DNA from: a virus
Taxonomy: Duplodnaviria; Heunggongvirae; Uroviricota; Caudoviricetes
IMG/VR virus record: IMGVR_UViG_2654587772_000002
Strand: one strand, 5' to 3'
Length of the DNA: 64,000 nt
In this document: piece by piece, positions 1 to 64,000 of the stretch
Layout: each line of letters starts with the position of its first letter
Numbering within the stretch: position 1 is the stretch's first letter
Translations under genes and position numbers: made by a program
The notes under the pieces: model-generated
Seen by the model: only the letters and a program-made list of their open reading frames with translations
Database searches by the model: none
Told to the model about the DNA's origin: nothing

Positions 1-1023
1 TGCCTTACCAGGTCTACCGCATCTTTCAATGCCGCCAGCGCCTTTTTATCGAGGCTATCCGCTGTCTCAATGCCATCAACAATAGTTGTCACAGCCTGCT
101 TGTGCGCTTCTCCTGATAAAGCCTGCATCTGGACAAAATCATTGGCTGCCGCATTAAGCGCCGTCAGAACATTACGCATATCCGGATCAGGTTCTTCTGC
201 AACCATCCTTACCAGGCGCGCATCCTTATATGCCTTGGCAAAGATCGCGTTTTGTATACGGTCTACAAGTTGCCGCGTTGGTCGCCCATCTTCCGTTACA
301 AGGCCAGCAGCCTGTGTGGCACCAACTTGCGTCATGAATCCGCGAATAAACGCGTCATTACTGCGGCTAAGCAGATCTCCACTTTCTGACGGGTTAAACA
401 ACGCCATCATCGCCGGTGTTATGCTGTCGGCATCAACAAAAGCCTTTTCACTGGCTGCCATTTCCTGGAGATCAGAAATATTTGAGTCCTTGGCAAACTG
501 AACACGGTCAGCCTTCGTTAACCGGCGGCGCACCAGTACCGGAGCCGTCATTGATTCAACCTTTTCAGGCCGTATGCCGAATTCGGTCGCATGTTCAATC
601 AGGTACTCCCGATACCGATCCGCATTACCGTCCTGATAGGCTTTAATGATCCCCATGGTCCGCCCATTACCTGACTCAACGGCATTGTCCTCACCAATTA
701 TTGGCGCGCCATGGCTGGATAAACCGGAATCGGTAAGCTGGGCAGGACGCAAATCCTTGGATATCTGGTTGACCTGAAGAAGGCTGGATGCGCGGGTCCG
801 GTCGCGCGGCTGAAGTTCCTGGGGATAGTCTGGATTAATTTTCCCATCCAGAGTATTGGATACCAAAAGAACTGAGGCATCGACGATATCAAACGCTGTT
901 TTTACCTCGTCTCCCTTCGCTGTCACCACATACGAAACCCGCCCGTAATCGGGCAGGTTTTTTAGCAGCTCGATCAGCGTTTCTATGCTGGTGGCCATCA
1001 CCACCTGATCGCTTAAGCTCATC
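1..1023 (-). CDS. Hypothetical protein, N-terminal 341 codons only (gene runs off the window start); possibly a P1 DdrB-like virion protein
   Basis: My own minus-strand translation from an ATG at 1021-1023 appears open to position 1. It is not in the ORF track, which seems to list only complete ORFs. It lies directly downstream of the 121-aa gene. Product assignment is speculative. Confidence 0.4.
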
Positions 1024-1034
1024 CCTGTTACGCC

Positions 1035-1400
1035 TTATGCTGCCTCTTTAATGTTGGCGGCTATCCATGCCGCCGTGTGCTGTTTAACCTGGTCCAGATC
1101 GATGTATGTGCCAACATATTGACTCAAGTCCTGCAACGTACCGATAAATGCATCGGTGCTCTGATCGACGAATTTATCAGCCAGGAAATCAGCAACCAGT
1201 TTTGGCACACCATCATGTACCGAAGGTTGTTTTTCCTCGCCACTACCGCCGCCGGACGCGCCGTACCCCATCTGTTGCATGATCTGGTCAATTTCATCGC
1301 TGATATCCAGCAACTCCATGCCACTCGCGGTAGCCGCTTTGGACATCAGAGCATCCAACTTATCGCTGAGATCCATTAACTCAATAGCTGATAGTGTCAT
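1035..1400 (-). CDS. Small acidic hypothetical protein (121 aa); possibly DdrA-like
   Basis: ORF track. Overlaps the upstream 639-aa gene by 4 nt, suggesting operon coupling. No recognisable motif. Confidence 0.55.
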   Translation of the reverse strand: MTLSAIELMDLSDKLDALMSKAATASGMELLDISDEIDQIMQQMGYGASGGGSGEEKQPSVHDGVPKLVADFLADKFVDQSTDAFIGTLQDLSQYVGTYIDLDQVKQHTAAWIAANIKEAA

Positions 1401-3316
1401 GCCGCTACCCCCGCTTTCTGGATTGCTACCAGCAGATCAGCCAGGTGGCGAGCTGCGCCGTTAACCAGCTCTTCGTTTTCCTCAAAACGTCCGGCAGCCT
1501 GAAGGGCTGCAATCGCTTCCCGGACATTGCCCCGGGCGTTACGGATCTCCGCCATGTCAGTGCTTTGTATATCCATCACGTTATTGAGATATTCAATGGC
1601 TTTATTAGCCTCTGCATCTGCTTCGCTAACCGTTTCATCAGGCTGTGCCGGGGCCGGTTCTGGCTGAGTAATCTCACCGACTTCGGCCTGCAATGCATTG
1701 ATCATGCTCTGCACCATTTTCTCGGTGCCAGCGCCCCCAGGAAACGCAATATTGGGGAAAGTTTTTTGAAACTGAGTTTTCAGCATTACGCGGAACTCGT
1801 CTGGTGAGCTGGTGGCCAGCTCCAGAGCTTTTTGTGCATATTTGCCAAACGGACCATTAGTAAGTGTCTTCGCCAGGAAGTCGAAAGAATCCTCGCGAGG
1901 CAATAACTTCAGGTCGTACTCACTCATTTGCTGATCAGAAAGCGGGGTATCGTAAGTAGCAATGCCGTAGCGTGCATATTCATAATACGGGTCACCTTCA
2001 TCAGGGCGCGGCAGAATTGCTTTGTTACCTTCAGGTATTGCGCCAGGGGCCGCCGGACGCATTTGCAGGGCATATCGATATGCACCTACAGAGACTTCTG
2101 GTTCAGGCGAAGAGCTACCGGTATCCTCCGCTGGTTCAGGCTCGACGTTTTCCGGTTTATGTTCTTCTGGTTGGACCAGGTATTCCGATACATTACCCGC
2201 TTTATAGGCTTTAAACAGCTTGCCGATCGCATCTGCCATGTCCACACCCTGTATGGATTTAGCCTTGATCATGTATACGCTGCCATCCGGATCGGTTAAC
2301 TGGATATACCCTTCGCCGCCCCCAATGAATTGCTTCATTGATGCACCATTACTGAGCGTCACTTCCCCGTCCATATGCATACGATTTTTGATACTGGCAA
2401 GGCGATCCGTCAGCGCGCGAGAGTGCCCACCAGTCATCCCCGCTGGAGCAATGGTATCGCGCCCACCAGTGCGATTGAGCTGATCAATCTCCGTCTGCAA
2501 ACGCTCATTCTCTTCATAAAGAGAATCCGCTTCCGATGCAACAGCGTTAATTTTCTGCTCCAGATCTGCCTTCTGCCCTTCTACCGCTGCCACCTGATCC
2601 GCGAGGTCGCTCATGGCATCCTCTTTCTGGTCACTGTCAGCCTGTAGTTGGGTTATTTCATCAACAAGGGCTTTTTTCTTCTTCTGCGCACGCTGGAATT
2701 TTGCCGAGTTTTTCTCTGCAAGGTTGGCAAGTTTCATGGTGACCTGCGCCAGCGTCATATCACGTCCACTCATCGGAGCAACGGTGTGAGTAACGTCTTT
2801 TTTATTCAGTAAGAACTGGAAAGCAACCAGCGTATCGCTATTGGTGATCCGGTTTTCCGCTGTCGGGCTATGAAACAGAATGCTGATAGTCTGACCATCA
2901 CTGAGCGGAATAATGGCTGGCAGGACTGGCAGCCCGTTAACGTTACGTGCCCGGCCAATTTCAGCGCCGCCGATCGCGCGCGCGCCGCTCTGGGCCACAT
3001 CCCCCGTTTTATCACTCCCCGCAGAGATTCCGGTACCATTCAGCTTCTGGTTCAATGCCCGGACAAATGCCTGCATGGTCCGGTGTAACTGCAAACGAGT
3101 AGAACTAATCGCCTCCAATAAATCCGTAGCACACCAGTGGATCGGCGTGTCATAGAAGAACGTTGCCTCGATTTCCTCCAGGGTGTTGGATTCCGTCATC
3201 AGATAGCGGTCCTGACCAGCCATTAATGCGCGATATTCATCATCAGTCACCGGCGGGGGAAGCACGTCAAGCCCCGGCTTAATCGTCACCCCTTTATTGA
3301 TATTGAACTGTTCCAT
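1397..3316 (-). CDS. Large acidic coiled-coil protein (639 aa); possibly DarA-like virion antirestriction protein
   Basis: ORF track. Central coiled-coil with Q/E/K-rich heptads and acidic low-complexity segments. Shares a conserved block (TL..V......KNSAKFQ) with the adjacent 203-aa protein. Size and operon position match what I recall of P1 DarA; unverified. Confidence 0.6.
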   Translation of the reverse strand: MEQFNINKGVTIKPGLDVLPPPVTDDEYRALMAGQDRYLMTESNTLEEIEATFFYDTPIHWCATDLLEAISSTRLQLHRTMQAFVRALNQKLNGTGISAGSDKTGDVAQSGARAIGGAEIGRARNVNGLPVLPAIIPLSDGQTISILFHSPTAENRITNSDTLVAFQFLLNKKDVTHTVAPMSGRDMTLAQVTMKLANLAEKNSAKFQRAQKKKKALVDEITQLQADSDQKEDAMSDLADQVAAVEGQKADLEQKINAVASEADSLYEENERLQTEIDQLNRTGGRDTIAPAGMTGGHSRALTDRLASIKNRMHMDGEVTLSNGASMKQFIGGGEGYIQLTDPDGSVYMIKAKSIQGVDMADAIGKLFKAYKAGNVSEYLVQPEEHKPENVEPEPAEDTGSSSPEPEVSVGAYRYALQMRPAAPGAIPEGNKAILPRPDEGDPYYEYARYGIATYDTPLSDQQMSEYDLKLLPREDSFDFLAKTLTNGPFGKYAQKALELATSSPDEFRVMLKTQFQKTFPNIAFPGGAGTEKMVQSMINALQAEVGEITQPEPAPAQPDETVSEADAEANKAIEYLNNVMDIQSTDMAEIRNARGNVREAIAALQAAGRFEENEELVNGAARHLADLLVAIQKAGVAA

Positions 3317-3317
3317 G

Positions 3318-3929
3318 TTAATTTCCTGCTTTCAGTTGCTTAAGACGGCGTTTGAGTTCGCCATTCCGTGCCTTTTCGTTATTGAGTCGGCCCGTCTCCT
3401 TATCCAACTTCGCCCGCAAATCTGTGATCTGCTGTTGATTGAAAGACACCGAATTCTGCGCGGACTTATAAGCGGCAACCACCTGAGCATTCCGCTGTTT
3501 TGCTTCTTGCAGGCGCTGAAAGTTGGATTTAACTGCCGGTTTCTTGTCTACCGGATTGGCAACACGCTTCGCTTTGGCGATCAGTGATTTCTGGAATTTC
3601 GCAGAGTTTTTGCGGGCCGCTTGCCCCATGACGGTACCAAGCGTCTTGATATCTGGCGACTGTGCGTTAGGAATAGATTTTCCATTCAGTTTCACAGCCG
3701 ATATATCACCAGTATCGTTTACCTGTATGGCAAGAATTTGTCCGTCGTTAAGAACCAGTTTTGCGGTTTTAACTTTAACGCCATCTTTCGTTGTTGCGCG
3801 GTTGCTGGAGTCAACCTCAATTACCGTAACACCGGTTTTATTGATCGCCGCGATAAGGGATTTCAGCCCCTTTTCATTAACCTGGTCAAAATCGACCGTT
3901 GCATACTTATTTTTCGTCATCTGACACAT
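3318..3929 (-). CDS. Hdf-like protein (203 aa), homologous over about 60 aa to part of the downstream 639-aa protein
   Basis: ORF track. Shared motif ..DGQ.L.I.....NSAKFQ followed by a basic coiled-coil tail in both proteins. Confidence 0.6.
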   Translation of the reverse strand: MCQMTKNKYATVDFDQVNEKGLKSLIAAINKTGVTVIEVDSSNRATTKDGVKVKTAKLVLNDGQILAIQVNDTGDISAVKLNGKSIPNAQSPDIKTLGTVMGQAARKNSAKFQKSLIAKAKRVANPVDKKPAVKSNFQRLQEAKQRNAQVVAAYKSAQNSVSFNQQQITDLRAKLDKETGRLNNEKARNGELKRRLKQLKAGN

Positions 3930-4350
3930 CCTGTGCGAGATTTATTACGTAACTTCTGCGGATTTGCTGAGTAACAGGGAAAATCCGATACAACGGGTTA
4001 ATGAACGAGTCGCCATGCGTAACCATGACGTTGAAATGCCACAGTCGCTCTCCTTTACCCATATATTCAGTGGGTATGTACAACCATTCACTGTTTTCGC
4101 CCTGTTCAGCCGACGTCAGACAACGTTGTTCGCCTTCAATCACTGTCGTCGGCTTCTGAACATCGCGGATCCAATATCTGACCGTTGCGCCGCGCAAAAA
4201 CGGGAATTTAGACCGGTATTTGAACGGCACCCGAATGAAACCCGGTTTAATTTCCACATCACCAAGTTCTAAATGCGTGATGTCCTTGCGTTTTAGCAAA
4301 TAGCGATCGGCTAAGGCTAACGCAAGAACGCATACACCCCAGCCAATCAT
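3907..4350 (-). CDS. Membrane-anchored protein (147 aa), putative LydB-like antiholin
   Basis: ORF track. Single N-terminal hydrophobic helix (IGWGVCVLALALA). Overlaps the upstream holin-like gene by 4 nt. Size matches recalled P1 LydB. Confidence 0.5.
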   Translation of the reverse strand: MIGWGVCVLALALADRYLLKRKDITHLELGDVEIKPGFIRVPFKYRSKFPFLRGATVRYWIRDVQKPTTVIEGEQRCLTSAEQGENSEWLYIPTEYMGKGERLWHFNVMVTHGDSFINPLYRIFPVTQQIRRSYVINLAQDVSDDEK

Positions 4351-4676
4351 TTCCCACCTCCCTTTTTCACCAAACTTGTAAGAACATTCAGAATGCTATC
4401 GATATTCACTCGTTTCATCCCTGAAATCACCTCATGACCGTTATTGCTGGCTATCGTTACCATTAAGTACGTAATTGATAACTCCCAGCCTTCGTGTTGC
4501 CCCAATAGGTACGCCACCGCGCCAGCTGTCACTGCAACAAAGATCTCCGTAACCAATCCCAACAAGTTGCCAGACTGGCGACCATCTCGGACATCCATCA
4601 GGAACGTGCCTATCCCACCAATTACTGAAAGCAGGAGCGCAATAGCAACTGGAGCTAATTCCTGTGTGTCAAGCAC
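4347..4676 (-). CDS. Small membrane protein with 2-3 TM helices (109 aa), holin-like (LydA-like)
   Basis: ORF track. Hydrophobic segments APVAIALLLSVIGGIGTFL, EIFVAVTAGAVAYLLG and ITYLMVTIA, with a charged C-terminal tail. Confidence 0.55.
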   Translation of the reverse strand: MLDTQELAPVAIALLLSVIGGIGTFLMDVRDGRQSGNLLGLVTEIFVAVTAGAVAYLLGQHEGWELSITYLMVTIASNNGHEVISGMKRVNIDSILNVLTSLVKKGGGK

Positions 4677-4778
4677 AAGTTCCCTCCTACGTTGTCAGGA
4701 GGTAATGGTATGCAAAGTAACTTCTCAACCGGTCATGTTACTTGACATCCTCCACGTCCTTTAGAGCGTGGAGGATGT

Positions 4779-5650
4779 GTGCGCCCAGCATGGGCGCGAT
4801 CTTGGAGGTGAAAGCCCTCCCGCGAGCTGACCACAGCGAGCGAAAGGAAGTGCAACTGCGTGAGGGCGGCTAGGCGTGGGGAGGAAGCACGGAATGAACC
4901 CGTGAGCCGATGAACAAGAATCGGATATGAGGCGCGATGGAGCAAGGCGAGCAGGCACATCACTGCGAAGCTTTCGTGACAAAGTCGCGTAGATCCGACG
5001 GTTGTGCGGGGAAGGATCGCGTTCTTACCTGGGGAGTTCTCGCCTCATGCCTGAAAGGGCAACGTCGTAAGACGGAGCGAGAAGTCAGCAGAGGCCGTAG
5101 TAGTCAGGACTCCGACGAAGGGCCGAACGAGAAGGAAAGCCAAAAGATATGACTCTTGACAGGACATTGCGTCAGAAGCCGGGGAAGCCCGGTACGGACC
5201 CGCATGCCGGGTGGTGTGGCAGGGGCGCAGCCTTGTGCTCCCCCCTATGCCGATCAAGCAGAACATTGTGCTGGGCCTCTGACGCATCTCCTTGATGGTC
5301 TTGGCATCGTGCTTAAGTGGATTGGTGTCGTCTCTGATAGGCTCATGGAGGCAGAATGAAACTCAAAAATCCGGGACAGCACGCAAAACAGGCTGCACAA
5401 AAAGCGCAGGTTGCGTAGGAGTGGAATCCCGCTCCCAAAAAATGGTGCAGAAGTTGCGGCAGTGGTCATCCGACGCACTGGAAAATAACAAACCCGCCGT
5501 GACCAGAATCGGAGGCCTGAGGGAGTGACCGTAAAACCGGATAACCCAGGCAGCAAATACCCGCTGGATGAGGCATGGTTCCGGCAGATAATACCGAAAA
5601 CCGCCAGACACACTGGATAATCAGTAGAAATAACCCATTAAAATCATTAT
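4779..5650 (+). mobile_element. GC-rich non-coding region with a group II intron-like 5' end (GUGCG plus first stem); possibly an ORF-less or degenerate intron; 3' boundary unknown
   Basis: GTGCGCCCAGCATGGGCGCG at about 4779 resembles the canonical group II 5' end and first domain I hairpin. An 8-bp hairpin (CCTCCACG...CGTGGAGG) lies just upstream. No long ORF on either strand and no reverse transcriptase. I could not identify a canonical domain V by eye. Confidence 0.3.
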
Positions 5651-5674
5651 AATAATTGGGCACATTATTATATT

Positions 5675-6238
5675 ATGCTGAATAATAGAGACATGAATAT
5701 TAATGAACTTAAAGACTGTATTCACTATGAAGTAATCGGTAGCGAGCGTCCTTTCTCCTGGCGAAAGGCAATTGTTCGCGCAATAAAACATAGAAGAGTT
5801 CGTTATTTATTTTGGTGGCGCATAGCCAAATACCTTTTTGATAAAGGCGGATACTGTCGGAAGATTGCGGGGAAAATGGAACGTTTCATTCTTGATAAAT
5901 ATAGTGTAACAGTCCCTTTAACTGTAAATATAGGGAAAGGCTTTGATATTTCTTATCTCAACGGTGTTGTTATCGGTCACAAAGTAACCATTGGTGAAAA
6001 TTGTTCAATAAAACCAGGGGTAACTATTGGGCTACGTGGTGATTTTAATGATATGGATATTGTTATAGGACATAATGTGACCATTGGTTGTAATGCCACC
6101 ATTCTTGGTGGCAAAGTGCGTATAGGAAACAATGTCACAATAGGTGCTCATGCATTGGTATTGCATGATATTCCTGATGATTCAACATTCATCACTAAAT
6201 TTCAGTCTGAAGTTATCTGCTCGTCCTCTTGCACATAA
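5675..6238 (+). CDS. Hexapeptide-repeat acetyltransferase, serine O-acetyltransferase (CysE)-like
   Basis: Tandem [LIV]-G-x-x-x-x hexapeptide repeats ([21 protein letters not shown]...[32 protein letters not shown]) after a CysE-like N-terminal helical segment. AT-rich, and on the opposite strand to the flanking phage genes. Confidence 0.8.
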
Positions 6239-6819
6239 CCCTGATTCATCAGCTCTGGCCATACGATATCCGGAGCTGTACTGGTGTCAATTCGACTCAC
6301 TAATACTCTGTATTTTCTCCAGGAATCCAGTTGTGAATTTTCCTCGGTTGTTGCTATTTCAAGATTAACTGCATCCTGCAGAATTGCGATGTTATCTGTT
6401 GCCTCCTGAATCAACCTTGCCTTTTTCTCTTCCGCTTCCCGTATCCGAAACAGTTTTTCTGCTTCCTCATCCTTCACCCAGGATACGCCGTCCCACTTCT
6501 GATACTCCCCTGCTGGCGACAACCAGGTGACATTCTCTGGTAACGGTCCGAGTTCAGAAATAAACAACGCGTCCCCCGATGCCACGTCATAGACCGTTTT
6601 ACCACGATGGTCTTCAACAATAATCCATGATTCATTTTCACTGTTAAAAACTGCCACAAAGCCAGCAGGAATTTCCGGTGGGGCGATATCTGTAGAATTA
6701 GCTGGTAGCCCTGTATGAGGTGGAATATATGCGTCACCTTCACCAATAAACTCATTAGTTCCGGCGAGCAGGTTATAAATTTTTACAGTACGTGATTGTT
6801 CACTCATTCTGAATGCCAT
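6202..6819 (-). CDS. tfa: Tail fibre assembly protein (Tfa/gpU family)
   Basis: N-terminus [54 protein letters not shown] is typical of the enterobacterial Tfa family. Sits immediately downstream of the tail fibre gene. Confidence 0.85.
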
Positions 6820-7709
6820 TATGCAAGCCTCACAATATAATTAAATGCGATGTTTTTAACGGTGTTTTCCGAGTTACCAGCAGCGTTAACGGTGATGGTG
6901 TGTCCATGTGAACCAATCGCAACAGAGTGCGTATGAGCGCCAATATCAACTGTATGTGCATGCGCCCCTGCACTTGCAGCGGTGCCTGATACTGAGTGGG
7001 TGTGTGCACCAGAAGAAGGCACAGTTCCATTCCCCACCACAGTGCCGCTTGATGAGCCATCAAGCCAGTCGAAATTCATACCGCCACCATCTGGTCTCCT
7101 TAATGGAACGGTATGAGTATGTGCGCCAGCACTATTTGCAGTACCAGATACATTGTGGGTATGTGCACCTGTGTTATTCGTTGATTTAGTACCGTAATCA
7201 AACGAAGATGTGGTTTTCGTACCCAAATCCGTATTGGATGCGCTGGCGCTGTGGGTGTGCGATTTAATGCCATCCTGTTCCAGAGACAATACGTCCCGAC
7301 CACTGGCGGGTTTGCCCTTGATTGTCCAGCCACGCATATCCGGGATCACGCCTGACGGATAAGCGGCTGCAAGTTTCGGGTATGCAGATTTGTCAAAAGT
7401 CTGTCCCTGCATCAGGGCGTAACCAGACGGCACAGTATCTGATGGCCACGGATGCGGAACACCAACAGGAAGGACCTCAATATCCCCGGAACCATCAAAC
7501 GAAACGTTATTAATTTTACGGGCTGTTTTCAGCTTTGTAGCCGTTGAGGCATTGCCGGACAGCTCACCAGAAATGCCACCAACAACTGTTAGATCACCAG
7601 TTATTGTGCCGCCTGAACTTTCCAGTTTTTTAGCAACATCACTCTTAATAGAGTCGATTTCTTTTTTCAGATTAGTTATATCTGCTGGTATCGTTGTCAC
7701 TGTTGCCAT
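6819..7709 (-). CDS. Tail fibre distal (receptor-binding) module with HxH/GAHTH repeats
   Basis: Carries the junction motif [26 protein letters not shown], then [32 protein letters not shown], repeated GAHTH(S/T)V motifs and the C-terminal [11 protein letters not shown] typical of side tail fibre tips. Confidence 0.8.
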
Positions 7710-7718
7710 ATTAATTCC

Positions 7719-7997
7719 TTACGCCCATTCCCGCAGCGGTTGTTCTAATTGAACTTCAAAACCATCAAACATTTGTTGTTTCAAACTGTTGTTTAAAATA
7801 CGAACATTAACGAAGAAGCCATCATTTTTAATCACTGTTGGTTCTTCGTTCTCGCCGTTTGGTATTTCGGTATATGTAACACCTACAACATCAAGAAGAA
7901 TGTTGTTTTGCAGCTCTTCATTATCGTGCCAGGATATACTCTCTAAAAAAGAGTCGTATTCTGCCCTGTCTCTGAATTTCAACGTGATATCTTTCAT
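7719..7997 (-). CDS. Hypothetical protein (92 aa) between the tail fibre genes
   Basis: ORF track only. Acidic, no motif recognised. Abuts the stop of the long fibre gene. Confidence 0.4.
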   Translation of the reverse strand: MKDITLKFRDRAEYDSFLESISWHDNEELQNNILLDVVGVTYTEIPNGENEEPTVIKNDGFFVNVRILNNSLKQQMFDGFEVQLEQPLREWA

Positions 7998-10897
7998 TAA
8001 ATAACCTCAGCCATTTGTTGGTCTGTTAATGCTTTATGCCATATTCTGAAATTTCTGATATGACCAAATAAATGACGTAACCCTGCTGTAGTCTGGCCTC
8101 CAATACGGATGGTTGCAGAGTTCTGAATATAGGACCATGTCGTCTTTGTTTCGCTGGATATGCGCCCGTTACTTACTGAGCACGTAGACTGATCTGATTT
8201 TACACGCATCCCCATAACCATTTTTTCAAGCAATGCGTTTTCGTTTACCCGTCTGTTAGCTCCTCCAATATCGCAATAAGGAAATCCGTCGTAATCTGCT
8301 GAAGAACCGAAGCCAAGAATAATAGCCGCTCCGGTTTGATGACCGCCGGTATCAAAAACACGTGGCGCTGCATTTGGCGTTTTATACCAGTTCTTATGTA
8401 CCTCACAAAGAACCGTAAAAGGAAGATTATAAAGATTATTATTAATTGGAACTGTAACTATATCGCTTGCGCGGGTAGCCGCCGTCGTTCCCGAGATAAT
8501 AAAAGATGATGCACACGAACCATCCTCAACCTGAGGGGTGGACAGATAAATATAGTCTCCAGATATGGTTGCTCCGCCCTGCTTAGGAGAATACTGTATC
8601 TGAGATCCTATTTTTAACTCATCATCAATTGCCTGGATTGTTGCCTCTGCAAAAATCCATCCGGTAGCTTCGTCCTTTCTGACTCTCGCTGTAATCCTTG
8701 AGGCCGCGCCACCTGTCATATTAATTTCAAGCGTTTGTGTATCAATATATGCATCACCAAGAAAAGTTGTTGCACTACCGTCATATTTATCAAAGCGGAT
8801 ACGTAACCTTACCTGTCGTTCTGTTTTAAAACGACATGAGGTTGTCACGTACTTGTTATCGCCTGAAACATCAACTGACTTTGTAGCAGCAATTGATGCC
8901 ATATTAATGGCTGACGTTTGCCCAATCAGAGAATCGTTACAGACAAACTTTCCATAGGTAAAACCAAAACTATCCGTCCCGGTTTCGGGAACATCCATAT
9001 TTGACGAGCGCCCCCAACTGGCAGGGTTTTCCGAATTGAGCATGTAGTTTGTTCGTTGTCCCTCAATAAGCAGACCATCACGTTCAAATCGTGGCTCGTC
9101 AATGGCAGCCTCTGTCAGCACACCAGATTTATTTATATAGGTTGCTTTCGATGCGCGTTTAAACTTAACAACCTTGTCGCCAGGCATTGTTATTTCGTCG
9201 TCGCCAATAACAATCTTTTTATATGATGGAGAAAAGCCCGCAATCATATCCAGCGAATCGTTAAACGGTATCCACACATCTGGCAGCGGTTGAATAATCT
9301 TCCTGGCATCCTCCAGTGACAATGCTTCGACATCCGAAGCTGTTAAAGAAATATCTGCCGAACCGTCAAATGAAACGTTGTTAATCATCCGTGCTGTTTT
9401 TAATTTCGTTGCGGTGTCGGCGTTCCCCATCAGTGCGCCGGTGATCCCGCCGTTGAAAGTCTGGCGTGCACTCCATGTGTTAGCCGTGCTCAACAGGGGG
9501 ATCTTTTCACCGCTTGTGCCGAGTTCTCTTAAACCAAGGTATTGGATAACAGCAAGGACGCTTGTTTTGGACAGAATATCGCGACCGACTGACGTTAAGT
9601 CAGTCTGAGAAACAGTGTCTGTACCGGTAAAGTACGGCAGTTTATTTGCGCCTGTAGCAAGACCAGCAAGCGCGGTTAAAGTTGCATCCAGAGGCTGTTT
9701 GCCTGCCAGCGCATTTGTCATTGTTGTCGCAAAGTTCGGGTCATTACCAAGTGCTGCGGCAAGCTCATTCAGGGTATCAAGAGCTTCTGGTGATGAACCA
9801 ACCAATGCGGATATGGCAGCTCTTACATAAGCAGTCGTAGCAATCTGCGTATTATTTGTGCCCTGCGCAGCCGTAGGCGCAGTAGGGACTCCCGTTAATG
9901 CAGGGCTTGCCAAAGGCGCTTTGAGGGCTAGGGCATTGTTGATAGTTGTGCTGAAATTCGGGTCGTTATTGATCGCAGCAGCTATTTCTTTAAGCGTATC
10001 CAGTGTGCCAGGTGCACCGTTGATAAGTGCCGTTATAGCTGACTTAACAAAGGCTGTATTTGCGATCTGCGTGCTATTTGTACCTTGCGCTGCCGTCGGC
10101 GCGGTTGGCGTTCCTGTCAGACTCGGGCTTTCTATTGGCGCTTTGGTATCAGCAAGACCTTTTACAGACTTAACGGCTTTAGGGGTAGCCGCCATTGTTT
10201 CGCTGTCGCTGTTAGTTTCGCTACTGAGCTGAACTAATCCCTTTTGCGTTGTGCTTGCATCCTGTGCCGTATACTTGCTTTTCGCCAGATCGTAGGCTTT
10301 TTTAGCTGCCAGCGAACTTGCAGCAACATCACTTCTGCTACTGGTTACAGAGTCTGAAATATCAATGCCGATCGTGCGGTTAATACGCTCGGATGTATCA
10401 ATCATCTCCTGGGTAATGGCTGATACGCCAGCAGGGATATTCACCGTACAAACAAGCAGCTCTCCATCTCCTAACTGATATGAATCGGTATAGGTTCTGG
10501 CAACAAATTCAGCCGCATGAATATGTGACGCGGTATTAACCTGATAGGTATCCTCTCCAAGGAGGTATCTTCCCTTCAGCACAATTGCATATTTCTTGCC
10601 TTCACTAAGTGCAAGAGAAATATCCTTACGGTGCCGAATAGTTACCTGGTAGAATTCACCAATATCCACTGACGCAGCGCCAGCAGTTTTATCACCATCC
10701 ACTGAGGTGATTAACAGGTTCATACCACCGCCAGGCTTCGGCAGGAAACCGGCATAAAACCCAGGATCAACAATTCCCCTGAATTTTCGGTTTAGCGCGG
10801 CTGACAGATATGGTTCGTGGTATTGCACATCAGCCACCAGAGCCAGTGACTCGGGCGATGGGTAAGTAACTGATGTAACAACTGTAACGTCATTCAT
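7997..10897 (-). CDS. Long tail fibre protein (Stf / gpS-like), about 966 aa from the internal Met
   Basis: Start set by codon arithmetic at Met30 (MNDVTVV...). Contains the TQKGLVQLSSETNSDSETMAATPKAVKSV fibre motif, collagen-like Ala/Thr/Pro repeats, and the junction motif [26 protein letters not shown] followed by its own C-terminal domain. Confidence 0.85.
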   Translation of the reverse strand: MNDVTVVTSVTYPSPESLALVADVQYHEPYLSAALNRKFRGIVDPGFYAGFLPKPGGGMNLLITSVDGDKTAGAASVDIGEFYQVTIRHRKDISLALSEGKKYAIVLKGRYLLGEDTYQVNTASHIHAAEFVARTYTDSYQLGDGELLVCTVNIPAGVSAITQEMIDTSERINRTIGIDISDSVTSSRSDVAASSLAAKKAYDLAKSKYTAQDASTTQKGLVQLSSETNSDSETMAATPKAVKSVKGLADTKAPIESPSLTGTPTAPTAAQGTNSTQIANTAFVKSAITALINGAPGTLDTLKEIAAAINNDPNFSTTINNALALKAPLASPALTGVPTAPTAAQGTNNTQIATTAYVRAAISALVGSSPEALDTLNELAAALGNDPNFATTMTNALAGKQPLDATLTALAGLATGANKLPYFTGTDTVSQTDLTSVGRDILSKTSVLAVIQYLGLRELGTSGEKIPLLSTANTWSARQTFNGGITGALMGNADTATKLKTARMINNVSFDGSADISLTASDVEALSLEDARKIIQPLPDVWIPFNDSLDMIAGFSPSYKKIVIGDDEITMPGDKVVKFKRASKATYINKSGVLTEAAIDEPRFERDGLLIEGQRTNYMLNSENPASWGRSSNMDVPETGTDSFGFTYGKFVCNDSLIGQTSAINMASIAATKSVDVSGDNKYVTTSCRFKTERQVRLRIRFDKYDGSATTFLGDAYIDTQTLEINMTGGAASRITARVRKDEATGWIFAEATIQAIDDELKIGSQIQYSPKQGGATISGDYIYLSTPQVEDGSCASSFIISGTTAATRASDIVTVPINNNLYNLPFTVLCEVHKNWYKTPNAAPRVFDTGGHQTGAAIILGFGSSADYDGFPYCDIGGANRRVNENALLEKMVMGMRVKSDQSTCSVSNGRISSETKTTWSYIQNSATIRIGGQTTAGLRHLFGHIRNFRIWHKALTDQQMAEVI

Positions 10898-10908
10898 CAA
10901 GCATATCC

Positions 10909-11343
10909 TTATGCTATAGTCGTGTTGATGGCCATAACTGCGGTATATGTTTTTCCCACATACAGCGAGTCTTCCTGAACACAAATAATTGCGATGGGCT
11001 TATTCTCGTTATCCAGAACAACCAGAGTGTTGAATGGATAGTTTTTCCCTTCCTGCAACTGGCTTTGATCAAGGTCCATTCGGACAGTAATTATCCCGCC
11101 AGAGTAGGTTGGGACGAGGTTGATGGTGCAAAATTGACTGGTCAGTTCTGCCAACTCGAAAGTCTTTGGCAGTTCTCCAATGTCATAAGTACCATCTTCA
11201 TTTTTGGTAACCAGCGAACTGGTGCCGAAAACGGCCTTGCTGATTAAAAATCGAGAGCCTTTGTTAATGGACGATTCAGCGCGTCGCTGATAGTAATAAT
11301 CCAACAACTGACTCTTATAGAGATTTGTTGAGACGTCAGACAT
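10909..11343 (-). CDS. Tail fibre/baseplate-associated protein (144 aa), gpR-like by position
   Basis: ORF track. Immediately upstream of the long fibre gene. Confidence 0.55.
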   Translation of the reverse strand: MSDVSTNLYKSQLLDYYYQRRAESSINKGSRFLISKAVFGTSSLVTKNEDGTYDIGELPKTFELAELTSQFCTINLVPTYSGGIITVRMDLDQSQLQEGKNYPFNTLVVLDNENKPIAIICVQEDSLYVGKTYTAVMAINTTIA

Positions 11344-11421
11344 GATTTTCCCTAATCAATGTTGTGAAGCCTCATTGTAAGAGAAGTAACTTGTCACCCC
11401 GCCCTGCGGACGGGGTAATTG

Positions 11422-12261
11422 TCAGGCATCGCTATCCAGCAGCAAATCATCTGCGCGGGAGCGATCAAACGTAGGCGTTGCTTTCACAATAGTGCCGCCC
11501 GGCGTTGCAGTGATCGGGGCACTAATCGACGTAACTCCGGCAAGCGAAGTTGTATCCGAAGTTTCAAACCAGCAGTACGCTTTTTCGGTATCAGAAATCT
11601 CGTTCAAAGTGATCATGTCGGCCTGTTCATTTACAACAACCGACAAATAGAGCGTAAGCCCATCAAACACTATATGCAGTGGCAGTAGAGGCTTTACGAA
11701 CTGATTAAACTTTCTGAGAATTTCTTCTGTAATTGCGGACTGATCTATCGTGCCAGTAATACCCATTGTCCTGGCCAGGTCGTTTATGGGAATACTGATC
11801 ATCCCTCTGGAAGTCAGAAACATCTCGCCGAATGTGCCGCCAGTAGTCTCCAGTGTGCTTTCTGGTATTAGAACTGTGCCATAGGGATGACGCTCAAGGT
11901 CCACCGGTGCATATATCGGATCCCATAAAACAGAAATACCGTTAAATTCGCGGTAAATTGTCTGGTTTATAGGACGTTCAGTTCCCTTAAAGTGGATCTC
12001 ATCAAGCCGCTGTTGTAACAACATCGGAACGGAAGATGAGTTCGAGGTTCTGATAGTAAAGAACTGGCCAAGTTCATTTGTCCTGGTCTCCAGATCCTCC
12101 TTGCTCATGGAGAAAATAGACTTCCGGTTGGTAATTCGCTCCAACCATGGGTCAACAAAGGTGTCCATCATTGACTGAACCAAATCAGCCAATGATTTAT
12201 AGAGCAATGACTTTTGCTTAGCTGATGTAAGCCGGTTATTAAACCAGGAACGCTGCATCAC
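11422..12261 (-). CDS. Baseplate/tail protein (279 aa)
   Basis: ORF track. Overlaps the upstream gene by 4 nt. Position between the baseplate-like 477-aa gene and the fibre genes. Confidence 0.55.
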   Translation of the reverse strand: MMQRSWFNNRLTSAKQKSLLYKSLADLVQSMMDTFVDPWLERITNRKSIFSMSKEDLETRTNELGQFFTIRTSNSSSVPMLLQQRLDEIHFKGTERPINQTIYREFNGISVLWDPIYAPVDLERHPYGTVLIPESTLETTGGTFGEMFLTSRGMISIPINDLARTMGITGTIDQSAITEEILRKFNQFVKPLLPLHIVFDGLTLYLSVVVNEQADMITLNEISDTEKAYCWFETSDTTSLAGVTSISAPITATPGGTIVKATPTFDRSRADDLLLDSDA

Positions 12262-13691
12262 TCCTCCTCATACGAAATATTAAAGGTGGAGCTTTCTGTA
12301 TCCAGATAAACGAAATCGTAAAAGCCGTTGGACTCATTCCACTCGACAAATTCCAGATAAAAGTCGCGGAAATAACCCAGCGTTTCGATAAACGCCCAAA
12401 CGTCTTTTTTCTTAATCAGGATGTACTTTCCGACGCGGTTCGGATCAAAGAAAGTTGAGTCGCGCCCAAATTTTGTTTCCAGTGCCGACTTCAGCTCATC
12501 GGTCACATTCTCAATGGTCAGGCTTGCCGATATCCGTCCGGTGATGGTTATCTTAAATGGTAGTTTTCTGACCTCTTTATAAGAGAATTTCTTGTTCAGT
12601 TCATTCGGTACCTTCTTAAAGGCAGTCAGGATCATTTCTTCAAGCTCTGACTGGCTTTTATTTGGATGCCATCCTGAAATAAATATCTTATTGATATTCT
12701 GAACATTATAAGCACCATCTAATTTCTCTTGCTGGCCTTCGCCCCATGCCTTTACCCAGGACAGCCCCGGGATGTTACGAACCAGAAAATACGTATAGTC
12801 CCCGCCCCATACGACCTGATCATCATAGGCAAGGTAATATTGTGCACGGTTACGTGTGATCTCCGTTGTTTCAGCATCGGTACCTGCGGTTATAGGTGTC
12901 GTTGTCTTAACTGAAATCAAATTAGCTAAATCAGCCGCAGAATCGACAGGCGTCAGGTTTTGGCCAGCAACCAGGGTTATATCGCCGTTGGTGCACCATA
13001 CCTTAAGCGTAATTGTCGAACCTTCTGGCGGTATTTGCCCAATTAGCCCATCGCCGAATCGAACCCCCAACTGCTCGGATGGTTTATAAAACTCAACGTA
13101 GACCTGGCTTTTACTACCGGCTAACCGGAACATAGTGCTGGAAGACCACTGCGTGGTCTTCCCATCGGTTGTCACGAATACTTCCAGCTTATAGCAGACA
13201 GCAGTAAGAGCCTTTGATAACACGACTTCCAGAAATTCTTTGGCTGCCGTAACGGTATATGTCACCTCCTGGATTTCCAACTGTGCCACTTCTACCGTAC
13301 CGGTGCCGTCAACCAACCTGCATACATCCATAGTCATGTAAGGGTACTGGTCGTCAGATATTAAAGGCATGTTTTTGGGGATTACCGCTGGGGCATCTTC
13401 ACTTGTGGCGGTGATCTCAATCATCCCCGATGACGGTGTTGGCTTGGTACCAACATAACTGTTCGTTTCTGCCGCAGCCAGGATAGAGGAACGCCGCGTC
13501 GCGGTCGATATAAAGCCTTCAGCCAGCGCCGCATCGGCATACTGAAAGCACCTGTAGACAATCTGGGTAATAAACAATGTCAGCATCGAGACAAATTGAG
13601 AGCCGACAAACTTCGACCAGAATGAATCTTTCTCGACAAGCTCTTCAAACTCTGCACGAATACTGTCTTTAGTCGGTGTTGTTTTACTCAT
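12258..13691 (-). CDS. Putative baseplate J-like structural protein (477 aa)
   Basis: ORF track. Size and position in the tail module. Assignment by context, not motif. Confidence 0.55.
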   Translation of the reverse strand: MSKTTPTKDSIRAEFEELVEKDSFWSKFVGSQFVSMLTLFITQIVYRCFQYADAALAEGFISTATRRSSILAAAETNSYVGTKPTPSSGMIEITATSEDAPAVIPKNMPLISDDQYPYMTMDVCRLVDGTGTVEVAQLEIQEVTYTVTAAKEFLEVVLSKALTAVCYKLEVFVTTDGKTTQWSSSTMFRLAGSKSQVYVEFYKPSEQLGVRFGDGLIGQIPPEGSTITLKVWCTNGDITLVAGQNLTPVDSAADLANLISVKTTTPITAGTDAETTEITRNRAQYYLAYDDQVVWGGDYTYFLVRNIPGLSWVKAWGEGQQEKLDGAYNVQNINKIFISGWHPNKSQSELEEMILTAFKKVPNELNKKFSYKEVRKLPFKITITGRISASLTIENVTDELKSALETKFGRDSTFFDPNRVGKYILIKKKDVWAFIETLGYFRDFYLEFVEWNESNGFYDFVYLDTESSTFNISYEEE

Positions 13692-14047
13692 AGCACCACG
13701 TCCTGTGTGATAGTTATATCCCTGATACGAATGGATATTTTCAACTTATCAAAAGCATCTCCCTCGGCTACTGACAAGCCAGAAATCGGTATGTCAGGTA
13801 AATCTACCGTCAGTTTTTGCAACAGCATTGCCTCAACCGCAATTTGAACATGCGACAAGTTGGTCGGTTCGTGTTTAAACTGCGGTAAAACATTGCCCCA
13901 TGACGGATCTCCGTATACCTCACCCTGATAAGTGTTTAGCCACTCATATAAACGAGCGCCCCAGGCCTCCTCCTGGGACTCATACGTTTTTACGCCGGAT
14001 AACTCCAGCGTCAGCAAAGGATCAATTTCGTTATTGTTGGCCATCAA
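13688..14047 (-). CDS. Small tail/baseplate protein (119 aa)
   Basis: ORF track. 4-nt overlaps on both sides indicate operon coupling. Confidence 0.55.
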   Translation of the reverse strand: MMANNNEIDPLLTLELSGVKTYESQEEAWGARLYEWLNTYQGEVYGDPSWGNVLPQFKHEPTNLSHVQIAVEAMLLQKLTVDLPDIPISGLSVAEGDAFDKLKISIRIRDITITQDVVL

Positions 14048-17000
14048 TCAACTCTCGCGTAGTCATTCATCAACGGATCATCAATTGACAGTGGCACCGT
14101 GCGCATAACGCCCGGTTGAGGCGTGCTGACCTTTACGACAGTTCCCTGGCCTTTCGCCGAGTCTTTAGTGTGCTCTTCAATCCTGGCAAGCAATGAGGTC
14201 ATCTGCGCAAACAGCCGCTTCGTTTCACCATCAAGTGAAACGGTATTATCAGCCAACTGCATTGTCGGCTTGGCACCAGAGCCGCCAAGGTCACTAATAA
14301 CCTGTCCGTCTATCTGCATACGACCGGTTGGTTGCTGCAAATCGTTGGCGGCAGTCGTCACCTGGGACGTGGAGGCTGGTTGAGGAGAGTTATTTGAGCG
14401 CATTCCCCGGGCATTAATGAGTTTGTCATACAGCCCATCAATCCCCATTTGTGCACCGAGTTGGTCAAAGTAACTTGAGTTGTTTGCTACCGGACGTGCC
14501 TCTTCAACTGGCATAGGTGTATCAACATACACATTGCCAGCAGCCGTTGCGGTTCCCCTTCCTCGTGCACGTTCTTCGAGGGTTCCCTGAACGACTTCCC
14601 GACGCATCCCCCGACCATTCATGAATTTGTTGACCAGATCGTTAACGCCAACAGCATTACCGATTTTGTCTACCAAACCGCCTTTCTCAAACGGGCTATC
14701 ACCAGGGGTAAACGCCAGACCAGTAGACTGATCGATAACGGCGTTATCAGGCAGTGGTCCCCTCACTCCATATTGCGCCCCACCCTGTGCTCCTGCTCCA
14801 GGTGTATAGATTTCACCACCTAAATAGCGAGCACGATGAGTATTGACCTTGATCGCGTACTCACGGTTTTCTTTCGATAAGTCACCTGTGCCTTTTTTCC
14901 ACTTATTGATAGTGCCAAACCCAGCATTATATGCAGTGATGGCCTCGTTTAAGTCTCCATTGGCTTGCTTCAGATACTTGCTCATGAGAAGAGCCGCAGC
15001 TTCTGCCGATTTCACAGGATCAAATGCATCCTGTTCCGATATCCCTGTCTCTTTACGAGCAATACTCGTGAACTGGAACATCCCGAGTGCGCCACCACTT
15101 AACTTTCCATCTGGTGATCTTGTAAGCGGAGACTTTGCGTTAGGATCCCCTCCTGATTCAGTTGCCGCAATCGAGTAAAGAGTGCCTTCAGGAAGGCCAT
15201 ATTTATTCTCTAGTTCAGCAAAATACGGAGCCAGCTTATCCAGATTTGCCTTACCTTCAGCGCCAAGGCTTCCGACTTTTACATCTAAGTTGCCATTGTT
15301 GTAGGTATCCGCAGCTTTCTGAATGTCATTCCTAGTGCCAGTAGTATTAAGCGACGATGATGATGAGCTATTTTGACCAATAGCATTATCAATTTTCTGC
15401 AACGCTCGATTGCCCGTTTCTACGGCATTTGCATTGATAATCTGATTGGCAGTTTCTTTAACTGTTTTATTGCTATCTTTCGCCGTCTCTAGGGATGCAT
15501 TTACAACACGAGTGACAATATTAGCCTTTTTAGGGGTATATTCAGTCTTAGGAGCATTGTCCTCCTGACTTTCTTTAGCTGGTGTTTTTAATTCAGGTGT
15601 AACCTCTTTCGCATCCGCTTTGTTGACTAGCTTTGATGCAACCCAGGCCACAGGGGTGCTCTGAACAGCGGCATCGGCAACCTTACCAGGAAGCTCTTTT
15701 GCGGCATTCCATAGATTACTACCAGCCTCTTTAATGTATTTTCCCGGGTTCTTAATGAAATCAATTGCACTATCAATTGCATCACTGAAAACCTTTTTCA
15801 GGTTATCGACAGTAAAGAAGTCTTTGATGGCGTCTAATTTTTCGTTCAGACTCTTGGTTGTGTCACTGAACCAGGCTGAAATAGCATCGCCAATCTTGGC
15901 TGTGTAATCGTTGAATGTTGTGGATATGGTGTCACCAAGGTTAGAAATATATGTTTCTAAATTGGTAATCCCACTATCAATGGCCTGGGCAATACTTTCC
16001 GTCGAAAATGATTGCAACATATTGCCGATATCCTCAAATCCAAGTGATTTGAGAACGCCACCAATGGCATTGCTAATACCAGATACCAGTCCTCCCATAT
16101 CGAGAACGTTAGCCAGTGTATAAGCCGCTTTTTGCTGAAAAGATGGATCTTCCCCATCCTTAAGCCCAAAGGTCCGACGTTGTGCTTCTGTATCATTCCA
16201 ACCGGTTACCGCATCATAGATACCTCCAGCCACCGTGCCGACTAGCGGAATTGCGCGTAAAGCCCCCTTTGCAAAAGCCTTAACACCTAGTTTCTCCAAT
16301 CCCTTAGTTGCAAGTTTTCCGGCACCGCGAGTAGCCAATTCGCCAGCTTCTTTGGCAGCAGCTTTTTTCCCACCAAAGCCCAATAAGCTTGCAACTTTTT
16401 TTATACCTAAAGCGCCTAGTGCCATCGAGCCAACTTTCTTTAGTGCCCCACGGCAAAAAATAAGGGAAGCAATACCACCGGCCCCCTTCCCTAACAGGCT
16501 AAATAATTTGGACAGCAAGCCGCCCTTCTTTTTCCCGGTGTTTTTGGCTATCTGATCAAGGGCGCTGAGAATCTTGTCATTGCCCTCTTTAATTTCGCTG
16601 GTCTGATCCTGAAGTTCCTGAACCGTCCGTTTTTGGGTGTTAACCTGAACGACATCGGCACTACTTTGCGATTTACGCCTAAAAAAACCTTTTCTACGGC
16701 TGTTATCGTCATTGCCACGAATCACATCGGCAATTGACTTTCTGGCACCATTAAGCGAACCGCCAACTTCTTTTGATATTCCGCCAAGCTCCTTTCCTGC
16801 TGCCCACAATGGACCAGCAACGGCATAACCTAAAGCATCGACGGCACGAGTCTCTGAAGGGTTACCTATGCCTTCAGCTACTTTTGACAGTTTTTTTAAT
16901 AAACCCGATTCAGCATTTAGACGCTCATCATCCTCTTTGCGCCTAGCTTTTTCAGCACGTTCAGCACGGGCATCTTCCGCTGCGGCCTTACTCCCTGACT

Positions 17001-17472
17001 TCCCAATAAAACGACCACGCGCATCGCGTTGGTTTTGGCTTTTTTGCGCACCGCCTTTTTGACCGAACATTTCGCGAGCGTGTTCGGCTGCTTCGGTCCG
17101 TTGTGCCTTTACATCCTCTGGTATAGCCTTCCTGCGTCGTTTTTTACCCTTTGGTGTGGTTGATTTGGCCCGCTGTTCCTGTTGAGCAACATCTTCCTGA
17201 ACTACACGAGAAACGTCCCCTAAGTTAAGCCGTTTCATTGCCTCAACAATAGGGTCCACTGATGGCGCATTGGCCACAAAGTCTGGCCGTGAATTTTCGA
17301 TTGTGCGATTTAATGCCGACACACTGCGAGAGACAGGATCAACAGTTGCAACGCGCCCCCCTTTCAAATCTTCAACAGCTTCCCGGATACCTGCAAGCTC
17401 TTCCAGCTCTTTTGCGCTGGCGGTTTCAACTGTCCTTATAACATCGTCAATGTTGGCGTTTTTTCGTTCCAT
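14044..17472 (-). CDS. Tape measure-like protein with a lytic transglycosylase (SLT) domain (1142 aa)
   Basis: N-terminal half has Gly/Ala/Lys-rich repeats and hydrophobic segments typical of tape measure proteins. C-terminal half has an SLT-like block (ESGGDPNAKS...GALGMFQFT...AYNAG). Confidence 0.85.
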   Translation of the reverse strand: MERKNANIDDVIRTVETASAKELEELAGIREAVEDLKGGRVATVDPVSRSVSALNRTIENSRPDFVANAPSVDPIVEAMKRLNLGDVSRVVQEDVAQQEQRAKSTTPKGKKRRRKAIPEDVKAQRTEAAEHAREMFGQKGGAQKSQNQRDARGRFIGKSGSKAAAEDARAERAEKARRKEDDERLNAESGLLKKLSKVAEGIGNPSETRAVDALGYAVAGPLWAAGKELGGISKEVGGSLNGARKSIADVIRGNDDNSRRKGFFRRKSQSSADVVQVNTQKRTVQELQDQTSEIKEGNDKILSALDQIAKNTGKKKGGLLSKLFSLLGKGAGGIASLIFCRGALKKVGSMALGALGIKKVASLLGFGGKKAAAKEAGELATRGAGKLATKGLEKLGVKAFAKGALRAIPLVGTVAGGIYDAVTGWNDTEAQRRTFGLKDGEDPSFQQKAAYTLANVLDMGGLVSGISNAIGGVLKSLGFEDIGNMLQSFSTESIAQAIDSGITNLETYISNLGDTISTTFNDYTAKIGDAISAWFSDTTKSLNEKLDAIKDFFTVDNLKKVFSDAIDSAIDFIKNPGKYIKEAGSNLWNAAKELPGKVADAAVQSTPVAWVASKLVNKADAKEVTPELKTPAKESQEDNAPKTEYTPKKANIVTRVVNASLETAKDSNKTVKETANQIINANAVETGNRALQKIDNAIGQNSSSSSSLNTTGTRNDIQKAADTYNNGNLDVKVGSLGAEGKANLDKLAPYFAELENKYGLPEGTLYSIAATESGGDPNAKSPLTRSPDGKLSGGALGMFQFTSIARKETGISEQDAFDPVKSAEAAALLMSKYLKQANGDLNEAITAYNAGFGTINKWKKGTGDLSKENREYAIKVNTHRARYLGGEIYTPGAGAQGGAQYGVRGPLPDNAVIDQSTGLAFTPGDSPFEKGGLVDKIGNAVGVNDLVNKFMNGRGMRREVVQGTLEERARGRGTATAAGNVYVDTPMPVEEARPVANNSSYFDQLGAQMGIDGLYDKLINARGMRSNNSPQPASTSQVTTAANDLQQPTGRMQIDGQVISDLGGSGAKPTMQLADNTVSLDGETKRLFAQMTSLLARIEEHTKDSAKGQGTVVKVSTPQPGVMRTVPLSIDDPLMNDYARVD

Positions 17473-17553
17473 GATCTTATCGCCTACCGTTTCGGTTTAA
17501 GTTTTTCTTCCAGTTTCTCCAACAGGAAAAACGCATAGGATTCAGTAAGCCTT

Positions 17554-18435
17554 TCAGCGTCCTGAATCGGTATACCCCCATACAAAACCAGGTTGGACAC
17601 TAAGGTCTGATAGCTTTTCAATCCCCACCTGTGGAATGAAGTCGGTAGCCCGAAAGGGCACCCACAGACGGGTATATGCACCCTCTGTGGACTCCTTTTT
17701 ATCCTGATTTGGGCATTTATGCGGCGGGAGACGAAGACGCATTTCACCTTTATCGATGTAGCACGGCAAACCATGTTCGAGCTTTTCATGAGCCAGTCGG
17801 ATGTGTGCCGCCAGCTTCATAAATTCAGTATCAATGGCCATCCGTTTAATCGTTTCATAACGACGCTCAGCCTGATCTTCACGAGTACCGCTAACATCGT
17901 TATAAAGCTCACACTGATAAGCGAATTCCCAAAAACGCAAATCAACGATCGCTTCTTTGAATTCCGCGTCGTCTTCAGGTGGCAATGCTGCACGGCGCAT
18001 CTCCAGCATTTCCATTGCCCAACCATCAAGCGGCACGATACGCCATTGATAAGGCACTCCCTCTACAGACACCTCAATATCGTCAATGAACGGTTCCGCT
18101 TCCAGGACCTGGATATCTTCAGCCAGGGCATTCATATCGCAATCGTAATAATGCTCTTTACCGCAATGTTTACAGGTGTAGGTGAATGTCTCGACCGGTG
18201 TTTCACGGGAGCCGGTAAATATCCACCATAACGCGGTAATCCGGTCCTGCGCCGTCCATGTCAGGGGATCATGTTTCGCGGGTTCAGCCAGCAAGGCTTT
18301 TAAATACGCCGTTGTCTGTTGTTCTTGTTCCTCCGGTGTTATCGAGTTGAAACGCATCGCATCAGCAATATTTGGCTGACGGAACTGGATCAATTCAGTT
18401 GGCCGCGATGGTAGCGGGAAAAGAGGTAAAAGCAT
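17554..18435 (-). CDS. Tail-associated protein (293 aa) with a Cys4 zinc-ribbon; possible tail assembly chaperone
   Basis: CKHCGK...C.....C motif. Position immediately upstream of the tape measure gene. Confidence 0.5.
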   Translation of the reverse strand: MLLPLFPLPSRPTELIQFRQPNIADAMRFNSITPEEQEQQTTAYLKALLAEPAKHDPLTWTAQDRITALWWIFTGSRETPVETFTYTCKHCGKEHYYDCDMNALAEDIQVLEAEPFIDDIEVSVEGVPYQWRIVPLDGWAMEMLEMRRAALPPEDDAEFKEAIVDLRFWEFAYQCELYNDVSGTREDQAERRYETIKRMAIDTEFMKLAAHIRLAHEKLEHGLPCYIDKGEMRLRLPPHKCPNQDKKESTEGAYTRLWVPFRATDFIPQVGIEKLSDLSVQPGFVWGYTDSGR

Positions 18436-18449
18436 CCTTGCTCCTTAAT

Positions 18450-19061
18450 TCAAAGAGAAAAGCTAAAGCCCAGAAGGGAAGCCAAAGAACTTGAGGATTG
18501 GTTAAACGTGCTGTGCAATGCGAAGGTCATTGGGAATGACTTAAATTCCGTAACCTGATCCCGCGCATAGGTGACATCTCCGGTAGTGACCGGGAATACC
18601 GTCATCTCATTTTCCAGTTTGGTTAAACCGGAGGACAGCAACCGATAAATACGCACATTGAGCAAATATTTAGATGGTATGTTCCCGGTGCCGTCAGGAT
18701 TGATCACCCGACTTTTTGCCGTCTTAAACCAGTCCAAAACGAGGCCATCAACGGTATCCCTGACCATCATTGTTATCTGCCCTGGCGAACGCTCCGTTGG
18801 CTGAAGGATATTCCCTCCGCCGATTTTAATCGTTTCATATTCGATGCTGTAATCGTGGTAGGTAATGTCTTTAGCAAAGAAGTCTGCCCCCTCCAGACCA
18901 TCAACTTCGACAGAGAACTGCCATCCTTGCGCGAACAGCATTTTGTTCATGATGATTGACGTCAGCTTACCAACTTCCCGTTCACCAACGCCGGAGCCAA
19001 ATAATGTCGTCGTTAATGCCGAAGATACATAAGACTTTACTGAAGCAACATTAAGCCCCAT
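18450..19061 (-). CDS. Putative tail tube protein (203 aa)
   Basis: ORF track. Position upstream of the chaperone/tape measure pair. Assignment by context. Confidence 0.5.
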   Translation of the reverse strand: MGLNVASVKSYVSSALTTTLFGSGVGEREVGKLTSIIMNKMLFAQGWQFSVEVDGLEGADFFAKDITYHDYSIEYETIKIGGGNILQPTERSPGQITMMVRDTVDGLVLDWFKTAKSRVINPDGTGNIPSKYLLNVRIYRLLSSGLTKLENEMTVFPVTTGDVTYARDQVTEFKSFPMTFALHSTFNQSSSSLASLLGFSFSL

Positions 19062-19071
19062 ATCAGCCCCC

Positions 19072-19662
<591 letters not shown>

Positions 19663-19996
19663 TTAACCGATTCTACGAGTAGTCATTTGTTCATCGTGTA
19701 ACAATATTGCCATTGGATAAAATAACTACAGCGCCCACAAACGGGCGCATTCTGTACATGACTTGAGATATATTATGTTGCATTAAAGCTTTTCAAATGA
19801 TAATCAGCCAAGCCTTTCGCAATTATCGGCATAGTATTTTGTTGCATTTACTATTATTGACTCATAATACGATTTGCATTCTTTCTTCCATGGAGTGCAC
19901 GAATTTATTTTTTCCATATCGTTTTTATTTTTAGAAATACCAACAAGCATAATGTACCCGATAAATCTTGTTGTCAACGCGCCAATCGGTAGCGTT

Positions 19997-20284
19997 CTAT
20001 TCTCGGCTACTGTCTTTTATTAAATTATCTTTATATTGAGGAATGAAATAGTTACCAACATATTCCAGATTTGCTTCAATAGGATTAAGATAGAATGAGC
20101 AATACTGAAAAGTGGGAATTTGTCTAAATTTAACACCAGAACATAATGAATAAATTTCTTGTTCTTTTGTTAGTTCTTTTACTATGTGACTGTTGTCAGT
20201 CGTATCTTCTAATCTTATATAGTTCAAAGACGATTTTGCTTGTCCTGGGCTTACAAGCTCAATAACAGGATGCCCATTAGACAA
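19997..20284 (-). CDS. Hypothetical protein (95 aa) in an AT-rich insert
   Basis: ORF track. Very AT-rich compared with flanking phage genes. Confidence 0.4.
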   Translation of the reverse strand: MSNGHPVIELVSPGQAKSSLNYIRLEDTTDNSHIVKELTKEQEIYSLCSGVKFRQIPTFQYCSFYLNPIEANLEYVGNYFIPQYKDNLIKDSSRE

Positions 20285-20334
20285 TGTTATTCTTTCGATC
20301 TTACCCCGAATTCTAGAAGTTTGACTCCATTCAT

Positions 20335-20568
20335 CTAGGCTGCTATTTCATTTTTCTTGAATGAATCAACAATATCTGATGGCAAGCTAAAAACAGTAGC
20401 TTTCGTATTCATAGTATATGCAAGCGAAGCAGATACCATATAGTTTCTGACTAAATTATAGTCCTTCTCGGAAACAGAATACTCATTAGGAATAGCTATT
20501 GAATTTGCAAATGAATAGCTGCTAACAAAAGCAAACGGCAACAATAGTTTAAACATTAATTTTTTCAC
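20335..20568 (-). CDS. Small secreted protein (77 aa) in an AT-rich insert
   Basis: N-terminal signal peptide MKKLMFKLLLPFAFVSSYSFA. AT-rich. Confidence 0.45.
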   Translation of the reverse strand: MKKLMFKLLLPFAFVSSYSFANSIAIPNEYSVSEKDYNLVRNYMVSASLAYTMNTKATVFSLPSDIVDSFKKNEIAA

Positions 20569-20597
20569 TTATCACTATCCTTCGAATATCTTTACAT

Positions 20598-20783
20598 TTA
20601 AAGCCCGTCTTTGCAGAGACTAGTTGCTGTAGCGGTAAGTTGTGAAACAGGAATGTTAGGGCTGTCCCGTTTCTGAAGATACCCGGCGCTTAGTGTGGAC
20701 TGATGCTCTGCTGCGCTCGCTGGCGTACCAGCGGCAACCAGCCAGACTACTGCGGACAGAATAACAGCACATAATTTACGCAT
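20598..20783 (-). pseudogene. lom: lom remnant: only the signal peptide and first beta-strand (about 35 codons) of the Lom outer-membrane protein, then unrelated sequence
   Basis: MRKLCAVILSAVVWLVAAGTPASAAEHQSTLSAGYL matches the Lom N-terminus as I recall it. The ORF stops at 61 codons, whereas intact Lom is about 200 aa. Directly downstream of J, as in lambda. Confidence 0.6.
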
Positions 20784-20850
20784 AATTACCTCTCGCTTTT
20801 CTGCAATAAAAAAGGCGTCATTTCTGACGCCCGTATTGGGGTTATAAAAT

Positions 20851-23800
20851 TCAGCTGATACTGATGCCTGCGGTGGCTTTCTTCATCACCACAACCAGCA
20901 AATCGCTGATACTTGCTGTGGGATACCAGCCATTTACCCACCATGCTGATACCGAAAACTCCAGTGTCATTACGCCACTGCCTGCAGGCATATCAATAAC
21001 ACCCGTGTAAATCAGAGTATTATCCAGAGCCGTTCGGTTATAAATTTCAGCCCCGTTTTTCTTCACTATCAGGCGGCATGACGAATAAGTATCGCTATTC
21101 TCCCGTTCATGTCTGGCACCGCTGAAAGCCACCGCCGGGATAACAATTTGCCGGTCAAACGGCTGATCGTCATAAACCCTGACGGTAATGGTCCCTGATG
21201 GCCACCGTTCCGGTGCACGGGAGTCACGGGGGAAAGCTTTGCCCACTGTTTTAACGAGATCGCCTTCAATCTGGTTCGCGGACAGTTTTCCCAGAACCCG
21301 GCAGTTCTCGTTAATCGTGACGTTGTTGAGCGTCCCGGAGTTCGCATTCACGTTACCGCTGATATCGGCATTTTTTGCCGTCAGCCGCCCGTCCGGTGTC
21401 AGGGAAAATGCCGGAGGATTACCGCCGCTGGTAATGGTGGGAGCCGTCAGATATTTCAGGAACACTTCATTCATAAATATCTGATCGCCCTGACCAACAA
21501 ACATCGGCTTTGTGTTGCCATTCGCAGGATTAATCATCGCAATCCTGTCCGCCGCCAGCAGCACCTGACTCTGCATACCGTCAGGGGTATTCTCAATACC
21601 GGCACCAATACCCGCGATATAAAGGCGTCCGTCCTGCATCTGCTGCAGCTTCACAGCCCACATGCTGTTCAGGTTATTATTTGTATCAACCTGAACCTTC
21701 TGTATCTGCTGAATTGCCGCACTCTGGTCTTCCAGTTTCTTATTGACGGTCTGCGTGATTTCATTGCTGACATCCGTAATGGACGTCCTGATTTCAGCCA
21801 GGTCAGGCGCAAGCTGACCGTTATCAATCTGCGTCCACAGCTCCTGAGCCAGATGGCTTTTCCCTATCTCTCCTTTGAAAAAATCCAGATAGCCGGATGC
21901 ATCATCACTCGGCTGGCCAACAGCCTCCACAAATGCCGATTTGCCAACGGTGTTCACACTGCGGATGTAAAAATAATAATCATGGCCCGGTTTGATATTG
22001 ATACTGGCGGCTATCCAGTACAGCGCCGTGCCAAGATAGCGGGCTGTGGTTTCAACCTGCCTGATATCGGTAATCCGCTTTTCCGAGAACCAGAACTCAA
22101 ACTGTACCGTCGGGTCATAAATGGCAAGATGCGGCGTGGCGGTTATCTGAAAATAGCCCGGCGTCAGCTCAATCCTCGACGGTGCTGCCGGTGCGGCAAT
22201 CCGGAACGATACCGACGCCGCATCGCCCTGCTGCCCCACGCATTTACCGCCCGGACTGTCAGCCTGTAGTTCCCCAGCGCCAGTTGCGTGAAGCGGTATG
22301 TGGTTTCCGTCGTCCGGGCCGTGCTGACCAGCCGCTCACTGCCGTCGTCCGCTGTTACGGTCAGACGGAGCAGGAAGCTCACGCCCTTCACCACCTTCGG
22401 TGTGTCCCATCGCGCCAGCACCTGATATTCCCCGCTGTCTGCAGTGACTTCTGCGGTCAGGTGCTGCACCGCTGGCGGCGTGACACCATTCACCGTGCCA
22501 CTCTGTTCGCCGTCAAAGTGCGCCCCGTTATCCACGATGGCCTCTTTTTCCGGCACATGCTGCACGGCGGTGATGGCATACGTGCCGTCGTCGTTCTCAC
22601 GGATACTCACGCAGCGGAACAGGCGCTGGCGCAGCGTCGGCAGCTTCAGCCCCCATACGCTGTATTCAGCAACACCCTCAGGAACACGGCTCACTTTTAC
22701 CTTCACGCCGTCGTTGACGGACTGAACCTCCACGCTGACCGGATTGCCACTTCCGTCAACCAGGCTTATCAGCGTGGTACCGGAGGATGGCAGCGTGATT
22801 TCACGGTCGAGCGTCAGCGTCCGGGTCTGGCTGTTCACCGCCAGCACACGACCACCGGTGCTGATACCGGCATAGTCATCATCGCAGATTTCAATAACAT
22901 CGCCCGGTACATGGCGAAGCCCTTCTGCGCCGACGCTGAAATCCACGGTCTGCGTCTCCAGCAGCTCCGTTTTAATCAGCCACAGCCCGGCGCGGTGTGC
23001 CTGCCCCCGGCTGGTACAGCCAAAGGCATCCATCTTCGTAACATTACGACCGTAACGGGCAATGGCCTGCGTATCTTCAACAAGCTCTGTCGCCGTCTCC
23101 CAGCCGTTGTCCGGGTCAATCCAGTTCACCTCAACGGCATTATGGCGGTCTTTCAGGGCGCTGAAGCTGTAGCGGAACGGCGCGCCATCATCCGGCATCA
23201 CCACATTACTGCGGTTATAGGTCCACGCCTTATCCGACGGTCGGTCCTGCACGAACGTCAGCGTCTGCCCGTTCCATACCGGCATACAGCGCATCGCCGA
23301 GCAGAAATCACTGAGAACGTCCCACGCCTTGCGCTGTGTGGTCAGGTACGCATTACAGGTGATGCGCGGCTCCGTGCCGCCAAAGCCGTCCGGCACTGAC
23401 TGGTCGCAGTACTGGCCGATGACATACAGCGCCCATTTGTCCACATCCGCCGCACCAAGACGTTTCCCCATGCCGTAGCGCGGATGGGTCAGCATATCCC
23501 ACAGACACCAGGCCATGTTGTTGCTGTATGCTGGCTTAAACGTTCCGTCCCAGATACCGCTGTATTGTCGCGTCTGCGGGTTATAGTTCGACGGCACCTG
23601 CAGAATGCGCCCGCGAAGATGATAATTACGACTCACCTGCTGGCTGCCGAACTGCTCCGAGTCCACCTGTACGCCGACCAGTGCCGTGTTCGGGTAGCAC
23701 TGTTTCACATCGATGATTTCGGTGTATGACGACCAGAGCGTTTTGTTCTGCAGCTGGTCTGTGGTGCTGTCCGGCGTCATCCTGCGCATCCGGATATTAA

Positions 23801-24329
23801 ACGGGCGCGGCGGCAGGTTATCCACCACCACCGAGGCCAGATACTGCGAGGTGGTTTTGCCTTTAATGGTGATGTCTTTTTCCGTCACCCAGCCACCGTT
23901 ACGCTGTATCTGAACCAGCAGGCGGACTTCCGACGGATTCCGGTCCCCCTTTGAGGTGGTTTCCACCAGTGCCTGCACACCGAAGGTAAAGCGCAGACGG
24001 TCGATGTTTGCAGACGTGATGGTCCGGGTAATCGGCGTGTCGTACTTCACTTCCGTACCCAGCACCGTCTCGGAGCCGGAGGATTCAAACCCCTCCGGCG
24101 GTGTCTGCTCCTGCTCACCGGCACGGAACACCACCGTGACACCGGAGATGTTGGTATTCCCCTCAGTGTCCAGCACCGGCGTACTGTTCAGCAGCACGCT
24201 TTTTAATCCATCCACCGGACCTTCAACCGGCCCTTCGCTGATGGCATCGATCACACTCAGCAACTGCGTGGACTTCAGGTTGTCCTTCGCTTCGCGCGGG
24301 GTATGCCCCTTACTGCTTCCTTTACTCAT
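20851..24329 (-). pseudogene. J: Tail tip / host specificity protein J, split by a 1-nt frameshift at about 22234-22237
   Basis: The 721-aa ORF (22164-24329) matches lambda J (MSKGSSKGHTPREAKDNLKSTQLLSVIDAISEGP...) up to ...RAVNAWG, then goes out of frame. The 462-aa ORF (20851-22239) resumes the J sequence ([30 protein letters not shown]...) in another frame. The break is at a GGGG run on the coding strand. Confidence 0.85.
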
Positions 24330-24389
24330 TCCTCACGCTCCATAAATGACAAAACCGCCCGCAGGCGGTTTCACATAAAACATTTTGCA

Positions 24390-25061
24390 TCAGCGACCAA
24401 TCACCACAACCTGACCACCGTCCCCTTCGTCTGCCGTGCTGATCTCCTGAGAAACCACGCGTGACCCCACGCGCATTTCCCCGTACAGAACAGGCAGAAC
24501 ATTGCCCTGGGCAACCATGTTATCCAGTGAGGAGAAATAGGTGTTCTGCTTACCGTTATCCGTTGTCTGTGTACGGGGAGTTCTGGCTTTCGGTGCCAGC
24601 ATCTGCGCCACACCACCGAGGACCATACTGGCACCGAGAGAAAACAGGATGCCGGTCATACCACCGGCCCCAATGGCTGCCCCCCATGCTGCAAGGGTGG
24701 CTCCGGCGGTAAAGAATGATCCGGCAATGGCGGCAGCCCCCAGGACAATCTGGAATACGCCACCTGACTTGGCCCCGGCGACTCTGGGAACAATATGAAT
24801 CACAGCGCCATCAGGCAGAGTCTCATGTAACTGCGCCGTTAACCCGGACGTGCTGACGTCCCGCCCGGCAATCCGTACCTGATACCAGCCGTCGCTCAGT
24901 TTCTGACGAAACGCCGGGAGCTGTGTGGCCAGTGCCCGGATGGCTTCAGCCCCCGTTTTCACACGAAGGTCGATGCGGCGACCAAATCGTTGTAAATCCC
25001 CGTAAAGGCAGATGCGCGCCATGCCCGGTGACGCCAGAGGGAGTGTGTGCGTCGCTGCCAT
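24390..25061 (-). CDS. I: Tail assembly protein I
   Basis: Near-identical to lambda gpI as recalled, including the Gly/Ala-rich hydrophobic middle and C-terminal ...GGQVVVIGR. Confidence 0.9.
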   Translation of the reverse strand: MAATHTLPLASPGMARICLYGDLQRFGRRIDLRVKTGAEAIRALATQLPAFRQKLSDGWYQVRIAGRDVSTSGLTAQLHETLPDGAVIHIVPRVAGAKSGGVFQIVLGAAAIAGSFFTAGATLAAWGAAIGAGGMTGILFSLGASMVLGGVAQMLAPKARTPRTQTTDNGKQNTYFSSLDNMVAQGNVLPVLYGEMRVGSRVVSQEISTADEGDGGQVVVIGR

Positions 25062-25702
25062 TTGTCGGTGTACCTCTCTCGTTTGCTCAGTTGTTCAGGA
25101 ATATGGTGCAGCAGCTCACCGTCACCACAGTAAATGGCGGCATGATTCGGCACCGATGAACCAAAACAGCACAGCAGCACATCGCCCGGCTGCGCCGCTG
25201 ACAACGGCACCTGATACAGCCCTGTGGCCTCCAGATTATCCAGATAGAGATTCTGACCGTGACGCCACCAGTCATCCCCGCGATGAAAATCCGGCATCTC
25301 AATCCCCGCCAGATGATAAGCATCCCGGAACAGCGTGTAACAGTCCGTCACCCCGTGCTCAAAGCGCCGCCCGGTGAGATGCGGCACACAGCGGAACTTA
25401 TGAATCGCCCCCCGGCAGACCAGCCACCACGGCAAATCACTCTGCACCTGCAGCCGCCGGTCAGCCTCACTCAGCCAGGGCAGACCACCGGGGTGGCTGT
25501 GGACCAGCGCCACAATCTCACCCTGCATTTCTGCCTGCAGCCAGTCCTCCGGAGCCATCCGGAAATAATCCTCCGGCTCACCGGAAATATTCACGCCGGG
25601 AAAATATCTTTCCCCCTCCGGCGTGCTTACCACGAAGCCGCACGACTCCGCTGGCGCACATCGCCGGGCGTGCGCCAGAATCGCTGATTCTGTCTGTGTC
25701 AT
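24959..25702 (-). CDS. K: Tail assembly protein K (JAB/MPN plus NlpC/P60-like)
   Basis: Matches lambda gpK (HSHPGG JAMM-like motif; Cys/His NlpC/P60-like C-terminal part). Overlaps I as in lambda. Confidence 0.9.
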   Translation of the reverse strand: MTQTESAILAHARRCAPAESCGFVVSTPEGERYFPGVNISGEPEDYFRMAPEDWLQAEMQGEIVALVHSHPGGLPWLSEADRRLQVQSDLPWWLVCRGAIHKFRCVPHLTGRRFEHGVTDCYTLFRDAYHLAGIEMPDFHRGDDWWRHGQNLYLDNLEATGLYQVPLSAAQPGDVLLCCFGSSVPNHAAIYCGDGELLHHIPEQLSKRERYTDKWQRRTHSLWRHRAWRASAFTGIYNDLVAASTFV

Positions 25703-25707
25703 GGGAT

Positions 25708-26406
25708 TTACTGCGAAAGTTTGTTAATGGAAAGGAAGCCGCCAAAGTTGCCGACGTTATTGCGAAACTTACAGCCACTCAGGCATTTGCTGCATTTATC
25801 CTTCGTGATATCGGACGTCGGCTGGTCATATTCATCCGCGACCGCCGGACCGCTATAACCGCACTCATCGCCGCGATAGGTCCAGGTGCAGGTGTTGGCC
25901 AGCATGATACGTCCCGGAAAAACAGCGCCATCCGTTTCAGTCGGCGTGGACAGTACAAAAGAGGCACTGACCGCGCTCAGTTCGCTGCACTGCTCGATGC
26001 GCCAGCGGCTGATCACCTCCTGCTCCGGATCGGCTTCGCTGTTTCCGTTGACGAAGTTCACCGCATCCAGAAAGCGGGCGTAAACCTTACGCCGGACCAC
26101 CGTTCCGCCGACCAGACTCTGCAGATCTTCCGCCATCCCGGTGATCATGCCGTGCAGGTTAGAGACCGTCAGTGTCGGACGGGCAGCACTGCCCTTGCCG
26201 TTCATCTCAAATCCACTCCCCTGAATGGGATAGGCCTGATACTGCCGACTCTGCCAGGTGACAGACTCACCTTTTTCGTTCTGCTCATTACAGAAAAAGT
26301 AGCGATCCCCGTCTACCTCTGTCAGGTCGATTTCCCAGAGCACCACGCTGGCAGACTGCTCCGCACGAATGCATTCATTCAGCGTTTCCTGTTGTATGTC
26401 CTGCAT
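25708..26406 (-). CDS. L: Minor tail protein L
   Basis: Near-identical to lambda gpL ([31 protein letters not shown]...; C-terminal Cys cluster CSKCLSGCKF). Confidence 0.95.
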   Translation of the reverse strand: MQDIQQETLNECIRAEQSASVVLWEIDLTEVDGDRYFFCNEQNEKGESVTWQSRQYQAYPIQGSGFEMNGKGSAARPTLTVSNLHGMITGMAEDLQSLVGGTVVRRKVYARFLDAVNFVNGNSEADPEQEVISRWRIEQCSELSAVSASFVLSTPTETDGAVFPGRIMLANTCTWTYRGDECGYSGPAVADEYDQPTSDITKDKCSKCLSGCKFRNNVGNFGGFLSINKLSQ

Positions 26407-26744
26407 CAGATCACCACTTCGTCAAACTGACACGAAAAATCGGTATAGGTGATATGTTCTGTCGCTGACCACGTTCGACACACCACTCTGATTTTTCTGT
26501 TAATACCCGGCGGGCGCCAAAAAAAAGATTTATAGCCTTCATGCCGGGCTAAAAATTTTTCAAATGAATCACGTTCATTCGCCTCAACTTTGAAATCACA
26601 GGTGAAAACGCGCAGAGAATGATTAAGTCCATTTGGACTTCGTTGCTCATAACCATCGCCAAATCTTACAGTTTTTATCGATGGTTTATTTTCTGTTTTC
26701 ATTCCATCCTCTGGTAACCAGTGAAATTCTTCCGTATTAGCCAC
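26406..26744 (-). CDS. M: Minor tail protein M
   Basis: VRFGDGY.QR.P.GLN... and C-terminal F.EVV match lambda gpM. Confidence 0.9.
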
Positions 26745-29700
26745 TTAACATTCCCCCATCACGTCGCATATTTAACAGATTGCCCTGCACCCGCTGATCA
26801 ACCATCCCCATAAGTGCTTTTATTGCCTGAGGGCCAATCTCTCCATTCTGGCCGTCATTTTGAATAGTGATTTGGTATACAGGGGCATAGGTAATATCTC
26901 CGCCTCCATTACCACTTTTACTATTAATAGCTCTGACACCAAGAGAACCATCGGAAGTTCGTGTTAATGGCATAATGGCTTCCGGACCAGCCTCACCAAA
27001 AACACCAGCCCCTCTTGCAAAAGCAAAAAATTGCGGGGAATCATAAATACCGTTCGAATACGTGTTCAATGACGGAGACTCATAAACACCGCCCTTTGCA
27101 TTCGGAATAAATTTACTAATAGCACTCCCGATAGTTCCTAAAATCCCCCCAGAAGAACTGTTACTAATGCTGTCGAAAATCCCAGTAATTGAAGCCTTTA
27201 ATGCTATTCGACTAAGATCCGAAATCACGGAAGTAGCGAAAGAACGAAAATTTGCCTTGCCTGTCGTGACAAAATCACCCAGCGCATCGGTCATTCCATC
27301 AAACATCTGAGTCGTGGTTGATTTTATCTGCTCACTGATATCCTTAGTGTCATCCAGCCAGTTATTGAATCCCTGGGAGGCACCACTAACCCAGTCTCCT
27401 GCCTGAATATCGAGCTGCTCGTTTTTCTGTCTGACAATTTCTTTTTCTCGTTCCAGAGCATCATTCAGAGCCTGCATTTTCTCCTGAAAAACATGATTTG
27501 ACATCCCACGGGATTTATCTGCATAGTCACGTTCAAGTTGCAGACGCTGATTGTTATATTCACGTTCAATCCGCAGTAATTCCTGCTGGCGTTGCTGATT
27601 TTTATCGCCAACCCCATAACCAGCAATCTGAATATCATACCCCTGTTGACGATTATCAATCGAAGCCTGCAATGAATCACGCCATGCAGCTATTTCGGCG
27701 GATTCCTTGATTAGCCTGTTATTTTTTTCAATCGCAACATTTTTCTCCATCAACGCGGTTATTTCTTCCAGGTGTAAGAGAAGCGATTTCTGATCCTGGG
27801 TTAATTTCGATGACGGTCGTGACTCCAGGTCGGCAATCTGCTGACGCCACTTAACCAGTTCCTGTTCAGAGGAACTTAATTTAACGGTTAATTCAGTTTG
27901 TGAACTTAGTAACGCATTCTGTTGATTCAGATGATCAATCATTCGTTGGGCAGCATCATCCGAATAACCTTTCGCCTTTGGTTGCTTTGGATCTTTATAA
28001 CGCTCATTTATTTGAGCGATAAAATTATTATATTCTTCCTTTGAATACTGACTCTTTAGCTTTTCCAGTTTTGCAAGTTCACTAGCTCTCTGCTGCTCCC
28101 GGGTCTGATATTGTTTTGAAAAGGCATCTGCTCTCTGTCTGAGTTCAATTCCTTCCTGTTGTCGCTTGTTGTAATCGTTTATTGATGAATTTAGGACGTC
28201 CTGAGCAATTTTTTCTGCTTGAAGTACGCCCAATTGCTGCTTTAATCGTGCCAGCCTTTTATTTTGAGCTCCGCCATCTCCAATGCCACCTAACCCGAAA
28301 ACTCCGGGTCGGGTATTTTTTTCTATTTCATCAATTTGACGGAGAACATCTGAGATTTTTTGATCAAGGGAGGCCTCACGGCCAATGTCCAGCATGGAAT
28401 CCCATGCCCATTTTGCGGAGTCTGCGACAGCTTTCCATGCAGTCTCAAGATAACCAAGATTTTCTTTAATCTGGTTGGTGCGCTGGATCATTGAGGATGA
28501 GTATTCTTCTGTCGCAATGCGGGCGGCCTCCTGCTGGTTCCCTTCATCCTGTAGCGCCTTAATCTGGTTATAAGTCGCAAGTGTCAGAAAATGGTACTGA
28601 TCATTAAGTTTTGATATGGCACTGACAGGATCCTTTGCAATTTCATTGAAGTCATTAACCAGTTGTTCGGTTGATATTCCTGTTACTTCGCTCGTTTTTA
28701 CTATCGCTGTCGTCACTTGCTCCAGCGAACTGCTCGCTACCTTTCCCGAACGCACAAGCTGATTTAATACTGCCGCCGCAGCACCAGTTGTCGAATCAGC
28801 CGCATTCCCGGCACGTTGAGCTATATCGCCCAATTGCCCGCTGGTTGTCCCCAACTGATTTCCGGTAAGAATAAGAGATTTATTAAATTCGTCCTGCTCC
28901 TGAGAGCCTTTATAGTAAGCCAGTCCTAAGACCCCAACGGCTGCTGCGGCCAGGGTAAAAGGATTAATTAATCCCAGCACATAAGAACCTACACCTTTGA
29001 TCGCCGGGCCAATCCCACCGAACATATCTTTTAGCTGGCCGCCCTGCTGCATTAACACCATAAATGGCGACTGACCAGTGGACAACCCAACAACAATATC
29101 CGTCATTTGTGCAGGCAACATGCGCATAGCAAAAGCCGTTTGTTTTGCCGACATTCCGGTTTTGCTTAATTGTGATTGAGTAACCTCAAGCTCACTCCGC
29201 ATAGCACGAAGTTTTCCAGAAAGCTCCTCATACATTTCAGGAGAAAGCATCCCCTTAGCTTTTGCTTCATTGAGCTGTTTCTGTTGTTCTACCAGACGAT
29301 TAAAAGCAGTTCCGACAGGATCAAGTTGAGCAATCAGACGTTGCAAAGCAACAACCTGTTCATCATGCGCTTTTGCTGCTTCTCGCTCTGCCTGAGCCTC
29401 TCCGGTAAGCTCTCGCCGTGTTTCCTGTATTTTTCGGCTATAATTCTCAAACTGAGAACCATTTATTTTCCCGGATGCAAACGCAGCATTAAGTTCATCA
29501 TGCTGTTGTTCAAGATTTCTTAGCGCCGCAGCCAGAGGGTCGATCTTGTCCAGCATTCTTTGAAAGGCCTGAGCCTGCGCTTCCTGCTGGGCGGCAGCAA
29601 GTTTTCCGGCCTTCTCGGCTTCTCTCTGCGCTTGCGCAACCCCGCTCAATTCCTCTGTGGTTTCATTAAGTTTACGGACAAGAAATTCATATTCTTCTTT

Positions 29701-29970
29701 ATCAATAAGCCCTTTATCGAAAAATTTCTTTAATTCAGAATAGCGTCGACCGACAGTATCAATTGCGGCACCAACTGGATCAATAGCTGCTTTTAATTTT
29801 GCGAGCGCGTTCTTCTCATCTTCTGTTGCCTTAGTCACTTTCCCTGCGCTATTTGCAGCAGTTTCCCCAGCCTGCGTCATTTTGACTAATGAGGAGGTCA
29901 GATTGTCAGCATTATTTTTCGCTCCAGTGCTATCAATAATTATTGCGAGACGCGAGGTTTGCTCTGCCAT
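26737..29970 (-). CDS. H: Tail tape measure protein (gpH-like, 1077 aa)
   Basis: Long coiled-coil N-terminal region and hydrophobic segments. Sits between GT and M as in lambda. Confidence 0.9.
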
Positions 29971-30135
29971 TTATTAAAACTCCTGACAACAAAAAACCCA
30001 CCGCGAAGTGGGTTTCAGGCGACATAATAGTAGATATAGCGATTACGAGGCCACGCAATGCTTTTCTCCAGGAGCATCATCGATTTAATTAAAGACACCA
30101 TCACATCTCTGTAACAGAGTGTACGTAATTAACAA

Positions 30136-30905
30136 CTACACACACTGCTCCTGAAAATACTGGTCATCCAGTGCAAAGATCACTGCTTCAAATTCATCGC
30201 GCTCAATCAATACCGGATGAGTGGCTAAATATTCATTTATCTCTGTCAGAGATAAAGGCAAAGGCACCCCAGCCATTCCAGCATAACGTCGGGCACGGGA
30301 TATTACCGAATAGGCGTACAACAACTCCTTAAGCACCGGGTCTATTTCTGGTTCCGGTATCGGTGGCAACCTGAGTTTTTCTCGCTTCCATCTTGCCTTT
30401 TCCCCCCTTTCTCCCCCGAACTCCGATAACCACCGCTGGGCAGCTATGGCTTTTTTATCGTATCCTGCTTCTGCTGCTCTTTACCCTGGGCGATGCTGGC
30501 TGCTTCTGCAAGGATCTGCCAGTACAACTCTGGATTCTGCTTAAGCAGCGCGATCCCTCGTTCTGCCGTATATTCCAGTGCAACCTCAACACCATTAACC
30601 AGTTCACCAACCCCTTTCCAGTCTTTCAGCAGATAACGAGCGGCATTATCAATGAGTAAATCATCAACAGAATCCACCTCGGAAACCTTTGAAATATCAA
30701 ACTCCTTCGTTCCGACGTGCAAACTGGCATCCATTTTCTCAATGTGGCGACGGATTAATGCATTACGGGAGCGATACTGATCGTTATCGCTGCTTGCCAC
30801 CAACAGTTTTAACCCGTCTACAGGTTTTAAGTCCTTCATTGGCGTAAACCAGCGTTCTCCACCAATGATAATTTTCTGATTAAGAATAAACATCCATAAC
30901 CTCAT
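30136..30905 (-). CDS. Tail assembly chaperone GT, the product of a programmed -1 frameshift from G into the downstream frame
   Basis: The 77-aa ORF (30136-30369) is in the -1 frame relative to G. That frame is open upstream through the G stop. The heptamer A AAA AAG (coding strand, about 30450-30456) sits 2 codons before the G stop. Confidence 0.7.
30444..30905 (-). CDS. G: Tail assembly chaperone G
   Basis: Position between the major tail gene and the tape measure gene. Ends ...QQKQDTIKKP, with a slippery A-AAA-AAG at its 3' end. Confidence 0.8.
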   Translation of the reverse strand: MRLWMFILNQKIIIGGERWFTPMKDLKPVDGLKLLVASSDNDQYRSRNALIRRHIEKMDASLHVGTKEFDISKVSEVDSVDDLLIDNAARYLLKDWKGVGELVNGVEVALEYTAERGIALLKQNPELYWQILAEAASIAQGKEQQKQDTIKKP

Positions 30906-30953
30906 TCAATGCGTCCCCCTGTAGGGCAGTACCACAGGAGGAATAACGGAAAA

Positions 30954-31916
30954 TCAACTAATCGCCTCAGCACTGGCTTTTGCGATCACGGCAGCCGGGG
31001 AATTTTTTTTTCTGGTTATCGTAGGTGCTTCATCTGCTGCGGTAATGCTCAATTGAACCTGGATAATGTCGCTATTACCCCCATCAGGCCATTCACCTGA
31101 CACCTGAACCTTCGGGAAACTGAAAGTGTATGCCCCCTCTCCATTCGAAAGCGTGAAGCTGAACGGAACTGTTTCTCCAGTCAGTGTTTTACTCCAGATT
31201 TCCCACGCGGCTTTAGACCATGAAAGCGTCACCGTACCGGACGGTGTAAAAGTAGTCGGAATATTTGCTCCTGCATAAGGCGAGCCAGTCCCGATACAAC
31301 GCTGTGTCTGGAGTTTGTTATCGAACTGAATATCAAAACTGTCGATACAAAAACCGTTACCTCCGGCAACACCATTCAGGCTTACTGCTGAAACCTCCTT
31401 AAACGAATAACGTAGCTTTCCTGCACTATCCACAGGTTCGCCTTTGATAAAATTCGTATCATCGGCCTTTGATTCCCAGTCCAGTCCGGCAAAGGTTACG
31501 GTCGCTGTAATATCGCCGTCGTTAGGGATCTGCATTTTCCATGAGCCAACCTGCGCTCCTCTGACGACAGAGGCAATTCCGACATCGGACGCATAGGTCG
31601 CCAGAGAAAATGTTATTCGCTCATTCCCCATTGTCAGAGAATCGCCTGACCATTCCGCGCCGAAACAGGATGCAAGAAAATCATCATGTTGACCCCAGCG
31701 AAATTTGGTACCAACATCACCGCCGACATCCACAGTGCCAGGCGTCGCCCCCTGAGCCATCCGGGAGCCACCAATCTCATTATTTTCGCCTTTATTATGG
31801 GTGGGTTTTACTCCCCAGCTTGTGCGTTTTAATAAACTCCAGTCACCACTTGCTGGCGTAGTGCCTGCAACCGTCTCCCGGATAAATGCCGAGATAACCT
31901 TTGCACCTGAACTCAC
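30954..31916 (-). CDS. Major tail protein (gpV-like)
   Basis: Position immediately upstream of G/GT. 320 aa, Gly/Thr/Ser-rich beta-type composition. Confidence 0.75.
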   Translation of the reverse strand: MSSGAKVISAFIRETVAGTTPASGDWSLLKRTSWGVKPTHNKGENNEIGGSRMAQGATPGTVDVGGDVGTKFRWGQHDDFLASCFGAEWSGDSLTMGNERITFSLATYASDVGIASVVRGAQVGSWKMQIPNDGDITATVTFAGLDWESKADDTNFIKGEPVDSAGKLRYSFKEVSAVSLNGVAGGNGFCIDSFDIQFDNKLQTQRCIGTGSPYAGANIPTTFTPSGTVTLSWSKAAWEIWSKTLTGETVPFSFTLSNGEGAYTFSFPKVQVSGEWPDGGNSDIIQVQLSITAADEAPTITRKKNSPAAVIAKASAEAIS

Positions 31917-31942
31917 AGGAGCCTCCTATGTCATTAATTGCG

Positions 31943-32335
31943 CTAGAGCGCGCGATATGGAATTTGAAGATTAAGCTGGAACCAGCCATTCTTTTCGCCA
32001 ACGGCTATTGAGGAAACAGCCTGGTAACTGAGACGATCGTCATCCTGAAACTCAAACAGTTCCCGCAATTTATCGGCTGTCTCAGTAATGAGTTTTGAAC
32101 CAGAACCTGCGGGGACAAATAACTGAATAATGATTATCCCCGTGCGATAAACAATCGGCCCCGCGCCAATTTCATTAACTCCAGCCTGCCCGGGAATATT
32201 ACTTAACCGCGCCCAGATTAACTTACCGGAAGGATCGAACGTTGGCGCGTTCGGATACAATACGTCTTTTCCATCAATAATCGTCTGTGCCGTCATTCTG
32301 GAAATAACCGTATTTCTGATTTCAGTAAACGTCAT
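31943..32335 (-). CDS. Tail terminator protein (gpU-like, 130 aa)
   Basis: Size and position immediately upstream of the major tail gene. Confidence 0.6.
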   Translation of the reverse strand: MTFTEIRNTVISRMTAQTIIDGKDVLYPNAPTFDPSGKLIWARLSNIPGQAGVNEIGAGPIVYRTGIIIIQLFVPAGSGSKLITETADKLRELFEFQDDDRLSYQAVSSIAVGEKNGWFQLNLQIPYRAL

Positions 32336-32712
32336 TTGTAAGCCTGTAAAACACCATGAAAAGCGTTGGCATACACGCCAGTTGGCGCTTGTTGTGAATG
32401 ACCGTTTTCAAGAGCCTCTGCATAAGGAAGGTTATTCTGGATATAAATAACTCCGTAATTTGCAGCTTTCGAAATAACCCCGATCCCACGCTGAACAGCA
32501 ATCGTACCGTTCGGATCCACGTTATCAGATATACCAAAATCGGGATGCTGTAACGACACCAGGTTGTTATTTCTGAAACGTCCGGTATCAACCGGAGCAG
32601 CAATATCAATAGCAGTAAGAATCTGAATAGCGATGTAGCGAATCTTCAGCCCTACATCTTCCTCAATCATCCCGGCAAATATTGACGGTTCTATATCCCA
32701 TGCCTTTGCCAT
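32332..32712 (-). CDS. Tail completion protein (HK97 gp10-like)
   Basis: ORF track. Position in the head-tail joining cluster. Family assignment from memory. Confidence 0.6.
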   Translation of the reverse strand: MAKAWDIEPSIFAGMIEEDVGLKIRYIAIQILTAIDIAAPVDTGRFRNNNLVSLQHPDFGISDNVDPNGTIAVQRGIGVISKAANYGVIYIQNNLPYAEALENGHSQQAPTGVYANAFHGVLQAYK

Positions 32713-33096
32713 TTACGCTCTCCTTAACTGGATAGAGTAAACTGATGCGGAAGGATCTACACTTGCTGTAATTACCTCGTATCGTTGTAACTGCCTTGAT
32801 ACAGGATCATAAATCTCAATAATATGGTCGACAGCTGGTTTATCCGTAACCTCGCATACCAGAGCGGTTAATTTAAGGTCACCATGCAAAATATTAATCC
32901 CATCAATTCTGCCCAGCTTATAACGTGTCAACACGCCTCGCCCGGTATAGATTGCGGTGGATTCGCCGCCAGTTTCCGTCACAGGATCCCAGTGCCGGTG
33001 CGTAACGTAAGAACCAGAAAAATCACTCACGGCGTCCGCTAAATCCTCATCAAAAGCAGCGGCAACCTCTGACTGAATCTCTTCACGAAGCCCCAT
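32713..33096 (-). CDS. Head-tail joining / head closure protein (127 aa)
   Basis: ORF track. Position between connector and tail completion genes. Confidence 0.55.
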   Translation of the reverse strand: MGLREEIQSEVAAAFDEDLADAVSDFSGSYVTHRHWDPVTETGGESTAIYTGRGVLTRYKLGRIDGINILHGDLKLTALVCEVTDKPAVDHIIEIYDPVSRQLQRYEVITASVDPSASVYSIQLRRA

Positions 33097-33491
33097 TATC
33101 CCCCCCTCACAACCCTGACTTGTGAGCGACTAAGTCCGTACGGTTTCAGCAGTGCTATCGCAAGCTGTAAATCGGGTTCAAGCAATGCAGTGCTGTTTGC
33201 TGGCAACTCAGAAAATGATTTCGATACACTGACCCCGTCAGCCGACACGGCTTTACTGATAACAACGCCAGAATCATTTTTCTGCTGAAACAACTTACCG
33301 AATGAGGCAATTCTGGCTGCATATGCTCCCGCAAGTTTTACCTCTTCCGGAATACGGGATGGGTTAATTTTCAGGTTGAAGCCATTAAGCCAGGCATTAG
33401 CCATTAAAACAGCTTTATTTTTAGCGTTCTCACTCGTCCAGGCGTTCCCAAACGCATTATCAACGTCATCACAGGTCACGTAAGTGATCAT
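33096..33491 (-). CDS. Head-tail connector / DNA packaging protein (131 aa)
   Basis: ORF track. First gene after the major capsid gene. Confidence 0.55.
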   Translation of the reverse strand: MITYVTCDDVDNAFGNAWTSENAKNKAVLMANAWLNGFNLKINPSRIPEEVKLAGAYAARIASFGKLFQQKNDSGVVISKAVSADGVSVSKSFSELPANSTALLEPDLQLAIALLKPYGLSRSQVRVVRGG

Positions 33492-33713
33492 GTGTTACTC
33501 CTGAGTTTTCCAGCCCATAGCCTTCCAGTTGTCAACTTCATCAGGATGAACATTAGCGATAGTTGGTGCGCCGGGAAACATCTGATAATCGGTCACCATA
33601 ACCACTAACTCAATTTGCGTTTTTTGTGCGGCTTCACGCTGTGCTCTTTGCTCTTTAGTTAATCCGGCCATATGCCCCCCATTAAAAATGGGGCCGAAGC
33701 CCCGTTTGAATGT

Positions 33714-34853
33714 TTAACCAAGAATCAGACAACCATGTGCCGGCTTCACTGATGAAACACCCCATGCCAGTCCAACTTCATAGCGCACCTGGCGATACTG
33801 ACGATACAGTGCAATCTGGAACGTAATCCCTGAAATCGGGTCCGTAACATTCATTACATCATCAGCATTATCGCCACCTTCCGGCATTGCCGGAGTACGG
33901 GATGCCAGCAGAAACGCGTTGCGATCAAACGCCATATTTGCCGTAAAGGCCCCAACAACTGTGATGGCAGTATCATCGGCCAGATCCTGACGCAGTCCGG
34001 GCGCTGCAAGAGTAATCAGATTGCTGGTCGCTGCTGCCACAACATACTGATTCGGATCACCAGCGAACGTAACAATCTGACCTGCAGAAATACTCCCCGA
34101 ACCAGTATCAATGGAAATAAGAACATCGCCTTCTTTTTTCTCTCCATTCACGAGATAACCAGTTGCAGCAACCTTTGGCGCTCGTTTCACACCTGCCGAA
34201 CTGTGAATATTGAATCCCTCCAGACGCCCCAACACGCCCTCACGCAGTAGCTGTTCAGTGCCGGATTCATTCACTTTAAACAATACAGACTGTTTTCCGC
34301 GCAAATTAGCAATGGCAGTGGAGCCAAGCACCATCTGCAGATCGGTTGTCGGTGCGCCGTTATCCTCCAGAACCTGACGAGCCAGAGCAGCATCAGAAAG
34401 ATCATCTTTAACACCAAACGGCGTTGTCCCTGCGGTTCCCACGGCGCGGGAAGCACCGAAATACAACGCACCAAGATCAGCCTCAACCTCGTTTGCAAGG
34501 GCGCGAAAAGCCTGCTTGAACTGATCAGCCAGAATGGTGTTGTAAGTCCCTGAAGGGCCAAGAGCCAGTTGTTCTTCACCATTCCATTTAACCGGTGCCA
34601 TTTTGGATTTAGTAATTTTTACATCAACAGTGCCAATATTTTGATCACCGGTATTCGGAGCTGACGGCCCCGGTACGATATCTTCGGTTTTCGCCTCAGG
34701 CGCAACTGGCGCGGTTACCGTCTGATCTTTTGCTGCGGCGTCAGCTTTTGCGTTTTTTGCTACCGCAGGGATAAAACCTACCTGCTCACGGGATACAACA
34801 TCCAGGGCGGTATAAATAGTCGGGATCAACCCGGTCAGGGTATTTCCAGCCAT
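33714..34853 (-). CDS. Major capsid protein
   Basis: Start set by codon arithmetic at Met32 (MAGNTLTG...). About 379 aa. Sits between the scaffold gene and the connector genes. Confidence 0.8.
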   Translation of the reverse strand: MAGNTLTGLIPTIYTALDVVSREQVGFIPAVAKNAKADAAAKDQTVTAPVAPEAKTEDIVPGPSAPNTGDQNIGTVDVKITKSKMAPVKWNGEEQLALGPSGTYNTILADQFKQAFRALANEVEADLGALYFGASRAVGTAGTTPFGVKDDLSDAALARQVLEDNGAPTTDLQMVLGSTAIANLRGKQSVLFKVNESGTEQLLREGVLGRLEGFNIHSSAGVKRAPKVAATGYLVNGEKKEGDVLISIDTGSGSISAGQIVTFAGDPNQYVVAAATSNLITLAAPGLRQDLADDTAITVVGAFTANMAFDRNAFLLASRTPAMPEGGDNADDVMNVTDPISGITFQIALYRQYRQVRYEVGLAWGVSSVKPAHGCLILG

Positions 34854-34951
34854 AATTAAATATTCCTTAAAAATTTGCGTAATTGTGAATAGATGGAGTA
34901 ATGAGCTATCCAGCCCTGACACCAGCTCCCATCCGGAAGCTGACAAATGTG

Positions 34952-35716
34952 TTAATCAACGATTGTGATACCGTCTTTCAATGCGTTTTGCTTACCTGCA
35001 ACATCCAGTGCATCAAAAGCAGAGCGTTTCATCGTTTTCTGACCAATATCATGCTGTGTCGGACGGGAGCCGCCGCCATTGTTGCCACTGGCTTTCAGGA
35101 TGTAGTCTTTCTGAGGGTAATTTTCGACAAGGAACTCCAGCGCCTCATCAAACTGCGCCAGTTCGCCAGGCTTCGCGCGGGAATAAATTTTGTTGCCGGA
35201 AGCGTCATAAGCAACGATCCTCCCTTCTTCCACTTTGAATGCCTGCCCGAAGCGGGCTTGTAATAAATCTGCCGGGATCGCAATTTTATCGGCAATATAT
35301 TTTGAACCCGCAAAACTACCGCCAATCATAGAATCGTAAAGCTGCTTCTCCAGCATCTGAGAGCGTTGCTTTTCTTCATCTAATTGCTGCTGAAAATTTT
35401 TCGTAATTTCTGCCTTAACCTGGTCAACCTGTCCCGCATCGAGCAGCTTTTTCTGGTCGATTTTTGACAGCATTTCCAGTGCCTCGATCGCCTTCTTCGG
35501 GTCTTCGATAGCGGCAAACTTAGCCAGTTTTTCCTCTGCAGCTTCTTTAGCCAGGCGATGATTTTTTGCCTCGCCATTAAGCTCTGTAATTTTTTTTGTC
35601 GCCAGCGGTGCATCGAAGCCAATTTCTTTACCATCGTCGTGCACATAAACTGGCAGGCCAGCAGTATCAATTTCTGCGTATTGTTTTCCGTTAATCTCGA
35701 CCGTTTTCAGTTTCAT
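34952..35716 (-). CDS. Capsid scaffolding protein
   Basis: Start set at Met25 (MKLKTVEING...). Highly charged, helical, coiled-coil-like. Immediately upstream of the capsid gene. Confidence 0.7.
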   Translation of the reverse strand: MKLKTVEINGKQYAEIDTAGLPVYVHDDGKEIGFDAPLATKKITELNGEAKNHRLAKEAAEEKLAKFAAIEDPKKAIEALEMLSKIDQKKLLDAGQVDQVKAEITKNFQQQLDEEKQRSQMLEKQLYDSMIGGSFAGSKYIADKIAIPADLLQARFGQAFKVEEGRIVAYDASGNKIYSRAKPGELAQFDEALEFLVENYPQKDYILKASGNNGGGSRPTQHDIGQKTMKRSAFDALDVAGKQNALKDGITIVD

Positions 35717-35820
35717 ATTAGTACCTGGTTTAAGTCTTCCGACAGTTACGCTGCTCACCATCCGGATCGCAGCAATAAAAAAGGCCACCCGAAGGTAGCC
35801 TGTTGTAATAAATGATTTAT

Positions 35821-36936
35821 TTAAATCCCTGCTTTTCTGAATACCTGTGCATCACGCTCACGGAGCTGCTTCAGCGTCAGCCATTCGCCTTTATCGGTGT
35901 AAAATTCATCTGGCGACATACCACCATCCCGAATCAGCTTTGCTCGGGTTTCCCCCACAATCTGTTTTTGTCTGGTGTAAGGCTGACGCAAAAACCATTC
36001 CCTGTAGGTTGTATCTCCGGCCACCACGCCATCCATGCTGGCCCGCTCAGCCGGGGAAATATCGCGAACATCAATACCCAGTTCCTTCGCTGATTTCAGA
36101 ATGAACGTTTCCGTTGAGCGGCAGCAGAAATGAATTTTTCCCGGCCCCTGCAAATAAGGCACGCTGTGACCTACAGGTTTATTATTCAGCGTATATTTGA
36201 GGCGATCCCTGATTCGACATTGTGGCGTAGTACGATTATCAAGCGTTGATAACCATTGCTTACCCTTAATCAAATCATTATTCGCGCTGGCAAAACTCTC
36301 ACGGGCAGTAGCAGCAAGATGTCCAACCGCTGTTTTTGCAATGCTGGCCGCATTAGCCCGGCTCATCTGCAATGCACCATCCTGAAATCCCTTACTGACA
36401 TGTCCCCGAATTTTTCTTGCGATCTGCTCATTGGTATCCCCCAGCAAAAAACCCTGACGCACTGTATTTGTTATGCGTCTGAGCCGATCCGCCTCAAGAT
36501 CTGAGGCCCACTCACTGAGCAGTCGTCCCTGGAATGGTCGCGCCATTGCAGCGGCATAAAGTGCATCAGGAGAGATACCAACCAGAGGGTGAACATCAGC
36601 AACAAAATCAGGTAGCATAGAATCAAACAGACTTAACTGATAACCAGCCTCATAAATTGCCAGCTCGTTCAGCTCTCCGGAGAGACTGGTAAACATGCTG
36701 TTAATAGCAGTGCGGTTAACCTTTCTGACGCTCGCCAGAAGTGACTCCAGGCGCTTAACGGTAAAATTACCTGGATCGAGGCTGTCCAGTGCTATCAGCA
36801 GGCGAGCAGTAAGTTCCGCATCGCTGTCATTCAGTATTTTCACCATTCTGGCAGCCACGCCAGTGCTATAGCGGGATATCCAGACTGCATGAGCAATTGA
36901 TTCATCACGCAGCCGTTCATTCACGGTTTGCATCAT
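35821..36936 (-). CDS. Head morphogenesis / minor capsid protein (SPP1 gp7 / Mu F-like)
   Basis: Position immediately downstream of portal. 371 aa with a typical Arg-rich C-terminal half. Confidence 0.75.
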   Translation of the reverse strand: MMQTVNERLRDESIAHAVWISRYSTGVAARMVKILNDSDAELTARLLIALDSLDPGNFTVKRLESLLASVRKVNRTAINSMFTSLSGELNELAIYEAGYQLSLFDSMLPDFVADVHPLVGISPDALYAAAMARPFQGRLLSEWASDLEADRLRRITNTVRQGFLLGDTNEQIARKIRGHVSKGFQDGALQMSRANAASIAKTAVGHLAATARESFASANNDLIKGKQWLSTLDNRTTPQCRIRDRLKYTLNNKPVGHSVPYLQGPGKIHFCCRSTETFILKSAKELGIDVRDISPAERASMDGVVAGDTTYREWFLRQPYTRQKQIVGETRAKLIRDGGMSPDEFYTDKGEWLTLKQLRERDAQVFRKAGI

Positions 36937-38323
36937 TGATTTCCATCAGCATTACACTCTGATTTTTTAATTCATCGATCACTTCCTCTGGACGGGAATC
37001 CTGATCGATAAATTTCAACGCCTGCAACACCCGAACCGCATCAATCTGACGTATATCACCGCCCTGACGCAATGACTGAACAGCCAGCGCGGAGGATGAG
37101 TCAAACACCTGGGCAGATACATCCAGTTCAGTGCGCACATCCACATTGCCACCGCAACTCTCTCCGATCCATTCCGCCATTATCTGGAGAATATTATCGA
37201 GGGCATCTTCGAGGGAGTTCGCCATTGTATAAAGCGGCGAGTTTTCCTGCATTCGCTCTTCATTAGTCTGATCAACAGATTTGGTGGATGTATTTTCAGC
37301 ACGCAGAAGTTTAGCGCCGGCATGACGCATCTGATTTTCCAGCTTCTCAAGTGATGTTTCGCCAGATTCTATCGCTGCGCCACTATGTTCAACATATTCG
37401 AGGCCATTTTTTGTTCTGTCCTCAAAAATCGTAGCGGTGGATGCACCAACCGTCAGTTCTTCATTCCTGTCCAGCCCGTAGGCCACCAGCAATGGAACGC
37501 GGGTAACATGAAGAATATTGTCCTGCTCGCTCTGGCTTTGCCAGTGCTTGATATTCAGCAAGCCAAGATTAAGCAATGGCGGTGTACCACGCATAAATCC
37601 TGTTTTCTTCGTGTACAGTGTTACCAGAGGAATATCATCACGGCTGGTATTCCATGACTCATGAAGCGTCCAGACAGATTCGCCATTAGTGCCTTCGCTA
37701 CGTCGATAAATTTCAACTCGACGGGGCATAATATGGCGGATCTGCTCCACCTTCTTCTGCCCGAAATCATCACCATCAATAATGATGACCTCTTTTATAC
37801 GCAAATCAGTGAGAACAACTTTCCCTTTTTCAACTTTCGATTTCCATCCAATAACCTGGCGTGGATTCAGCATCGTAACGTACGGACGACCACCGGTCGC
37901 GTTTTCATCGGCTTTTGTACGAATCTCTTTCATATCCGTTCGTGGATAGTCCACCAGCGCATGTGCCACACCATACTGAAATGCGAGGCTGAAAAATTGC
38001 TGGGCCCACACATCCAGTCGGCTCCCCTCCATGTCGATATTTTCTGCATATTCCCTGATTTTTGCCGGCGTTTCCTCACTCAATACTGTCGGCTCTGCAA
38101 ATATGCGCCCAATATTTTGCTTGATGCTTTCTTCATACACAGGAAGTAGCGTAGCCACAGACAGGCGTTTTTTATAAGCGTCTTCATCTTCGTTAGGCCA
38201 TTTTGGGAGATAATTTTCCCCCTGCCTGCGCATTTCAAGCGTACCGCCCATCAGTGCGTCGTTAATATCCCACGCCTCCAGCATATCGTTATAGTCGAGG
38301 TTGGGTGTTGATATATCAGCCAT
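36917..38323 (-). CDS. Portal protein
   Basis: 468 aa, immediately downstream of the terminase large subunit. Acidic C-terminal tail. Confidence 0.85.
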   Translation of the reverse strand: MADISTPNLDYNDMLEAWDINDALMGGTLEMRRQGENYLPKWPNEDEDAYKKRLSVATLLPVYEESIKQNIGRIFAEPTVLSEETPAKIREYAENIDMEGSRLDVWAQQFFSLAFQYGVAHALVDYPRTDMKEIRTKADENATGGRPYVTMLNPRQVIGWKSKVEKGKVVLTDLRIKEVIIIDGDDFGQKKVEQIRHIMPRRVEIYRRSEGTNGESVWTLHESWNTSRDDIPLVTLYTKKTGFMRGTPPLLNLGLLNIKHWQSQSEQDNILHVTRVPLLVAYGLDRNEELTVGASTATIFEDRTKNGLEYVEHSGAAIESGETSLEKLENQMRHAGAKLLRAENTSTKSVDQTNEERMQENSPLYTMANSLEDALDNILQIMAEWIGESCGGNVDVRTELDVSAQVFDSSSALAVQSLRQGGDIRQIDAVRVLQALKFIDQDSRPEEVIDELKNQSVMLMEINDANRE

Positions 38324-38325
38324 AA

Positions 38326-39636
38326 TTAAATCCGAAGTGATGTGACTCTTCCGGTCGGTTTGACAATAGGGAATTGCTTAACGATGAAATAACCTCCTGC
38401 ATCATTCGGGTGATCATTGCCAGATTTTTTATCAGGCTCCCCCTTCTCATCCCAGACCTGTTGCTCCAGAGATTCGGCATATAACGGGCAACGCTTCACA
38501 TTAACTTTATAGCGACGCTCACCATTGGCATTGCAGAACATTGCATTCATTGAGTTAACGCGATCTTTTACTGGCGGGTTCGAGCTGTTCACCACAACGT
38601 TAAAACCAGCCTGCTTAAGCTGGGCTATATCCGTCGTACTTGCGTTACTTGATTTTCTGGAATCCCCGGAAGCATCTGGATAAATATAAATTTCCCTCAC
38701 TTTCCGGTAATCATTCCCATCATACAGCCAGAAGCGTTCTTTAATGATGCGGATCATATCCGGCGTATCGTAGGCATTGATGATTTCAGTTACCGCACAT
38801 GGAAGCCCCAAACGCAGCACATGGACGATTCCCGCCATCTTTCCAACGTTAAAATCCATCCCAATATAAATCGGCTCCCCTGGCTGCTCCACTTCTTCGC
38901 AATTATTCAGTTTCCGGTCAAACTGATGGTAAACAGTACCACTTGTCAGGTTAGTAAACTGTCCTCGAAGATAGGCTTTAATCAGCTCTGGAGGGTATGA
39001 TTCAAGAAGCGAAGGAATGTAATCTGCTGGCAGGTTCTTTTCATTATCGAAAGTAGATGCCTGCACCAGACCATACAGTGAGGCCAGCTCTGTTTTTTCA
39101 CGCACGGCTTTAACAAACTGCTCGTAGACAAATTTGAATCCTTCCGGCGTGGTTGTAACGTCAATACCGTTGCGAAGTCCATCAATCTTATAACGCATAC
39201 GTGCAATTATCTTGCGCCACGCCGTTCTGGCTTTTTCCTTCGGCAAAATGTCCAGTTCATCCACCAACGCATTACCAATTTTGAAACCGACGATCGTTTG
39301 TGGCTTCTCCATCGATCTGCAGATAGTGGTTCCCCGATACTGGCGTCCGTAATAAAAGTGAACCTCTTTATTTCCCTCATTAATTTTTACGTTCAATCCC
39401 CAGTCAGCAGCAACTTCTTCCACTGTAGGGTAAAAAATATCGCGAATTTGGGGATACGTTGGCGCAAAATATCCCTGATTTATACCTGGATGCTCCCAAA
39501 TCCCCTTGCATATGCCGCCACACCCAACCCATGTTTTGCCCGAGCCAAAACCAGCAATATAGGCTTTAAATTTATGGGGCATTGAAAGAAATCGCGCCTG
39601 AGGCACATTAAGCGTCGGAGAGATCATCTTCATCAC
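38326..39636 (-). CDS. Terminase large subunit
   Basis: Walker A-like AGFGSGKT near the N-terminus. Acidic nuclease-type residues in the C-terminal half. Position upstream of portal. Confidence 0.9.
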   Translation of the reverse strand: MMKMISPTLNVPQARFLSMPHKFKAYIAGFGSGKTWVGCGGICKGIWEHPGINQGYFAPTYPQIRDIFYPTVEEVAADWGLNVKINEGNKEVHFYYGRQYRGTTICRSMEKPQTIVGFKIGNALVDELDILPKEKARTAWRKIIARMRYKIDGLRNGIDVTTTPEGFKFVYEQFVKAVREKTELASLYGLVQASTFDNEKNLPADYIPSLLESYPPELIKAYLRGQFTNLTSGTVYHQFDRKLNNCEEVEQPGEPIYIGMDFNVGKMAGIVHVLRLGLPCAVTEIINAYDTPDMIRIIKERFWLYDGNDYRKVREIYIYPDASGDSRKSSNASTTDIAQLKQAGFNVVVNSSNPPVKDRVNSMNAMFCNANGERRYKVNVKRCPLYAESLEQQVWDEKGEPDKKSGNDHPNDAGGYFIVKQFPIVKPTGRVTSLRI

Positions 39637-40702
39637 TCCTTACTCTGGCATCAACCACATTAATATTGATCGCCACAGGCTGGGGATGTTCATTATCTTC
39701 CACCGTTTCGATCTCTTTGCGCAGCTTCTGGTTTTCCATTCTGCGCCGTTCAATTTCCAGTTCCTGTAGCCGTTTATCTGCACATAAAGCCCCGCCAGCA
39801 GAAAACAAACGCAACAATTCACGCCGGGCGGCAGCCTTATCCTCCAGCAGGATCTCAACGCCGAATTTTCCGAATTTTGCCCCTGCATATAATTGCCGCG
39901 CATCCCCATCAAGCAGAGTGGTATCAGCCATATAAAGCTGTCCCGTTCCCTCACCGCAGCACTTCGGGCAGTCCGGATTGGGTATGGCGTTATCAACAAA
40001 GCCGAGGCCTCCATATTCCGGTTCGGGTTTGCCATCTCTGGAAGCCTGCGCCGCTGCCTTGTCGAATTCTGCTATATCGCGCCACTGGTAGAGATGATTC
40101 TCGCCCCAGCAATAACGGCAGTTAACACGGCGAAATTGTGCAAGCTGATTGGGGTCGGCCAGGACAATAGCCATCAACTGACTCACTAGTAAATCCAGGT
40201 CTGCGGTATAGCGTTTCTGGTACTGATTGCGGAAGTAGCTGATAGCGCGAAAAACCCTGGCATTTCTAAGCATACGACTGGCGTTGCTGTTAGCTGTCGC
40301 ACCTTGCCCCTCATAACCGGCTAGTCGGTACGCCTCTGTCGGCTTTTTACCCTGAGCAACAAGCATCGCAAACTTAGCCTGCTGGTCAGAAATGCCGAAT
40401 TCATCGGGACAGAACGAAAATTCCTCCGCGTCGCCCTCATTCAGGCCCGCATCGAATACTGGCTTTTTTTCCTGAGATTTTTCGTTCCGCTTTTGTGCAG
40501 TCTGCGCAGATTTTTTCTGCGCACTTTTTTGCGCAGTTTTGCACATTTCTGTCTGCGCATTTTTCGGAGTTTTTTTGATGTAACGACGGGCTGTTGCGTA
40601 ATTCAGTCCCCTTGCTTCACACCATGCCACCGGAGATATACCGGAGCGGGTGTATTCAGCAATATACTCCTGCTGCAACGCCCCCCAGTCCGGTCTGCTC
40701 AT
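39608..40702 (-). CDS. Terminase small subunit (364 aa)
   Basis: N-terminal HTH-like segment (ISPVAWCEARGLNYATARRYIKK). Position upstream of, and overlapping, the large subunit. Confidence 0.65.
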   Translation of the reverse strand: MSRPDWGALQQEYIAEYTRSGISPVAWCEARGLNYATARRYIKKTPKNAQTEMCKTAQKSAQKKSAQTAQKRNEKSQEKKPVFDAGLNEGDAEEFSFCPDEFGISDQQAKFAMLVAQGKKPTEAYRLAGYEGQGATANSNASRMLRNARVFRAISYFRNQYQKRYTADLDLLVSQLMAIVLADPNQLAQFRRVNCRYCWGENHLYQWRDIAEFDKAAAQASRDGKPEPEYGGLGFVDNAIPNPDCPKCCGEGTGQLYMADTTLLDGDARQLYAGAKFGKFGVEILLEDKAAARRELLRLFSAGGALCADKRLQELEIERRRMENQKLRKEIETVEDNEHPQPVAININVVDARVRSDEDDLSDA

Positions 40703-40705
40703 CAG

Positions 40706-40957
40706 TTAGTCCTGATTTTTATCCACCCTGAGTAGTTCGCGCAGAGCAAAGGCATCCCCTTTTCTGGCAAGCTTAAACAATGCCGCTCGTAACTCGGCTT
40801 CACCTTTCGCTCTGCCCTTACGGATGGCCGCATAAAAATCTGTCATTGCTTCCCGATTTTCTTTCAGTCGGTTCAGATCAACATCCAGAACGTCAGCGAT
40901 TTGTTGTGCAGTCATCCGGCACGCTGCCAGAGACTCGACTTTCGAATACGGAATCAT
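40706..40957 (-). CDS. Small HTH-like protein (83 aa)
   Basis: ORF track. MTAQQIADVLDVDLNRL resembles an HTH. Abuts the small terminase gene. Confidence 0.45.
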   Translation of the reverse strand: MIPYSKVESLAACRMTAQQIADVLDVDLNRLKENREAMTDFYAAIRKGRAKGEAELRAALFKLARKGDAFALRELLRVDKNQD

Positions 40958-41825
40958 TTGTCACCCCCATTGATATGCAGGGTGTCTTCTTCCTGTATTT
41001 TTCGTGAAGGATTTTTACTGCAGCGTTGTTCCAGGTGACCTGATGGTGAATGCGTTTATGGCTGGCACCCATCAGTGAGATTTTTACGCACGACGGCGCA
41101 TACATGACGGAGTAAAAACTTTTAACGTAGGTTCCGGAATCCAGATACAGCTCGGTCATTCCGCCGCTGTTTTTCTGCGTCTGTTTCTGCCCTAACTGGA
41201 CAGCACCGATCGTCATAAACAATTCACCACAGCGACCGAGATTCGTGTACGTATTCACATCCTCGTTAATGCGCCCCATGAATGAGAACGGTCGATCAAC
41301 CGAACAGATAAAGCTGTTCATTGCCTTGCGTTTCACCCACGAAGCATGGCCGCCATTGTCACCAAGAAAATCCCCGCCCTGCGACATAGCGATGGAAAGA
41401 GCAGGTATTGATTCGTAGTACGCCAGCATTTCAGAAAGGATCGCATCCAGTTTCCTTATCGGAAAATAGGCCTGGTCATAGTTGCGATCCACCCGAAACT
41501 GGAACTCGTGATAATCATCATCGAGCTGAATGAAGTATTTACACCCGACCAGTTTTGCCAGGTCGAAACAGGCATTACGGGCGTAAAAAATTGAGCGGCG
41601 GTCACAGAAATTATCGGCTTCGTCAAAACGACTGGCGATATCGGCTTTGGAAAACACCAGCACCTGTTCACCAAATTCAGCCATGTACTGATTCCGTGTC
41701 TTATCTTCATCATCAACAACGATAAAAATTTTCCCGGTATAGCCAGCACGACGCAACGTCCGGTAAGTCAGAACTTTGTCCGGTCGCCCGTGAGTCAGAA
41801 TAAAGGCGCAAAAATCATCACGCAT
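40893..41825 (-). CDS. Hypothetical protein with a DxD-type motif (about 310 aa); possible nucleotide-sugar transferase fold
   Basis: Start set at Met8. FILTHGRPDK...IFIVVDDED and FIQLDDDYHEF motifs are suggestive of a GT-A-like fold. Weak assignment. Confidence 0.55.
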   Translation of the reverse strand: MRDDFCAFILTHGRPDKVLTYRTLRRAGYTGKIFIVVDDEDKTRNQYMAEFGEQVLVFSKADIASRFDEADNFCDRRSIFYARNACFDLAKLVGCKYFIQLDDDYHEFQFRVDRNYDQAYFPIRKLDAILSEMLAYYESIPALSIAMSQGGDFLGDNGGHASWVKRKAMNSFICSVDRPFSFMGRINEDVNTYTNLGRCGELFMTIGAVQLGQKQTQKNSGGMTELYLDSGTYVKSFYSVMYAPSCVKISLMGASHKRIHHQVTWNNAAVKILHEKYRKKTPCISMGVTNDSVFESRVSGSVPDDCTTNR

Positions 41826-42609
41826 ATTCCTCCTCCTCACCACCATGCATGATCTCCACCATGCGCTGCGTCATCCGGACAAATCCATTTTCAATAGCCT
41901 GCTGATAATCAATGATCACCAGCGCCGACTCCTCGAAAAAACACTGAATTTCAGAGGGGGCGTGAGCGTAATAGTCCGCAATTCTGCTGAAATTAAACAC
42001 CGTGTGACGTTCTGCCGCACACAGGAGGAATTTCTCAATATCAGGCTCAAGGGACGCCGAACGTATCCGGCTGATCAGCTCCTGAGTTTTCGTATCGTCG
42101 TACAGTTCACTGATATCCGGTTTACCGCCCGACGGCTCATAAACAGGCGTATCAATTTTCGTCGCATACGGCTCCTCCTCATTTCCTGTACCGGGCAAAA
42201 CATCCGTCAACAGTTCATCAATTTCTGTCGGGATGAAGCCTGTCAGGGAGACATCAAAATCAGCATTGATTAGGTCCGACAGCTCCATCCGCAACAGATC
42301 TTCATCCCAGCCAGCATTCATCGGCAGGCGATTATCTGCCAGGCGGTACGCCTTTTTCTGCTCATCCGTCAGGCCAGACAGAACAATGACCGGAACAGAA
42401 TCCATTTTGAGCATTTCAGCCGCCATAACACGACCGTGACCCGCAATAATTTCGCCCTTTTCGTCAATCAGCACCGGATTAGTCCAGCCGAATTGCTTAA
42501 TACTTTCTACCAGTTGTGCCACCTGCTCAGGGCTGTGCGTCCTGGCGTTGTGCGCATACGGTGACAATTCTTGTAATGGGCGATAGACTATCTTTAATTT
42601 CTCGCTCAT
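41818..42609 (-). CDS. ynaK: ParB-like nuclease domain protein (YnaK-like)
   Basis: ParB N-terminal-domain motif ...NPVLIDEKGEIIAGHGRVMAA... Sits next to the trkG-like gene, as ynaK does in Rac. Confidence 0.75.
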   Translation of the reverse strand: MSEKLKIVYRPLQELSPYAHNARTHSPEQVAQLVESIKQFGWTNPVLIDEKGEIIAGHGRVMAAEMLKMDSVPVIVLSGLTDEQKKAYRLADNRLPMNAGWDEDLLRMELSDLINADFDVSLTGFIPTEIDELLTDVLPGTGNEEEPYATKIDTPVYEPSGGKPDISELYDDTKTQELISRIRSASLEPDIEKFLLCAAERHTVFNFSRIADYYAHAPSEIQCFFEESALVIIDYQQAIENGFVRMTQRMVEIMHGGEEEEYA

Positions 42610-42746
42610 ACAGCCTTGCTTTATGAATAAAACGCACCCCAGCAGCCAGTGCTACTGGGGACGGAGGGGTTGCTGGTAAAGTTAGGTATTGGATCAATGA
42701 GTGAGTCAACATAATATTAAACTCACAATTATAAATCAGCCATATA

Positions 42747-44222
42747 TTAGGAGCGCCAAAAAAAACCTGAAAACAATATAATAACAGGATAAATTTCAAG
42801 GCGACCAAGAATCATAGCTATGCACATTAAACATTTTGCAATGTCATTAAGCACTCCGAATGACGATGCAGTAGCCCCAAAACCTAATCCCATATTATTA
42901 ATACATGCAGCCACTGTTGCAAATGATGTAAGAAAATCATATCCCATACCATTTAACACCAGTATAAAAAACACCGTGAAGAGAGTATAAAGAAAAAAGA
43001 AACTCCATACAGACCTCATTACACGATCTGTAACTATCTTCCCTCCTACATTTACACTCAACAACGCTCTGGGATGAGAAAGCTGATTTATCTCGTGTTT
43101 GCTTTGTTTGAAAAGTATAAGAAATCGAAGTGACTTAATTCCACCACAAGTTGAACCTATACATCCCCCAAAGAAACTTGACAACAGCAAAAACACTATC
43201 GTGTGCGTGGGCCAACTTGCATAATCCTGCGTAGCTAAACCATTATCAGTGAGCATGGAGCTGGCAAGAAAAAACGAATGAATAAAACTTCCATGCAAGT
43301 CATACATACCTATATGCCAGACCTGGAAAGAGGTAACAATGATCACCCCTAAGGCTATTAACAGAAAGAAACGAAGTTCAATATCTCTGATTAAAGGTTT
43401 TATCGTTTTCCTGCTAATAACAATATACCAAAGAGTGAAGTTGAAAGCCGATAGCAGGGAAAAAGAACCAGCCACCAGCTCAACCAAATAGTTATTAAAA
43501 TATCCGATACTCTCGCTATGAGTTGAGAAACCACCAAGCGAAACTGTGGAAATCCCGTGACAAATAGCATCAAACAAAGGCATTCCTGCAAGTCTATAAC
43601 AGACAATACAAGCAATACCTAATAAAGAATAAGTTATCCACAGTGTCCGTGACGTATCGGCCAGGCGGGGAGTGAGTTTGTCATCCTTAAATGGCCCCGG
43701 CATTTCTGACTGATAAAGCTTTGCACCACCAATACCCAATAATGGCAATACAGCAACCGCCAGAACAATAACTCCTAAACCACCTATAAAATTTAACTGT
43801 GACCGATAGTACAAATATGCCCGAGGTAATGAACTAACATCATCAATTACAGTTGCTCCTGTTGTTGTTATTCCAGAAACCCCTTCAAACAGAGCATCAA
43901 TGAACGTTAAATTAAGTTCTGAGTCAATCCATAAAGGGAATGCACTAATAACAGAAAACAAAATCCAAAACATTACAATTATAATAAACCCATCACGGGT
44001 ACGTAATTGAATGCCAGATTTCTTAGTTGTATACCACGCTCCGCCACCAATGCAAAAAAATATAACGAAAGTTATAAAGAAAACGAACAGGCTTTTTTCT
44101 TTATAAAACAATGCTACAACCATTGGTGGCAACATTGAAAGACTATAGAGCCAAACCAGGAACCCACACATATGAGTAACAACTCTTACATGAGATGTAT
44201 TCATATCTAAATATTCTTTCAA
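42747..44222 (-). CDS. trkG: TrkG/TrkH-family potassium uptake protein (491 aa)
   Basis: Multi-pass membrane protein with TrkH motifs (SGITTTGATV, EMPGP, GGFSTH, GSTCGGIK). AT-rich. Sits downstream of the lysis cassette as trkG does in Rac. Confidence 0.9.
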   Translation of the reverse strand: MKEYLDMNTSHVRVVTHMCGFLVWLYSLSMLPPMVVALFYKEKSLFVFFITFVIFFCIGGGAWYTTKKSGIQLRTRDGFIIIVMFWILFSVISAFPLWIDSELNLTFIDALFEGVSGITTTGATVIDDVSSLPRAYLYYRSQLNFIGGLGVIVLAVAVLPLLGIGGAKLYQSEMPGPFKDDKLTPRLADTSRTLWITYSLLGIACIVCYRLAGMPLFDAICHGISTVSLGGFSTHSESIGYFNNYLVELVAGSFSLLSAFNFTLWYIVISRKTIKPLIRDIELRFFLLIALGVIIVTSFQVWHIGMYDLHGSFIHSFFLASSMLTDNGLATQDYASWPTHTIVFLLLSSFFGGCIGSTCGGIKSLRFLILFKQSKHEINQLSHPRALLSVNVGGKIVTDRVMRSVWSFFFLYTLFTVFFILVLNGMGYDFLTSFATVAACINNMGLGFGATASSFGVLNDIAKCLMCIAMILGRLEIYPVIILFSGFFWRS

Positions 44223-44341
44223 TTATAACCACCTTGCTGCAATATTATGATTATACTGTATAAAATTTAACTCCTCTTAGATCTTACTTCACTGTTCCTT
44301 ATGAAACAATCATCAAAATGAATCATATTGTAGTTAAGATT

Positions 44342-44806
44342 TTACTTTAAACACTGCTCGGTTATGTATTGCTGAGCACCTTCAAGTTGGGCCTGCATCA
44401 TTACCAGTCGTTCCCGGAGGGTGAAATAATCCCGTTCAGCGGTGTCTGCCAGTCGGGGGGAGGCTGCATTATCCACGCCGGAGGCGGTGGTGGCTTCACG
44501 CACTGACTGACAGACTGCTTTGATGTGCAACCGACGACGACCAGCGGCAACATCATCACGCAGAACATCATTTTCAGCTTTCGCATCAGCTAACTCCTTC
44601 GTGTATTTTGCATCGAGCGCAGCAACATCACGCTGACGCATCTGCATGTCAGTAATTGCCGCGTTCGCCAGCTTCAGTTCTCTGGCATTTTTGTCGCGCT
44701 GTTCTTTGTAGGCGATGGCGTTATCACGGTAATGATTAACACCCCATGACAGGCAGACGACGATGCAGATAACCAGAGCGGAGATAATCGCGGTTACTCT
44801 GTTCAT
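44342..44806 (-). CDS. Rz: Rz (i-spanin)
   Basis: N-terminal TM anchor ([18 protein letters not shown]), coiled-coil periplasmic domain. Starts at the endolysin stop. Confidence 0.85.
44401..44586 (-). CDS. Rz1: Rz1 (o-spanin lipoprotein), embedded in the +1 frame of Rz
   Basis: Lipobox LVVVGC followed by a Pro-rich segment ([16 protein letters not shown]). Lies entirely within Rz on the same strand. Confidence 0.85.
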
Positions 44807-45300
44807 TGCTGACCCCACAAACAGATTTCACGCTCAATCTCACGACGAGTCATGAGACCTTTCCATTGCTTACCGCCAGCATATGTCCAGCGACGTAGCT
44901 GATCACATGCGCCTTTGATATCGCCCTGGTTTATTTTGCGAAGAAGCGTCGATGTTCTGAAATTGCCAGCACCCACGTTGTAAACGAATGAGTAAAGAGC
45001 GCCGCGCGTTGTTTCCGGTATATCGACTTTGATGTACGGGTTAATTTGTCTGGCGACCGTGGCAAGGTCTTTATTCAAGAGTGTTTTGCATTCTGCTTTG
45101 GTATACGTTTTACCGAGCATGATGTCTTTTCCTGTATGCCCGTGACATACAGTCCATACACCAACAATATCTTTGTATGGTATGTAGCTGACACCTTCCA
45201 GACCATCGTTACCACTTGGGCCAGTGATTAACACTGATGCTATAGCAATTGCTCCGCCACCAATAGCAGCAGCAACGACTTTTCGTAATGATGGAGGCAT
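44803..45300 (-). CDS. R: SAR endolysin (phage 21 R-type lysozyme)
   Basis: N-terminal signal-anchor-release segment ([20 protein letters not shown]) followed by a T4-lysozyme-family catalytic domain. Close match to R21 as recalled. Confidence 0.9.
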
Positions 45301-45515
45301 TATTCACCTCTCGCAGCCTTGCGCTTATCTTCTTTAATCTTGAAATAAAGGTTTGTCAGGTACGTCAGCAGGCCAAATACCAGACTACCCAGCACACCGA
45401 TTGCAGCCCACTGTGACGGAGTTACTCTATCGAGCAACTGTAAAAACCAGTAGCCAGCACTGCCTGCGGAGGTGCCGTAGGCAATGCCTGTTGAAATTTT
45501 GTCCATGGATTTCAT
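45300..45515 (-). CDS. S: Pinholin (phage 21 S-type), dual-start motif MKSMDK
   Basis: [26 protein letters not shown]...[11 protein letters not shown]...[18 protein letters not shown] matches S21 as recalled. Start set by codon arithmetic at Met20 of the listed ORF. Confidence 0.9.
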
Positions 45516-45766
45516 AGCCTCACCTCCGCACGGAACGGATGGCATAGTTATTATGTGTAGGCTTTCAGACACATCAATCAGAGCCTTAATTGATATATAT
45601 GCTGGAGACGATGCAATATAAAAAGCTCGCCGTAGCGAGCTAATAAAATGTATTTCTCTGATATTATGTTTATTTGTATTAGCTCAGACTTGACATCACA
45701 GGTTTCGTATATAGAACATCATCAAATCTGTCAGTTTGCTATGAATGAGATATAGTAACTGAAGAG

Positions 45767-46162
45767 CTAACCTCGCATGTCAAAGCCAGATTTCTGAAAA
45801 TCTCTGTAGACTTCCGGATTGTTGAAGGCCGGAAATTTGGCTTTATGAGCTGCGGACTTTATCGCTTCGCAATAGGCTTTATCACCGTTACTGGTAGATA
45901 TTTTTAACGCCGTACCATCCTGAGAGAATTCCATATGCAACCTGCATTTTTTCCCTTTCCAGTTATGCGGCTCATCAAGTTTGGCATTAATTGCAGCTCT
46001 GATTCCCCGCGCTTGCGCCCCCCATTCATCCTGATCATCCCAGCGTCCTGAACTGCAACTACCTGTAGCAGTAGTTTTGTGGCAATCTGAAGGGTGTAAA
46101 GGTGTGCATCCCGCAACAAAACCGACCCAAAAAGTCAACATAACGATTTTCTTTAATCCCAC
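45767..46162 (-). CDS. Lipoprotein with a TolA C-terminal-like domain (paralog 2, 131 aa)
   Basis: Signal peptide with lipobox FVAGC. Motifs WKGKKCRLHMEF and NPEVYRDFQ parallel those of the neighbouring paralog and of TolA domain III. Confidence 0.75.
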   Translation of the reverse strand: MGLKKIVMLTFWVGFVAGCTPLHPSDCHKTTATGSCSSGRWDDQDEWGAQARGIRAAINAKLDEPHNWKGKKCRLHMEFSQDGTALKISTSNGDKAYCEAIKSAAHKAKFPAFNNPEVYRDFQKSGFDMRG

Positions 46163-46312
46163 TTCTTGCTCCTCAATCCATTAAAATCTCAGCAATAGTA
46201 GTTGTTACGTCCGCCACTGGCTCAGAGCTGACTATCCGCTAAATTTAGCTCAGTGCCGTAGCTGTGTCAGAACAAACCTAAGCCGAAACCGTTTATTACA
46301 AAACAATAAATA

Positions 46313-46741
46313 TCAGGGTTTAAAATCCAGCACCCCATTTTGAAATACTTTATATACTTCCGGCGAAGGGGGGGCAGGTATATCAGCATTCTTTATCGCA
46401 TTCATCGCTTCACGACATAAATCGAGGTCTCCACTTTCTCTTTTAACCTCCAGTAGAAGGCCATTCGGGGCCATATGCATTCTCAGTGTACACTCTTTTC
46501 CTGAATACTTACTCGCATCCCCGAACTGTTTTTCGATGGCGCTCTTGATTTGATGGGCATACAGACGGATATCCTCACTAACATCAGAAGTACGTTCAGA
46601 TGAACTCACATACTGTGTCTCTATTGCTTTATCGGAGTAATATGATGTACGGTCATGATAATTTGTCGATACAGCATCAGTGCACCCGATAATAATCCCA
46701 CTAATAATCAACGTAAGAATTGATGCGCTACGAAAACCCAT
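46313..46741 (-). CDS. Lipoprotein with a TolA C-terminal domain III-like domain (paralog 1, 142 aa)
   Basis: Signal peptide with lipobox IIIGC. C-terminal 85 aa (YAHQIKSAIEKQFGDASKYSGKECTLRMHMAPNGLLLEVKRESGDLDLCREAMNAIKNADIPAPPSPEVYKVFQNGVLDFKP) aligns almost motif-for-motif with the E. coli TolA C-terminus as I recall it. Confidence 0.8.
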   Translation of the reverse strand: MGFRSASILTLIISGIIIGCTDAVSTNYHDRTSYYSDKAIETQYVSSSERTSDVSEDIRLYAHQIKSAIEKQFGDASKYSGKECTLRMHMAPNGLLLEVKRESGDLDLCREAMNAIKNADIPAPPSPEVYKVFQNGVLDFKP

Positions 46742-46769
46742 TTTTCCTCACATATGTCATATAGTAAAG

Positions 46770-46800
46770 GATTATATATACCGTTGTTTTGGACGCTCAA
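46770..46800 (-). promoter_or_regulatory. Candidate sigma70 promoter for the TolA-like lipoprotein gene (approximate position)
   Basis: On the coding strand: TTGAGC, a 16-18 bp spacer, TATAAT, then a GAGGA RBS about 35 nt before the ATG. Confidence 0.4.
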
Positions 46801-47329
46801 ACAGCGAATCAGATCAAATAAAACGCACATTTGTTAACATTTACACAAAGTCTGCGTGGGATATTCTGAAAGAATATCCATAATGTGGAGAGAATCTATT
46901 GAAGTGCATGGTGCCGGGTGCCTCCCGGTGAACAAAATGTTCGTGATACCTGTCGGCGACAGAAAAGGTTAATGGTATCACCCCACCGCACAGGGGGATT
47001 CACCATGCAGGAGTTTTCTTAGCAAACTCACTGCGCGCCCGGCAACTCCCAACCACATAAAATGCGGAGTTTGTGGTATTTATGCATATAACTCGCAGGA
47101 ATTATCTTAAAAAACTGATGTCGATCCGGATTAAAAAGAAGCAGGTCATCATCAGATGACTGGAAAAAAGGAAAACAAAAAATACTCATCATACAGTTTT
47201 GATTGCAGGGATGAGCCTGCTATGCACAATATGCAGAATATAAGCAAGATAAAAATATGCAGGCATATTATTTCGGATTTTGTTATTAACACAACCTTTT
47301 TAATAATCATTTGGCATACAATAAACCAG

Positions 47330-47358
47330 CCCAAAAAGAACCGCCTAAACAGGCGGTT
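47330..47358 (-). terminator. Hairpin followed by a T-run on the minus strand; candidate intrinsic terminator
   Basis: AACCGCCT-AAAC-AGGCGGTT stem-loop. On the minus strand it is followed by CTTTTTGGG. Confidence 0.4.
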
Positions 47359-47682
47359 GGTCAATACAAAGGATGCTTCGTCTTTATTATAGTAATCTGA
47401 GGCGTCGAGTGTCTTGTATCAGACAACATATTGTCCCGCTAAACAGCGAATTACAAACCACCCTGCAATGATCTCTCATCTCATTTTATATGAGTTGACG
47501 ACATCAGGATAACGCATCATCAGCCCCTGCCAAGAAATATCAAAACTCCCGCCAGCAATGTGTTATCACAATATTGTAAAAAAAACACAGCACCGAAACT
47601 ATAACTGGTCTCTGTTATAATTTGGAGCAGAAAGACCAGTTGCCCAACTAGCAGCATTCTCCCCTGCTTTCCTGACGTAAAA

Positions 47683-47706
47683 AAACCGCATTGAGCGGTT
47701 TTTTTA
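47683..47706 (-). terminator. Bidirectional intrinsic terminator-like hairpin about 80 nt downstream of the Q-like gene (tR'-like position)
   Basis: AAAAAACCGC-ATTGA-GCGGTTTTTTT: a GC stem flanked by an A-tract and a T-tract. Confidence 0.5.
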
Positions 47707-47785
47707 CGATGTCCATGTCTGCAATCCGCCTCGCGATACAGCTTTACGAAGCATAGCAAAATTGAAGCAGTTTATACGTAAGAAA

Positions 47786-48328
47786 TCAAGCCATTTTCTC
47801 AGCAAATGATTCACGCATGGGAATATATAGGGCATACTCAGCAACAGCTAACCAATTAGCAATCCGTTTTTCGCATGTGCTAAAACACCACTCTGGGTGT
47901 GCATCATTTAGCAATTCAGCCATTTTGCGCTTAGTCATCCCCCGCCCTTCATAGCGTTGCCGGAGAATGCAAATCAATCCTGGATGCTCTGCCAGCACCT
48001 CACTTATGACTCGATCAATACATAACGCCTCTGCATCAGTACAATGCGCCAGCCAGCTCTTTTGCTTGCCGTTGATCATCTCTCGCAAAAACGCTTCCAG
48101 CTCAGCTTTCTCTATTCCCGCTTTTTTCATTCTGCGCAGGGCTTCATTAATGGCTGTTTTCGTCAGTTTTTTGGATGCCAACAACTGATTGAACATATTC
48201 CCTGACCTGCCACCGCCAATATACGACCAGCGCCCCCACATACGTAGTTTTCCCTGAATCCAGACACTTTCCAGCGTGGTGAGGCGAAGGTGTTCTCCGC
48301 TTTTTCCTGTATTCGTTGGGTAAATCAT
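47786..48328 (-). CDS. Putative late-gene antiterminator (Q-like), 180 aa
   Basis: Position: last gene before the terminator-like hairpins and the lysis cassette. No motif verified. Confidence 0.45.
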   Translation of the reverse strand: MIYPTNTGKSGEHLRLTTLESVWIQGKLRMWGRWSYIGGGRSGNMFNQLLASKKLTKTAINEALRRMKKAGIEKAELEAFLREMINGKQKSWLAHCTDAEALCIDRVISEVLAEHPGLICILRQRYEGRGMTKRKMAELLNDAHPEWCFSTCEKRIANWLAVAEYALYIPMRESFAEKMA

Positions 48329-48615
48329 AAATGACCTTTCTTTCTCCAGATTTCTTGTGTGCGAAAAACCCCTTCAGCATGCATCAGGCGCAATTCTTCT
48401 TTGGTGTAATCGCTGGTTTTTACCCGCCCGTCGATTAGATCGTGGCATGAGCTACAGGCTATCGCCGCCTGCATATCGTGTGGTTTTGTCGCTGTTCCGC
48501 ACGTCCCCGCCAGCCTGTAATGCGCCAGCACAGAGGTTTCGGGATTGTGATTGCAGTAGCCAGGGATTCTGATCTGGCATATCTGGCCTTTAGCCGCTTT
48601 ACGTAAATTCACCAT
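48325..48615 (-). CDS. YbcO-like (DUF1364) Cys-rich protein, 96 aa
   Basis: Cys cluster C..C...C...C..C (CQIRIPGYC, SSCHDLIDG). Size and nin-region position match DLP12 YbcO as recalled. Confidence 0.6.
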   Translation of the reverse strand: MVNLRKAAKGQICQIRIPGYCNHNPETSVLAHYRLAGTCGTATKPHDMQAAIACSSCHDLIDGRVKTSDYTKEELRLMHAEGVFRTQEIWRKKGHL

Positions 48616-49214
48616 TACGCAAACTCCAGTAGTTGTGCGGCCACATTTTCAACTTCCTCCTGAGAGGAGAATTTACGGAACAGAATCCAGTTCCACAGCA
48701 CATTCAGTACAGATTTATAAACCTGCTGAAACTCGACTTCGTCCATATTCGCAAAAGCGATGGATTTTGCCCGACGCCCACGGCTACCGTCCGGATAAAT
48801 ATGCTCGGTGTAAAATCCGGCCTGAATGGTTACCCACTCGCGGAAAGCCTCAAACGACTTTAGCAACGCCGTATCCCGGGTTCTACGAGTCGCAACGGTG
48901 TTAAGGTATTGCTCTGCGGCATCACTCAGGGCTGGCGTGTGTTCCCGACCAACTGATTCGCACAGGTAATCAACGAAACCAGACAGCAGTTCTCGTTCGC
49001 GAGGCGTGATCGCCCCACCGACCGGAGTCCAGTAATCGAATCCCAGTTGCAGGAGTTTGAAAAAACGCTTGTGGAATGCGTAGTTACGCACACGCTTAAA
49101 ATCTGCGTGTATCCACTCACCTATTTTGATTTGATGCAGAAAATCGCAACTCTCCGGCGTCGCCGGGAGAAGTAAACCAGAAGAAGTTTGTTTGACCAGT
49201 TGTATATGCGCCAT
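48615..49214 (-). CDS. nin-region hypothetical protein (DUF1367-like), 199 aa
   Basis: ORF track. Abuts the YbcO-like gene. Family name from memory. Confidence 0.55.
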   Translation of the reverse strand: MAHIQLVKQTSSGLLLPATPESCDFLHQIKIGEWIHADFKRVRNYAFHKRFFKLLQLGFDYWTPVGGAITPRERELLSGFVDYLCESVGREHTPALSDAAEQYLNTVATRRTRDTALLKSFEAFREWVTIQAGFYTEHIYPDGSRGRRAKSIAFANMDEVEFQQVYKSVLNVLWNWILFRKFSSQEEVENVAAQLLEFA

Positions 49215-49632
49215 TTCTCAATCTCTCGATGGCGCAGTGCAGCAGATGCCAGTTGTTCAAGCTAGCACGCAAATTGTAAACCAGAATGCCAGGAAAAAAC
49301 AAAACCCGCCGAAGCTGGTTGTGTGCGGTTGCGTTGAAGTCTCCTAGCCAAAGAGTAGCGGTGACCACTCCCCGCCGATAATCTTAGTTGTTTAATTTCG
49401 TAAGCTAACTAGGCTAAAAGCTCTCTGTTGTCTGCCTGTTGTACAATTAACAAAATGAACAACGAACTAGATATACCAACGCCAGAATGGTGCAACAAAT
49501 CCCAAACAACACAGCAATGCAACAATAACATATGTTATTTTCCTCTCACGGGATTCAGTCCTGAATTCTCATAAAGCTAATCTTTTTTTAAAAACATACT
49601 GTTAGATCACATGCACTTTCTTTCTTAACATC

Positions 49633-49660
49633 GTTGACTTCGCATGCGAAGCGTTTAAAA
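49633..49660 (+). promoter_or_regulatory. Candidate sigma70 promoter with a 14-bp perfect palindrome in the spacer, upstream of the GHKL ATPase gene (approximate position)
   Basis: TTGACT, 16 bp, TAAAAT. The spacer contains CTTCGCATGCGAAG. Lies about 55-80 nt upstream of the ATG at 49714. Confidence 0.45.
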
Positions 49661-49713
49661 TCAACAATTTGCACTTAAGGTATTTATTTTCCCAAACACA
49701 TAGAGAGTAAATT

Positions 49714-51105
49714 ATGACTGAGAACACGACTCCAACAGCAGACTTTAGTCCTAGTAAAAGATTTTTTGTGAGTATGCTAACTCGAGATATCGACTTAAAC
49801 GATGCCATACTTGATCTGCTTGATAACTGCGTCGATGGGGCTTTACGTACAATAAAAGACACAAAAAAAACTTCAAAACCATATGAAGGATTTTATGCGA
49901 AACTTACGATTAATAAAGATGTCTTTATTATAGAAGACAATTGCGGAGGTATCCCTAAAAGCTTCCGAGAATATGCTTTTAAAATGGGACGACCCCATCA
50001 AAAAGAAGAAGAAAATGAAGGCACCGTTGGCGTCTATGGTATTGGTATGAAAAGAGCCATTTTTAAAATGGGTAGAGATTGCTCAATACAATCGAATAAT
50101 CCCGATGGCGCATTCACTGTAGATATAACACCTGATTGGATCGATGGTGATGGTTGGAAAATACCGATGCACGAGAGTGACTATGATAACAAAAATCCAA
50201 CAGGCACAACTATAGAGATAAAAAAACTCCATTCTAATGTGGCACAAAAATTTAATGAGAGCACATATCTTACTGATCTCTTTTTACAGATAAAACACTC
50301 ATTGTCATTTATTATTCAAAAAGGATTTAAAATAGAATTAAATGGAGTTGTTGTTGAACATAATCCGATTAACATCATAACTGATCATTCTAAAATAGAA
50401 CCATACATATATAAAGCTAAAATAGACGATGTTGATATCGATTTAGTTGTTGGCTTCTATAAAAATTTAGAAGATGACAATGATGATGTTTTAGAAAAAA
50501 GGAGTTCTGATGATGCTGGATGGACTGTCATTTGCAATGACCGCGTTGTTCTATATTGTGATAAGACACATCTCACAGGTTGGGGCTTTGCTAATGTACC
50601 AAGGTTTCATACCCAATTTATAGCAATTTCTGGGGTTGTTCGCTTTACCAGTAAAAACCCAGAAAAATTACCAATAACAACAACGAAACGAGGTGTCGAT
50701 CTTAGTTCTACATTGTACAATGATGTACGAAATAAAATGATTGAAGGGATGATGCATTTTATTCGATTCACCAATCAGTGGAAAGGTGAGCATCTTGAAG
50801 AAGGGAAAAAATTACTTAAGTCAGCTCAGTCACATGAAGCTCAATCTTTATTTGAAATTACCCCACAATCAACTCCAGAAGATAAAAAAAATAACTGGTC
50901 CAACCCTAATAGAAACAAAAATGAGTGGCGATATACACCTAAGCTGCCTACCCCAGTAAAAAAAAGCTCTACTGTACGAATAATCTTCACCAGAGAGAAA
51001 GAAGATGTTAAAATTTTATCTAAATATTTCTTTGGACATGAAGATGCTAGCGCTTCTGATGTGGGGATGCAATGCTTTGATACGGTGATTGAAGAGGTGA
51101 AGTGA
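49714..51105 (+). CDS. GHKL-family (histidine kinase / MutL / MORC-like) ATPase, 463 aa
   Basis: Bergerat-fold motifs in order: N-box LDLLDNCVDGA, G1-box IIEDNCGGIP, G2-box GTVGVYGIGMKRAIF. AT-rich. No histidine-kinase dimerisation domain and no receiver domain recognised. Confidence 0.9.
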   Translation: MTENTTPTADFSPSKRFFVSMLTRDIDLNDAILDLLDNCVDGALRTIKDTKKTSKPYEGFYAKLTINKDVFIIEDNCGGIPKSFREYAFKMGRPHQKEEENEGTVGVYGIGMKRAIFKMGRDCSIQSNNPDGAFTVDITPDWIDGDGWKIPMHESDYDNKNPTGTTIEIKKLHSNVAQKFNESTYLTDLFLQIKHSLSFIIQKGFKIELNGVVVEHNPINIITDHSKIEPYIYKAKIDDVDIDLVVGFYKNLEDDNDDVLEKRSSDDAGWTVICNDRVVLYCDKTHLTGWGFANVPRFHTQFIAISGVVRFTSKNPEKLPITTTKRGVDLSSTLYNDVRNKMIEGMMHFIRFTNQWKGEHLEEGKKLLKSAQSHEAQSLFEITPQSTPEDKKNNWSNPNRNKNEWRYTPKLPTPVKKSSTVRIIFTREKEDVKILSKYFFGHEDASASDVGMQCFDTVIEEVK

Positions 51106-52094
51106 TGTCTGGACAATACATTCCCTATCACTTAAGGCATAATAAGTCTATTGATAGAGAGATTTTTCTCGAAAGCCTAAACCTCTTAAGCAAAAGACTA
51201 AATATTCAAGAATATACATATATAGGTTTTGGTGGTCCGATGCTTGAAGATTTTAGAATCATGCATAATCGTATCGCTCTTTCTGATATGATTTCTCTCG
51301 AAGAACAAGAGTCTACTCACATCAGACAAAAATATAATTTGCCTTATAATTGTATTGATTGTAAGCTAATATCAGCTCATGACTTTATTCTTGATTATAG
51401 TTTTTCTAAACCATCAATAACATGGTTAGACTATGCCTCCCCGAAAAAAATACAAACGGATCTAGATGATATACACTTACTAAGTACTAAAGTAAGCTCT
51501 TTTGATATTTTGAAGGTCACCTTCCCCATAAATCCTAGTTCTTATTACCAACGTAGAGTTGGAGAAAGTTTAGATATTTTTAAAGAAGCTTTTATTAATT
51601 CATTAAAATCATTGCTTGGGAAAAAGTATCTTGATTTTAATCTTCAGATATCAAATGCAGATCTTTCAGATCGTAAGATTAAAGCTCTTTTAATACGAAT
51701 TATTACAAACGCTTTTAGATCAGCAATAGAACGTGGTCTTTCAGGACGTAAGGATAAGATTCAGTATTACCCATTATCTTTAAATCAATATAATGATGGC
51801 AGTCATACCATGTTGACAATATCAGGTTTTTTCTCCTCAGAACAAGAATATATAGAGTTATCTAAGGCATGCGACCTTTCTAACTGGCAATTTTATTCAA
51901 CAAATTGGGAAGACGTGCAAGAAATAGCAATACCAACACTAACAATTAAAGAAAAGATAAATTTAGATAGTAAACTGCCTGATAAAGAAGCATATCAGGC
52001 AGCCGCTGAAGAGTTCTCTTTAAACGAAAATGAACGGGATAACTATTATAAATACTATAGGTTATACCCTAACTTCCAAAGAATTATGGTTTAA
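51105..52094 (+). CDS. Unknown protein (329 aa), translationally coupled to the GHKL ATPase
   Basis: Start overlaps the upstream stop (TGATG). No recognisable catalytic motif. Its 3' end overlaps the 3' end of the convergent methyltransferase by about 33 nt. Confidence 0.85.
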   Translation: MSGQYIPYHLRHNKSIDREIFLESLNLLSKRLNIQEYTYIGFGGPMLEDFRIMHNRIALSDMISLEEQESTHIRQKYNLPYNCIDCKLISAHDFILDYSFSKPSITWLDYASPKKIQTDLDDIHLLSTKVSSFDILKVTFPINPSSYYQRRVGESLDIFKEAFINSLKSLLGKKYLDFNLQISNADLSDRKIKALLIRIITNAFRSAIERGLSGRKDKIQYYPLSLNQYNDGSHTMLTISGFFSSEQEYIELSKACDLSNWQFYSTNWEDVQEIAIPTLTIKEKINLDSKLPDKEAYQAAAEEFSLNENERDNYYKYYRLYPNFQRIMV

Positions 52095-53213
52095 ATATTC
52101 GGGCTGTACTCTTTTATTTAATAAATTGTACAGCCCCTTTAATATATATTCAGCAACTATTGGTGACACGCTATTTCCTATTTGTCTGAAACTATGCCAT
52201 TTAGTTACATGAAAGCGAAACCAATCAGGGAAGCCTTGTAATCTAGCAGCTTCTCTTGGTGTAATCACTCTTGGATGATAAGGGTGGATCGGCCTGACGG
52301 CTTGAAAGCTTCCTTTATCTCTAGCGGTTCCCGCCCTTAAAGTCGGGCAAAAACCATTTGGATCTAATCTTGTAGATCTTGAAATTTTATCAGTTTCCCC
52401 AAAAGATAAGGAAGCATAACGCTCTTGGACGATTTTGCTATGTAATGTTCCGGTACATCCAGATATGATATTATTTTTTAACTTAGCGATCGATTCTGTA
52501 TCACCAACATTCCGAGGGATCTGCCCCCATAATTTTTCATAAAATCCCCCTTTTCGATCTTTTTTAATTGTTCGCCAACTCTCAGAGTCTGATTGCCAAT
52601 TGGCATCGATAATATCTGGTAATCCATACAAAGCATCTTTTACAGTAACCGGATCAATCATTTTAGGCATAAATACTTCATCTGAAATATCAAGCTTCAA
52701 TGATTTTTTTACACCGATAAAAAAATATCTAGTTCGAATAGTTGGAGCACCATAATCAGATGCTTTTACCTTGATGGGATCAAGAATATCATAATCACCG
52801 CTAACCAAATTAAATGCTTTATTTCTAATGCCAGAATATTTCTCTTGCATAATACCTGGAACATTTTCTGCCAAAAAGAATAATGGCTGTAATTCTGATA
52901 CTAAACGGTAGAAATGCATGTAAAGCTGATTCCTGCTATCATCAGGATTCCCCTTGCCTATTGAACTAAATCCTTGGCACGGAGGACCGCCAATAATACC
53001 ATCTATGGGCATATCGTTTTTAAAAAAACCCTTAATTATTTCTGCATTTAGTAAAGAAACATCTTCTTGGACGTGCAAACTTCTTGGAAAATTAATTGCG
53101 TGAGTATTAATAGCATGTTGATCAATTTCAACTGCCATTTTAACATCAAATCCAGCACGTGCAGCACCAAGACTTAGACCTCCAACGCCAGAAAACAAAT
53201 CTATTACATTCAT
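52062..53213 (-). CDS. DNA (cytosine-5)-methyltransferase, 383 aa
   Basis: Motif I DLFSGVGG, motif IV GGPPCQGFS, motif VI ENV, motif VIII Q.R.R-like. AT-rich. Confidence 0.95.
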   Translation of the reverse strand: MNVIDLFSGVGGLSLGAARAGFDVKMAVEIDQHAINTHAINFPRSLHVQEDVSLLNAEIIKGFFKNDMPIDGIIGGPPCQGFSSIGKGNPDDSRNQLYMHFYRLVSELQPLFFLAENVPGIMQEKYSGIRNKAFNLVSGDYDILDPIKVKASDYGAPTIRTRYFFIGVKKSLKLDISDEVFMPKMIDPVTVKDALYGLPDIIDANWQSDSESWRTIKKDRKGGFYEKLWGQIPRNVGDTESIAKLKNNIISGCTGTLHSKIVQERYASLSFGETDKISRSTRLDPNGFCPTLRAGTARDKGSFQAVRPIHPYHPRVITPREAARLQGFPDWFRFHVTKWHSFRQIGNSVSPIVAEYILKGLYNLLNKRVQPEYLNHNSLEVRV

Positions 53214-53475
53214 ATAGTTGCAACGTCTCTTATTAGTTTCTATGTATTATAACACAACTGTTCTTGATGTTTTAACCCCATAAGATAACCTCATAAAGGC
53301 TATCCCTTGAAAATACCGGATCGCATAAATTTAATCTTTCAAAACTACTTGTCTATTAATCGAGCAATTTAAGGTTTTTTTAGTCATGTCGATACCGACA
53401 TAGTTAACTAAACCCATTTCATCGTCCAACAAATGGGGGTAATACACTTTGATTTATAGTCGGGTGGGTTTTTCT

Positions 53476-53511
53476 CTATCTGCCTTTGGTGTTCATGCCC
53501 AAGGCAGATAG
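53476..53511. repeat. Inverted repeat (11-bp stem, 14-nt loop) upstream of the methyltransferase gene (approximate position)
   Basis: CTATCTGCCTT...AAGGCAGATAG. No flanking T-run on either strand. Confidence 0.5.
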
Positions 53512-53644
53512 CCTCAAGCACCCGCAGCAATTCTACTTAACTATCCTTTTCCCGCAAATCGTTTTTATCCCCAGCGGCAAATCGAATACACAACCAGCGC
53601 CACCGCCATCGCAATTCCTACCGTTGTGAATGCTTCAGTCCAGG

Positions 53645-53902
53645 TCATCGTGAAACATCCTCCACGCTTATAAGTCCGCTTCGCTCCAGGTAGTCCATCA
53701 CTTTATCCGGCAATTTGCAGCCCGGTTTCGCTTTCTTCAGTTGACTAACCAATTGTTTAACCAGCATTGTCAATTCGCGAACTTGTTTCCCGGGCTCCCC
53801 TTTGCCCTGAAGCAGGGCAGCGCGGCAAGCGTTCCATCCCTCAGCATATGTTTCAGTTACACCATCGAGATGGCATGTAAGCAAATCCATTTCTTCCGGC
53901 AC
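53645..53902 (-). CDS. Hypothetical protein (85 aa)
   Basis: ORF track only. Confidence 0.45.
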   Translation of the reverse strand: MPEEMDLLTCHLDGVTETYAEGWNACRAALLQGKGEPGKQVRELTMLVKQLVSQLKKAKPGCKLPDKVMDYLERSGLISVEDVSR

Positions 53903-54308
53903 TACTGGCGCTGGAAAAACGGCATAGGGTGGCGTCCATTTTGGCGCTTTATCTCCAGCCGAACGCTGCTACCAGTCATCCGGTTTGTATTCATAAAAAT
54001 CACCAACTGGCTCTGCTTCCAGCGATGCCAGAGCAATTTTGAATAATTCGCCCTCTACCCGTGCCATCCCTGAATTGGGGTGGCATTTCTCAATCGCTAT
54101 TTTTAATTTAGCTTCTTCGATTAATTGCTTTTTGGTTAATTCAGTCATTTTTCATTACCGCCCTTTCGGGCCGCCTCCTAATATTTTGAGGGTGCAGCCC
54201 CCCCTCCGGTTAAGGATTAAATTTTATTTACAGTGCTAAATTTAATTATTCAGATTTGGATTATGATTTCTCTTTCAGTTCACGCAGTTCCCTGATTGTT
54301 AATTTGGC

Positions 54309-54746
54309 TCACAACAGCACATCCTGAAAATTACCCTGATAGAACGCCAGTACACGCTGCATGACTTCGCTCTTCCGGCACTCGCGACAGATTATATTCA
54401 GACGCCTGTCATAGCGGCGTATTTCTCCGTCTGGTAATGACCAGATAAGGTCCGGATCAACTACAGCAGGTTTCTTCACCTTTGCCCTCGATAGTTTTTT
54501 GCGGGCGTTTTGCCAGTCTTTACGCGCCTGTTCAGACGGGAATAACCCGTAACCAGAGTTGTATACATCGCCACTGGCAACCAGCTCACTGGCGAGAACA
54601 CTCATCAGATATCTTGTCGCACCTGTCTTGGCTTCCAGTTGCCGTAACGTCTCGCGACCGCTCAGACGTACAAGTTCAACAACCTGCCCTTTAATTTTTT
54701 CCCGCTCTTCTGGTGTAAATACTTTTGCCATAAGCGCCTCCGGCAA
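54309..54746 (-). CDS. Hypothetical phage protein (145 aa)
   Basis: ORF track. Starts at the stop of the upstream gene. C-terminal CRECRK motif. Confidence 0.55.
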   Translation of the reverse strand: MPEALMAKVFTPEEREKIKGQVVELVRLSGRETLRQLEAKTGATRYLMSVLASELVASGDVYNSGYGLFPSEQARKDWQNARKKLSRAKVKKPAVVDPDLIWSLPDGEIRRYDRRLNIICRECRKSEVMQRVLAFYQGNFQDVLL

Positions 54747-55508
54747 TCACTTTTCCGATGCAACACAGCGAGAAGAATCAGTAATCTGTCGAACAATATC
54801 CCGGTGCTTGTTCAGCTCCCGCAGCGCGGCGCAGACACGCTCCCACTTCTGGACATGATTTTTCGCCCGACGCAGTTCGCGGTTTGCCATATGCAGCGAT
54901 GGCAGAACGAGGTCATCCGCTCGCGTTTCGGTAAACGATGGCAACGACTGCACAATGTCCGCCACAGTTTCTGTTTTAATATCTTCCTGTGTTGCAGCTT
55001 CCTGTCCCGGTAACGCAACACCTGCTGGTTGAGGAAAGGCTTTACCATCAGTTTCCGTTACCGATGCAGCTTTCGGCTCTGCTGGTAAATTATCGCCCGG
55101 CATGCAGTAACGAAATTTACCGTTCTGATTAACGCGAATCAGACGACCTTTACTGATTGCCATTGCCAGCGTTGAAGCCACTTTGCGTGATGTGATGCCG
55201 AAAAACGTAGCCAGTTCATCCGCCGTTTGTGGGCCACGTTGTTCAATCGTCGCAGTTAAATCGCACTCCGAAATTTTTGCGACTGTTGCCGTGGTGGTTT
55301 CTTCCGGCAGTTCTGCCTGCTCTGGCTGTTCCTGCTGAACGTTGTTATCAGCCACGCGCCAGGTGTATACGCTTTTATCAACGAAGCCAGCCTTTTTCAG
55401 TTCCCACAGCTCGTTCAGCACTTCTTCACGACTGATATCAAGTCGCGCAGCCAGTTCTACCGACGTAGCTTTCCCCATTGCTTTCAGTGCGTCAAAAACA
55501 GTCTCCAT
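54747..55508 (-). CDS. Winged-helix protein (DUF1627/YdaW-like)
   Basis: Start set at Met18 by codon arithmetic. N-terminal winged-helix-like segment ([30 protein letters not shown]). Confidence 0.6.
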
Positions 55509-55530
55509 TAAATTTTTCTCCCGGTAAAAA

Positions 55531-56277
55531 CTACTTCGCAATTCCTGGCTGGACGACATTCGGACGCCAGCTCTCCCAGTTAAAATTCACCCATCGCCCG
55601 CCGTTCATGGTCATGCGATCCATAATCCGCTCGCCGAGCAATGTTTTCATGGCCTCATAGTTCAGGTTTGTCAGCATTCCCACGCTACGCATCGACGCTG
55701 TCCGTCGATCAATAATCTGGTGCAGTACCACCTGCTCGTTTTTCGTCTCGCGCTGAATGCCAATTTCATCAAGAACCAGCAGATCCACTTCGCACAGTTC
55801 CCGCAAAAATTTTTCGCCTGACTGCCCGTCGTCATAGCTGGCGTGGAGGGCACTCATAACATCAGCCACGGTAACCACAATCACTGTCTGACCGTCTTTC
55901 AGCAGGCGATTCCCGATAGCTGCCGCTAAGTGATTCTTCCCGGTACCAGGTTTTCCGCTGAACGCAAAATTTGTACACCCGGTCATCAGTTCATCAGCGA
56001 TGGATTTCGCCTGACTCAACGCGTATCGCTGCCCTTCGTTCTGCACCTGGTAATTCGAAAACGAGCATTTGCGGTGCAATGGCTGGATGCCAGAGCGATT
56101 CAGAATTTTTTCCACCCGCAACTGACGATTCTGACGGTTGATCTCCTCACAACGTTTCTGGCCTTCGGAAAGTTGCCACTCGCGCCACTCCGCTACCGTC
56201 TTGAATGGCGCGGTTACATGTGACGGGGCCAGTCTGCGGATACGTTCAAGAACGTCGCCTGTCGCAATATTTTTCAT
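55531..56277 (-). CDS. ydaV: DnaC-like helicase loader (AAA+ ATPase), YdaV-like
   Basis: Walker [16 protein letters not shown]; Walker B LLVLDEIG. 248 aa. Confidence 0.85.
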
Positions 56278-56283
56278 GGTCAG

Positions 56284-57072
56284 TTACCCCCTGAAGCCTG
56301 GCGGGATCGCACTATCCGGTAACGAGACGGTGTTAACCTGTCGGAGTAACGTCTCAGGTCGAACACCTTTCGGCGCGAACAAGCCCTGGTATTCGTTGGC
56401 GATGCTGTGTCGAATCACCTGCTCAGGTGAAAAACCCTGCTGGCGGAATTTTTCCAGCTCCCGTATCGCCCCGTTAGCGCCCTGCTCCGTTCGAATCGGT
56501 TTTCGCAATGCCTGCCTGAACTGAACCCACTCATGCCAGAGTGTTTCCGGCAACCAGTCAGGCAGCTCGATAGCCTCCGGTTCGAATTTTTTAGACGCTC
56601 GTTTTTGGCGAGGGGGATTTAGGGGGAGATAAGTATTTATATCTTCCTCTTTCTCTTCCTCTGGTAACGCTTTTTGATCCGTTTTTGTAACGCTGGCAGC
56701 GTTACCTTTTCGTTTCAGTTCTCGTATTTTTGTTACTCTCTCGTTTGTAACCGCCCGTTTTTTAGAGCTTTTCCCGTTATGGCGCTCAAAGTTAGGAAGC
56801 GACAACACACCATTAGTTTCGACCAGCCATCCAACCTGAATTAACGCATCAGCAAAACCAGCCATAAAAGTGATGCGATCTATTGCACTTTTTGTAACGC
56901 CGCGAGCGTTACACTCTGCGTTACCGTCTATCATTTGTTGATCCGCCCATGCCCAGAAGCGAATGACTTTCCCTAATGCGGCATCTGGATCAATATTCAG
57001 AATCTCAGCAAGCCTGAATATTTCCGGCTTATCCGGCGTAATAACTTCGAGCTTTATCCAGTTTGAAGCCAT
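56284..57072 (-). CDS. Replication initiation protein (YdaU-like; functional analogue of phage O / DnaT-type organiser)
   Basis: Position immediately upstream of the DnaC-like loader. Basic central linker. 262 aa. Confidence 0.65.
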   Translation of the reverse strand: MASNWIKLEVITPDKPEIFRLAEILNIDPDAALGKVIRFWAWADQQMIDGNAECNARGVTKSAIDRITFMAGFADALIQVGWLVETNGVLSLPNFERHNGKSSKKRAVTNERVTKIRELKRKGNAASVTKTDQKALPEEEKEEDINTYLPLNPPRQKRASKKFEPEAIELPDWLPETLWHEWVQFRQALRKPIRTEQGANGAIRELEKFRQQGFSPEQVIRHSIANEYQGLFAPKGVRPETLLRQVNTVSLPDSAIPPGFRG

Positions 57073-57149
57073 TTGTTTTCACCTTGTAACGCTCGCAGCG
57101 TTACATTTAACTGATACCGAACAAAACAGTTCGGTACGATTAATTTCAA

Positions 57150-57572
57150 TCAATGCACTACGACAGAATCGCTAGGAGAACCGCCGCCGCTGAAATGCGC
57201 TTTCCGGTAAACGGCTTGGACTGCATCATCATGCGCATCAATTGCCGTACTTAACGCTTCCTGCGCCGCCAGTAATGCACGGCGTTCCAGGGTATCGAAG
57301 ATGCAGAGTCGGTGACGCAGCTCGCGCGGAAGGATTGCCAGAATTGCTGGGATCAGCTTCTGAATTTTTTCCCTTTGCGCATTCGTTTCACCTTTCAACC
57401 AACGGTGATAGATATTCTGCTGATTGTTCCAGTCCTTGCCTGGAACCAGGGGCAATTCGCCGCCCCCCTGGCGCAGATATTCTTCAGTAATTGCATTGGC
57501 TACCCATGCCTGCCTTTTTTCGGCTGCCAGGGCAAACAACACCGATTCGATGTGCTCATGCTTGATTTTCAT
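57150..57572 (-). CDS. ydaT: YdaT-like regulatory protein (CII-position gene), 140 aa
   Basis: Position second in the rightward early operon after the Cro-like gene. Size equals Rac YdaT as recalled. Confidence 0.6.
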   Translation of the reverse strand: MKIKHEHIESVLFALAAEKRQAWVANAITEEYLRQGGGELPLVPGKDWNNQQNIYHRWLKGETNAQREKIQKLIPAILAILPRELRHRLCIFDTLERRALLAAQEALSTAIDAHDDAVQAVYRKAHFSGGGSPSDSVVVH

Positions 57573-57594
57573 GAATCATTTGCCTCTTGATGTT

Positions 57595-57891
57595 TCAGGT
57601 ATGATCAAATGAGGATTTGTTACTGTCATTTAGTTGCTTCACTGACATATTCTGCGAACAACATGCCGAACGTCGTAAATATGACCAGTCAATATCAGGA
57701 CGAAGTTCTTCGCACAGCACCTCACCTCTTGTTGCACGTTCAATTGCTGGACATCTCTCGGCAGGCAATTGACGTACCCCTTTGATCCATTGATTTACGC
57801 TTGGAGGTGATACACCTAAAAGCCTAGCCATTGCTGTTTGCCCACCGACAACAGCACAAGCTTGCTTGAATGAATAGTTCTCTTTTTTCAT
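57595..57891 (-). CDS. ydaS: Cro-like HTH regulator (YdaS-like), 98 aa
   Basis: HTH QTAMARLLGVSPPSVNQWIKG. Divergent from the repressor gene across an operator-rich 123-bp intergenic region. Confidence 0.75.
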   Translation of the reverse strand: MKKENYSFKQACAVVGGQTAMARLLGVSPPSVNQWIKGVRQLPAERCPAIERATRGEVLCEELRPDIDWSYLRRSACCSQNMSVKQLNDSNKSSFDHT

Positions 57892-57917
57892 CGAATGAAC
57901 TCCAAAAACACACAGAG

Positions 57918-57987
57918 ATATTAGGCGACGCCTAATACAAATGTCAATAGGCTATGCCTAATACAATGAGAGTAGGGATTGCCTAAT
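57918..57987. promoter_or_regulatory. OR-like operator array: three 17-bp sites of the form ATTAGGC-N3-GCCTAAT spaced about 25 bp apart, overlapping a divergent TTGACA/TAATAT promoter (approximate positions)
   Basis: ATTAGGCgacGCCTAAT (perfect), AATAGGCtatGCCTAAT, AGTAGGGattGCCTAAT. On the minus strand TTGACA-18-TAATAT faces the Cro-like gene. Confidence 0.6.
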
Positions 57988-58014
57988 GCAATGAGCATAG
58001 GAGAATATTAAGCA

Positions 58015-58491
58015 ATGCTTAGTGGTAAAGACTTAGGCCGAGCGATAGAGCAGGCCATTAACAAAAAAATCGCATCGGGATCCGTCAAATCAAAGGCGGA
58101 GGTCGCACGCCACTTCAAAGTCCAACCACCATCAATCTATGACTGGATTAAGAAAGGCTCCATAAGTAAAGATAAACTTCCAGAATTATGGCGTTTCTTT
58201 GCTGATGTTGTTGGTCCAGAGCATTGGGGGCTTAACGAATACCCCATACCAACCCCCACCAATCCAGATACAAAAAGTGAACTTTTAGATATAAACAACC
58301 TTTATCAAGCAGCCTCTGATGAAATAAGAGCGATTGTAGCTTTCCTGTTATCTGGAAATGCTACAGAACCAGATTGGGTTGACCACGATGTTCGCGCCTA
58401 CATAGCAGCGATGGAAATGAAAGTGGGTAAGTATCTGAAAGCTCTAGAATCTGAACGGAAAAGCCAGAACATCACAAAAACTGGAACTTAA
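58015..58491 (+). CDS. racR: Prophage repressor (RacR-like, cI-position), 158 aa
   Basis: N-terminal HTH (KSKAEVARHFKVQPPSIYDWIKKG). Divergent from the Cro-like gene. Size equals Rac RacR as recalled. Confidence 0.75.
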   Translation: MLSGKDLGRAIEQAINKKIASGSVKSKAEVARHFKVQPPSIYDWIKKGSISKDKLPELWRFFADVVGPEHWGLNEYPIPTPTNPDTKSELLDINNLYQAASDEIRAIVAFLLSGNATEPDWVDHDVRAYIAAMEMKVGKYLKALESERKSQNITKTGT

Positions 58492-58564
58492 ACTTATATG
58501 GTCTGACGGAAAACTCCTGGATTCCGTTATTTAACCCCCCCATCACTTTCTCCAGTCGCCATCA

Positions 58565-58631
58565 CCTATTAGGTTACGCTTAAAACATTAGGCATAGCCT
58601 ATTGACAATCAATTAGGCATTACCTATAGTT
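58565..58631 (+). promoter_or_regulatory. OL-like operator half-sites overlapping a near-consensus plus-strand promoter (TTGACA-17-TATAGT) downstream of the repressor gene (approximate positions)
   Basis: ATTAGGCatAGCCTATT and AATTAGGCATT elements share the ATTAGGC half-site seen in the OR-like array. TTGACAatcaattaggcattaccTATAGT. Confidence 0.5.
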
Positions 58632-58799
58632 CCAGCATACCACCCACCCCGCCCCACAGAACGCCAGGCAATACTTCGAGTTACCAGGTAGTGGTCAGGG
58701 GTTAAGTAGCCAGCCCGAGGCGTATGAACATGACGGCGGGATTCAAATTTTGCAGTGCAGCAGTTAGTTCCGCCACCCGGCGTTAAGGGGATAGATAAG

Positions 58800-58934
58800 A
58801 TGGTGCATTACGAAGTAGTTCAGTATTTGATGGATTGTTGCGGTATCACTTACAACCAGGCTGTGCAGGCTTTACGCAGCAACGACTGGGATCTCTGGCA
58901 GGCAGAAGTCGCTATACGTAGCAACAAGATGTGA
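58800..58934 (+). CDS. Small protein, 44 aa (YdaG-sized)
   Basis: My own translation (MVHYEVVQYLMDCCGITYNQAVQALRSNDWDLWQAEVAIRSNKM); RBS AAGGGG. Below the ORF-track size cutoff. Confidence 0.45.
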   Translation: MVHYEVVQYLMDCCGITYNQAVQALRSNDWDLWQAEVAIRSNKM

Positions 58935-58944
58935 GATTCGCAAA

Positions 58945-59100
58945 ATGCAAAAAATCGACCTCGGCAACAACGAATCCCTGGTGTGCGGCGTGTTCCCCAA
59001 CCAGGATGGAACGTTCACTGCCATGACGTATACCAAAAGCAAAACATTTAAAACCGAAACTGGTGCGCGCCGATGGTTGGAGAAGCACACAGTAAGCTAA
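58945..59100 (+). CDS. Small protein, 51 aa (YdaF-sized)
   Basis: My own translation (MQKIDLGNNESLVCGVFPNQDGTFTAMTYTKSKTFKTETGARRWLEKHTVS). Below the ORF-track size cutoff. Confidence 0.45.
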   Translation: MQKIDLGNNESLVCGVFPNQDGTFTAMTYTKSKTFKTETGARRWLEKHTVS

Positions 59101-59585
59101 CGATTAAAACGTCTACTCCTGCTGTTCCAGAATAACTTCATAAAATGGGAGTATTTTTCGGTGACGAGATAATAAGAACAGTTTGCGCTATCACTCTGAT
59201 GTTGAATGATGCCCTTCCGTTCTAATTTTTTCATAACCGGGTTACGGCAAGGAGAAGTGATAATAAGATTTCCTGTTTTAAGGAAATCTTTAAATACAGC
59301 GATTTCTTTCTCAGATAAACGAAGCAATACTCGTTGCTCTGGTAGTAATGAATAATGCTTTTGAATATGTGCTCGCAATCTTGAGAAGGAAATGGCGACC
59401 ACGAAAGAAAAGGCAAAAACGATAATCTGAAAGAGCCAAGGTATTTCAGTATAAGCATTGAATGCGACAGTAAACTCTTTCGGTATCAGCCAGAGAGTGA
59501 GACCAAAAATGATAATCGTATACATAAGTCTTTCGAGTGGCTCGTTAGCAAAAAGTTTCAACAATGGAGTAAATACATCCAACAT
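59097..59585 (-). CDS. sieB: Two-TM membrane protein, SieB-like superinfection exclusion protein (162 aa from the internal Met)
   Basis: Start set at Met42 by codon arithmetic. TM segments YTIIIFGLTLWLI and WLFQIIVFAFSFVVAISF. Opposite orientation to its neighbours, as sieB is in Rac. Size matches. Confidence 0.55.
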   Translation of the reverse strand: MLDVFTPLLKLFANEPLERLMYTIIIFGLTLWLIPKEFTVAFNAYTEIPWLFQIIVFAFSFVVAISFSRLRAHIQKHYSLLPEQRVLLRLSEKEIAVFKDFLKTGNLIITSPCRNPVMKKLERKGIIQHQSDSANCSYYLVTEKYSHFMKLFWNSRSRRFNR

Positions 59586-60026
59586 ATCAATAACTCTCAA
59601 CTGTAAGGGTATTGAAATGTTAACACAAGCTCTCGCTGTAGGGGTATAGCCGAGACCACCGAAGCCCGGAGGTGGTGAAATAAAACCGGGCACAACACGA
59701 AGGCGCATTTCCGATATCCATAAAGAGTCGGTCTTGTCTGTTAAATTTAAATGGTGGGAGTGCGCCTCCGGTTGTAAATAACGACATTGCTGTGTGTAGT
59801 CCTGGCGGCATCAGTTTTTTTCTTGAAGTTCGGCTGATGTCCGCCCTTTTTAAAGTGAATTTTGTGATGCGGTGAATGCGGCTAAGCGCACGTGGCACAG
59901 TTAAAAGTCATGTTTGTCCTTATTGGTTTGGGTGGGAAAGCCGACTGTAATTGTTAACTGGTTGCAGTCACCTGGAGGCACCAGGCACCGCATCAACAAA
60001 GTTCATTTGTAAAAATGGAGATAATT

Positions 60027-60248
60027 ATGATTGCACATCACTTCGGAACTGATGAAATACCACGTCAGTGTGTGACTCCTGGCGATTATGTTCTTCATGA
60101 AGGCCGGACATATATTGCCTCGGCAAACAATATTAAAAAGCGAAAACTATATATTCGTAACCTGACCACAAAAACATGCATTACTGACCGCATGATTAAA
60201 GTCTTCCTCGGTCGTGATGGTTTACCTGTAAAGGCGGAGTCATGGTGA
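60027..60248 (+). CDS. kilR: KilR-like protein (73 aa)
   Basis: Start set at Met5 by codon arithmetic. Size and position equal Rac KilR as recalled. Confidence 0.55.
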
Positions 60249-60418
60249 TGACTAAGAAAATAAAATGTGCTTACCACCTTTGCAAAAAAGACGTTGAAGA
60301 AAGCAAAGCTATTGAAAGAATGCTTCACTTCATGCACGGGATTTTATCAAAAGACGAACCGAGAAAATATTGCAGTGAAGCTTGTGCCGAAAAAGACCAG
60401 ATGGCACATGAACTTTAA
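60248..60418 (+). CDS. ydaE: Small Cys-rich protein, 56 aa (YdaE-like)
   Basis: My own translation; start overlaps the upstream stop (TGATGA). Cys pattern C....C and C...C. Confidence 0.5.
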   Translation: MTKKIKCAYHLCKKDVEESKAIERMLHFMHGILSKDEPRKYCSEACAEKDQMAHEL

Positions 60419-60492
60419 TTAATTGACTATTCGAAACTGAATTTATGCCAGAAATGGCAGGTATTCGCTCAACCTTAATTAAGGAGAAAAAC

Positions 60493-60768
60493 ATGATTAC
60501 CAATTATGAAGCCACTGTTGTAACTACCGATGACATTGTTCACGAGGTGAATCTGGAAGGAAAGCGCATTGGCTACGTAATTAAAACAGAAAATAAAGAA
60601 ACCCCATTCACTGTGGTTGATATCGATGGTCCATCAGGCAACGTAAAAACACTTGATGAAGGTGTCAAAAAAATGTGCCTGGTGCATATCGGAAAGAATC
60701 TGCCCACAGAAAAAAAAGCCGAATTTCTGGCAACTCTAATTGCAATGAAATTAAAAGGTGAAATCTGA
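60493..60768 (+). CDS. racC: RacC-like protein (91 aa)
   Basis: Start set at Met17, which is preceded by a strong RBS (AAGGAG). Size and position equal Rac RacC as recalled. Confidence 0.6.
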   Translation: MITNYEATVVTTDDIVHEVNLEGKRIGYVIKTENKETPFTVVDIDGPSGNVKTLDEGVKKMCLVHIGKNLPTEKKAEFLATLIAMKLKGEI

Positions 60769-60869
60769 AAGAAATAGCCTGCGTATGGCGCAGGCTATGA
60801 ACAGTGTGTATCCGGCAAGATCATTCACTGAACAAAACGAATTTTAATCTGAGTTGAGGTTAAAAAACA

Positions 60870-63800
60870 ATGAGCACAAAACCACTCTTCCTGTTACGGA
60901 AAGCGAAAAAATCATCCGGTGAACCTGACGTCGTCCTGTGGGCAAGCAACGATTTTGAATCGACCTGTGCCACTCTGGACTACCTGATCGTTAAGTCAGG
61001 TAAAAAACTGAGCAGCTATTTTAAAGCTGTTGCCACGAATTTTCCTGTCGTTAATGACCTGCCCGCTGAAGGTGAGATCGATTTTACCTGGAGTGAACGC
61101 TATCAACTCAGCAAAGACTCCATGACATGGGAACTAAAACCGGGAGCAGCACCAGACAACGCTCACTATCAAGGCAATACCAACGTCAACGGCGAAGACA
61201 TGACTGAGATTGAGGAGAATATGCTACTCCCAATTTCTGGCCAGGAACTGCCCATTCGTTGGCTTGCTCAACACGGTAGCGAAAAACCGGTAACGCACGT
61301 TTCACGCGACGGACTCCAGGCATTACACATTGCTCGGGCTGAAGAACTACCGGCTGTTACTGCCCTGGCTGTTTCCCACAAAACCAGCCTGCTCGACCCG
61401 CTGGAAATTCGCGAACTCCACAAACTGGTTCGTGACACTGACAAAGTTTTCCCTAATCCTGGTAATTCAAACCTGGGACTGATAACTGCTTTTTTCGAAG
61501 CATACCTGAACGCTGACTACACCGATCGAGGACTGCTGACAAAAGAGTGGATGAAGGGTAATCGTGTTTCACACATCACTCGCACGGCTTCCGGTGCTAA
61601 TGCTGGCGGCGGAAACCTCACCGATCGCGGCGAAGGTTTCGTACACGATCTGACGTCACTGGCGCGCGACGTAGCCACTGGCGTACTGGCCCGTTCAATG
61701 GATCTGGACATCTATAACCTTCATCCGGCACACGCTAAACGCATTGAGGAAATTATCGCTGAAAATAAACCGCCCTTTTCTGTTTTCCGCGACAAATTCA
61801 TCACCATGCCTGGCGGGCTGGATTATTCCCGCGCCATCGTGGTTGCGTCCGTAAAAGAAGCACCAATTGGGATCGAGGTCATCCCCGCGCACGTCACTGA
61901 ATATCTGAACAAAGTACTGACTGAAACCGATCATGCCAACCCTGATCCGGAAATCGTGGATATTGCCTGCGGTCGCTCCTCTGCCCCGATGCCGCAGCGA
62001 GTAACAGAAGAAGGAAAACAGGATGATGAAGAAAAACCGCAACCATCTGGAACAACGGCAGTTGAACAGGGAGAGGCTGAAACAATGGAACCGGACGCAA
62101 CTGAACATCATCAGGACACGCAGCCGCTGGATGCTCAGTCACAGGTAAATTCTGTTGATGCGAAATATCAGGAACTGCGGGCAGAACTCCATGAAGCCCG
62201 GAAAAACATTCCATCAAAAAATCCTGTCGATGCCGATAAATTGCTTGCTGCATCACGTGGTGAATTTGTTGACGGAATTAGCGACCCAGACGATCCGAAA
62301 TGGGTAAAGGGGATCCAGACTCGCGATTGTGTGTACCAGAACCAGCCAGAAACGGAAAAAACCAGCCCGGATATGAATCAACCTGAGCCAGTAGTGCAAC
62401 AGGAACCGGAAATAGCCTGCAATGCCTGCGGCCAGACTGGCGGGGATAACTGCCCTGACTGTGGTGCGGTGATGGGCGACGCAACATACCAGGAAACATT
62501 CGATGAAGAGAGTCAGGTTGAAGCTAAGGAAAATGATCCGGAGGAAATGGAAGGCGCTGAACATCCGCACAATGAGAATGCTGGCAGCGATCCGCATCGT
62601 GATTGCAGTGATGAAACTGGTGAAGCGTCAGCTCCTGTAGCAACTGAAATCATGTGGCCGTCATATTTCGAGCCTGGCCGCTATGAAAACCTCCCGAACG
62701 AGGTTTATCACTCCGCCAACGGAATAAGCAGCACGATGCTGAAGGATGCCCGTATCAGCCTGATGTATTACCATGGACGGCACATTGCCGGAACTATTCC
62801 GAACGAGGAAAGTGATGCACTGCTGCGTGGGCGGATCATTCACAGCTATGTTCTGGAAACGGATAAATTCGCTGATGAATATGCCATTCCGGTACCGGTT
62901 CCTGAATATGTGGTTACTACTTCTAACGAACTGATCGCCATCATTAAAAAACACAATGCCAGTCTGCCAGCACTGATGACACCAGAGCAGATGAAAGAGT
63001 GGATCGAAAGCTACAACAGCACTCTTATACAGCCACTGTCTGTAAGTGCCGGGGCCGAAGAAACAGGCATCCTTTACGGTTCGCTTCCGGTGGAATTTCG
63101 GCGTATTCCTGAGGGGGAAAAACACACAGCATCAGCAATGAAAGCCTGTATTAAAGAATACAACGCAAGCCTCCCTCCTCTGTTGAAAACCAGTGGAGCA
63201 CGGGAGCAGCTTCTGGATCAAATTGAAACTGTAGCCCCAGAACTAGCAAAAAAAGAACGTGCTAAATCTTTGCCTTACAACATCAGTGGCACAAAAGAGC
63301 AATTAACCGAAATCGCACGGCAAATTCGCCCGGAACTGGTGACTCTGGAGGACTGGCAAAAACGCCAGCAAGAAGAAAACGCCGGGAAAACGTTTATCAG
63401 TCCGGATATGTATGAACAGGCAAAAAATATTCACGCGGCACTACAAAACAATACCGATGCAGCAAGGTTACTCAACCACCCGGATCGCAAATCTGAAATC
63501 AGCTATTTCGGGTTTGATGAAGAAACCGGGCTGGAAATCAGGGTCCGTCCTGATATCGAAATCCGGCTGCCATACGAAAGCATTTGCGCTGACGTGAAGT
63601 CAGTCAGCCTCGGTTATGTGCGACAGGAACGACTTAAAGATCGCCTGCACCGTGAAATTATTGAACGTGATTATCATCTCAGCGCCGCAATGTATTGCGA
63701 TGTGGCAAACCTGGACAAATTTTTCTGGATCTTCGTCAACAAAGATGCTGGCTATCACTGGGTGGCAGTCGTGGAAGCCTCGCAGGAACTCCTGGAACTT

Positions 63801-63941
63801 GGTCGACAGGAATATCGCCGGACGCTACGCCAGATAAACGAAGCCCTGGAGACAAACAACTGGCCAGCACCGATTACCGAAAGTTATACCGACGAATTAA
63901 ACGACTTTGATCTTCGTCGTCTTGAAGCACTGAGCATCTGA
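60870..63941 (+). CDS. recE: RecE-like exodeoxyribonuclease VIII (1023 aa) with a C-terminal PD-(D/E)XK nuclease domain
   Basis: C-terminal domain has RPDIEIR...ADVKS (PD...D-x-K), consistent with RecE/lambda-exo-type nucleases. Long acidic low-complexity linker. Position after the RacC-like gene. Confidence 0.75.
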
Positions 63942-63952
63942 GGAAGGACACA

Positions 63953-64000
63953 ATGAACGAATTAACTCAACAAGAAAATATTAACTCTAATGTTGCGGTT
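63953..64000 (+). CDS. Start of the next gene (partial, runs off the window); RecT-like annealing protein expected by position
   Basis: ATG at 63953 preceded by a GAGGAAGG RBS; MNELTQQENINSNVAV... Only 16 codons are visible. Confidence 0.35.
   Translation, partial: MNELTQQENINSNVAV

Follow-up and report, generated by a model that had tools for sequence, protein, structure and literature searches.

Homopolymer under-calling as the probable cause of a split tip attachment gene J in an Escherichia coli Rac-type prophage

Is the host specificity gene J of this prophage broken in the bacterium that carries it, or only in the assembly? The window, that is the whole stretch of 64,000 nucleotides that was analysed, contains a J gene (gpJ, tip attachment or host specificity protein; 20851..24329, minus strand) of 3479 nt, compared with 3480 nt in its relatives. 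A single reading frame for J is present in all close relatives and absent from the window as given, where the gene is divided between two ORFs of the minus strand. ORF A (22164..24329, 721 aa) encodes J residues 1-699, the last of which are ...RAVNAWG, and runs on into 22 out-of-frame codons and a stop. ORF B (20851..22239, 462 aa) begins at a fortuitous GTG start, then follows J residues 699-1159 in the -1 frame relative to ORF A and reaches the normal J C-terminus, so that it contains the second Ig domain, the central fibre and the C-terminal receptor-binding domain. The frame changes at GCG TGG GGC AGC of the J coding strand, in a GGGG run (22234..22237, minus strand; CCCC on the plus strand) that is the apparent site of a 1-nt deletion and reads GGGGG in relatives. 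Insertion of one G at this run gave a continuous J ORF of 3480 nt and 1159 codons. The contrast between G4 and G5 is a definite single-base difference and not a chance pattern. An earlier sequence-only reading had already described a J gene split by a 1-nt frameshift at a G4 run, with a match to J up to RAVNAWG and a resumption of J in another frame of a downstream ORF, and had placed the break at 22164-22240, which is the overlap of ORF A and ORF B. All of this was seen again in the ORFs; only its count of 23 unrelated codons before the stop has to be lowered to 22, as 23 is reached only when the stop itself is counted.

The feature is a lambda-type tip attachment protein J (gpJ/TipJ), as indicated by homology, domain series and gene position alike. 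After repair of the G run, the predicted protein was identical to gpJ WP_025234914.1 of the E. coli ST2747 assembly CP007394, showed 83% identity over 1159 aa to lambda J (NP_040600), and matched the structure PDB 8iyk with E = 0. Six gpJ-specific Pfam domains scored above their cut-offs: FNIII-A_GpJ (residues 86-207), Phage-tail_3 (330-498), Ig_J (610-714), Ig_J_second (716-818), Phage_Tail_Tip (872-1000) and Ig_GpJ_C (1029-1159). The frameshift lies within Ig_J, the first Ig-like domain. Upstream of J, the genes of the tail-tip module (tape measure H, M, L, K and I; 24390..29970, minus strand) stand in lambda order and are all open in the window, according to the ORFs and to the RefSeq annotation of the identical DNA in CP007394 and FDAARGOS_1279; the tape measure gene itself occupies 26737..29970 (minus strand). 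The gene order H-M-L-K-I-J-lom-stf is thereby followed as far as the window allows, with lom cut by a contig join and stf missing. The J gene shares with lambda J the order of Pfam domains, the gene neighbourhood and a G5 run at the homologous W-G-Q-Q codons. It differs in being 27 residues longer once repaired and in diverging over residues 801-950 and 1001-1159.

The gene belongs to a full-length Rac-type prophage (window 20673-64000) that carries racR, ydaS/T, kilR, sieB, recET and trkG. Unlike the defective Rac of K-12, this prophage has complete head and tail genes, and nearly identical copies were found in FDAARGOS_1279, where it has an IS3 insertion, and in MB07011. Between its replication and late-regulation genes, at about window 49700-53200 (equivalent to L007 11306-14805), annotation shows a cluster that encodes a DNA cytosine methyltransferase together with an O-methyltransferase and an ATP-binding protein, and that could be a modification or defence module.

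A search of 5426 complete E. coli genomes with megablast returned CP007394 as the best match to the J region, 100% identical but for a single gap, and its gpJ is annotated as intact. The two genes are identical in DNA sequence over 3479 nt and have the same flanking H-M-L-K-I and lom genes. They differ in the run, which is G5 in CP007394 and G4 in the window, and in the reading frame, which is one 1159-codon ORF in the former and two ORFs in the latter. Window 20673-64000 was then compared base by base with CP007394 and CP007393, both ST2747 assemblies in RefSeq, and with FDAARGOS_1279, an independent strain. Between the window and CP007394 there were no substitutions and 11 one-base indels, ten of them private to CP007394 and one, the J G run, private to the window. 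Against CP007393, only indel-associated mismatches and about 12 one-base indels were found; apart from the J site, all of them are private to CP007393. FDAARGOS_1279 differed from the window by 19 substitutions and one indel, which is again the J site. G4 in the window stands against G5 in all three, which is the comparison with J genes of related prophages that the earlier reading had proposed as a check. Over these 43 kb, private one-base indels number at least ten in each sister assembly and one in the window; the window as a whole has one in about 60 kb of comparable sequence.

The private differences of the sister assemblies have a characteristic form. Each of the ten CP007394 indels is one base short and lies in an A/T run between window 29032 and 31011. 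Together they break its copies of the tape measure, ydaY and tail-tube genes, while the window, CP007393 and FDAARGOS_1279 are free of them, and they display the error load of the ST2747 sequencing project. In CP007393, a messy cluster at 20974-21139 is accompanied by single differences at 25355, 31012 and 48237. RefSeq flags frameshifts in the tape measure gene of CP007394 and in K, lom, the tail tube gene and the DUF1133 gene of CP007393. The same-strain assemblies are thus separated by private run-length differences with almost no substitutions. Differences that fall at other sites in each ST2747 assembly and consist nearly entirely of homopolymer lengths are the pattern expected of consensus errors and not of mutations.

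The position of the J site within the contigs is also informative. The lom gene (20598..20783, minus strand) is cut after about 110 nt at the contig end and abutted to P1-like DNA at 20672/20673. Window 1-20672 consists of P1-like phage-plasmid DNA, including genes for a sit-like transglycosylase, DarA, a tail fibre and a holin, with 97-98% identity to E. coli plasmids of 95-100 kb. In CP007393 and CP007394 the joins of this P1-like DNA lie elsewhere, and the junction at 20672/20673 is a scaffold concatenation, not an integrated element. The J indel lies 1.56 kb from this join. In the sister assemblies, the ten indels of CP007394 lie 0.2-2.2 kb from its own join, and the error cluster of CP007393 occupies the last 1.5 kb before its join.

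Some further differences were noted in the P1-like part. At window 7668, the window has T6 and CP007393 has T7; as the window version keeps a tail-fibre ORF of 296 aa (6819..7709) open, the error was assigned to CP007393. At window 5240, in an apparently intergenic position, C6 is found in the window and in CP007393, compared with C7 in the P1-like plasmid of MINF_9A; either the two assemblies share a miscall here or the difference is genuine. In the P1-like tail-fibre gene, the variable part (window 7929-9515) shares 93.5% identity with the 3′ end of the stf gene of the Rac-like prophage. CP007393 lacks this segment, and the genes on either side of the gap carry partial annotations; either a repeat was collapsed or the assembly lost the segment. 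Additional frameshifts were considered in the tail-fibre ORFs of this part (995, 92 and 296 aa) and rejected, because their arrangement is the natural three-gene layout of a prophage stf.

The three ST2747 genomes are those of a nitrofurantoin-sensitive parent and two resistant derivatives, one aerobic and one anaerobic, obtained in vitro by three platings (PMC3983296). Each was sequenced with one PacBio RS II SMRT cell using C2 chemistry, at about 28x, and assembled with HGAP only, and about 14 scaffolds per genome were ordered into a "gapless chromosome" (PMC3983296). Since the window matches neither RefSeq record exactly and shows no substitutions against CP007394, it is probably the third ST2747 assembly, with CP007392 as the probable record, and its sequencing platform would then be that of the project. 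No recorded protein was an exact match to ORF A, ORF B or the chimeric lom ORF. The error rate of this technology is illustrated by a finished Clostridium autoethanogenum genome produced with RS II data only. Its 4.35 Mb contained about 240 false one-base deletions, most of which fell in runs of 4-8, and Sanger sequencing of sampled sites verified that they were errors (PMC4687164). This corresponds to about one false deletion per 18 kb and predicts two to three such errors per 60 kb. The J site resembles those cases in that a run of 4-8 is one base short and a gene becomes two ORFs, in data of the same technology and period; it differs in that the errors were proven there by Illumina and Sanger data, whereas the case for J is comparative only.

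How common is the G4 form elsewhere? Lambda itself has G5 at this site, and J was detected by megablast in 4656 of the 5426 complete E. coli genomes. A 62-nt query carrying G4 matched 4775 places in 2920 genomes, none of them at 99% identity or more. As this query alone cannot separate G4 with one SNP from G5 (both give 98.4%), a 34-nt query centred on the run, which seeds only on the G4 allele, was used instead, and it found matches in two of the 5426 genomes. An exact G4 22-mer had no match in 185,579 species-representative genomes, and in IMG/VR it occurred in two contigs, compared with at least 120 contigs for the G5 23-mer. Among 132 J loci that were fetched, 128 had G5 and one ORF, and the other four had G4 and were ridden with indels. 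The G4 genomes Combat2C1 and ECO_1_S showed 16 and 8 gap openings in 5 kb, with L, K and J flagged as frameshifted, and for the two G4 contigs of IMG/VR the counts were 93 and 140 in about 5 kb. Because all four other G4 sequences are full of indels, G4 at the J site is best read, at the level of sequence comparison, as a recurrent miscall and not as a circulating allele.

These observations suggest that the split J is very probably an assembly artefact, in which G5 was under-called as G4 in a consensus built from long reads only. An intact J of 1159 codons would have been read with one G too few in a low-coverage, unpolished PacBio consensus, about 1.5 kb from a contig end, and we infer that the reads would show G5. 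This explanation is favoured by the G5 of the same-strain sister assemblies and of essentially all other J genes, by the confinement of the remaining G4 copies to indel-filled sequences, and by the location of the J indel near a contig join, where the private indels of the sister assemblies pile up. Of the three options that the sequence-only reading had left side by side, the homopolymer sequencing error is thus the favoured one, and a defective tail and a slippage-prone or programmed tract found no support.

The main rival, which we consider unlikely, is a real -1 frameshift in the isolate that would cut J short at residue 699, within its first Ig-like domain. Its appeal is that the sequence as given does have G4 and that homopolymers are natural slippage hot spots, so that real -1 mutations also favour them. 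It is helped by the local cleanness of the window assembly, which tells against an artefact: three other G5 runs and one C5 run in J were called correctly, and the 43 kb prophage holds no second indel private to the window. Moreover, the strain set includes derivatives selected on nitrofurantoin; this drug is a nitrofuran mutagen, and two of the three ST2747 isolates were selected on it. A slippage mutation may thus have arisen during exposure to nitrofurantoin, which damages DNA and induces prophages, and have knocked out the tail-tip protein, although this scenario too seems improbable. If the mutation were real, J would lack its central fibre and receptor-binding domain, and the lysogen would release non-adsorbing particles. 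However, both sister assemblies have G5 with no substitutions separating them, and were the window the parent, both derivatives would need to have reverted. At the mutation rates of E. coli, far fewer than one real mutation would be expected in 1% of the genome over three platings, as opposed to the two to three false homopolymer deletions per 60 kb expected from the technology (PMC4687164). Elsewhere G4 is restricted to indel-ridden sequences, and the site is close to a contig end, a setting in which the quality of the sister assemblies falls as well.

It is also conceivable, though very unlikely, that full-length J is produced from G4 by -1 ribosomal frameshifting, by transcriptional slippage or by on/off switching of the tract. 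A -1 shift at UGG_GGC would indeed restore the exact wild-type W-G-Q-Q, and the lambda G/GT frameshift offers a parallel, being likewise a programmed -1 shift at a G-rich site in a tail gene of a lambdoid phage. G/GT, which encodes the tail assembly chaperone, uses a canonical slippery heptamer that is conserved across phages. In contrast, the J site is not slippery, since G_UGG_GGC is no X_XXY_YYZ heptamer and the Trp codon UGG in the P site cannot re-pair on GUG, and every good genome encodes J in one ORF. Downstream of the site, a stretch of 80 nt folds at -33 kcal/mol with a z-score of -1.03, a stability also reached by 31 of 200 shuffled sequences. In relatives, viable phages among them, J has G5 and forms one ORF, and a conserved two-frame arrangement was not found in good genomes among the 132 fetched loci and the 5426 E. 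coli genomes. Programmed frameshifting was therefore rejected, with no slippery heptamer, no significant downstream structure and no conservation. Phase variation fares no better, as no good-quality genome showed a length polymorphism; only lengths of 5 and 4 were seen, the latter in error-laden assemblies. A run of 4-5 G is also too short for the known cases of transcriptional slippage or of contingency loci.

Apart from the break, the C-terminal part of J raises the question of which receptor it recognises. The first 800 residues of the repaired protein are at least 92% identical to lambda J, but identity falls to 28-60% in residues 801-950 and to 29-54% in residues 1001-1159. The last 174 aa show 47.7% identity to lambda, in agreement with the divergence that had been claimed for this part. 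The same 174 aa are 93-98% identical to those of the plaque-forming phages PhiR47_1, PhiR55_1 and vB_EcoS-783R2 and of several Stx2a phages. The J allele is a common and widespread one that is found in viable phages, as part of the routine mosaicism of lambdoid phages. Among solved receptor-binding domains, the nearest is that of "A8 gpJ" (PDB 9wca), with 64% identity over the last 174 aa. "A8" is a natural variant of the gpJ C-terminus, and engineered lambda particles carrying it enter through OmpC (PMC11338833). It is closer to the C-terminus of the window J than that of lambda is (64% versus 47.7%), but 64% identity is too low to transfer its receptor specificity. Given the divergence of residues 801-950 and 1001-1159 and the 47.7% identity to lambda of the last 174 aa, recognition of LamB by this J is not assured. 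Since the nearest solved relative of its C-terminus is a gpJ variant that uses OmpC, a receptor other than LamB, as suggested by the earlier reading, is plausible. The literature searched offered nothing usable on the receptors of the PhiR phages derived from ECOR strains, which share the receptor-binding domain of this J; E. coli C and ECOR13 are recorded as hosts of phages with this domain.

The importance of the finding is mainly one of quality control. The window contains artificial contig joins, by which P1-like plasmid DNA has been stitched to the prophage, and neither these joins nor the split of J call for a biological reading. If the split J were taken at face value, a complete and probably inducible Rac-type prophage would be miscalled as defective, and two spurious J fragments would be recorded. 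In the organism, the J gene is almost certainly intact, as judged from the sequence comparisons; most likely it is a normal J that matches the gene of the sister assemblies exactly.

What the first reader, a model, noticed from the sequence alone, without database searches (positions are those of the whole stretch)
30136..30460. Programmed -1 frameshift site (A AAA AAG) joining the G and T frames
The T-like ORF lies in the -1 frame relative to G and that frame is open across the G stop. The heptamer A AAA AAG, the dnaX-type slippery sequence, sits two codons before the G stop. A -1 slip there yields a G-T fusion, the conserved tail assembly chaperone mechanism. The listed 77-aa T ORF begins at a TTG only because the true product initiates at the G start.
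Basis: seen in the sequence. Interest (0 to 1): 0.4.

Follow-up and report, generated by a model that had tools for sequence, protein, structure and literature searches.

The report
Phage tail chaperone G/GT frameshift site

Summary
The genes lie on the minus strand. Gene G (30893..30444) sits between the tail tube gene and the tape measure gene. It ends ATA AAA AAG CCA TAG. The heptamer A AAA AAG (30456..30450) is in X XXY YYZ phase. The -1 frame is open from 30480 to the stop at 30136. A slip would give a 252-aa fusion, ...DTIKK|AIAAQRW....

Comparative evidence is strong.
- T is in the -1 frame in 105 of 108 related loci. The three exceptions are N or indel artefacts.
- Of 58 distinct haplotypes, 56 carry A AAA AAG (51) or G GGA AAG (5) at the same junction.
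- The junction AAG (Lys) is invariant, even in Pseudomonas and Acinetobacter phages 24-31% identical to this fusion.
- Third-position substitution bias switches from the G frame to the T frame exactly at the heptamer. This covers the 81 nt upstream of the listed TTG.
- None of the three T start codons chosen by ORF listing or annotators is conserved.
- No conserved downstream RNA structure exists, so the site resembles lambda G/GT rather than dnaX.

It is a new, unannotated member of a textbook mechanism. Interest is low. Product and efficiency were not measured.

The parts
30444..30893 (-). Gene G (tail assembly chaperone, 149 aa plus TAG stop). RefSeq calls a truncated 119-aa version 'ydaY'. 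The mechanical ORF list starts it at ATG 30905 (153 aa).
   Evidence: PHROG 313 'tail assembly chaperone', E 4.9e-46. The N-terminus MFILNQ aligns with homologue starts. GAGG lies 6 nt upstream of ATG 30893. Annotation comparison.
30450..30456 (-). Slippery heptamer A AAA AAG in X XXY YYZ phase. This is the proposed site of the tandem -1 tRNA-Lys slip.
   Evidence: Phase shown. The same junction carries A AAA AAG in 51 and G GGA AAG in 5 of 58 distinct haplotypes. The junction Lys K148 is invariant in alignment A2.
30444..30446 (-). G zero-frame stop codon TAG, one sense codon (CCA) after the heptamer.
   Evidence: Its distance from the heptamer varies in relatives (0, 3, 21 or more than 200 nt), so it is not a conserved part of the signal.
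30444..30480 (-). The 37-nt G/T overlap: the only stretch where both the zero frame and the -1 frame are open. It contains a single in-phase slippery heptamer.
   Evidence: WIN row: -1 frame open from locus position 1521, which is window 30480.
30136..30450 (-). T segment decoded after the slip (104 aa plus stop, AIAAQRW...QEQCV*). The first 81 nt (30450..30370) have no ATG/GTG/TTG but are under coding constraint.
   Evidence: Translation. Wobble-position bias in the T frame from nt +1 after the junction. PHROG 1189 and PHROG 313 matches to this part. Weak Pfam Phage_TAC_18 match, E 0.003, below cutoff.
30954..31916 (-). Tail tube (major tail) protein gene, immediately upstream of G.
   Evidence: Pfam Phage_tube_2, E 7e-31. 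RefSeq 'phage tail tube protein'.
26737..29970 (-). Tape measure protein gene (1077 aa), downstream of T.
   Evidence: Pfam TMP_2 E 1.4e-81, Tape_meas_lam_C E 3.9e-26. PHROG 24.

Best explanation
This is a programmed -1 ribosomal frameshift in the tail assembly chaperone gene pair of a lambdoid, Rac-related siphovirus prophage.

Proposed mechanism:
1. All ribosomes start at the G start codon (ATG 30893).
2. Most terminate at TAG 30446..30444 and release the 149-aa G protein.
3. A minority slip one base backwards on A AAA AAG (30456..30450) while decoding AAA AAG with tRNA-Lys in the P and A sites. They re-pair on AAA AAA.
4. These ribosomes continue in the -1 frame to the stop ending at 30136 and make a 252-aa G-T fusion (...DTIKK-AIAAQRW...).

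By analogy with lambda gpG/gpGT, many G molecules and a few GT molecules would coat the tape measure protein, and the T domain would recruit the tail tube protein. Neither protein would end up in the virion.

Shown here: gene order, frames, heptamer phase, conservation of the slip site, coding constraint across the junction, and the lack of a conserved T start.

Inferred, not shown: that the fusion is made, its efficiency (probably a few per cent), and its binding partners.
For: 1. Anatomy. The heptamer is in phase, the -1 frame is open, and there is no stop before T.

2. Synteny. The order is tube gene, G, T, tape measure gene.

3. Family match. The fusion matches PHROG 313 'tail assembly chaperone' across 20-246 of 258 profile positions. 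The score is 174 bits for the fusion against 158 for G alone.

4. An annotated relative. Acinetobacter phage vB_AbaS_TRS1 is annotated with a two-piece joined tail assembly chaperone CDS. Its slip site G GGA AAG falls in the same alignment column.

5. Frame relationship. T is -1 relative to G in 105 of 108 loci from Escherichia, Shigella, Citrobacter, Klebsiella, Raoultella, Siccibacter, Pectobacterium, Serratia, Pantoea, Tatumella, Erwinia and Pseudomonas. The 3 exceptions carry an N or a homopolymer indel, and their junction itself is intact. G was not detectable for 3 further loci (Acinetobacter).

6. Slip-site conservation. 56 of 58 distinct haplotypes have A AAA AAG or G GGA AAG at the junction. 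Switching between these two heptamers changes the encoded residues (I/V-K-K versus V-G-K) but keeps the site slippery. Both are named as highly shift-prone in E. coli in the review PMC5009743.

7. Coding constraint. Substitution diversity by codon position is 0.11/0.08/0.29 in the G frame just upstream of the junction. It is 0.20/0.15/0.39 in the T frame immediately downstream, including the start-less 81 nt.

8. No stable T start. The ORF listing and two annotators chose three different starts (TTG 30369, GTG 30336, TTG 30321), and none is conserved.

9. Likely a working tail module. The region is 100% identical in the deposited genome of Salmonella phage SPF_0923, 98.1% identical in 9 deposited Escherichia phage records, and present in 1074 of 5426 complete E. 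coli genomes.
Against: - No protein-level evidence exists. The exact fusion sequence is absent from a 15-billion-protein collection, and no public record of this prophage annotates slippage.
- No stimulatory RNA structure was found. The local fold has z = +0.42. The consensus fold is -2.15 kcal/mol with no covarying pairs. Efficiency is therefore unknown and could be low. This does not argue against the mechanism, because, from my own recollection of Levin et al. 1993, lambda G/GT needs no such structure either.
- A few relatives lack a canonical heptamer: Erwinia C GCA AAG, Pectobacterium G GGG AAG, Pseudomonas G GAA AAG. A tandem slip is therefore not strictly required across the whole family.
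- The Pfam Phage_TAC_18 match is below its cutoff.
Confidence: 0.9

Rival explanations
1. T is a separate gene translated from its own start codon (TTG 30369, GTG 30336 or TTG 30321). The heptamer is incidental and no fusion is made.
For: Gene callers do annotate a stand-alone T ORF of 61-77 aa. AAGGAG lies just upstream of the TTG at 30321.
Against: - The three candidate starts disagree with each other, and each is replaced by non-start codons (CTC, GTT, CTT and others) in 25-28 of 58 haplotypes.
- The 81 nt upstream of the first candidate start carry T-frame coding constraint and a conserved peptide, AI(A/E)AQ(R/K)WL(S/K)EF...EKA(R/K)W(K/R)REKL.
- That stretch contains no ATG, GTG or TTG.
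- AAGGAG abuts the TTG pair, leaving only 0-3 nt of spacing, which is too short for initiation (sequence).
Confidence: 0.04
2. The fusion arises by transcriptional slippage. RNA polymerase adds one extra A in the A6 run, giving an mRNA that encodes the same ...IKKAIAAQ... protein without any ribosomal slip.
For: The run is a homopolymer. An inserted A would give an identical protein, so the product alone cannot distinguish the two routes (inference from the sequence).
Against: - The run is only 6 A. Programmed transcriptional realignment is reported for A runs with n > 7 (PMC3711429).
- Relatives keep the same junction with G GGA AAG, C GCA AAG or G GAA AAG. These have only 3-4 A yet preserve the -1 organisation.
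- What is invariant is an in-phase AAG Lys codon, which is a translational feature, not a run length.
Confidence: 0.04
3. G and T are the two halves of a single gene broken by a frameshift mutation or a sequencing error. The heptamer would be a chance homopolymer.
For: Homopolymer indels do occur in this region in some assemblies. Examples are the G-run in L032, an N in L033, and several garbled Logan-derived proteins.
Against: - The identical arrangement is present in 1074 complete E. coli genomes.
- It is kept, with the -1 offset, across at least 12 genera down to about 24-31% protein identity.
- G always retains its own stop, and both frames stay under purifying selection.
Confidence: 0.02

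Closest known systems
Bacteriophage lambda gpG / gpGT tail assembly chaperones (Levin, Hendrix & Casjens 1993; Xu, Hendrix & Duda 2004, 2013, 2014; summarised in PMC5009743)
   Same: - Two overlapping ORFs lie between the major tail gene and the tape measure gene.
- The downstream ORF is in the -1 frame and has no start of its own.
- The slip occurs on a heptamer ending in A AAG, decoded by tRNA-Lys.
- No conserved downstream RNA stimulator was found here. From my own recollection of Levin et al. 1993, lambda also needs none.
- Several relatives use lambda's own heptamer G GGA AAG at the same junction.
   Different: - The heptamer here is A AAA AAG, not G GGA AAG.
- The overlap is only 37 nt, and the G stop lies one codon after the site.
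- No sequence similarity to lambda G/T was detected. The only family links are PHROG 313 and a sub-threshold Pfam Phage_TAC_18 match.
- The ratio of about 30:1 and the binding partners known for lambda are untested here.
Acinetobacter phage vB_AbaS_TRS1 tail assembly chaperone (NC_031098, TRS1_18/TRS1_19, annotated as a joined CDS)
   Same: It is a detectable homologue. The T part is 36-39% identical by tblastn, and the whole fusion is 25% identical in alignment A2. It has the same gene order, and its slip site falls in the same alignment column at the invariant Lys.
   Different: It uses G GGA AAG, and its zero-frame G continues 78 nt past the site. Its frameshift is annotated, whereas the one in this window is not.
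E. coli dnaX tau/gamma frameshift
   Same: The heptamer A AAA AAG is identical, and the same tRNA-Lys tandem slip applies (PMC3711429).
   Different: - dnaX has an upstream Shine-Dalgarno-like stimulator and a downstream hairpin, and shifts at about 50%.
- Here no downstream hairpin is conserved.
- The only SD-like element (AGGA, 6 nt upstream) is codon-derived and absent in several relatives.
- In dnaX the shifted product is the shorter one; here it is the longer one.
HK97-type tail assembly chaperone cluster tested by Antonov et al. 2013 (PMC3711429)
   Same: It is the same functional class. Measured frameshift efficiencies of 6-7% give a plausible range for this site.

Membership tests
Tailed-phage G/GT tail assembly chaperone with programmed -1 frameshift (lambda type) | Two ORFs located between the major tail (tube) gene and the tape measure gene | tested here: met
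   Tube gene 30954..31916(-), G 30444..30893(-), T to 30136(-), tape measure gene 26737..29970(-).
Tailed-phage G/GT tail assembly chaperone with programmed -1 frameshift (lambda type) | The downstream ORF overlaps the end of the upstream ORF in the -1 frame | tested here: met
   The -1 frame is open from 30480, giving a 37-nt overlap. The -1 relation holds in 105 of 108 related loci.
Tailed-phage G/GT tail assembly chaperone with programmed -1 frameshift (lambda type) | An in-phase slippery heptamer X XXY YYZ lies within the overlap | tested here: met
   A AAA AAG at 30456..30450, phase 2 relative to G. It is the only in-phase heptamer in the overlap.
Tailed-phage G/GT tail assembly chaperone with programmed -1 frameshift (lambda type) | The slip site and the two-frame organisation are conserved among diverged relatives | tested here: met
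   56 of 58 haplotypes carry A AAA AAG or G GGA AAG at the same column. The junction Lys is invariant down to 24% identity.
Tailed-phage G/GT tail assembly chaperone with programmed -1 frameshift (lambda type) | The downstream ORF lacks its own functional start, and coding constraint runs up to the slip site | tested here: met
   There is no ATG/GTG/TTG in the first 81 nt after the site. The wobble bias switches frame at the junction. Candidate starts are not conserved.
Tailed-phage G/GT tail assembly chaperone with programmed -1 frameshift (lambda type) | Sequence membership in a curated tail assembly chaperone family | tested here: inconclusive
   PHROG 313 'tail assembly chaperone' matches at E 4.9e-46 (G) and 8.2e-51 (fusion). 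The only match in the Pfam copy searched is Phage_TAC_18 at 18 bits, below its cutoff of 27. There is no NCBIfam match. Database homologues carry a precomputed PF27119 domain whose name I could not look up.
Tailed-phage G/GT tail assembly chaperone with programmed -1 frameshift (lambda type) | G has the tail assembly chaperone fold (HK97 chaperone, PDB 2OB9) | tested here: inconclusive
Tailed-phage G/GT tail assembly chaperone with programmed -1 frameshift (lambda type) | A minor fusion product is made at a few per cent and is required for tail assembly; G binds the tape measure protein and T binds the tube protein | not testable with these tools
   This needs a reporter assay, mass spectrometry and genetics. 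Expectations come from lambda (30:1) and measured tail assembly chaperone sites (6-7%).
dnaX-type frameshift cassette (heptamer plus two stimulators) | Heptamer A AAA AAG | tested here: met
   and for the dnaX signal.
dnaX-type frameshift cassette (heptamer plus two stimulators) | Downstream stem-loop stimulator | tested here: not met
   The 101-nt fold has z = +0.42, and 135 of 200 shuffles fold at least as well. RNAalifold on 12 diverse relatives gives -2.15 kcal/mol and 0 compensatory pairs.
dnaX-type frameshift cassette (heptamer plus two stimulators) | Upstream Shine-Dalgarno-like stimulator at the appropriate spacing | tested here: inconclusive
   AGGA ends 6 nt before the heptamer here and in many enteric relatives. 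It is formed by the Gln-Asp/Glu codons and is absent in the Flyfo, Siccibacter, Serratia, Pectobacterium, Erwinia and one Pantoea sequences. Its functional effect is untested.

The most novel reading that the evidence does not exclude
The family-wide invariant is only an in-phase A AAG (Lys) at the junction. The P-site half of the heptamer is dispensable in some members: Erwinia C GCA AAG followed directly by UAA, Pseudomonas G GAA AAG, Pectobacterium G GGG AAG. The most novel reading not excluded is that this chaperone family can frameshift by single-tRNA-Lys A-site slippage. I recall this mechanism being reported for Bacillus subtilis cdd at CGA AAG. Under this reading the adjacent zero-frame stop and the upstream AGGA would act as tunable stimulators. 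The G:GT ratio would then differ markedly between relatives, and in this E. coli prophage could be far from lambda's 30:1.
Probability: 0.12. Interest if true: 0.3.

Novelty: new member of a known kind. Interest (0 to 1): 0.15.

Why it matters
The main value is for annotation. This tail module is present in about a fifth of complete E. coli genomes (1074 of 5426), yet the records inspected (one RefSeq E. coli genome and two phage records), and the feature labels listed for the other hits, handle it poorly:
- RefSeq labels G 'ydaY' and, in the genome inspected, starts it 30 codons late.
- T is called 'hypothetical protein' or left out.
- None of these records shows a ribosomal-slippage join.
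- The exact fusion protein is absent from a 15-billion-sequence collection.

Recognising the G/GT pair gives correct names to two genes and adds one missing protein.

The comparative series is a clean natural illustration that selection keeps the site slippery rather than keeping the peptide. It comprises A AAA AAG, G GGA AAG and a few degenerate A AAG sites, all at one invariant Lys.

No new biology is implied.

Tried and rejected
- **Downstream stimulatory structure.** I folded 101 nt around the site and ran RNAalifold on 12 diverse relatives. Nothing exceeded shuffles and no pairs covaried, so I rejected it.
- **Curated family or solved-structure relatives by sequence.** There was no NCBIfam hit. 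The only PDB sequence hit was a spurious histone match at E 0.45. Pfam gave only a sub-threshold Phage_TAC_18 match.
- **Distant locus search.** A genome-contig search with the 7-member alignment A2 failed because no conserved block was available. I redid it with the 4 enteric members.
- **High E-value loci.** Some IMG/VR loci had E-values around 1e-140, and I suspected in-frame G-T fusions. The two loci where T scored in the G frame (L032, L033) turned out to carry a G-run indel and an N, with intact junctions.
- **P0016.** This looked like an annotated fusion protein. It is actually a deletion between two GCAGAAGCAG repeats, not a slippage annotation.
- **Literature.** A search for ydaY plus frameshift found nothing relevant.
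- **Bare heptamer significance.** It is not significant on its own: 31 observed against 19 expected in the window.

Full report
**What is in the sequence**

The relevant genes are on the minus strand. An ORF that I call G runs from ATG 30893 to TAG 30446..30444. The ORF list gives an upstream ATG at 30905. I prefer 30893 because homologues begin at MFILNQ/MLII/MFVI and a GAGG lies 6 nt before it.

Its last codons are CAG GAT ACG ATA AAA AAG CCA TAG. The heptamer AAAAAAG occupies 30456..30450. It begins on the third base of the ATA codon, so it has the X XXY YYZ phase needed for a tandem -1 slip.

The -1 frame is open from 30480 to the stop ending at 30136, which is 114 codons. It contains no stop between the heptamer and the TTG (30369) where the mechanical ORF list starts 'T'. 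A slip would give MFILNQ...QQKQDTIKK|AIAAQRWLSEFGG...QEQCV, made of 148 + 104 = 252 aa.

**Is it more than chance?**

The bare heptamer is not rare. The window holds 31 copies on both strands, against about 19 expected. From that rate I estimate p of about 0.003 for finding it on the right strand and in the right phase within the 37-nt overlap. The decisive evidence is comparative and is described below.

**Context**

- Immediately upstream is a tail tube gene (30954..31916, Pfam Phage_tube_2, E 7e-31).
- Downstream is a 1077-aa tape measure gene (26737..29970; TMP_2 E 1.4e-81, Tape_meas_lam_C E 3.9e-26).
- G matches PHROG 313 'tail assembly chaperone' at E 4.9e-46.
- The conceptual fusion matches the same 258-position profile over positions 20-246 with a higher score (E 8.2e-51). 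The PHROG family therefore already contains full-length fused members.
- The 1.1-kb region is 100% identical in the deposited genome of Salmonella phage SPF_0923 and 98.1% identical in nine deposited Escherichia phage records (vB_EcoS-...).
- It is present in 1074 of 5426 complete E. coli genomes. It is a common Rac-related prophage tail module.
- RefSeq names G 'ydaY' and, in the one genome whose annotation I inspected, starts it 30 codons late (119 aa). T is 'hypothetical protein' or unannotated. No slippage is annotated in the records inspected.

**Comparative test**

A tblastn search with the fusion against phage genomes found homologues in two differently framed pieces. They occur in Klebsiella (about 65% identity), Flyfo siphovirus, Erwinia (55%), Pseudomonas syringae phages (about 32%) and Acinetobacter phages (about 31-33% over the matched part). 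One of these, vB_AbaS_TRS1, is annotated with a two-piece joined tail assembly chaperone CDS.

I added 18 loci from bacterial genomes and 80 from IMG/VR, for 111 loci in all.

- T was in the -1 frame relative to G in 105 of the 108 loci where both parts were detected.
- The three exceptions carry an N or a homopolymer indel elsewhere, and their junctions are intact.
- Among 58 distinct 460-nt haplotypes, the junction heptamer is A AAA AAG in 51, G GGA AAG in 5, C GCA AAG in 1 (Erwinia) and G GGG AAG in 1 (Pectobacterium).
- The Pseudomonas phages have G GAA AAG.
- In protein alignments, the last zero-frame residue before the shift is an invariant Lys (K148), even in Acinetobacter and Pseudomonas members only 24-31% identical.

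Interchange of A AAA AAG and G GGA AAG changes the peptide (I/V-K-K versus V-G-K) but keeps a heptamer described as highly shift-prone in E. coli (PMC5009743). That is the signature of selection on slipperiness rather than on the peptide.

**Coding constraint across the junction**

I measured column diversity by codon position in the 58-haplotype alignment.

- In the 50 nt before the site, diversity is 0.11/0.08/0.29 for G-frame positions 1/2/3.
- In nt +1..+43 after the site, it is 0.20/0.15/0.39 for T-frame positions 1/2/3.
- In nt +43..+85, it is 0.19/0.17/0.41 in the T frame.

The wobble position therefore changes frame exactly at the heptamer. The T frame is protein-coding through the 81 nt that precede the listed TTG, and that stretch contains no ATG, GTG or TTG.

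The ORF list, RefSeq and the phage record each chose a different T start (TTG 30369, GTG 30336, TTG 30321). Each is replaced by non-start codons in 25-28 of the 58 haplotypes. Independent initiation of T is therefore very unlikely.

**Stimulators**

- The region around and downstream of the site folds no better than shuffled sequence (z = +0.42).
- RNAalifold on 12 diverse relatives gives -2.15 kcal/mol with no compensatory pairs.
- The zero-frame stop lies 3 nt after the heptamer here, but 0, 21 or more than 200 nt away in relatives.
- An AGGA 6 nt upstream is formed by the Gln-Asp/Glu codons and is missing in several relatives.

The site therefore shares only its heptamer with dnaX. It otherwise resembles the stimulator-free, low-efficiency lambda G/GT site.

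**Rivals**

- Transcriptional slippage would yield the same protein. However, the run is only A6, whereas programmed realignment is reported for runs longer than 7. Relatives with G GGA AAG or C GCA AAG also keep the same organisation.
- A broken gene or sequencing error is excluded by the number of independent genomes and by conservation over at least 12 genera.

**Membership checks that were weak**

- Pfam gave only a sub-threshold Phage_TAC_18 match to the T part (18 bits against a cutoff of 27).
- There was no NCBIfam model and no solved-structure relative by sequence.
- The exact fusion sequence is not in the 15-billion-protein collection, and G relatives there are 'hypothetical protein'.

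**Conclusion**

This is a genuine but ordinary instance of the conserved G/GT tail assembly chaperone -1 frameshift (lambda: Levin et al. 1993; Xu et al. 2004; review PMC5009743). It uses A AAA AAG and is not annotated in the public records of this prophage that I inspected.

What remains inferred: production and abundance of the fusion (probably a few per cent; compare 30:1 in lambda and 6-7% for tested tail assembly chaperone sites), and the binding roles of the G and T parts.

Noticed in passing
window 30444..30893(-) and 30136..30369(-); L001 3198..3557: In the genome inspected (L73), RefSeq/PGAP names G 'ydaY' and starts it 30 codons late (119 aa instead of 149). This seems to copy the truncated Rac-prophage remnant, which is my inference. 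T is 'hypothetical protein' in some of the listed genomes and missing in others. No ribosomal-slippage join is shown in the records inspected. 1074 complete E. coli genomes carry the region.
   Followed up: partly
P0016 (E. coli NB16F79_39920); corresponds to window ~30470..30510(-): A 240-aa database protein (cluster of 5 member sequences) is a constitutive in-frame G-T fusion (...QILAEA|GYDKKAIAAQ...). It apparently arose by a deletion between two GCAGAAGCAG direct repeats just upstream of the heptamer. Such a prophage would make GT only and no G. By analogy with lambda, that should impair tail assembly.
   Followed up: partly
L004 1980..1995 (Erwinia phage Gungnir39); L005/L008/L009 ~1885..1895 (Pseudomonas phiPSA1-like phages); L024 (Pectobacterium): These relatives keep the -1 G/T organisation and the junction Lys but lack a canonical heptamer. 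They have GTC GCA AAG TAA, CTG GAA AAG CCA and GTG GGG AAG TCG respectively. This suggests that single-tRNA-Lys slippage on A AAG may suffice in some members.
   Followed up: partly
L093-L099 (IMG/VR E. coli-like prophages), junction region; P0021 (Salmonella Brandenburg, 183 aa): In these variants the G stop after the heptamer is lost (CCA TAG becomes CCA TTG in the IMG/VR loci). The zero-frame G then runs on for up to about 70 extra codons through the T region in the wrong frame. The heptamer is retained.
   Followed up: no
L016-L019, L087-L091, L102-L106 and others, ~40 nt upstream of the junction; window 30483..30489(-) equivalent: Some relatives have a second in-phase heptamer, G GGA AAA (Gln-Gly-Lys), in a stretch where their -1 frame is already open. 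In this window the same codons read CAG GGT AAA, which creates the -1 frame TAA that closes the frame. Only one slip site is therefore possible here.
   Followed up: no
window 29993..30016(-): A strong intrinsic-terminator-like hairpin (10-bp stem, GAAACCCACTTCGCGGTGGGTTTT followed by further T-rich sequence, TTGTTG) sits in the 165-nt gap between the T stop and the tape measure gene start. This is in the middle of what should be a late operon. Relatives have extra small ORFs inserted at this position (Klebsiella and Pseudomonas phages).
   Followed up: no
P0054 (E. coli, 246 aa, 18 contigs): This chimeric protein joins a ParB N-terminal domain to the C-terminal ~105 residues of G. It probably marks a deletion or recombination junction in a degraded copy of this prophage.
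   Followed up: no
window 4860..5123(+): Rfam hits to group II intron domains D1-D4 (RF02001 at 95.5 bits; RF01998 at 46.8 bits). They are unrelated to the finding.
   Followed up: no
window 46852..47038(-): Full-length match to the gammaproteobacterial sRNA family STnc100 (RF02076, 86.6 bits).
   Followed up: no
window 30402..30407(-); L032 ~1985: A G6 run lies inside the T coding region. It is G5 in one IMG/VR contig, which throws the rest of T out of frame. This is probably a homopolymer sequencing error, but it could be a real inactivating indel.
   Followed up: partly

What the first reader, a model, noticed from the sequence alone, without database searches (positions are those of the whole stretch)
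40893..42609. ParB-like nuclease-domain protein plus a DxD-motif protein immediately upstream of the terminase genes
The ParB N-terminal-domain protein is followed, with overlapping start and stop, by a roughly 310-aa protein bearing DDED and DDDY motifs suggestive of a nucleotide-sugar transferase fold. The position just before the small terminase gene is one where phages often carry DNA-modification or packaging accessory genes. The pair could modify DNA or act in pac-site recognition.
Basis: inference. Interest (0 to 1): 0.4.

Follow-up and report, generated by a model that had tools for sequence, protein, structure and literature searches.

The report
Phage ParB-linked sugar transferase gene pair
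Just before the DNA-packaging genes of an E. coli Rac-type prophage sit two coupled genes, a ParB-like nucleotide-binding protein and a sugar-transferring enzyme of the family that glycosylates DNA bases; the pair recurs in phages of many phyla without the oxidase that normally prepares the base, so its target is unknown.

Summary

The window is an E. coli Rac-type prophage. The ParB gene is the full-length form of K-12 ynaK. The pair lies in the late operon: Q, lysis genes, trkG, ParB, TAGT, small HTH protein, terS, terL.

New here: in 60 of 60 loci with upstream DNA, from many phyla, the TAGT gene is directly preceded by a homologue of this ParB gene. The obligate partner is not the ParB nucleotide-binding domain. 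It is an uncharacterised C-terminal helical domain (residues about 140-258, no Pfam or PDB relative). This domain also occurs alone, followed by TAGT, inside the replication modules of 100-190 kb phages.

No recurrent TET/JBP oxygenase accompanies the pair, and I found no hydroxymethylase either. The complete 38-kb phage phi jlb1 has the pair and no plausible gene for one.

Best reading (about 0.5): a two-subunit, DNA-directed glycosyltransferase that acts late in infection, with an unknown acceptor. It is a new variant of a known kind.

The parts
41818..42609 (-). ParB-like protein, 263 aa; the full-length form of K-12 ynaK. Residues 1-135 form a ParB/Srx nucleotide-binding domain (NBD). Residues about 136-169 form a linker predicted with low confidence that carries the conserved motif Y148..K..P.Y157.P159. 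Residues about 170-258 form a conserved helical C-terminal domain (CTD).
41821..42192 (-). The part of the ParB gene that encodes the linker motif plus the CTD (residues 140-263). This domain accompanies TAGT in every locus examined and also exists as a stand-alone protein of about 130-190 aa.
   Evidence: A CTD profile hits the ORF directly upstream of TAGT in 60 of 60 loci, with E values from 1e-27 to 1e-50 even where the ORF is cut short. In L113, L116, L119, L151 and the second copy in L147 the upstream gene encodes the CTD only. Stand-alone forms are abundant. The family comprises 1376 clusters at 50% identity, and the domain is C-terminal in all but two of the 150 best hits. It has no Pfam or PDB relative.
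40893..41825 (-). TAGT-family GT-A glycosyltransferase, 310 aa. Conserved residues include R14, D38/D41, D102-D103-D104-Y105 and E188-D189. The start codon overlaps the ParB stop codon by 8 nt.
40706..40957 (-). Small ORF (83 aa in its longest form; 69 aa in RefSeq, 40706-40915) between TAGT and terS. It overlaps the TAGT 3' end. Probably a packaging accessory protein, not part of the transferase module.
   Evidence: phrog_309 'terminase small subunit', E 8e-23, matching profile positions 145-218 of 319. An ORF of similar size (85 aa) occupies the same position in Pantoea prophages.
39608..40702 (-). Small terminase subunit (context: the first packaging gene downstream of the pair).
   Evidence: Pfam Terminase_2 and phrog_51 E 1.7e-75; RefSeq annotation.
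42637..42660 (-). Terminator-like hairpin (10-bp stem followed by a T run) between trkG and the ParB gene. If it works as a terminator, reading into the pair would need the phage's late antitermination.
   Evidence: Consensus scan only. The Q-like antiterminator gene lies upstream at about 47786-48328.

Best explanation
The two genes encode a two-subunit glycosyltransferase that works on the phage's DNA.

The 310-aa protein is the catalytic subunit, a GT-A enzyme of the TAGT family that uses a nucleotide-sugar donor.

The 263-aa protein is its dedicated partner. Its C-terminal helical domain is the part that always travels with TAGT and most likely binds the enzyme or presents its substrate. 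Its N-terminal ParB/Srx domain most likely binds a nucleotide and loads or holds the complex on double-stranded DNA. ParB partners of phage thymine dioxygenases, and the ParB domains fused to phage DNA methyltransferases, are thought to act this way.

The pair is translationally coupled. In the window it sits in the late operon just ahead of the terminase genes, so it would act on replicated phage DNA shortly before or during packaging.

The likely benefit is protection of the injected genome from host nucleases or other defences, or marking of DNA for packaging.

Shown: family, fold, intact catalytic motifs, gene coupling, near-universal pairing, and the gene context. Inferred: DNA as the target, the roles of the two ParB-protein domains, the timing and the benefit. 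Unknown: the acceptor atom. No enzyme that makes 5-hydroxymethyl-pyrimidines is encoded alongside.
For: 1. Enzyme identity. TAGT membership is well above threshold. The fold is GT-A. The R / DDD / ED residues are invariant, and this is the motif set described for phage GT-A enzymes that glycosylate 5hmC and for the base-J glucosyltransferase (paper 10.1101/2023.12.21.572611).

2. Pairing. In 62 species-level loci from many phyla, 60 of 60 with upstream DNA have the ParB homologue directly upstream on the same strand. In most of them it overlaps the TAGT start by about 8-14 nt. The same holds in metagenomic and Pantoea loci, in the archaeal virus HHTV-2 and in Lactobacillus phage phi jlb1.

3. 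One partner per enzyme. Arrangements found include ParB-TAGT-CTD-TAGT (L147), TAGT-CTD-TAGT (L116) and ParB-TAGT-TAGT (L004, L154).

4. DNA context in temperate phages. At least 35 of 49 loci with enough downstream DNA have terS or terL of several unrelated families within 4 kb. Other close neighbours include DNA methyltransferases and PAPS-reductase/DUF3440 genes.

5. DNA context in large phages. In 100-190 kb phages the CTD-TAGT unit lies among DnaB, primase, DNA polymerase A, a sliding-clamp-like gene, RecA and gyrase genes.

6. The NBD type. It is the same type as the N-terminal domain of ParB-DNA-methyltransferase fusions (phrog_498 E 1e-50; PADLOC MTase_II PDLC03229 E 2e-38). It keeps the GxxR motif.

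7. Precedent. A phage ParB lacking a DNA-binding domain activates its cognate thymine dioxygenase specifically on dsDNA (PMC13229309).

8. Late-operon position and terminator-like hairpin.
Against: 1. No acceptor source. Every characterised DNA glycosyltransferase I know of (from the papers read here and from general knowledge) uses a 5-hydroxymethyl group as acceptor. No TET/JBP oxygenase or thymidylate-synthase-like hydroxymethylase is annotated or detected in this prophage. None is recurrent near the pair elsewhere. The complete 38-kb phi jlb1 genome has no gene of suitable size.

2. The prophage's C5-methyltransferase is not a partner. Its island occurs in 172 E. coli genomes, against 866 for the pair.

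3. A TAGT member can act on protein. GREB1 O-GlcNAcylates a protein (PMC7968844, abstract seen).

4. Weak structural support for part of the model. The CTD and the C-terminal third of TAGT were modelled with low confidence. No complex could be modelled.

5. [quoted passage not shown]

6. I found no experimental data on DNA from any phage carrying the pair.
Confidence: 0.5

Rival explanations
1. The transferase glycosylates a protein, not DNA. Candidate targets are its own partner (the invariant tyrosines of the Y..K..P.Y.P motif in the poorly modelled linker), a packaging or virion protein, or a host protein. In this reading the ParB-like protein is a substrate or scaffold.
For: GREB1, a TAGT member, O-GlcNAcylates a protein (PMC7968844). 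The closest solved folds include enzymes that glycosylate proteins or themselves: POMGNT1, SunS and glycogenin. No source of hydroxymethyl-pyrimidine exists. Y148, Y157 and P159 are invariant within a linker modelled at pLDDT below 50. The gene lies next to virion-assembly genes in temperate phages.
Against: In large phages the unit lies within replication genes, far from structural genes. The fused domain is a ParB fold of the type fused to DNA methyltransferases. Frequent neighbours include DNA methylases. The terminase and capsid families next to the pair vary widely while TAGT stays 45-60% identical, which fits a universal substrate such as DNA better than a lineage-specific protein.
Confidence: 0.2
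2. It is an ordinary hydroxymethyl-pyrimidine glycosyltransferase, and the acceptor (5hmU or 5hmC) is supplied from outside the module. The source could be an unrecognised oxygenase elsewhere in the phage or host, or oxidatively damaged DNA. The target could also be incoming hydroxymethylated DNA of other phages.
For: The active-site motif set is shared with enzymes proven to act on 5hmC and 5hmU. Only about ±9 kb around the unit was examined in the large phages, so a hydroxymethylase elsewhere in those genomes is not excluded. The 2026 survey reports thousands of divergent 5mYOX-like sequences that lack the Pfam annotation. The Pfam scan of neighbours listed only 25 of 98 families, so rare single cases could have been missed.
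Against: The complete phi jlb1 genome has no unassigned gene large enough. Every gene of the Rac-type prophage over about 200 aa is accounted for, and the one unassigned 262-aa protein sits at the replication-initiator position and has no Pfam hit. From general knowledge, E. coli is not known to make 5hmC or 5hmU enzymatically. The late-operon position argues against a role in the lysogen against incoming phages.
Confidence: 0.15
3. The ParB-like protein is a regulator or partition/packaging DNA-binding protein. It might act as a late-gene co-activator in the manner of IbrB, or as a pac-site accessory. The transferase would then be an unrelated passenger or a decaying remnant of a former TET-ParB-GT cluster.
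Against: Pairing in 60 of 60 loci, overlapping reading frames and CTD-only partners show the two genes are one unit. Catalytic residues are invariant across phyla, so the enzyme is not decaying. No ParA gene is present, and the score against the partition-ParB model TIGR00180 is below its cut-off (38.5 against 58.45). In large phages the pair is nowhere near packaging genes.
Confidence: 0.07

Closest known systems
Phage post-replicative DNA glycosylation clusters: C5-methyltransferase or thymine, then a TET/JBP 5mYOX, then a GT-A glycosyltransferase (Burke 2021, PMC8256090; Pyle 2023, 10.1101/2023.12.21.572611)
   Same: The enzyme is a GT-A, JGT-like/TAGT-type transferase with the R / DDD / ED motif set. 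ParB genes and terminase genes are frequent neighbours. The setting is phage or prophage.
   Different: Here there is no 5mYOX, and the nearby C5-methyltransferase is not linked to the pair. The transferase has an obligate partner domain (the CTD) that, as far as I could find, those papers do not describe. No product is known.
ParB-dependent phage thymine dioxygenases, 5mYOX176/ParB176 (O'Toole 2026, PMC13229309)
   Same: A small phage ParB homologue with a nucleotide-binding domain and a C-terminal domain, but no obvious DNA-binding domain, is encoded beside a DNA-modifying enzyme and is specific to its cognate enzyme. It is proposed to help the enzyme work on dsDNA.
   Different: The client enzyme here is a glycosyltransferase, not a dioxygenase. 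I could not compare sequences with ParB176 because none were available to me. Here the C-terminal domain alone can be the partner.
ParB-domain-DNA methyltransferase fusions of prophages (phrog_498; PADLOC MTase_II PDLC03229; described in PMC12704722)
   Same: The N-terminal domain is closely related (E 1e-50 and 2e-38).
   Different: The catalytic module is a SAM-dependent methyltransferase fused in one chain. Here the ParB domain is fused to the CTD and the enzyme is a separate, translationally coupled protein.
Base J glucosyltransferase (JGT) of kinetoplastids and GREB1 of animals (other TAGT members, per Pfam and from my memory of Iyer et al. 2013)
   Same: Same Pfam family and GT-A fold.
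   Different: JGT acts on 5hmU made by JBP1/2. GREB1 acts on a protein. Neither has a ParB or CTD partner as far as I know.
T-even phage hmC glucosyltransferases (the label PHROG gives phrog_842 is 'beta-glucosyl-HMC-alpha-glucosyltransferase')
   Same: Phage enzymes that put sugars on DNA.
   Different: A tblastn search of 50,697 phage records at E ≤ 1e-5 found no T-even phage, so the label looks propagated rather than earned. From general knowledge, T4 alpha- and beta-GT have GT-B folds, and T-even phages make hmC before replication.

Membership tests
TAGT (Pfam PF20691), GT-A glycosyltransferases | Significant match to the family profile above its curated threshold | tested here: met
   121 bits against a cut-off of 27.5, E 8.4e-35, residues 15-229 covering profile positions 4-205 of 205. 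All 120 listed homologues carry PF20691.
TAGT (Pfam PF20691), GT-A glycosyltransferases | GT-A (nucleotide-diphospho-sugar transferase) fold with a DxD metal/nucleotide-sugar motif | tested here: met
TAGT (Pfam PF20691), GT-A glycosyltransferases | Genomic association with a TET/JBP dioxygenase, which gives the family its name | tested here: not met
   None in the prophage. None among the Pfam families listed for 126 neighbour representatives within 4.5 kb, although only 25 of 98 families were listed. None in the loci. None plausible in the complete phi jlb1 genome.
TAGT (Pfam PF20691), GT-A glycosyltransferases | Transfer of a sugar to 5hmC or 5hmU in DNA | not testable with these tools
   Needs biochemistry or nucleoside mass spectrometry.
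ParB/Srx (ParB-CTPase) fold | ParB N-terminal domain fold with the Box II GxxR nucleotide-binding motif | tested here: met
Canonical partition ParB (ParABS) | Central HTH DNA-binding domain, a ParA partner and parS sites | tested here: not met
   TIGR00180 scores 38.5 bits against a cut-off of 58.45 and matches residues 11-94 only. No ParA gene is annotated in the window. The region after the NBD has no Pfam or PDB relative. No convincing repeated site was found near the genes.
ParB-dependent 5mYOX systems (PMC13229309) | A cognate 5mYOX dioxygenase encoded beside the ParB | tested here: not met
   The gene beside the ParB is TAGT in 60 of 60 loci, and no dioxygenase was found.
ParB-dependent 5mYOX systems (PMC13229309) | ParB with NBD and CTD but no recognisable DNA-binding domain; both domains needed for activation | tested here: inconclusive
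   The architecture is similar: NBD, linker, helical CTD. No sequence of ParB176 was available for comparison, and function cannot be tested here.
ParB-DNA methyltransferase fusions | A methyltransferase catalytic domain in the same chain | tested here: not met
   Only the N-terminal 140 residues match (phrog_498 positions 31-171 of 633; PDLC03229 positions 13-151 of 436).

The most novel reading that the evidence does not exclude
The CTD-TAGT unit is a previously unrecognised kind of DNA-modifying machine that puts a sugar on DNA without a hydroxymethyl-pyrimidine precursor. The sugar would go on a canonical base, a methylated base or another DNA group. The small CTD would be the targeting subunit that couples the enzyme to a DNA-tracking platform. 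In temperate phages that platform would be a fused ParB-type nucleotide-dependent clamp. In large lytic phages it might be the replisome: the stand-alone CTDs carry a conserved N-terminal LF motif, and in most of the large-phage loci examined they lie beside a sliding-clamp-like gene. If so, the virion DNA of common E. coli, Salmonella, Lactobacillus and haloarchaeal temperate viruses carries an undescribed glycosyl modification.
Probability: 0.2. Interest if true: 0.85.

Novelty: new variant of a known kind. Interest (0 to 1): 0.55.

Why it matters
Phage DNA glycosylation is known from T-even phages and, more recently, from metagenomic TET-dependent clusters. In every case a hydroxymethylated base is made first.

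Here a transferase of the same family, with intact catalytic residues, is carried with a dedicated partner by temperate phages of many bacterial phyla and by at least one archaeal virus. It is present at 80% coverage or more in 866 of 5,426 complete E. coli genomes, and K-12's ynaK is its remnant. Yet nothing is encoded alongside that could make the usual acceptor.

Either these phages glycosylate DNA by unknown chemistry, or a DNA-enzyme family has been turned to another target. Both can be tested directly in E. coli by inducing the prophage and analysing nucleosides by mass spectrometry.

The work also defines an unnamed domain, the CTD. It explains why a 'ParB' gene sits there, and it offers a second example, besides the thymine dioxygenases, of ParB folds serving DNA-modifying enzymes. 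A sugar on virion DNA would also matter for restriction evasion and for sequencing artefacts.

Tried and rejected
1. TET/JBP or hydroxymethylase in the prophage. I checked the RefSeq annotation of the whole window and ran Pfam on the unassigned or oddly named genes. None was found.

2. The prophage's C5-methyltransferase as a partner. Rejected. It belongs to a low-GC island with an HATPase_c_3 protein and a Methyltransf_35 protein, on mixed strands. The island is in 172 genomes, against 866 for the pair. PADLOC recognises only the methyltransferase.

4. Sliding-clamp-binding motif in stand-alone CTDs. 112 of 127 have LF within the first 16 residues, but only 24 fit Q..LF. The LF lies at a fixed distance from the CTD motif, and a similar GF is conserved among the enterobacterial fused ParB forms. 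It may simply be part of the domain. I keep it as speculation only.

5. parS- or pac-like repeats around the pair. Nothing convincing lies within the two genes. The only clear repeat is inside terS.

6. Literature. I found no paper on ynaK function or on this pair. Iyer et al. 2013, which defined TAGT, is not in the library, so what I say about it comes from memory and from its citation in PMC8256090. Supplements with 5mYOX and ParB sequences were not held, so I could not compare with ParB176 or scan with a 5mYOX profile.

7. Reports of modified DNA in HHTV-2. None found.

8. The viral-contig scan returned almost only E. coli copies. The species-level genome scan was the informative one.
Full report
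**What is in the window**

All relevant genes are on the minus strand. The DNA from 40600 to 42800 is 100% identical to E. coli strain ST2747. RefSeq annotation of that record, projected on the window, shows a Rac-type lambdoid prophage integrated next to ttcA. Its gene order is:
- intR, xisR, ralR, recT, recE
- kilR, sieB, racR, ydaS, ydaT, replication genes
- a methyltransferase island
- nin-region genes and a Q-like antiterminator (DUF1133 / Phage_antitermQ)
- two TolA-C-terminal-domain genes
- the lysis genes essD, rrrD and Rz
- trkG
- the ParB-like gene, then the 310-aa gene, then a 69-aa ORF
- terS, terL, portal, head and tail genes

RefSeq labels the ParB gene ynaK in several strains. 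In K-12 MG1655 the cryptic Rac prophage keeps only trkG, ynaK (87 aa) and ydaY. The window therefore holds the full-length form of a gene known in K-12 only as a stump.

- The second protein starts at the ATG at 41825, which is the start conserved in homologues. This ATG overlaps the ParB stop codon by 8 nt (ATGCGTGA) and is preceded by GGAGG. The arrangement suggests translational coupling.
- The second protein matches Pfam PF20691, TET-associated glycosyltransferase, at E 8.4e-35.
D38, D41, D102-D104 and Y105 are invariant in the alignment of 13 homologues, as are R14 and E188-D189.
- This R / DDD / ED set is the one reported for phage GT-A enzymes that glycosylate 5hmC and for the trypanosome base-J glucosyltransferase (10.1101/2023.12.21.572611).

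**The pair is a conserved unit**

- A scan of one genome per species returned 62 loci. They come from Enterobacterales, Bacteroidota, Firmicutes, Acidobacteriota, Planctomycetota, Saccharibacteria and others. TAGT identity to the window protein is 39-100%, and 45-60% for most loci outside the Enterobacterales.
- In all 60 loci that include upstream DNA, a homologue of the window's ParB gene lies directly upstream on the same strand. In most of them it overlaps the TAGT start by about 8-14 nt.
- The same pair appears in soil metagenomes, in Pantoea prophages and in an HK97-like phage with a different terminase.
- It also appears in the haloarchaeal virus HHTV-2 and in Lactobacillus phages such as phi jlb1 and c5.
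- In E. coli it is present at 80% coverage or more in 866 of 5,426 complete genomes.

**The real partner is a new domain, not the ParB fold**

- The window protein has three parts. Residues 1-135 are a nucleotide-binding ParB domain with conserved N21-x-R23, G57-x-x-R60 and D92-N93. Next comes a linker modelled at low confidence, carrying the invariant Y148, Y157 and P159. Last is a helical C-terminal domain, with signature stretches FL..AA.RH..F, IADYYAH and SALVIID.
- Profiles built separately for the two halves gave a clear result. The C-terminal domain (CTD) is found immediately before TAGT in 60 of 60 loci, with E values from 1e-27 to 1e-50. It is usually better conserved than the NBD.
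- In several loci the upstream gene encodes only the CTD, about 133 aa, and no NBD is detectable nearby.
- A database search with a CTD profile found many stand-alone proteins of about 130-140 aa with no Pfam domain.
- An exhaustive search of 1.8 billion representatives found 1,376 clusters. In all but two of the 150 best hits the domain reaches to within about 25 residues of the C-terminus. Nearly all of these proteins are either about 130-210 aa or about 225-310 aa long.
- The CTD has no relative in Pfam or the PDB.
- Tandem arrangements exist: ParB-TAGT-CTD-TAGT, TAGT-CTD-TAGT, ParB-TAGT-TAGT, and CTD followed by three TAGT genes and a cytidylyltransferase gene. They suggest a dedicated partner, and in some phages stepwise glycan building.

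**Context points to DNA**

- In temperate phages the pair sits just ahead of terS and terL. These terminases belong to unrelated families: Terminase_2, 3, 4, 6 and T7-like.
- Other neighbours within 4.5 kb include DNA methyltransferases (N6/N4 and C5) and PAPS-reductase/DUF3440 genes.
- In contigs and phages of 100-190 kb, the CTD-TAGT unit lies inside the replication module. Its neighbours are DnaB, primase, DNA polymerase A, a DNA-pol-III-beta-like clamp, dUTPase, RecA and gyrase.
- The window's NBD is closely related to the N-terminal domain of ParB-DNA-methyltransferase fusions (phrog_498 E 1e-50; PADLOC MTase_II E 2e-38).
- A 2026 study showed that a phage ParB without a DNA-binding domain activates its cognate thymine dioxygenase specifically on dsDNA (PMC13229309).
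- A 2025 survey found ParB folds fused to methyltransferases enriched in prophages (PMC12704722).

**What is missing**

- No TET/JBP oxygenase or hydroxymethylase is annotated or detected in the prophage.
- None appears in the loci for which precomputed Pfam labels were available.
- None is among the Pfam families listed for 126 neighbour-cluster representatives. That list showed only 25 of 98 families, so isolated cases cannot be excluded.
- The prophage's C5-methyltransferase belongs to a separate low-GC island found in only 172 genomes.
- The complete 38-kb genome of phage phi jlb1 has ParB-TAGT-terS-terL. It has no methyltransferase and no unassigned early gene larger than about 120 aa. 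The 1.4-kb gap before its ParB gene has no ORF above 73 aa.
- The authors of the phage GT survey noted that about 65% of GT contigs lack 5mYOX or ThyS, and left those unexplained.

**Interpretation**

The best reading is a two-subunit, DNA-directed glycosyltransferase, with confidence about 0.5.
- TAGT is the catalytic subunit.
- The CTD binds the enzyme or presents its substrate.
- The ParB NBD, where present, loads or retains the complex on duplex DNA.

The late-operon position and a terminator-like hairpin after trkG suggest expression with the packaging genes. The acceptor is unknown.

Rival readings:
- Protein glycosylation, including of the partner's own invariant tyrosines (0.2).
- An ordinary hmC/hmU transferase supplied by an unrecognised source (0.15).
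- A regulatory or packaging ParB with an unrelated or decaying transferase (0.07). The universal pairing and the invariant catalytic residues make this one unlikely.

**Novelty**

The TAGT family, and a loose ParB association with phage DNA-modification genes, are already described. As far as I could find, three things are not:
- the obligate pairing of this TAGT subfamily with a specific unnamed domain;
- that domain's existence with or without a ParB fold;
- the systematic absence of a hydroxylase.

I rate the finding a new variant of a known kind, of moderate to good interest, and easy to test in E. coli.

**Limits**

- Both AF2 models have low confidence in their C-terminal parts.
- No complex could be modelled.
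- I had no 5mYOX profile of my own.
- Only about ±9 kb was examined around the unit in the large phages.

Noticed in passing
window 42747-44222 (-), hairpin 42637-42660: trkG, a full-length TrkH-family potassium transporter (Pfam E 5e-145), sits as a moron inside the late operon between the lysis cassette and the ParB gene, as in K-12 Rac. It is followed by a strong terminator-like hairpin.
   Followed up: partly
window 49714-53213 (GC 0.34 over 50001-52000): A low-GC three-gene island: an HATPase_c_3 ATP-binding protein (463 aa, +), a Methyltransf_35 'putative O-methyltransferase' (329 aa, +) and a convergent C5 DNA cytosine methyltransferase (383 aa, -). It is present in 172 of 5,426 E. coli genomes. 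PADLOC recognises only the methyltransferase. It may be an uncharacterised restriction or defence module.
   Followed up: partly
window 45767-46162 and 46313-46741 (-): Two small genes encoding TolA C-terminal-domain-like proteins, each with a lipoprotein-like or signal-like N-terminus, lie between the Q antiterminator and the holin. They could interfere with Tol-dependent phages or colicins.
   Followed up: no
window 40478-40577 (inside the 5' part of terS): Four to five direct copies of a motif of about 12-21 nt, TCTGCGCA followed by a T run (plus strand), spaced 12-36 nt apart. They encode the repetitive SAQK/KKSAQ stretch of TerS. This is a candidate pac or TerS-binding region.
   Followed up: no
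L155 9001-11211; L157/L158 9001-10273; L159 9001-12690; L161 6459-7888: In 100-190 kb phages a stand-alone CTD gene followed by one to three TAGT genes lies in the replication module. In the metagenomic loci it is directly next to a DNA-pol-III-beta-like gene. In L159 it comes with a CTP_transf_like cytidylyltransferase gene.
   Followed up: partly
proteins P0241-P0506 (stand-alone CTDs), first 16 residues: 112 of 127 stand-alone CTD proteins have an N-terminal LF dipeptide 11-14 residues before the Y..K..P.Y.P motif; the control is 19 of 887 windows. Only 24 fit the clamp-binding pattern Q..LF. The function is unknown.
   Followed up: partly
phrog_842 and GenBank records listed: The label 'beta-glucosyl-HMC-alpha-glucosyltransferase' attached to this family in PHROGs, and copied into many phage annotations, is not backed by any T-even phage hit in 50,697 phage records at E ≤ 1e-5. 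It looks like a propagated name.
   Followed up: partly
window about 21929-25201 (GC 0.58-0.59): A high-GC stretch encoding a 995-aa hypothetical protein lies within the tail region. Around it the tape-measure and minor-tail genes are frameshifted or fragmentary in the RefSeq annotation, so the tail module of this prophage copy looks mosaic or degraded.
   Followed up: no
window about 1-20600 (L002): Beyond the Rac-type prophage lies a mosaic of other mobile DNA. It includes a TnpB/InsQ gene, P1-like Ref, Icd and KilA fragments, an HsdR gene with a truncated HsdS, an SSB gene and a gene annotated as a Dam-family methyltransferase of about 1,095 aa.
   Followed up: no
L008 15837-16894: A phage with the ParB-TAGT pair ahead of an HK97-type packaging and head module also carries two Glycos_transf_2 genes just after its capsid gene. 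This is a possible second, virion-directed glycosylation system.
   Followed up: no

Follow-up and report, generated by a model that had tools for sequence, protein, structure and literature searches.

[quoted passage not shown] It lies in a 64,000-nucleotide stretch of DNA (the window), and all of its features discussed below are on the minus strand. The initial annotation had reported two open reading frames here, and both were confirmed: a 142-aa lipoprotein gene (46313..46741) and a 131-aa lipoprotein gene (45767..46162), each matching the TolA domain III (TolAIII) profile. Neither gene is part of a tolQRA-tolB-pal operon, and both sit in a Rac-type E. coli prophage between a Q-like gene and a holin. 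The upstream border is a Q-like late antiterminator of the DUF1133 type (47786..48328; phrog_753 'anti-termination protein Q-like', E=2e-79; DUF1133 family in RefSeq). The downstream border is a lysis cassette (44342..45572) recognized from PHROG lysis families and the RefSeq names essD and rrrD, which consists of the EssD holin (45300-45515/45572), the SAR-type endolysin RrrD (44803-45300), Rz (44342-44818) and Rz1 (44401-44586). With Q on one side and pinholin-type lysis genes on the other, the location is as first described.

Several putative signals were found between these borders. A candidate late promoter (AAGACA-18-TATAAT, 47415-47386) is followed by candidate terminator hairpins at 47358-47339 (8-bp stem and T run) and 47343-47327, and these consensus matches give the segment 47327..47415 a pR'/tR'-like appearance. 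An STnc100-family element (46852..47038) forms the left border of the mobile cassette; it matched Rfam RF02076 over its full length with 86.6 bits (gathering score 47, E=1.6e-18). The two-gene unit itself is preceded by a sigma-70 promoter-like site (46771..46800; TTGAGC-18-TATAAT), which lies about 30 nt 5' of the ATG of the 142-aa gene and agrees with 10 of 12 consensus positions. The unit's own promoter claimed earlier therefore exists as a match to the consensus, in a region with 11 promoter-like sites against 7.0 ± 2.9 in shuffled sequences, which is not a significant enrichment. The site is identical in phage mEp460_ev081, with which the window has the segment from 47029 through the holin to 45299 in common, and it is not conserved 5' of the O157-type 142 genes. 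The window-type and O157-type genes are preceded by unrelated sequences, so conservation cannot support the promoter. An intrinsic terminator upstream of the holin (45624..45641; AGCTCGCTACGGCGAGCT then TTTTATATTG) closes the unit. With a promoter-like site and terminator of its own and variable cargo in the slot, the pair appears to have the anatomy of a moron.

The 142-aa protein closely resembles the end of TolA. Its N-terminus is MGFRSASILTLIISGIIIGC followed by TD. In a pattern test of the PROSITE PS51257 type (lipobox [LVI][ASTVI][GAS]C, Cys at about position 15-35) it showed the lipobox IIGC, ending in Cys20, behind Arg4 and a hydrophobic core. The gene encodes the signal peptide (46685-46741), the predicted lipid Cys20 (46682-46684), a disordered linker (46580-46681; pLDDT < 50) and TolA domain III (46316-46579; pLDDT 80-93). 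Residues 55-142 aligned without gaps to E. coli TolA 334-421, up to the last residue, with 52 of 88 positions identical (59%). Pfam PF06519 matched over profile positions 4-96 of 96 (E=2.4e-23, 82.6 bits), and phmmer against PDB chains gave E=5e-28. In a Foldseek comparison with the PDB, the AlphaFold model superposed on 2x9a_B with a TM score of 0.96 and an rmsd of 0.6 Å. The lipobox signal peptide and the TolA likeness of the initial annotation were correct, and the motifs that it had named (QIKSAIE, GK.CTLR, AP.G.LL..K.E.GD..LC, IP.PPS..VY.VF.N..LDFKP) are all truly common to TolA and this protein. The β3 contact strand LDFKP is identical to TolA 417-421, the ColA box LLDIKP of TolA is conservatively changed to LLEVKR, and the Tyr beside TolA F352 is replaced by Gly. 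When conservation was compared per structural element, the ligand-binding strands were not clearly more TolA-like than the remaining domain, and this measure discriminates none of the hypotheses considered below. Domain III has a dN/dS of 0.24-0.37 in the 142-aa family. A word-indexed search with the bare domain for a donor among chromosomal TolA sequences returned only the family itself.

The 131-aa protein was said to be more divergent and to keep the core, as we also found. Its N-terminus is MGLKKIVMLTFWVGFVAGC, read from a GTG start and followed by TP; the pattern test found K4 and K5 and the lipobox VAGC with Cys19, and a Shine-Dalgarno sequence, GAGGAG, lies 6 nt 5' of the GTG. The signal peptide (46109-46162) and the predicted lipid Cys19 (46106-46108) are followed by a conserved Cys-hairpin/Trp-acidic module (46019-46108) and by TolA domain III (45770-46018). 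PF06519 matched the latter with E=1.3e-14 and 54.6 bits, and 27 of 79 positions were identical to TolA 341-419 in a gap-free alignment (34%). The AlphaFold model superposed on 3qdp with a TM score of 0.92 and an rmsd of 1.1 Å (Foldseek, PDB). Divergence from TolA is seen at β3 (FDMRG) and the ColA box (ALKIST), and the Tyr beside F352 is replaced by Asp. The N-terminal module, C-x-PLHPSxCHKTTATGxCSSGRWDDQDEWG, is almost invariant between genera, with a freely variable signal peptide before it. Values of dN/dS in the family were 0.07-0.25 overall, 0.01-0.26 in the N-module and 0.06-0.17 in the TolA domain. Because both ligand-binding strands have diverged and a strongly conserved extra module is present, the 131-aa protein may have another ligand. 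The N-module was modeled with moderate confidence (pLDDT 61-66). Its segment SGRWDDQDEWG loosely resembles the colicin E9 TolB box, GSGWSSENNPWG. We rejected this resemblance as evidence and keep it as a weak lead: the two Trp residues are spaced one residue differently, and the model shows domain helix α1 starting at the second Trp.

Taken together, both proteins contain the whole of TolA domain III by profile and by structural model. Both exceed the PF06519 gathering score of 25 bits, and the first Foldseek PDB matches of both models were all TolAIII, with its α/β fold and three-stranded sheet. The disulfide Cys pair (TolA C363 and C388) is invariant in the three alignments inspected (A1, A2 and A3), and the lipobox column is invariant in 47 family members. 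In both proteins a lipoprotein signal peptide ending in the lipobox Cys replaces the N-terminal transmembrane anchor of TolA. Such an arrangement recurs: at least 51 lipobox proteins of 100-170 aa with TolAIII were present among the best 150 cluster representatives. The residue at +2 after the lipid Cys is Thr in both window proteins, and Asp occurs at this position in 0 of the 51 related mini-lipoproteins. As the +2 residue is Thr and not Asp, we infer sorting to the outer membrane by the Lol rule.

Full-length TolA profiles covered only the end of TolA. NF007065 matched at profile positions 293-386 of 387, with 107.8 bits for the 142-aa protein and 53.7 bits for the 131-aa protein, below its cut-off of 213. 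TIGR02794 matched at positions 265-362 of 362; its cut-off of 59.45 was passed by the 142-aa protein (75.6) and not by the 131-aa protein (47.2), which probably explains why RefSeq calls the 142-aa protein 'tolA' though it is not TolA proper. PHROG 5772 matched both proteins over all 128 profile positions (E=1.6e-62 for the 142-aa and 6.7e-65 for the 131-aa protein). Both are thus members of groupings that carry no function: PHROG 5772 is of 'unknown function', and the RefSeq family name is 'cell envelope integrity TolA C-terminal domain-containing protein'. Since RefSeq and PHROGs had previously assigned the domain, the novelty is confined to the functional idea. Neither protein matched any defence family in PADLOC-DB 2.0 at E<=0.1, and full-text literature searches found no functional study of these lipoproteins. 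A survey of Klebsiella bacteriocins mentions in passing that a cloacin plasmid carries a 'TolA protein' (PMC10269471). We dropped as an expression lead the 'TolA' EDL933_2012, 32-fold up with ciprofloxacin (PMC11125564), which is a tail fibre protein in that paper's own table.

Among 5426 complete E. coli genomes, 771 carry the cassette, conserved at 98-100%. It is combined with at least two Q types and at least two endolysin types. The genes were found in one of 50,697 deposited phage genomes, and the BFVD viral structure library gave no match at E<=0.001; they are therefore essentially a feature of prophages, plasmids and chromosomes. Every 142-type gene found is located between Q and a holin. 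The O157-type prophages have a relative, 73% identical, that follows the Q-linked tRNAs and precedes STnc100/AsxR, nanS-p and the holin, occupying the exact slot where stx2AB sits; the comparison with the stx slot made in the initial annotation thus holds. EDL933 CP-933N has the same DUF1367-DUF1364-DUF1133 backbone, and its slot holds tRNAs, TerB, DUF3927 and nanS-p instead. The 131 family occurs in at least six genera. Its genes reside on pO157-type plasmids and in islets of the Enterobacter and Serratia chromosomes, mostly away from lysis genes; the Serratia gene adjoins a GmrSD/HEPN pair. The pair in the window is prophage-borne, but the 131 family is not phage-specific, which limits the earlier description of a phage-made factor. 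The two genes are adjacent and encode the same domain, as expected of the tandem paralogs first described, but the identity between the proteins is only 28% and each family is also found alone, so the pair did not arise by a recent tandem duplication. Purifying selection acts on both families (dN/dS well below 1 at dS 0.3-1.1), and both genes have a Shine-Dalgarno sequence and encode a regular lipoprotein signal peptide.

The best explanation, to which we give a little less than an even chance, is that the two proteins are outer-membrane-tethered TolAIII decoys, taking up ligands in competition with native TolA. Once lipidated at Cys20 or Cys19, each would be sorted to the outer membrane, on its periplasmic side, and would display a tethered free copy of domain III in the periplasm. 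Because this copy has neither a membrane anchor nor domain II, TolQR could not energise it. It would only be able to compete with native TolA for the ligands of domain III, namely the epitopes by which group A colicins (A, N, K and E1) bind TolA, the N1 domain of filamentous-phage g3p and the N-terminal strand of TolB. The decoy would be located beside the porins where colicin translocation domains emerge, and an invader caught there in a dead-end complex would leave the lysogen tolerant. The affinity of TolAIII is roughly micromolar for invaders and 4-200 µM for TolB. As invaders bind more tightly than TolB, a modest amount of decoy could block them with little damage to Tol-Pal. The unit, as a moron, would use its own promoter in the lysogen, and Q-modified polymerase would read through it late in infection. 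The location of the 131 family far from lysis genes fits a function exercised in the growing cell.

The known biochemistry of TolAIII bears on which ligands may be bound. TolB, g3p and ColN dock on it by strand augmentation, and the TolA-TolB affinity is low (PMC7391070), at 4.1 µM by SPR (PMC2707214). The β3 strand LDFKP is a binding site for TolB, g3p and ColN; it contains D418 and K420, and the backbone of these two residues binds g3p and ColN and is required for TolB-dependent envelope integrity (PMC4339652). The Tyr beside F352 is implicated in TolB binding (PMC2707214). Pal, which the initial annotation had also named as a ligand, is doubtful, because TolAIII and Pal show no interaction when purified (review PMC7391070). 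Exported to the periplasm, TolAIII perturbs the envelope and serves as a tool for periplasmic protein release (PMC6195910, citing Levengood-Freyermuth 1993, Wan & Baneyx 1998). Constitutive expression could therefore be costly, since exported TolAIII makes cells leaky. We also counted against the decoy explanation the lack of a PADLOC match, the promoter being a consensus match, the replaced Tyr beside F352 and the diverged strands of the 131-aa protein; the late-operon position with a co-travelling holin fits a lysis-time role equally.

Similar small proteins are found on other mobile elements. Klebsiella cloacin plasmids have tandem genes for one TolA-C and one TonB-C mini, adjoining the bacteriocin operon. 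TonB_C is fused to TolA_C in the lipoproteins P0182, P0225 and P0240, and a lipobox-TonB_C protein is encoded after Rz in an O157 prophage. What TolA-C and TonB-C obviously have in common is that group A and group B bacteriocins, and phages, hijack them as periplasmic hubs. By association, the pairing or fusion of these minis supports the decoy explanation. A broader proposal is that mobile elements of Enterobacteriaceae widely deploy lipid-tethered copies of TolA and TonB hub domains as a generic, hitherto unrecognised 'import-hub decoy' immunity, and that the cassette in the window stacks two decoys of different specificity; we regard it as possible but rather doubtful. Translocation epitopes of bacteriocins, and of phages that depend on pili or Tol, would be caught by such decoys before reaching the energised machines. 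The carriers named for this class are lambdoid prophages, pO157-type and Klebsiella IncF/IncR plasmids, cloacin Col plasmids and small chromosomal islets.

Other roles could account for the same features. If the pair were expressed mainly as late genes, Q read-through would flood the periplasm with tethered TolAIII, which would titrate the TolB N-terminus. Tol-Pal would then be uncoupled and the outer membrane loosened, with blebbing, and lysis would become faster or fuller, or vesicles and periplasm would be released. The unit lies within the late operon directly upstream of the holin, the holin is included in the segment shared with mEp460_ev081 (47029-45299), and the position between Q and the holin is constant for the 142-type genes found. 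Periplasmic protein release by exported TolAIII (PMC6195910) and hypervesiculation from tol-pal defects (PMC7391070) are also consistent with such a lysis helper. However, a promoter-like site precedes the unit and a terminator separates it from the holin, a complete spanin pair is already there, the 131 family resides mostly on plasmids and chromosomal islets, and related prophages with the same backbone lyse without the pair. We consider this role unlikely.

A new ligand for the old fold, most likely in the 131 family, also seems improbable, to a similar degree. Here the TolAIII scaffold and the N-module would bind a non-classical partner, for example the periplasmic face of an outer-membrane receptor, which would be blocked as T5 Llp blocks FhuA; alternatively they may form a two-site TolB clamp. 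The near invariance of the N-module between genera (with its low dN/dS) argues for such a partner, as does the selection on the 131 domain in spite of ligand strands that differ from those of TolA. A precedent is Llp, which binds FhuA and is a small lipoprotein in the inner leaflet of the outer membrane (bioRxiv 10.64898/2026.03.26.714494). On the other hand, strand augmentation is mostly a matter of backbone, so side-chain divergence is compatible with the classical ligands (PMC4339652), and the N-module model is only moderately confident. It is very improbable that the open reading frames are decaying fragments of a captured tolA, devoid of function. The RefSeq name 'tolA' on the 142-aa frame and the frameshifted or truncated state of some database members might suggest this. 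However, it is contradicted by the selection analysis, by the acquisition of proper lipoprotein signal peptides and Shine-Dalgarno sequences, by the high conservation of the cassette in E. coli and by the spread of the 131 family over genera.

Known systems help to place the decoy explanation. E. coli TolA domain III (about residues 334-421; PDB 1TOL, 1S62, 3QDP and 2X9A) is homologous to both proteins, which have its α/β fold and disulfide pair. TolA proper, of about 420 aa, has in addition the domain I anchor and the long Ala/Lys/Glu-rich helical domain II, whereas the window proteins of 142 and 131 aa have neither; they carry a lipoprotein signal peptide and a short tether, and their genes belong to a prophage, outside the tol-pal operon. 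As a functional precedent for decoy or dominant-negative action, exported recombinant TolAIII comes closest; it is likewise a free periplasmic domain III uncoupled from the motor. In the work of Levengood-Freyermuth et al. in 1993, its export reportedly made cells tolerant to group A colicins. Recombinant TolAIII is artificial, soluble and over-produced, whereas the prophage proteins are natural, predicted to be lipid-anchored, probably present at a low level, and diverged from the host domain.

Exclusion systems of other phages offer further parallels. The Cor proteins of phi80, HK022 and N15 exclude superinfecting phages by inactivating FhuA. Like T5 Llp, they are small phage lipoproteins of the outer-membrane inner leaflet that protect by protein-protein binding in the envelope. 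They have no kinship in sequence or fold with the window proteins, and they inactivate the receptor FhuA, whereas mimicry of a periplasmic import hub is proposed here. Filamentous phages are said to exclude by means of g3p, giving Ff superinfection resistance and colicin tolerance (as attributed to Boeke, Model and Zinder, 1982). The same g3p-N1/TolAIII interface is targeted in that system, in the inverted sense: the Ff ligand saturates host TolA, whereas the lambdoid prophage would supply a TolAIII that saturates the ligand. The morons of the Q-to-holin slot (stx1/stx2, nanS-p and phage porins) have the same slot and apparently the same anatomy as the window pair; their cargo is a toxin, an esterase or a porin, and that of the window is a copy of an envelope-hub domain.

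If the pair helps lysis, phages would tune outer-membrane integrity via Tol-Pal. If the decoy explanation is true, the widespread natural tolerance to filamentous phages and Tol-dependent colicins would be due in part to a gene pair that about one-seventh of sequenced E. coli carry. This would be relevant to bacteriocin- and phage-based therapeutics and to gut competition; a 131-type relative is carried on the O157 virulence plasmid. The proteins would also provide Tol-Pal research with natural, evolved TolAIII variants that separate invader binding from TolB binding. Overall, such decoys would represent a new principle of protection for prophages and plasmids, in which the import hub is mimicked and not the surface receptor blocked.

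Both lipoproteins, the 142-aa protein (46313-46741, minus strand, ATG start) and the 131-aa protein (45767-46162, minus strand, GTG start), carry a C-terminal domain that closely resembles domain III of E. coli TolA (TolAIII). They scored 82.6 and 54.6 bits, respectively, against the Pfam TolA C-terminal model, which has a cut-off of 25 bits. In a search of PDB sequences, the 142-aa protein aligned without gaps with TolA residues 334-421, ending on the final residue (E=5e-28; 52 of 88 positions identical). The TolA motifs named in the initial annotation were genuinely common to both sequences in this alignment. The 131-aa protein aligned without gaps with TolA 341-419 (27/79 identical) and was, as anticipated, more divergent with the core kept. 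In AlphaFold models built from the family alignments, the domain was confident in both proteins (pLDDT 80-98). Foldseek ranked solved TolAIII structures first for the 142-aa model (TM 0.96, rmsd 0.6 Å) and for the 131-aa model (TM 0.92, rmsd 1.1 Å), so the expected fold was found in both. Residues 21-50, the tether of the 142-aa protein, were predicted to be disordered. RefSeq names the 142-aa ORF 'tolA: cell envelope integrity protein TolA', with domain III alone present. We regard this label as an over-call, since neither protein has TolA's membrane anchor or its long helical domain II. Their NCBIfam TolA matches were confined to the last ~95 profile positions, and the label probably stems from the C-terminal match by itself exceeding the TIGR02794 cut-off.

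In both N-termini, a positively charged n-region leads into a hydrophobic core and then a lipobox. The lipobox reads IIGC20/T in the 142-aa protein, confirming the signal peptide proposed for it, and VAGC19/T in the 131-aa protein. Shine-Dalgarno sequences precede both genes, with GAGGAG located 6 nt ahead of the GTG of the 131-aa gene. The RefSeq start of this gene, Met8 (124 aa), leaves the charged n-region out of the protein and moves the Cys to position 12; the GTG start is consistent with the 'KK' of the n-region conserved in the 131 family. A 158-aa database variant (P0010) of the 142-aa protein has a frameshift near its C-terminus into the frame of a 40-aa ORF (46267-46389, minus strand). 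The frameshift swaps out strand β3, and the variant is therefore a natural loss-of-β3 allele.

Pairwise dN/dS was 0.07-0.25 in the 131 family (dS 0.5-1.1) and 0.24-0.37 over TolAIII in the 142 family; these values exclude a reading of both ORFs as dead fragments. The mature proteins of the 131 family begin with a conserved N-module of 30 residues (C-x-PLHPSxCHKTTATGxCSSGRWDDQDEWG). Its dN/dS of 0.01-0.26 indicated a constraint equal to that of the domain, while the signal-peptide core varied freely. The module contains two extra Cys residues, and AlphaFold modelled it, at moderate confidence, as a small hairpin. We regard it as functional rather than as a passive tether.

The two genes lie in an intact Rac-type prophage with recET, kilR, sieB, racR, ydaST and trkG. 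On the minus strand, a NinB-like gene, an HNH-like gene and a Q-like antiterminator (phrog_753) are followed by a promoter-like site with terminator hairpins (47415-47327). An STnc100-family element (Rfam RF02076; 46852-47038) lies just 5' of the 142-aa gene. After the 131-aa gene, a strong intrinsic terminator (45641-45624) precedes the EssD holin, a SAR-type endolysin, Rz, Rz1 and then trkG, which confirmed the predicted location of both lipoprotein genes between Q and the holin. The holin and the endolysin N-terminus are very similar to the pinholin/SAR-endolysin pair of phage 21. An own sigma70-like promoter had also been proposed; TTGAGC-18-TATAAT is present at 46800-46771, as a consensus match only in a region with 11 promoter-like sites versus 7.0 ± 2.9 in shuffles. 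Judged by its layout, the two-gene unit seems to have moron anatomy. We also noted that trkG (42747-44222, minus strand) lies directly after Rz/Rz1. Terminase, capsid and tail genes are present, and the prophage is apparently complete. The late region is gone from K-12 Rac, and the window therefore displays what the K-12 remnant misses. Between the replication genes and ninB, a block at ~49700-53200 (NZ_CP007394.1 2111805-2115304) encodes a DNA cytosine methyltransferase, an O-methyltransferase and an ATP-binding protein. It also occurs in prophage CP-933N of E. coli O157:H7 EDL933 and could serve in defence or anti-defence.

The two proteins share only 28% identity and each family is also found alone, so the pair represents two families rather than a recent duplication. 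The 142 family seems confined to Escherichia and Shigella. O157-type prophages carry a 73%-identical form without the 131 partner, flanked upstream by Q-linked tRNAs and downstream by STnc100, AsxR, nanS-p and the holin. This is the stx2AB position of Stx2 phages, in line with the stx slot suggested initially. The 131 family is broader (368 clusters, with members in Citrobacter, Enterobacter, Klebsiella, Raoultella, Serratia and Shigella), and it is not bound to lysis genes. A lone chromosomal copy lies between glutathione peroxidase and RidA-family genes in the Enterobacter cloacae complex, and another between nrdDG and a GmrSD/HEPN pair in Serratia marcescens; in other prophages the gene is at the prophage edge. 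Plasmid copies were found at 525 places among complete E. coli genomes. On pO157-type plasmids, an 88%-identical copy (nucleotide level; 5964-6395 in the pTA116 locus L015) follows psiB, psiA, hok and a truncated nikB remnant and precedes toxB. Similarity between pTA116 and the window ends sharply at the gene borders.

The segment from STnc100 through the holin (47029-45299) was 97% identical in phage mEp460_ev081, with a different Q before it and a different endolysin after it. This phage was the sole carrier of these genes among 50,697 deposited phage genomes. At least 80% of the cassette was present in 771 of 5426 complete E. coli genomes, nearly always at ≥99% identity, and the tandem pair occurred at 35 IMG/VR loci with at least two Q types and at least two endolysin types. 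CP-933N has the same DUF1367-DUF1364-DUF1133 backbone, with the slot filled by tRNAs, TerB, DUF3927 and nanS-p. The STnc100 element of the window marks the left end of the cassette shared with mEp460_ev081. O157-type prophages have the element on the downstream side of the 142-type gene, beside AsxR. It was found at comparison loci L078 (6578-6786) and L090 (6515-6727, 8487-8682, 8747-8945 and 9007-9196), the latter with four copies, three in a row. The element may be a repeated linker where late-region cassettes are swapped.

Among 1.84 billion cluster representatives, a profile search returned 550 TolAIII-bearing clusters at E≤0.001. At least 51 of the best 150 were lipobox proteins of 100-170 aa with very diverse tethers, and none of these had Asp at +2. 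Three cluster representatives (P0182, P0225 and P0240; 204-235 aa) are lipoproteins in which TonB_C is fused to TolA_C behind one lipobox. On 10-kb Klebsiella cloacin plasmids, 123-aa TolA-C and 121-aa TonB-C genes lie in tandem beside the cloacin/immunity/lysis operon. These tandem genes overlap in K. pneumoniae ColRNAI plasmid p1_090045 (L016, 3687-4420), and ~660 Klebsiella plasmids had a TolA-C match. Klebsiella IncF and IncR plasmids (L098 and L099, both 5229-6258) carry a thioredoxin-fold gene followed by a 144-aa TolA-C gene. The thioredoxin-fold protein is DsbA/TraF-like (182 aa), and the conserved pair is flanked by insertion sequences. CP-933N encodes a 108-aa lipobox-TonB_C protein directly after Rz (L101, 28919-29245, minus strand; lipobox VMGC/T; PF03544, E=5e-15), which a proteome table (PMC11125564) gives as 'TonB-like membrane protein' with values in two columns. 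Its gene occupies the position of bor in lambda, and CP-933N shares the Rac-type backbone of the window. The sole obvious property common to TolA-C and TonB-C is that they are periplasmic hubs used by bacteriocins (group A and group B) and several phages. Among the comparative arguments for a decoy role, this association is the strongest.

TolB, g3p-N1 and ColN dock on TolAIII strand β3 with backbone contacts at D418 and K420, and ColA docks on 375-LLDIKP-380 of β2 (PMC4339652; PMC7391070). At β3 the 142-aa protein keeps LDFKP exactly, and its ColA box reads LLEVKR; the corresponding residues of the 131-aa protein are FDMRG and ALKIST. Of the double mutant implicated in TolB binding (PMC2707214), the Tyr was conserved in neither protein and the Val in both. 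These comparisons are suggestive and not decisive, because strand augmentation is largely a backbone interaction.

Most likely, each lipoprotein would be tethered at the periplasmic face of the outer membrane, where its domain would rival native TolA in binding the ligands of domain III. In a 1993 paper, exported TolAIII reportedly rendered cells colicin-tolerant. Exported TolAIII also perturbs the envelope (PMC6195910). The TolA-TolB affinity is low, 4-200 µM (PMC7391070; PMC2707214), and the colicin-TolA affinity is approximately micromolar (PMC4339652). A little decoy near the porins could therefore be enough to catch colicin or g3p epitopes as they enter, at limited cost to Tol-Pal. A rival role, loosening of the outer membrane at lysis through TolB titration, would fit the position of the genes inside the late operon and their linkage to the holin in the segment shared with mEp460_ev081. 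It accords poorly with the terminator of the unit, with the complete spanin pair and with the occurrence of the 131 family outside lysis cassettes. For the 131-aa protein, the diverged ligand strands and the conserved N-module make binding of a new ligand a serious option.

RefSeq names and PHROG 5772 ('unknown function') already contain the domain assignment, and we found no prior functional description of these proteins in the literature, PADLOC or the viral structure library. The decoy hypothesis, the distinction between the 142 and 131 families, the 142-type gene in the stx slot, the conserved N-module and the link to TonB-C mini-proteins on other mobile elements appear to be new. We rated the two-gene unit, by putative function, among the envelope-protecting lipoprotein morons. 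If the decoy role is true, F-like and I-like plasmids would gain from it directly, because pilus-specific filamentous phages need TolA; PDB 2X9A shows TolA bound to the g3p of one such phage, IF1.
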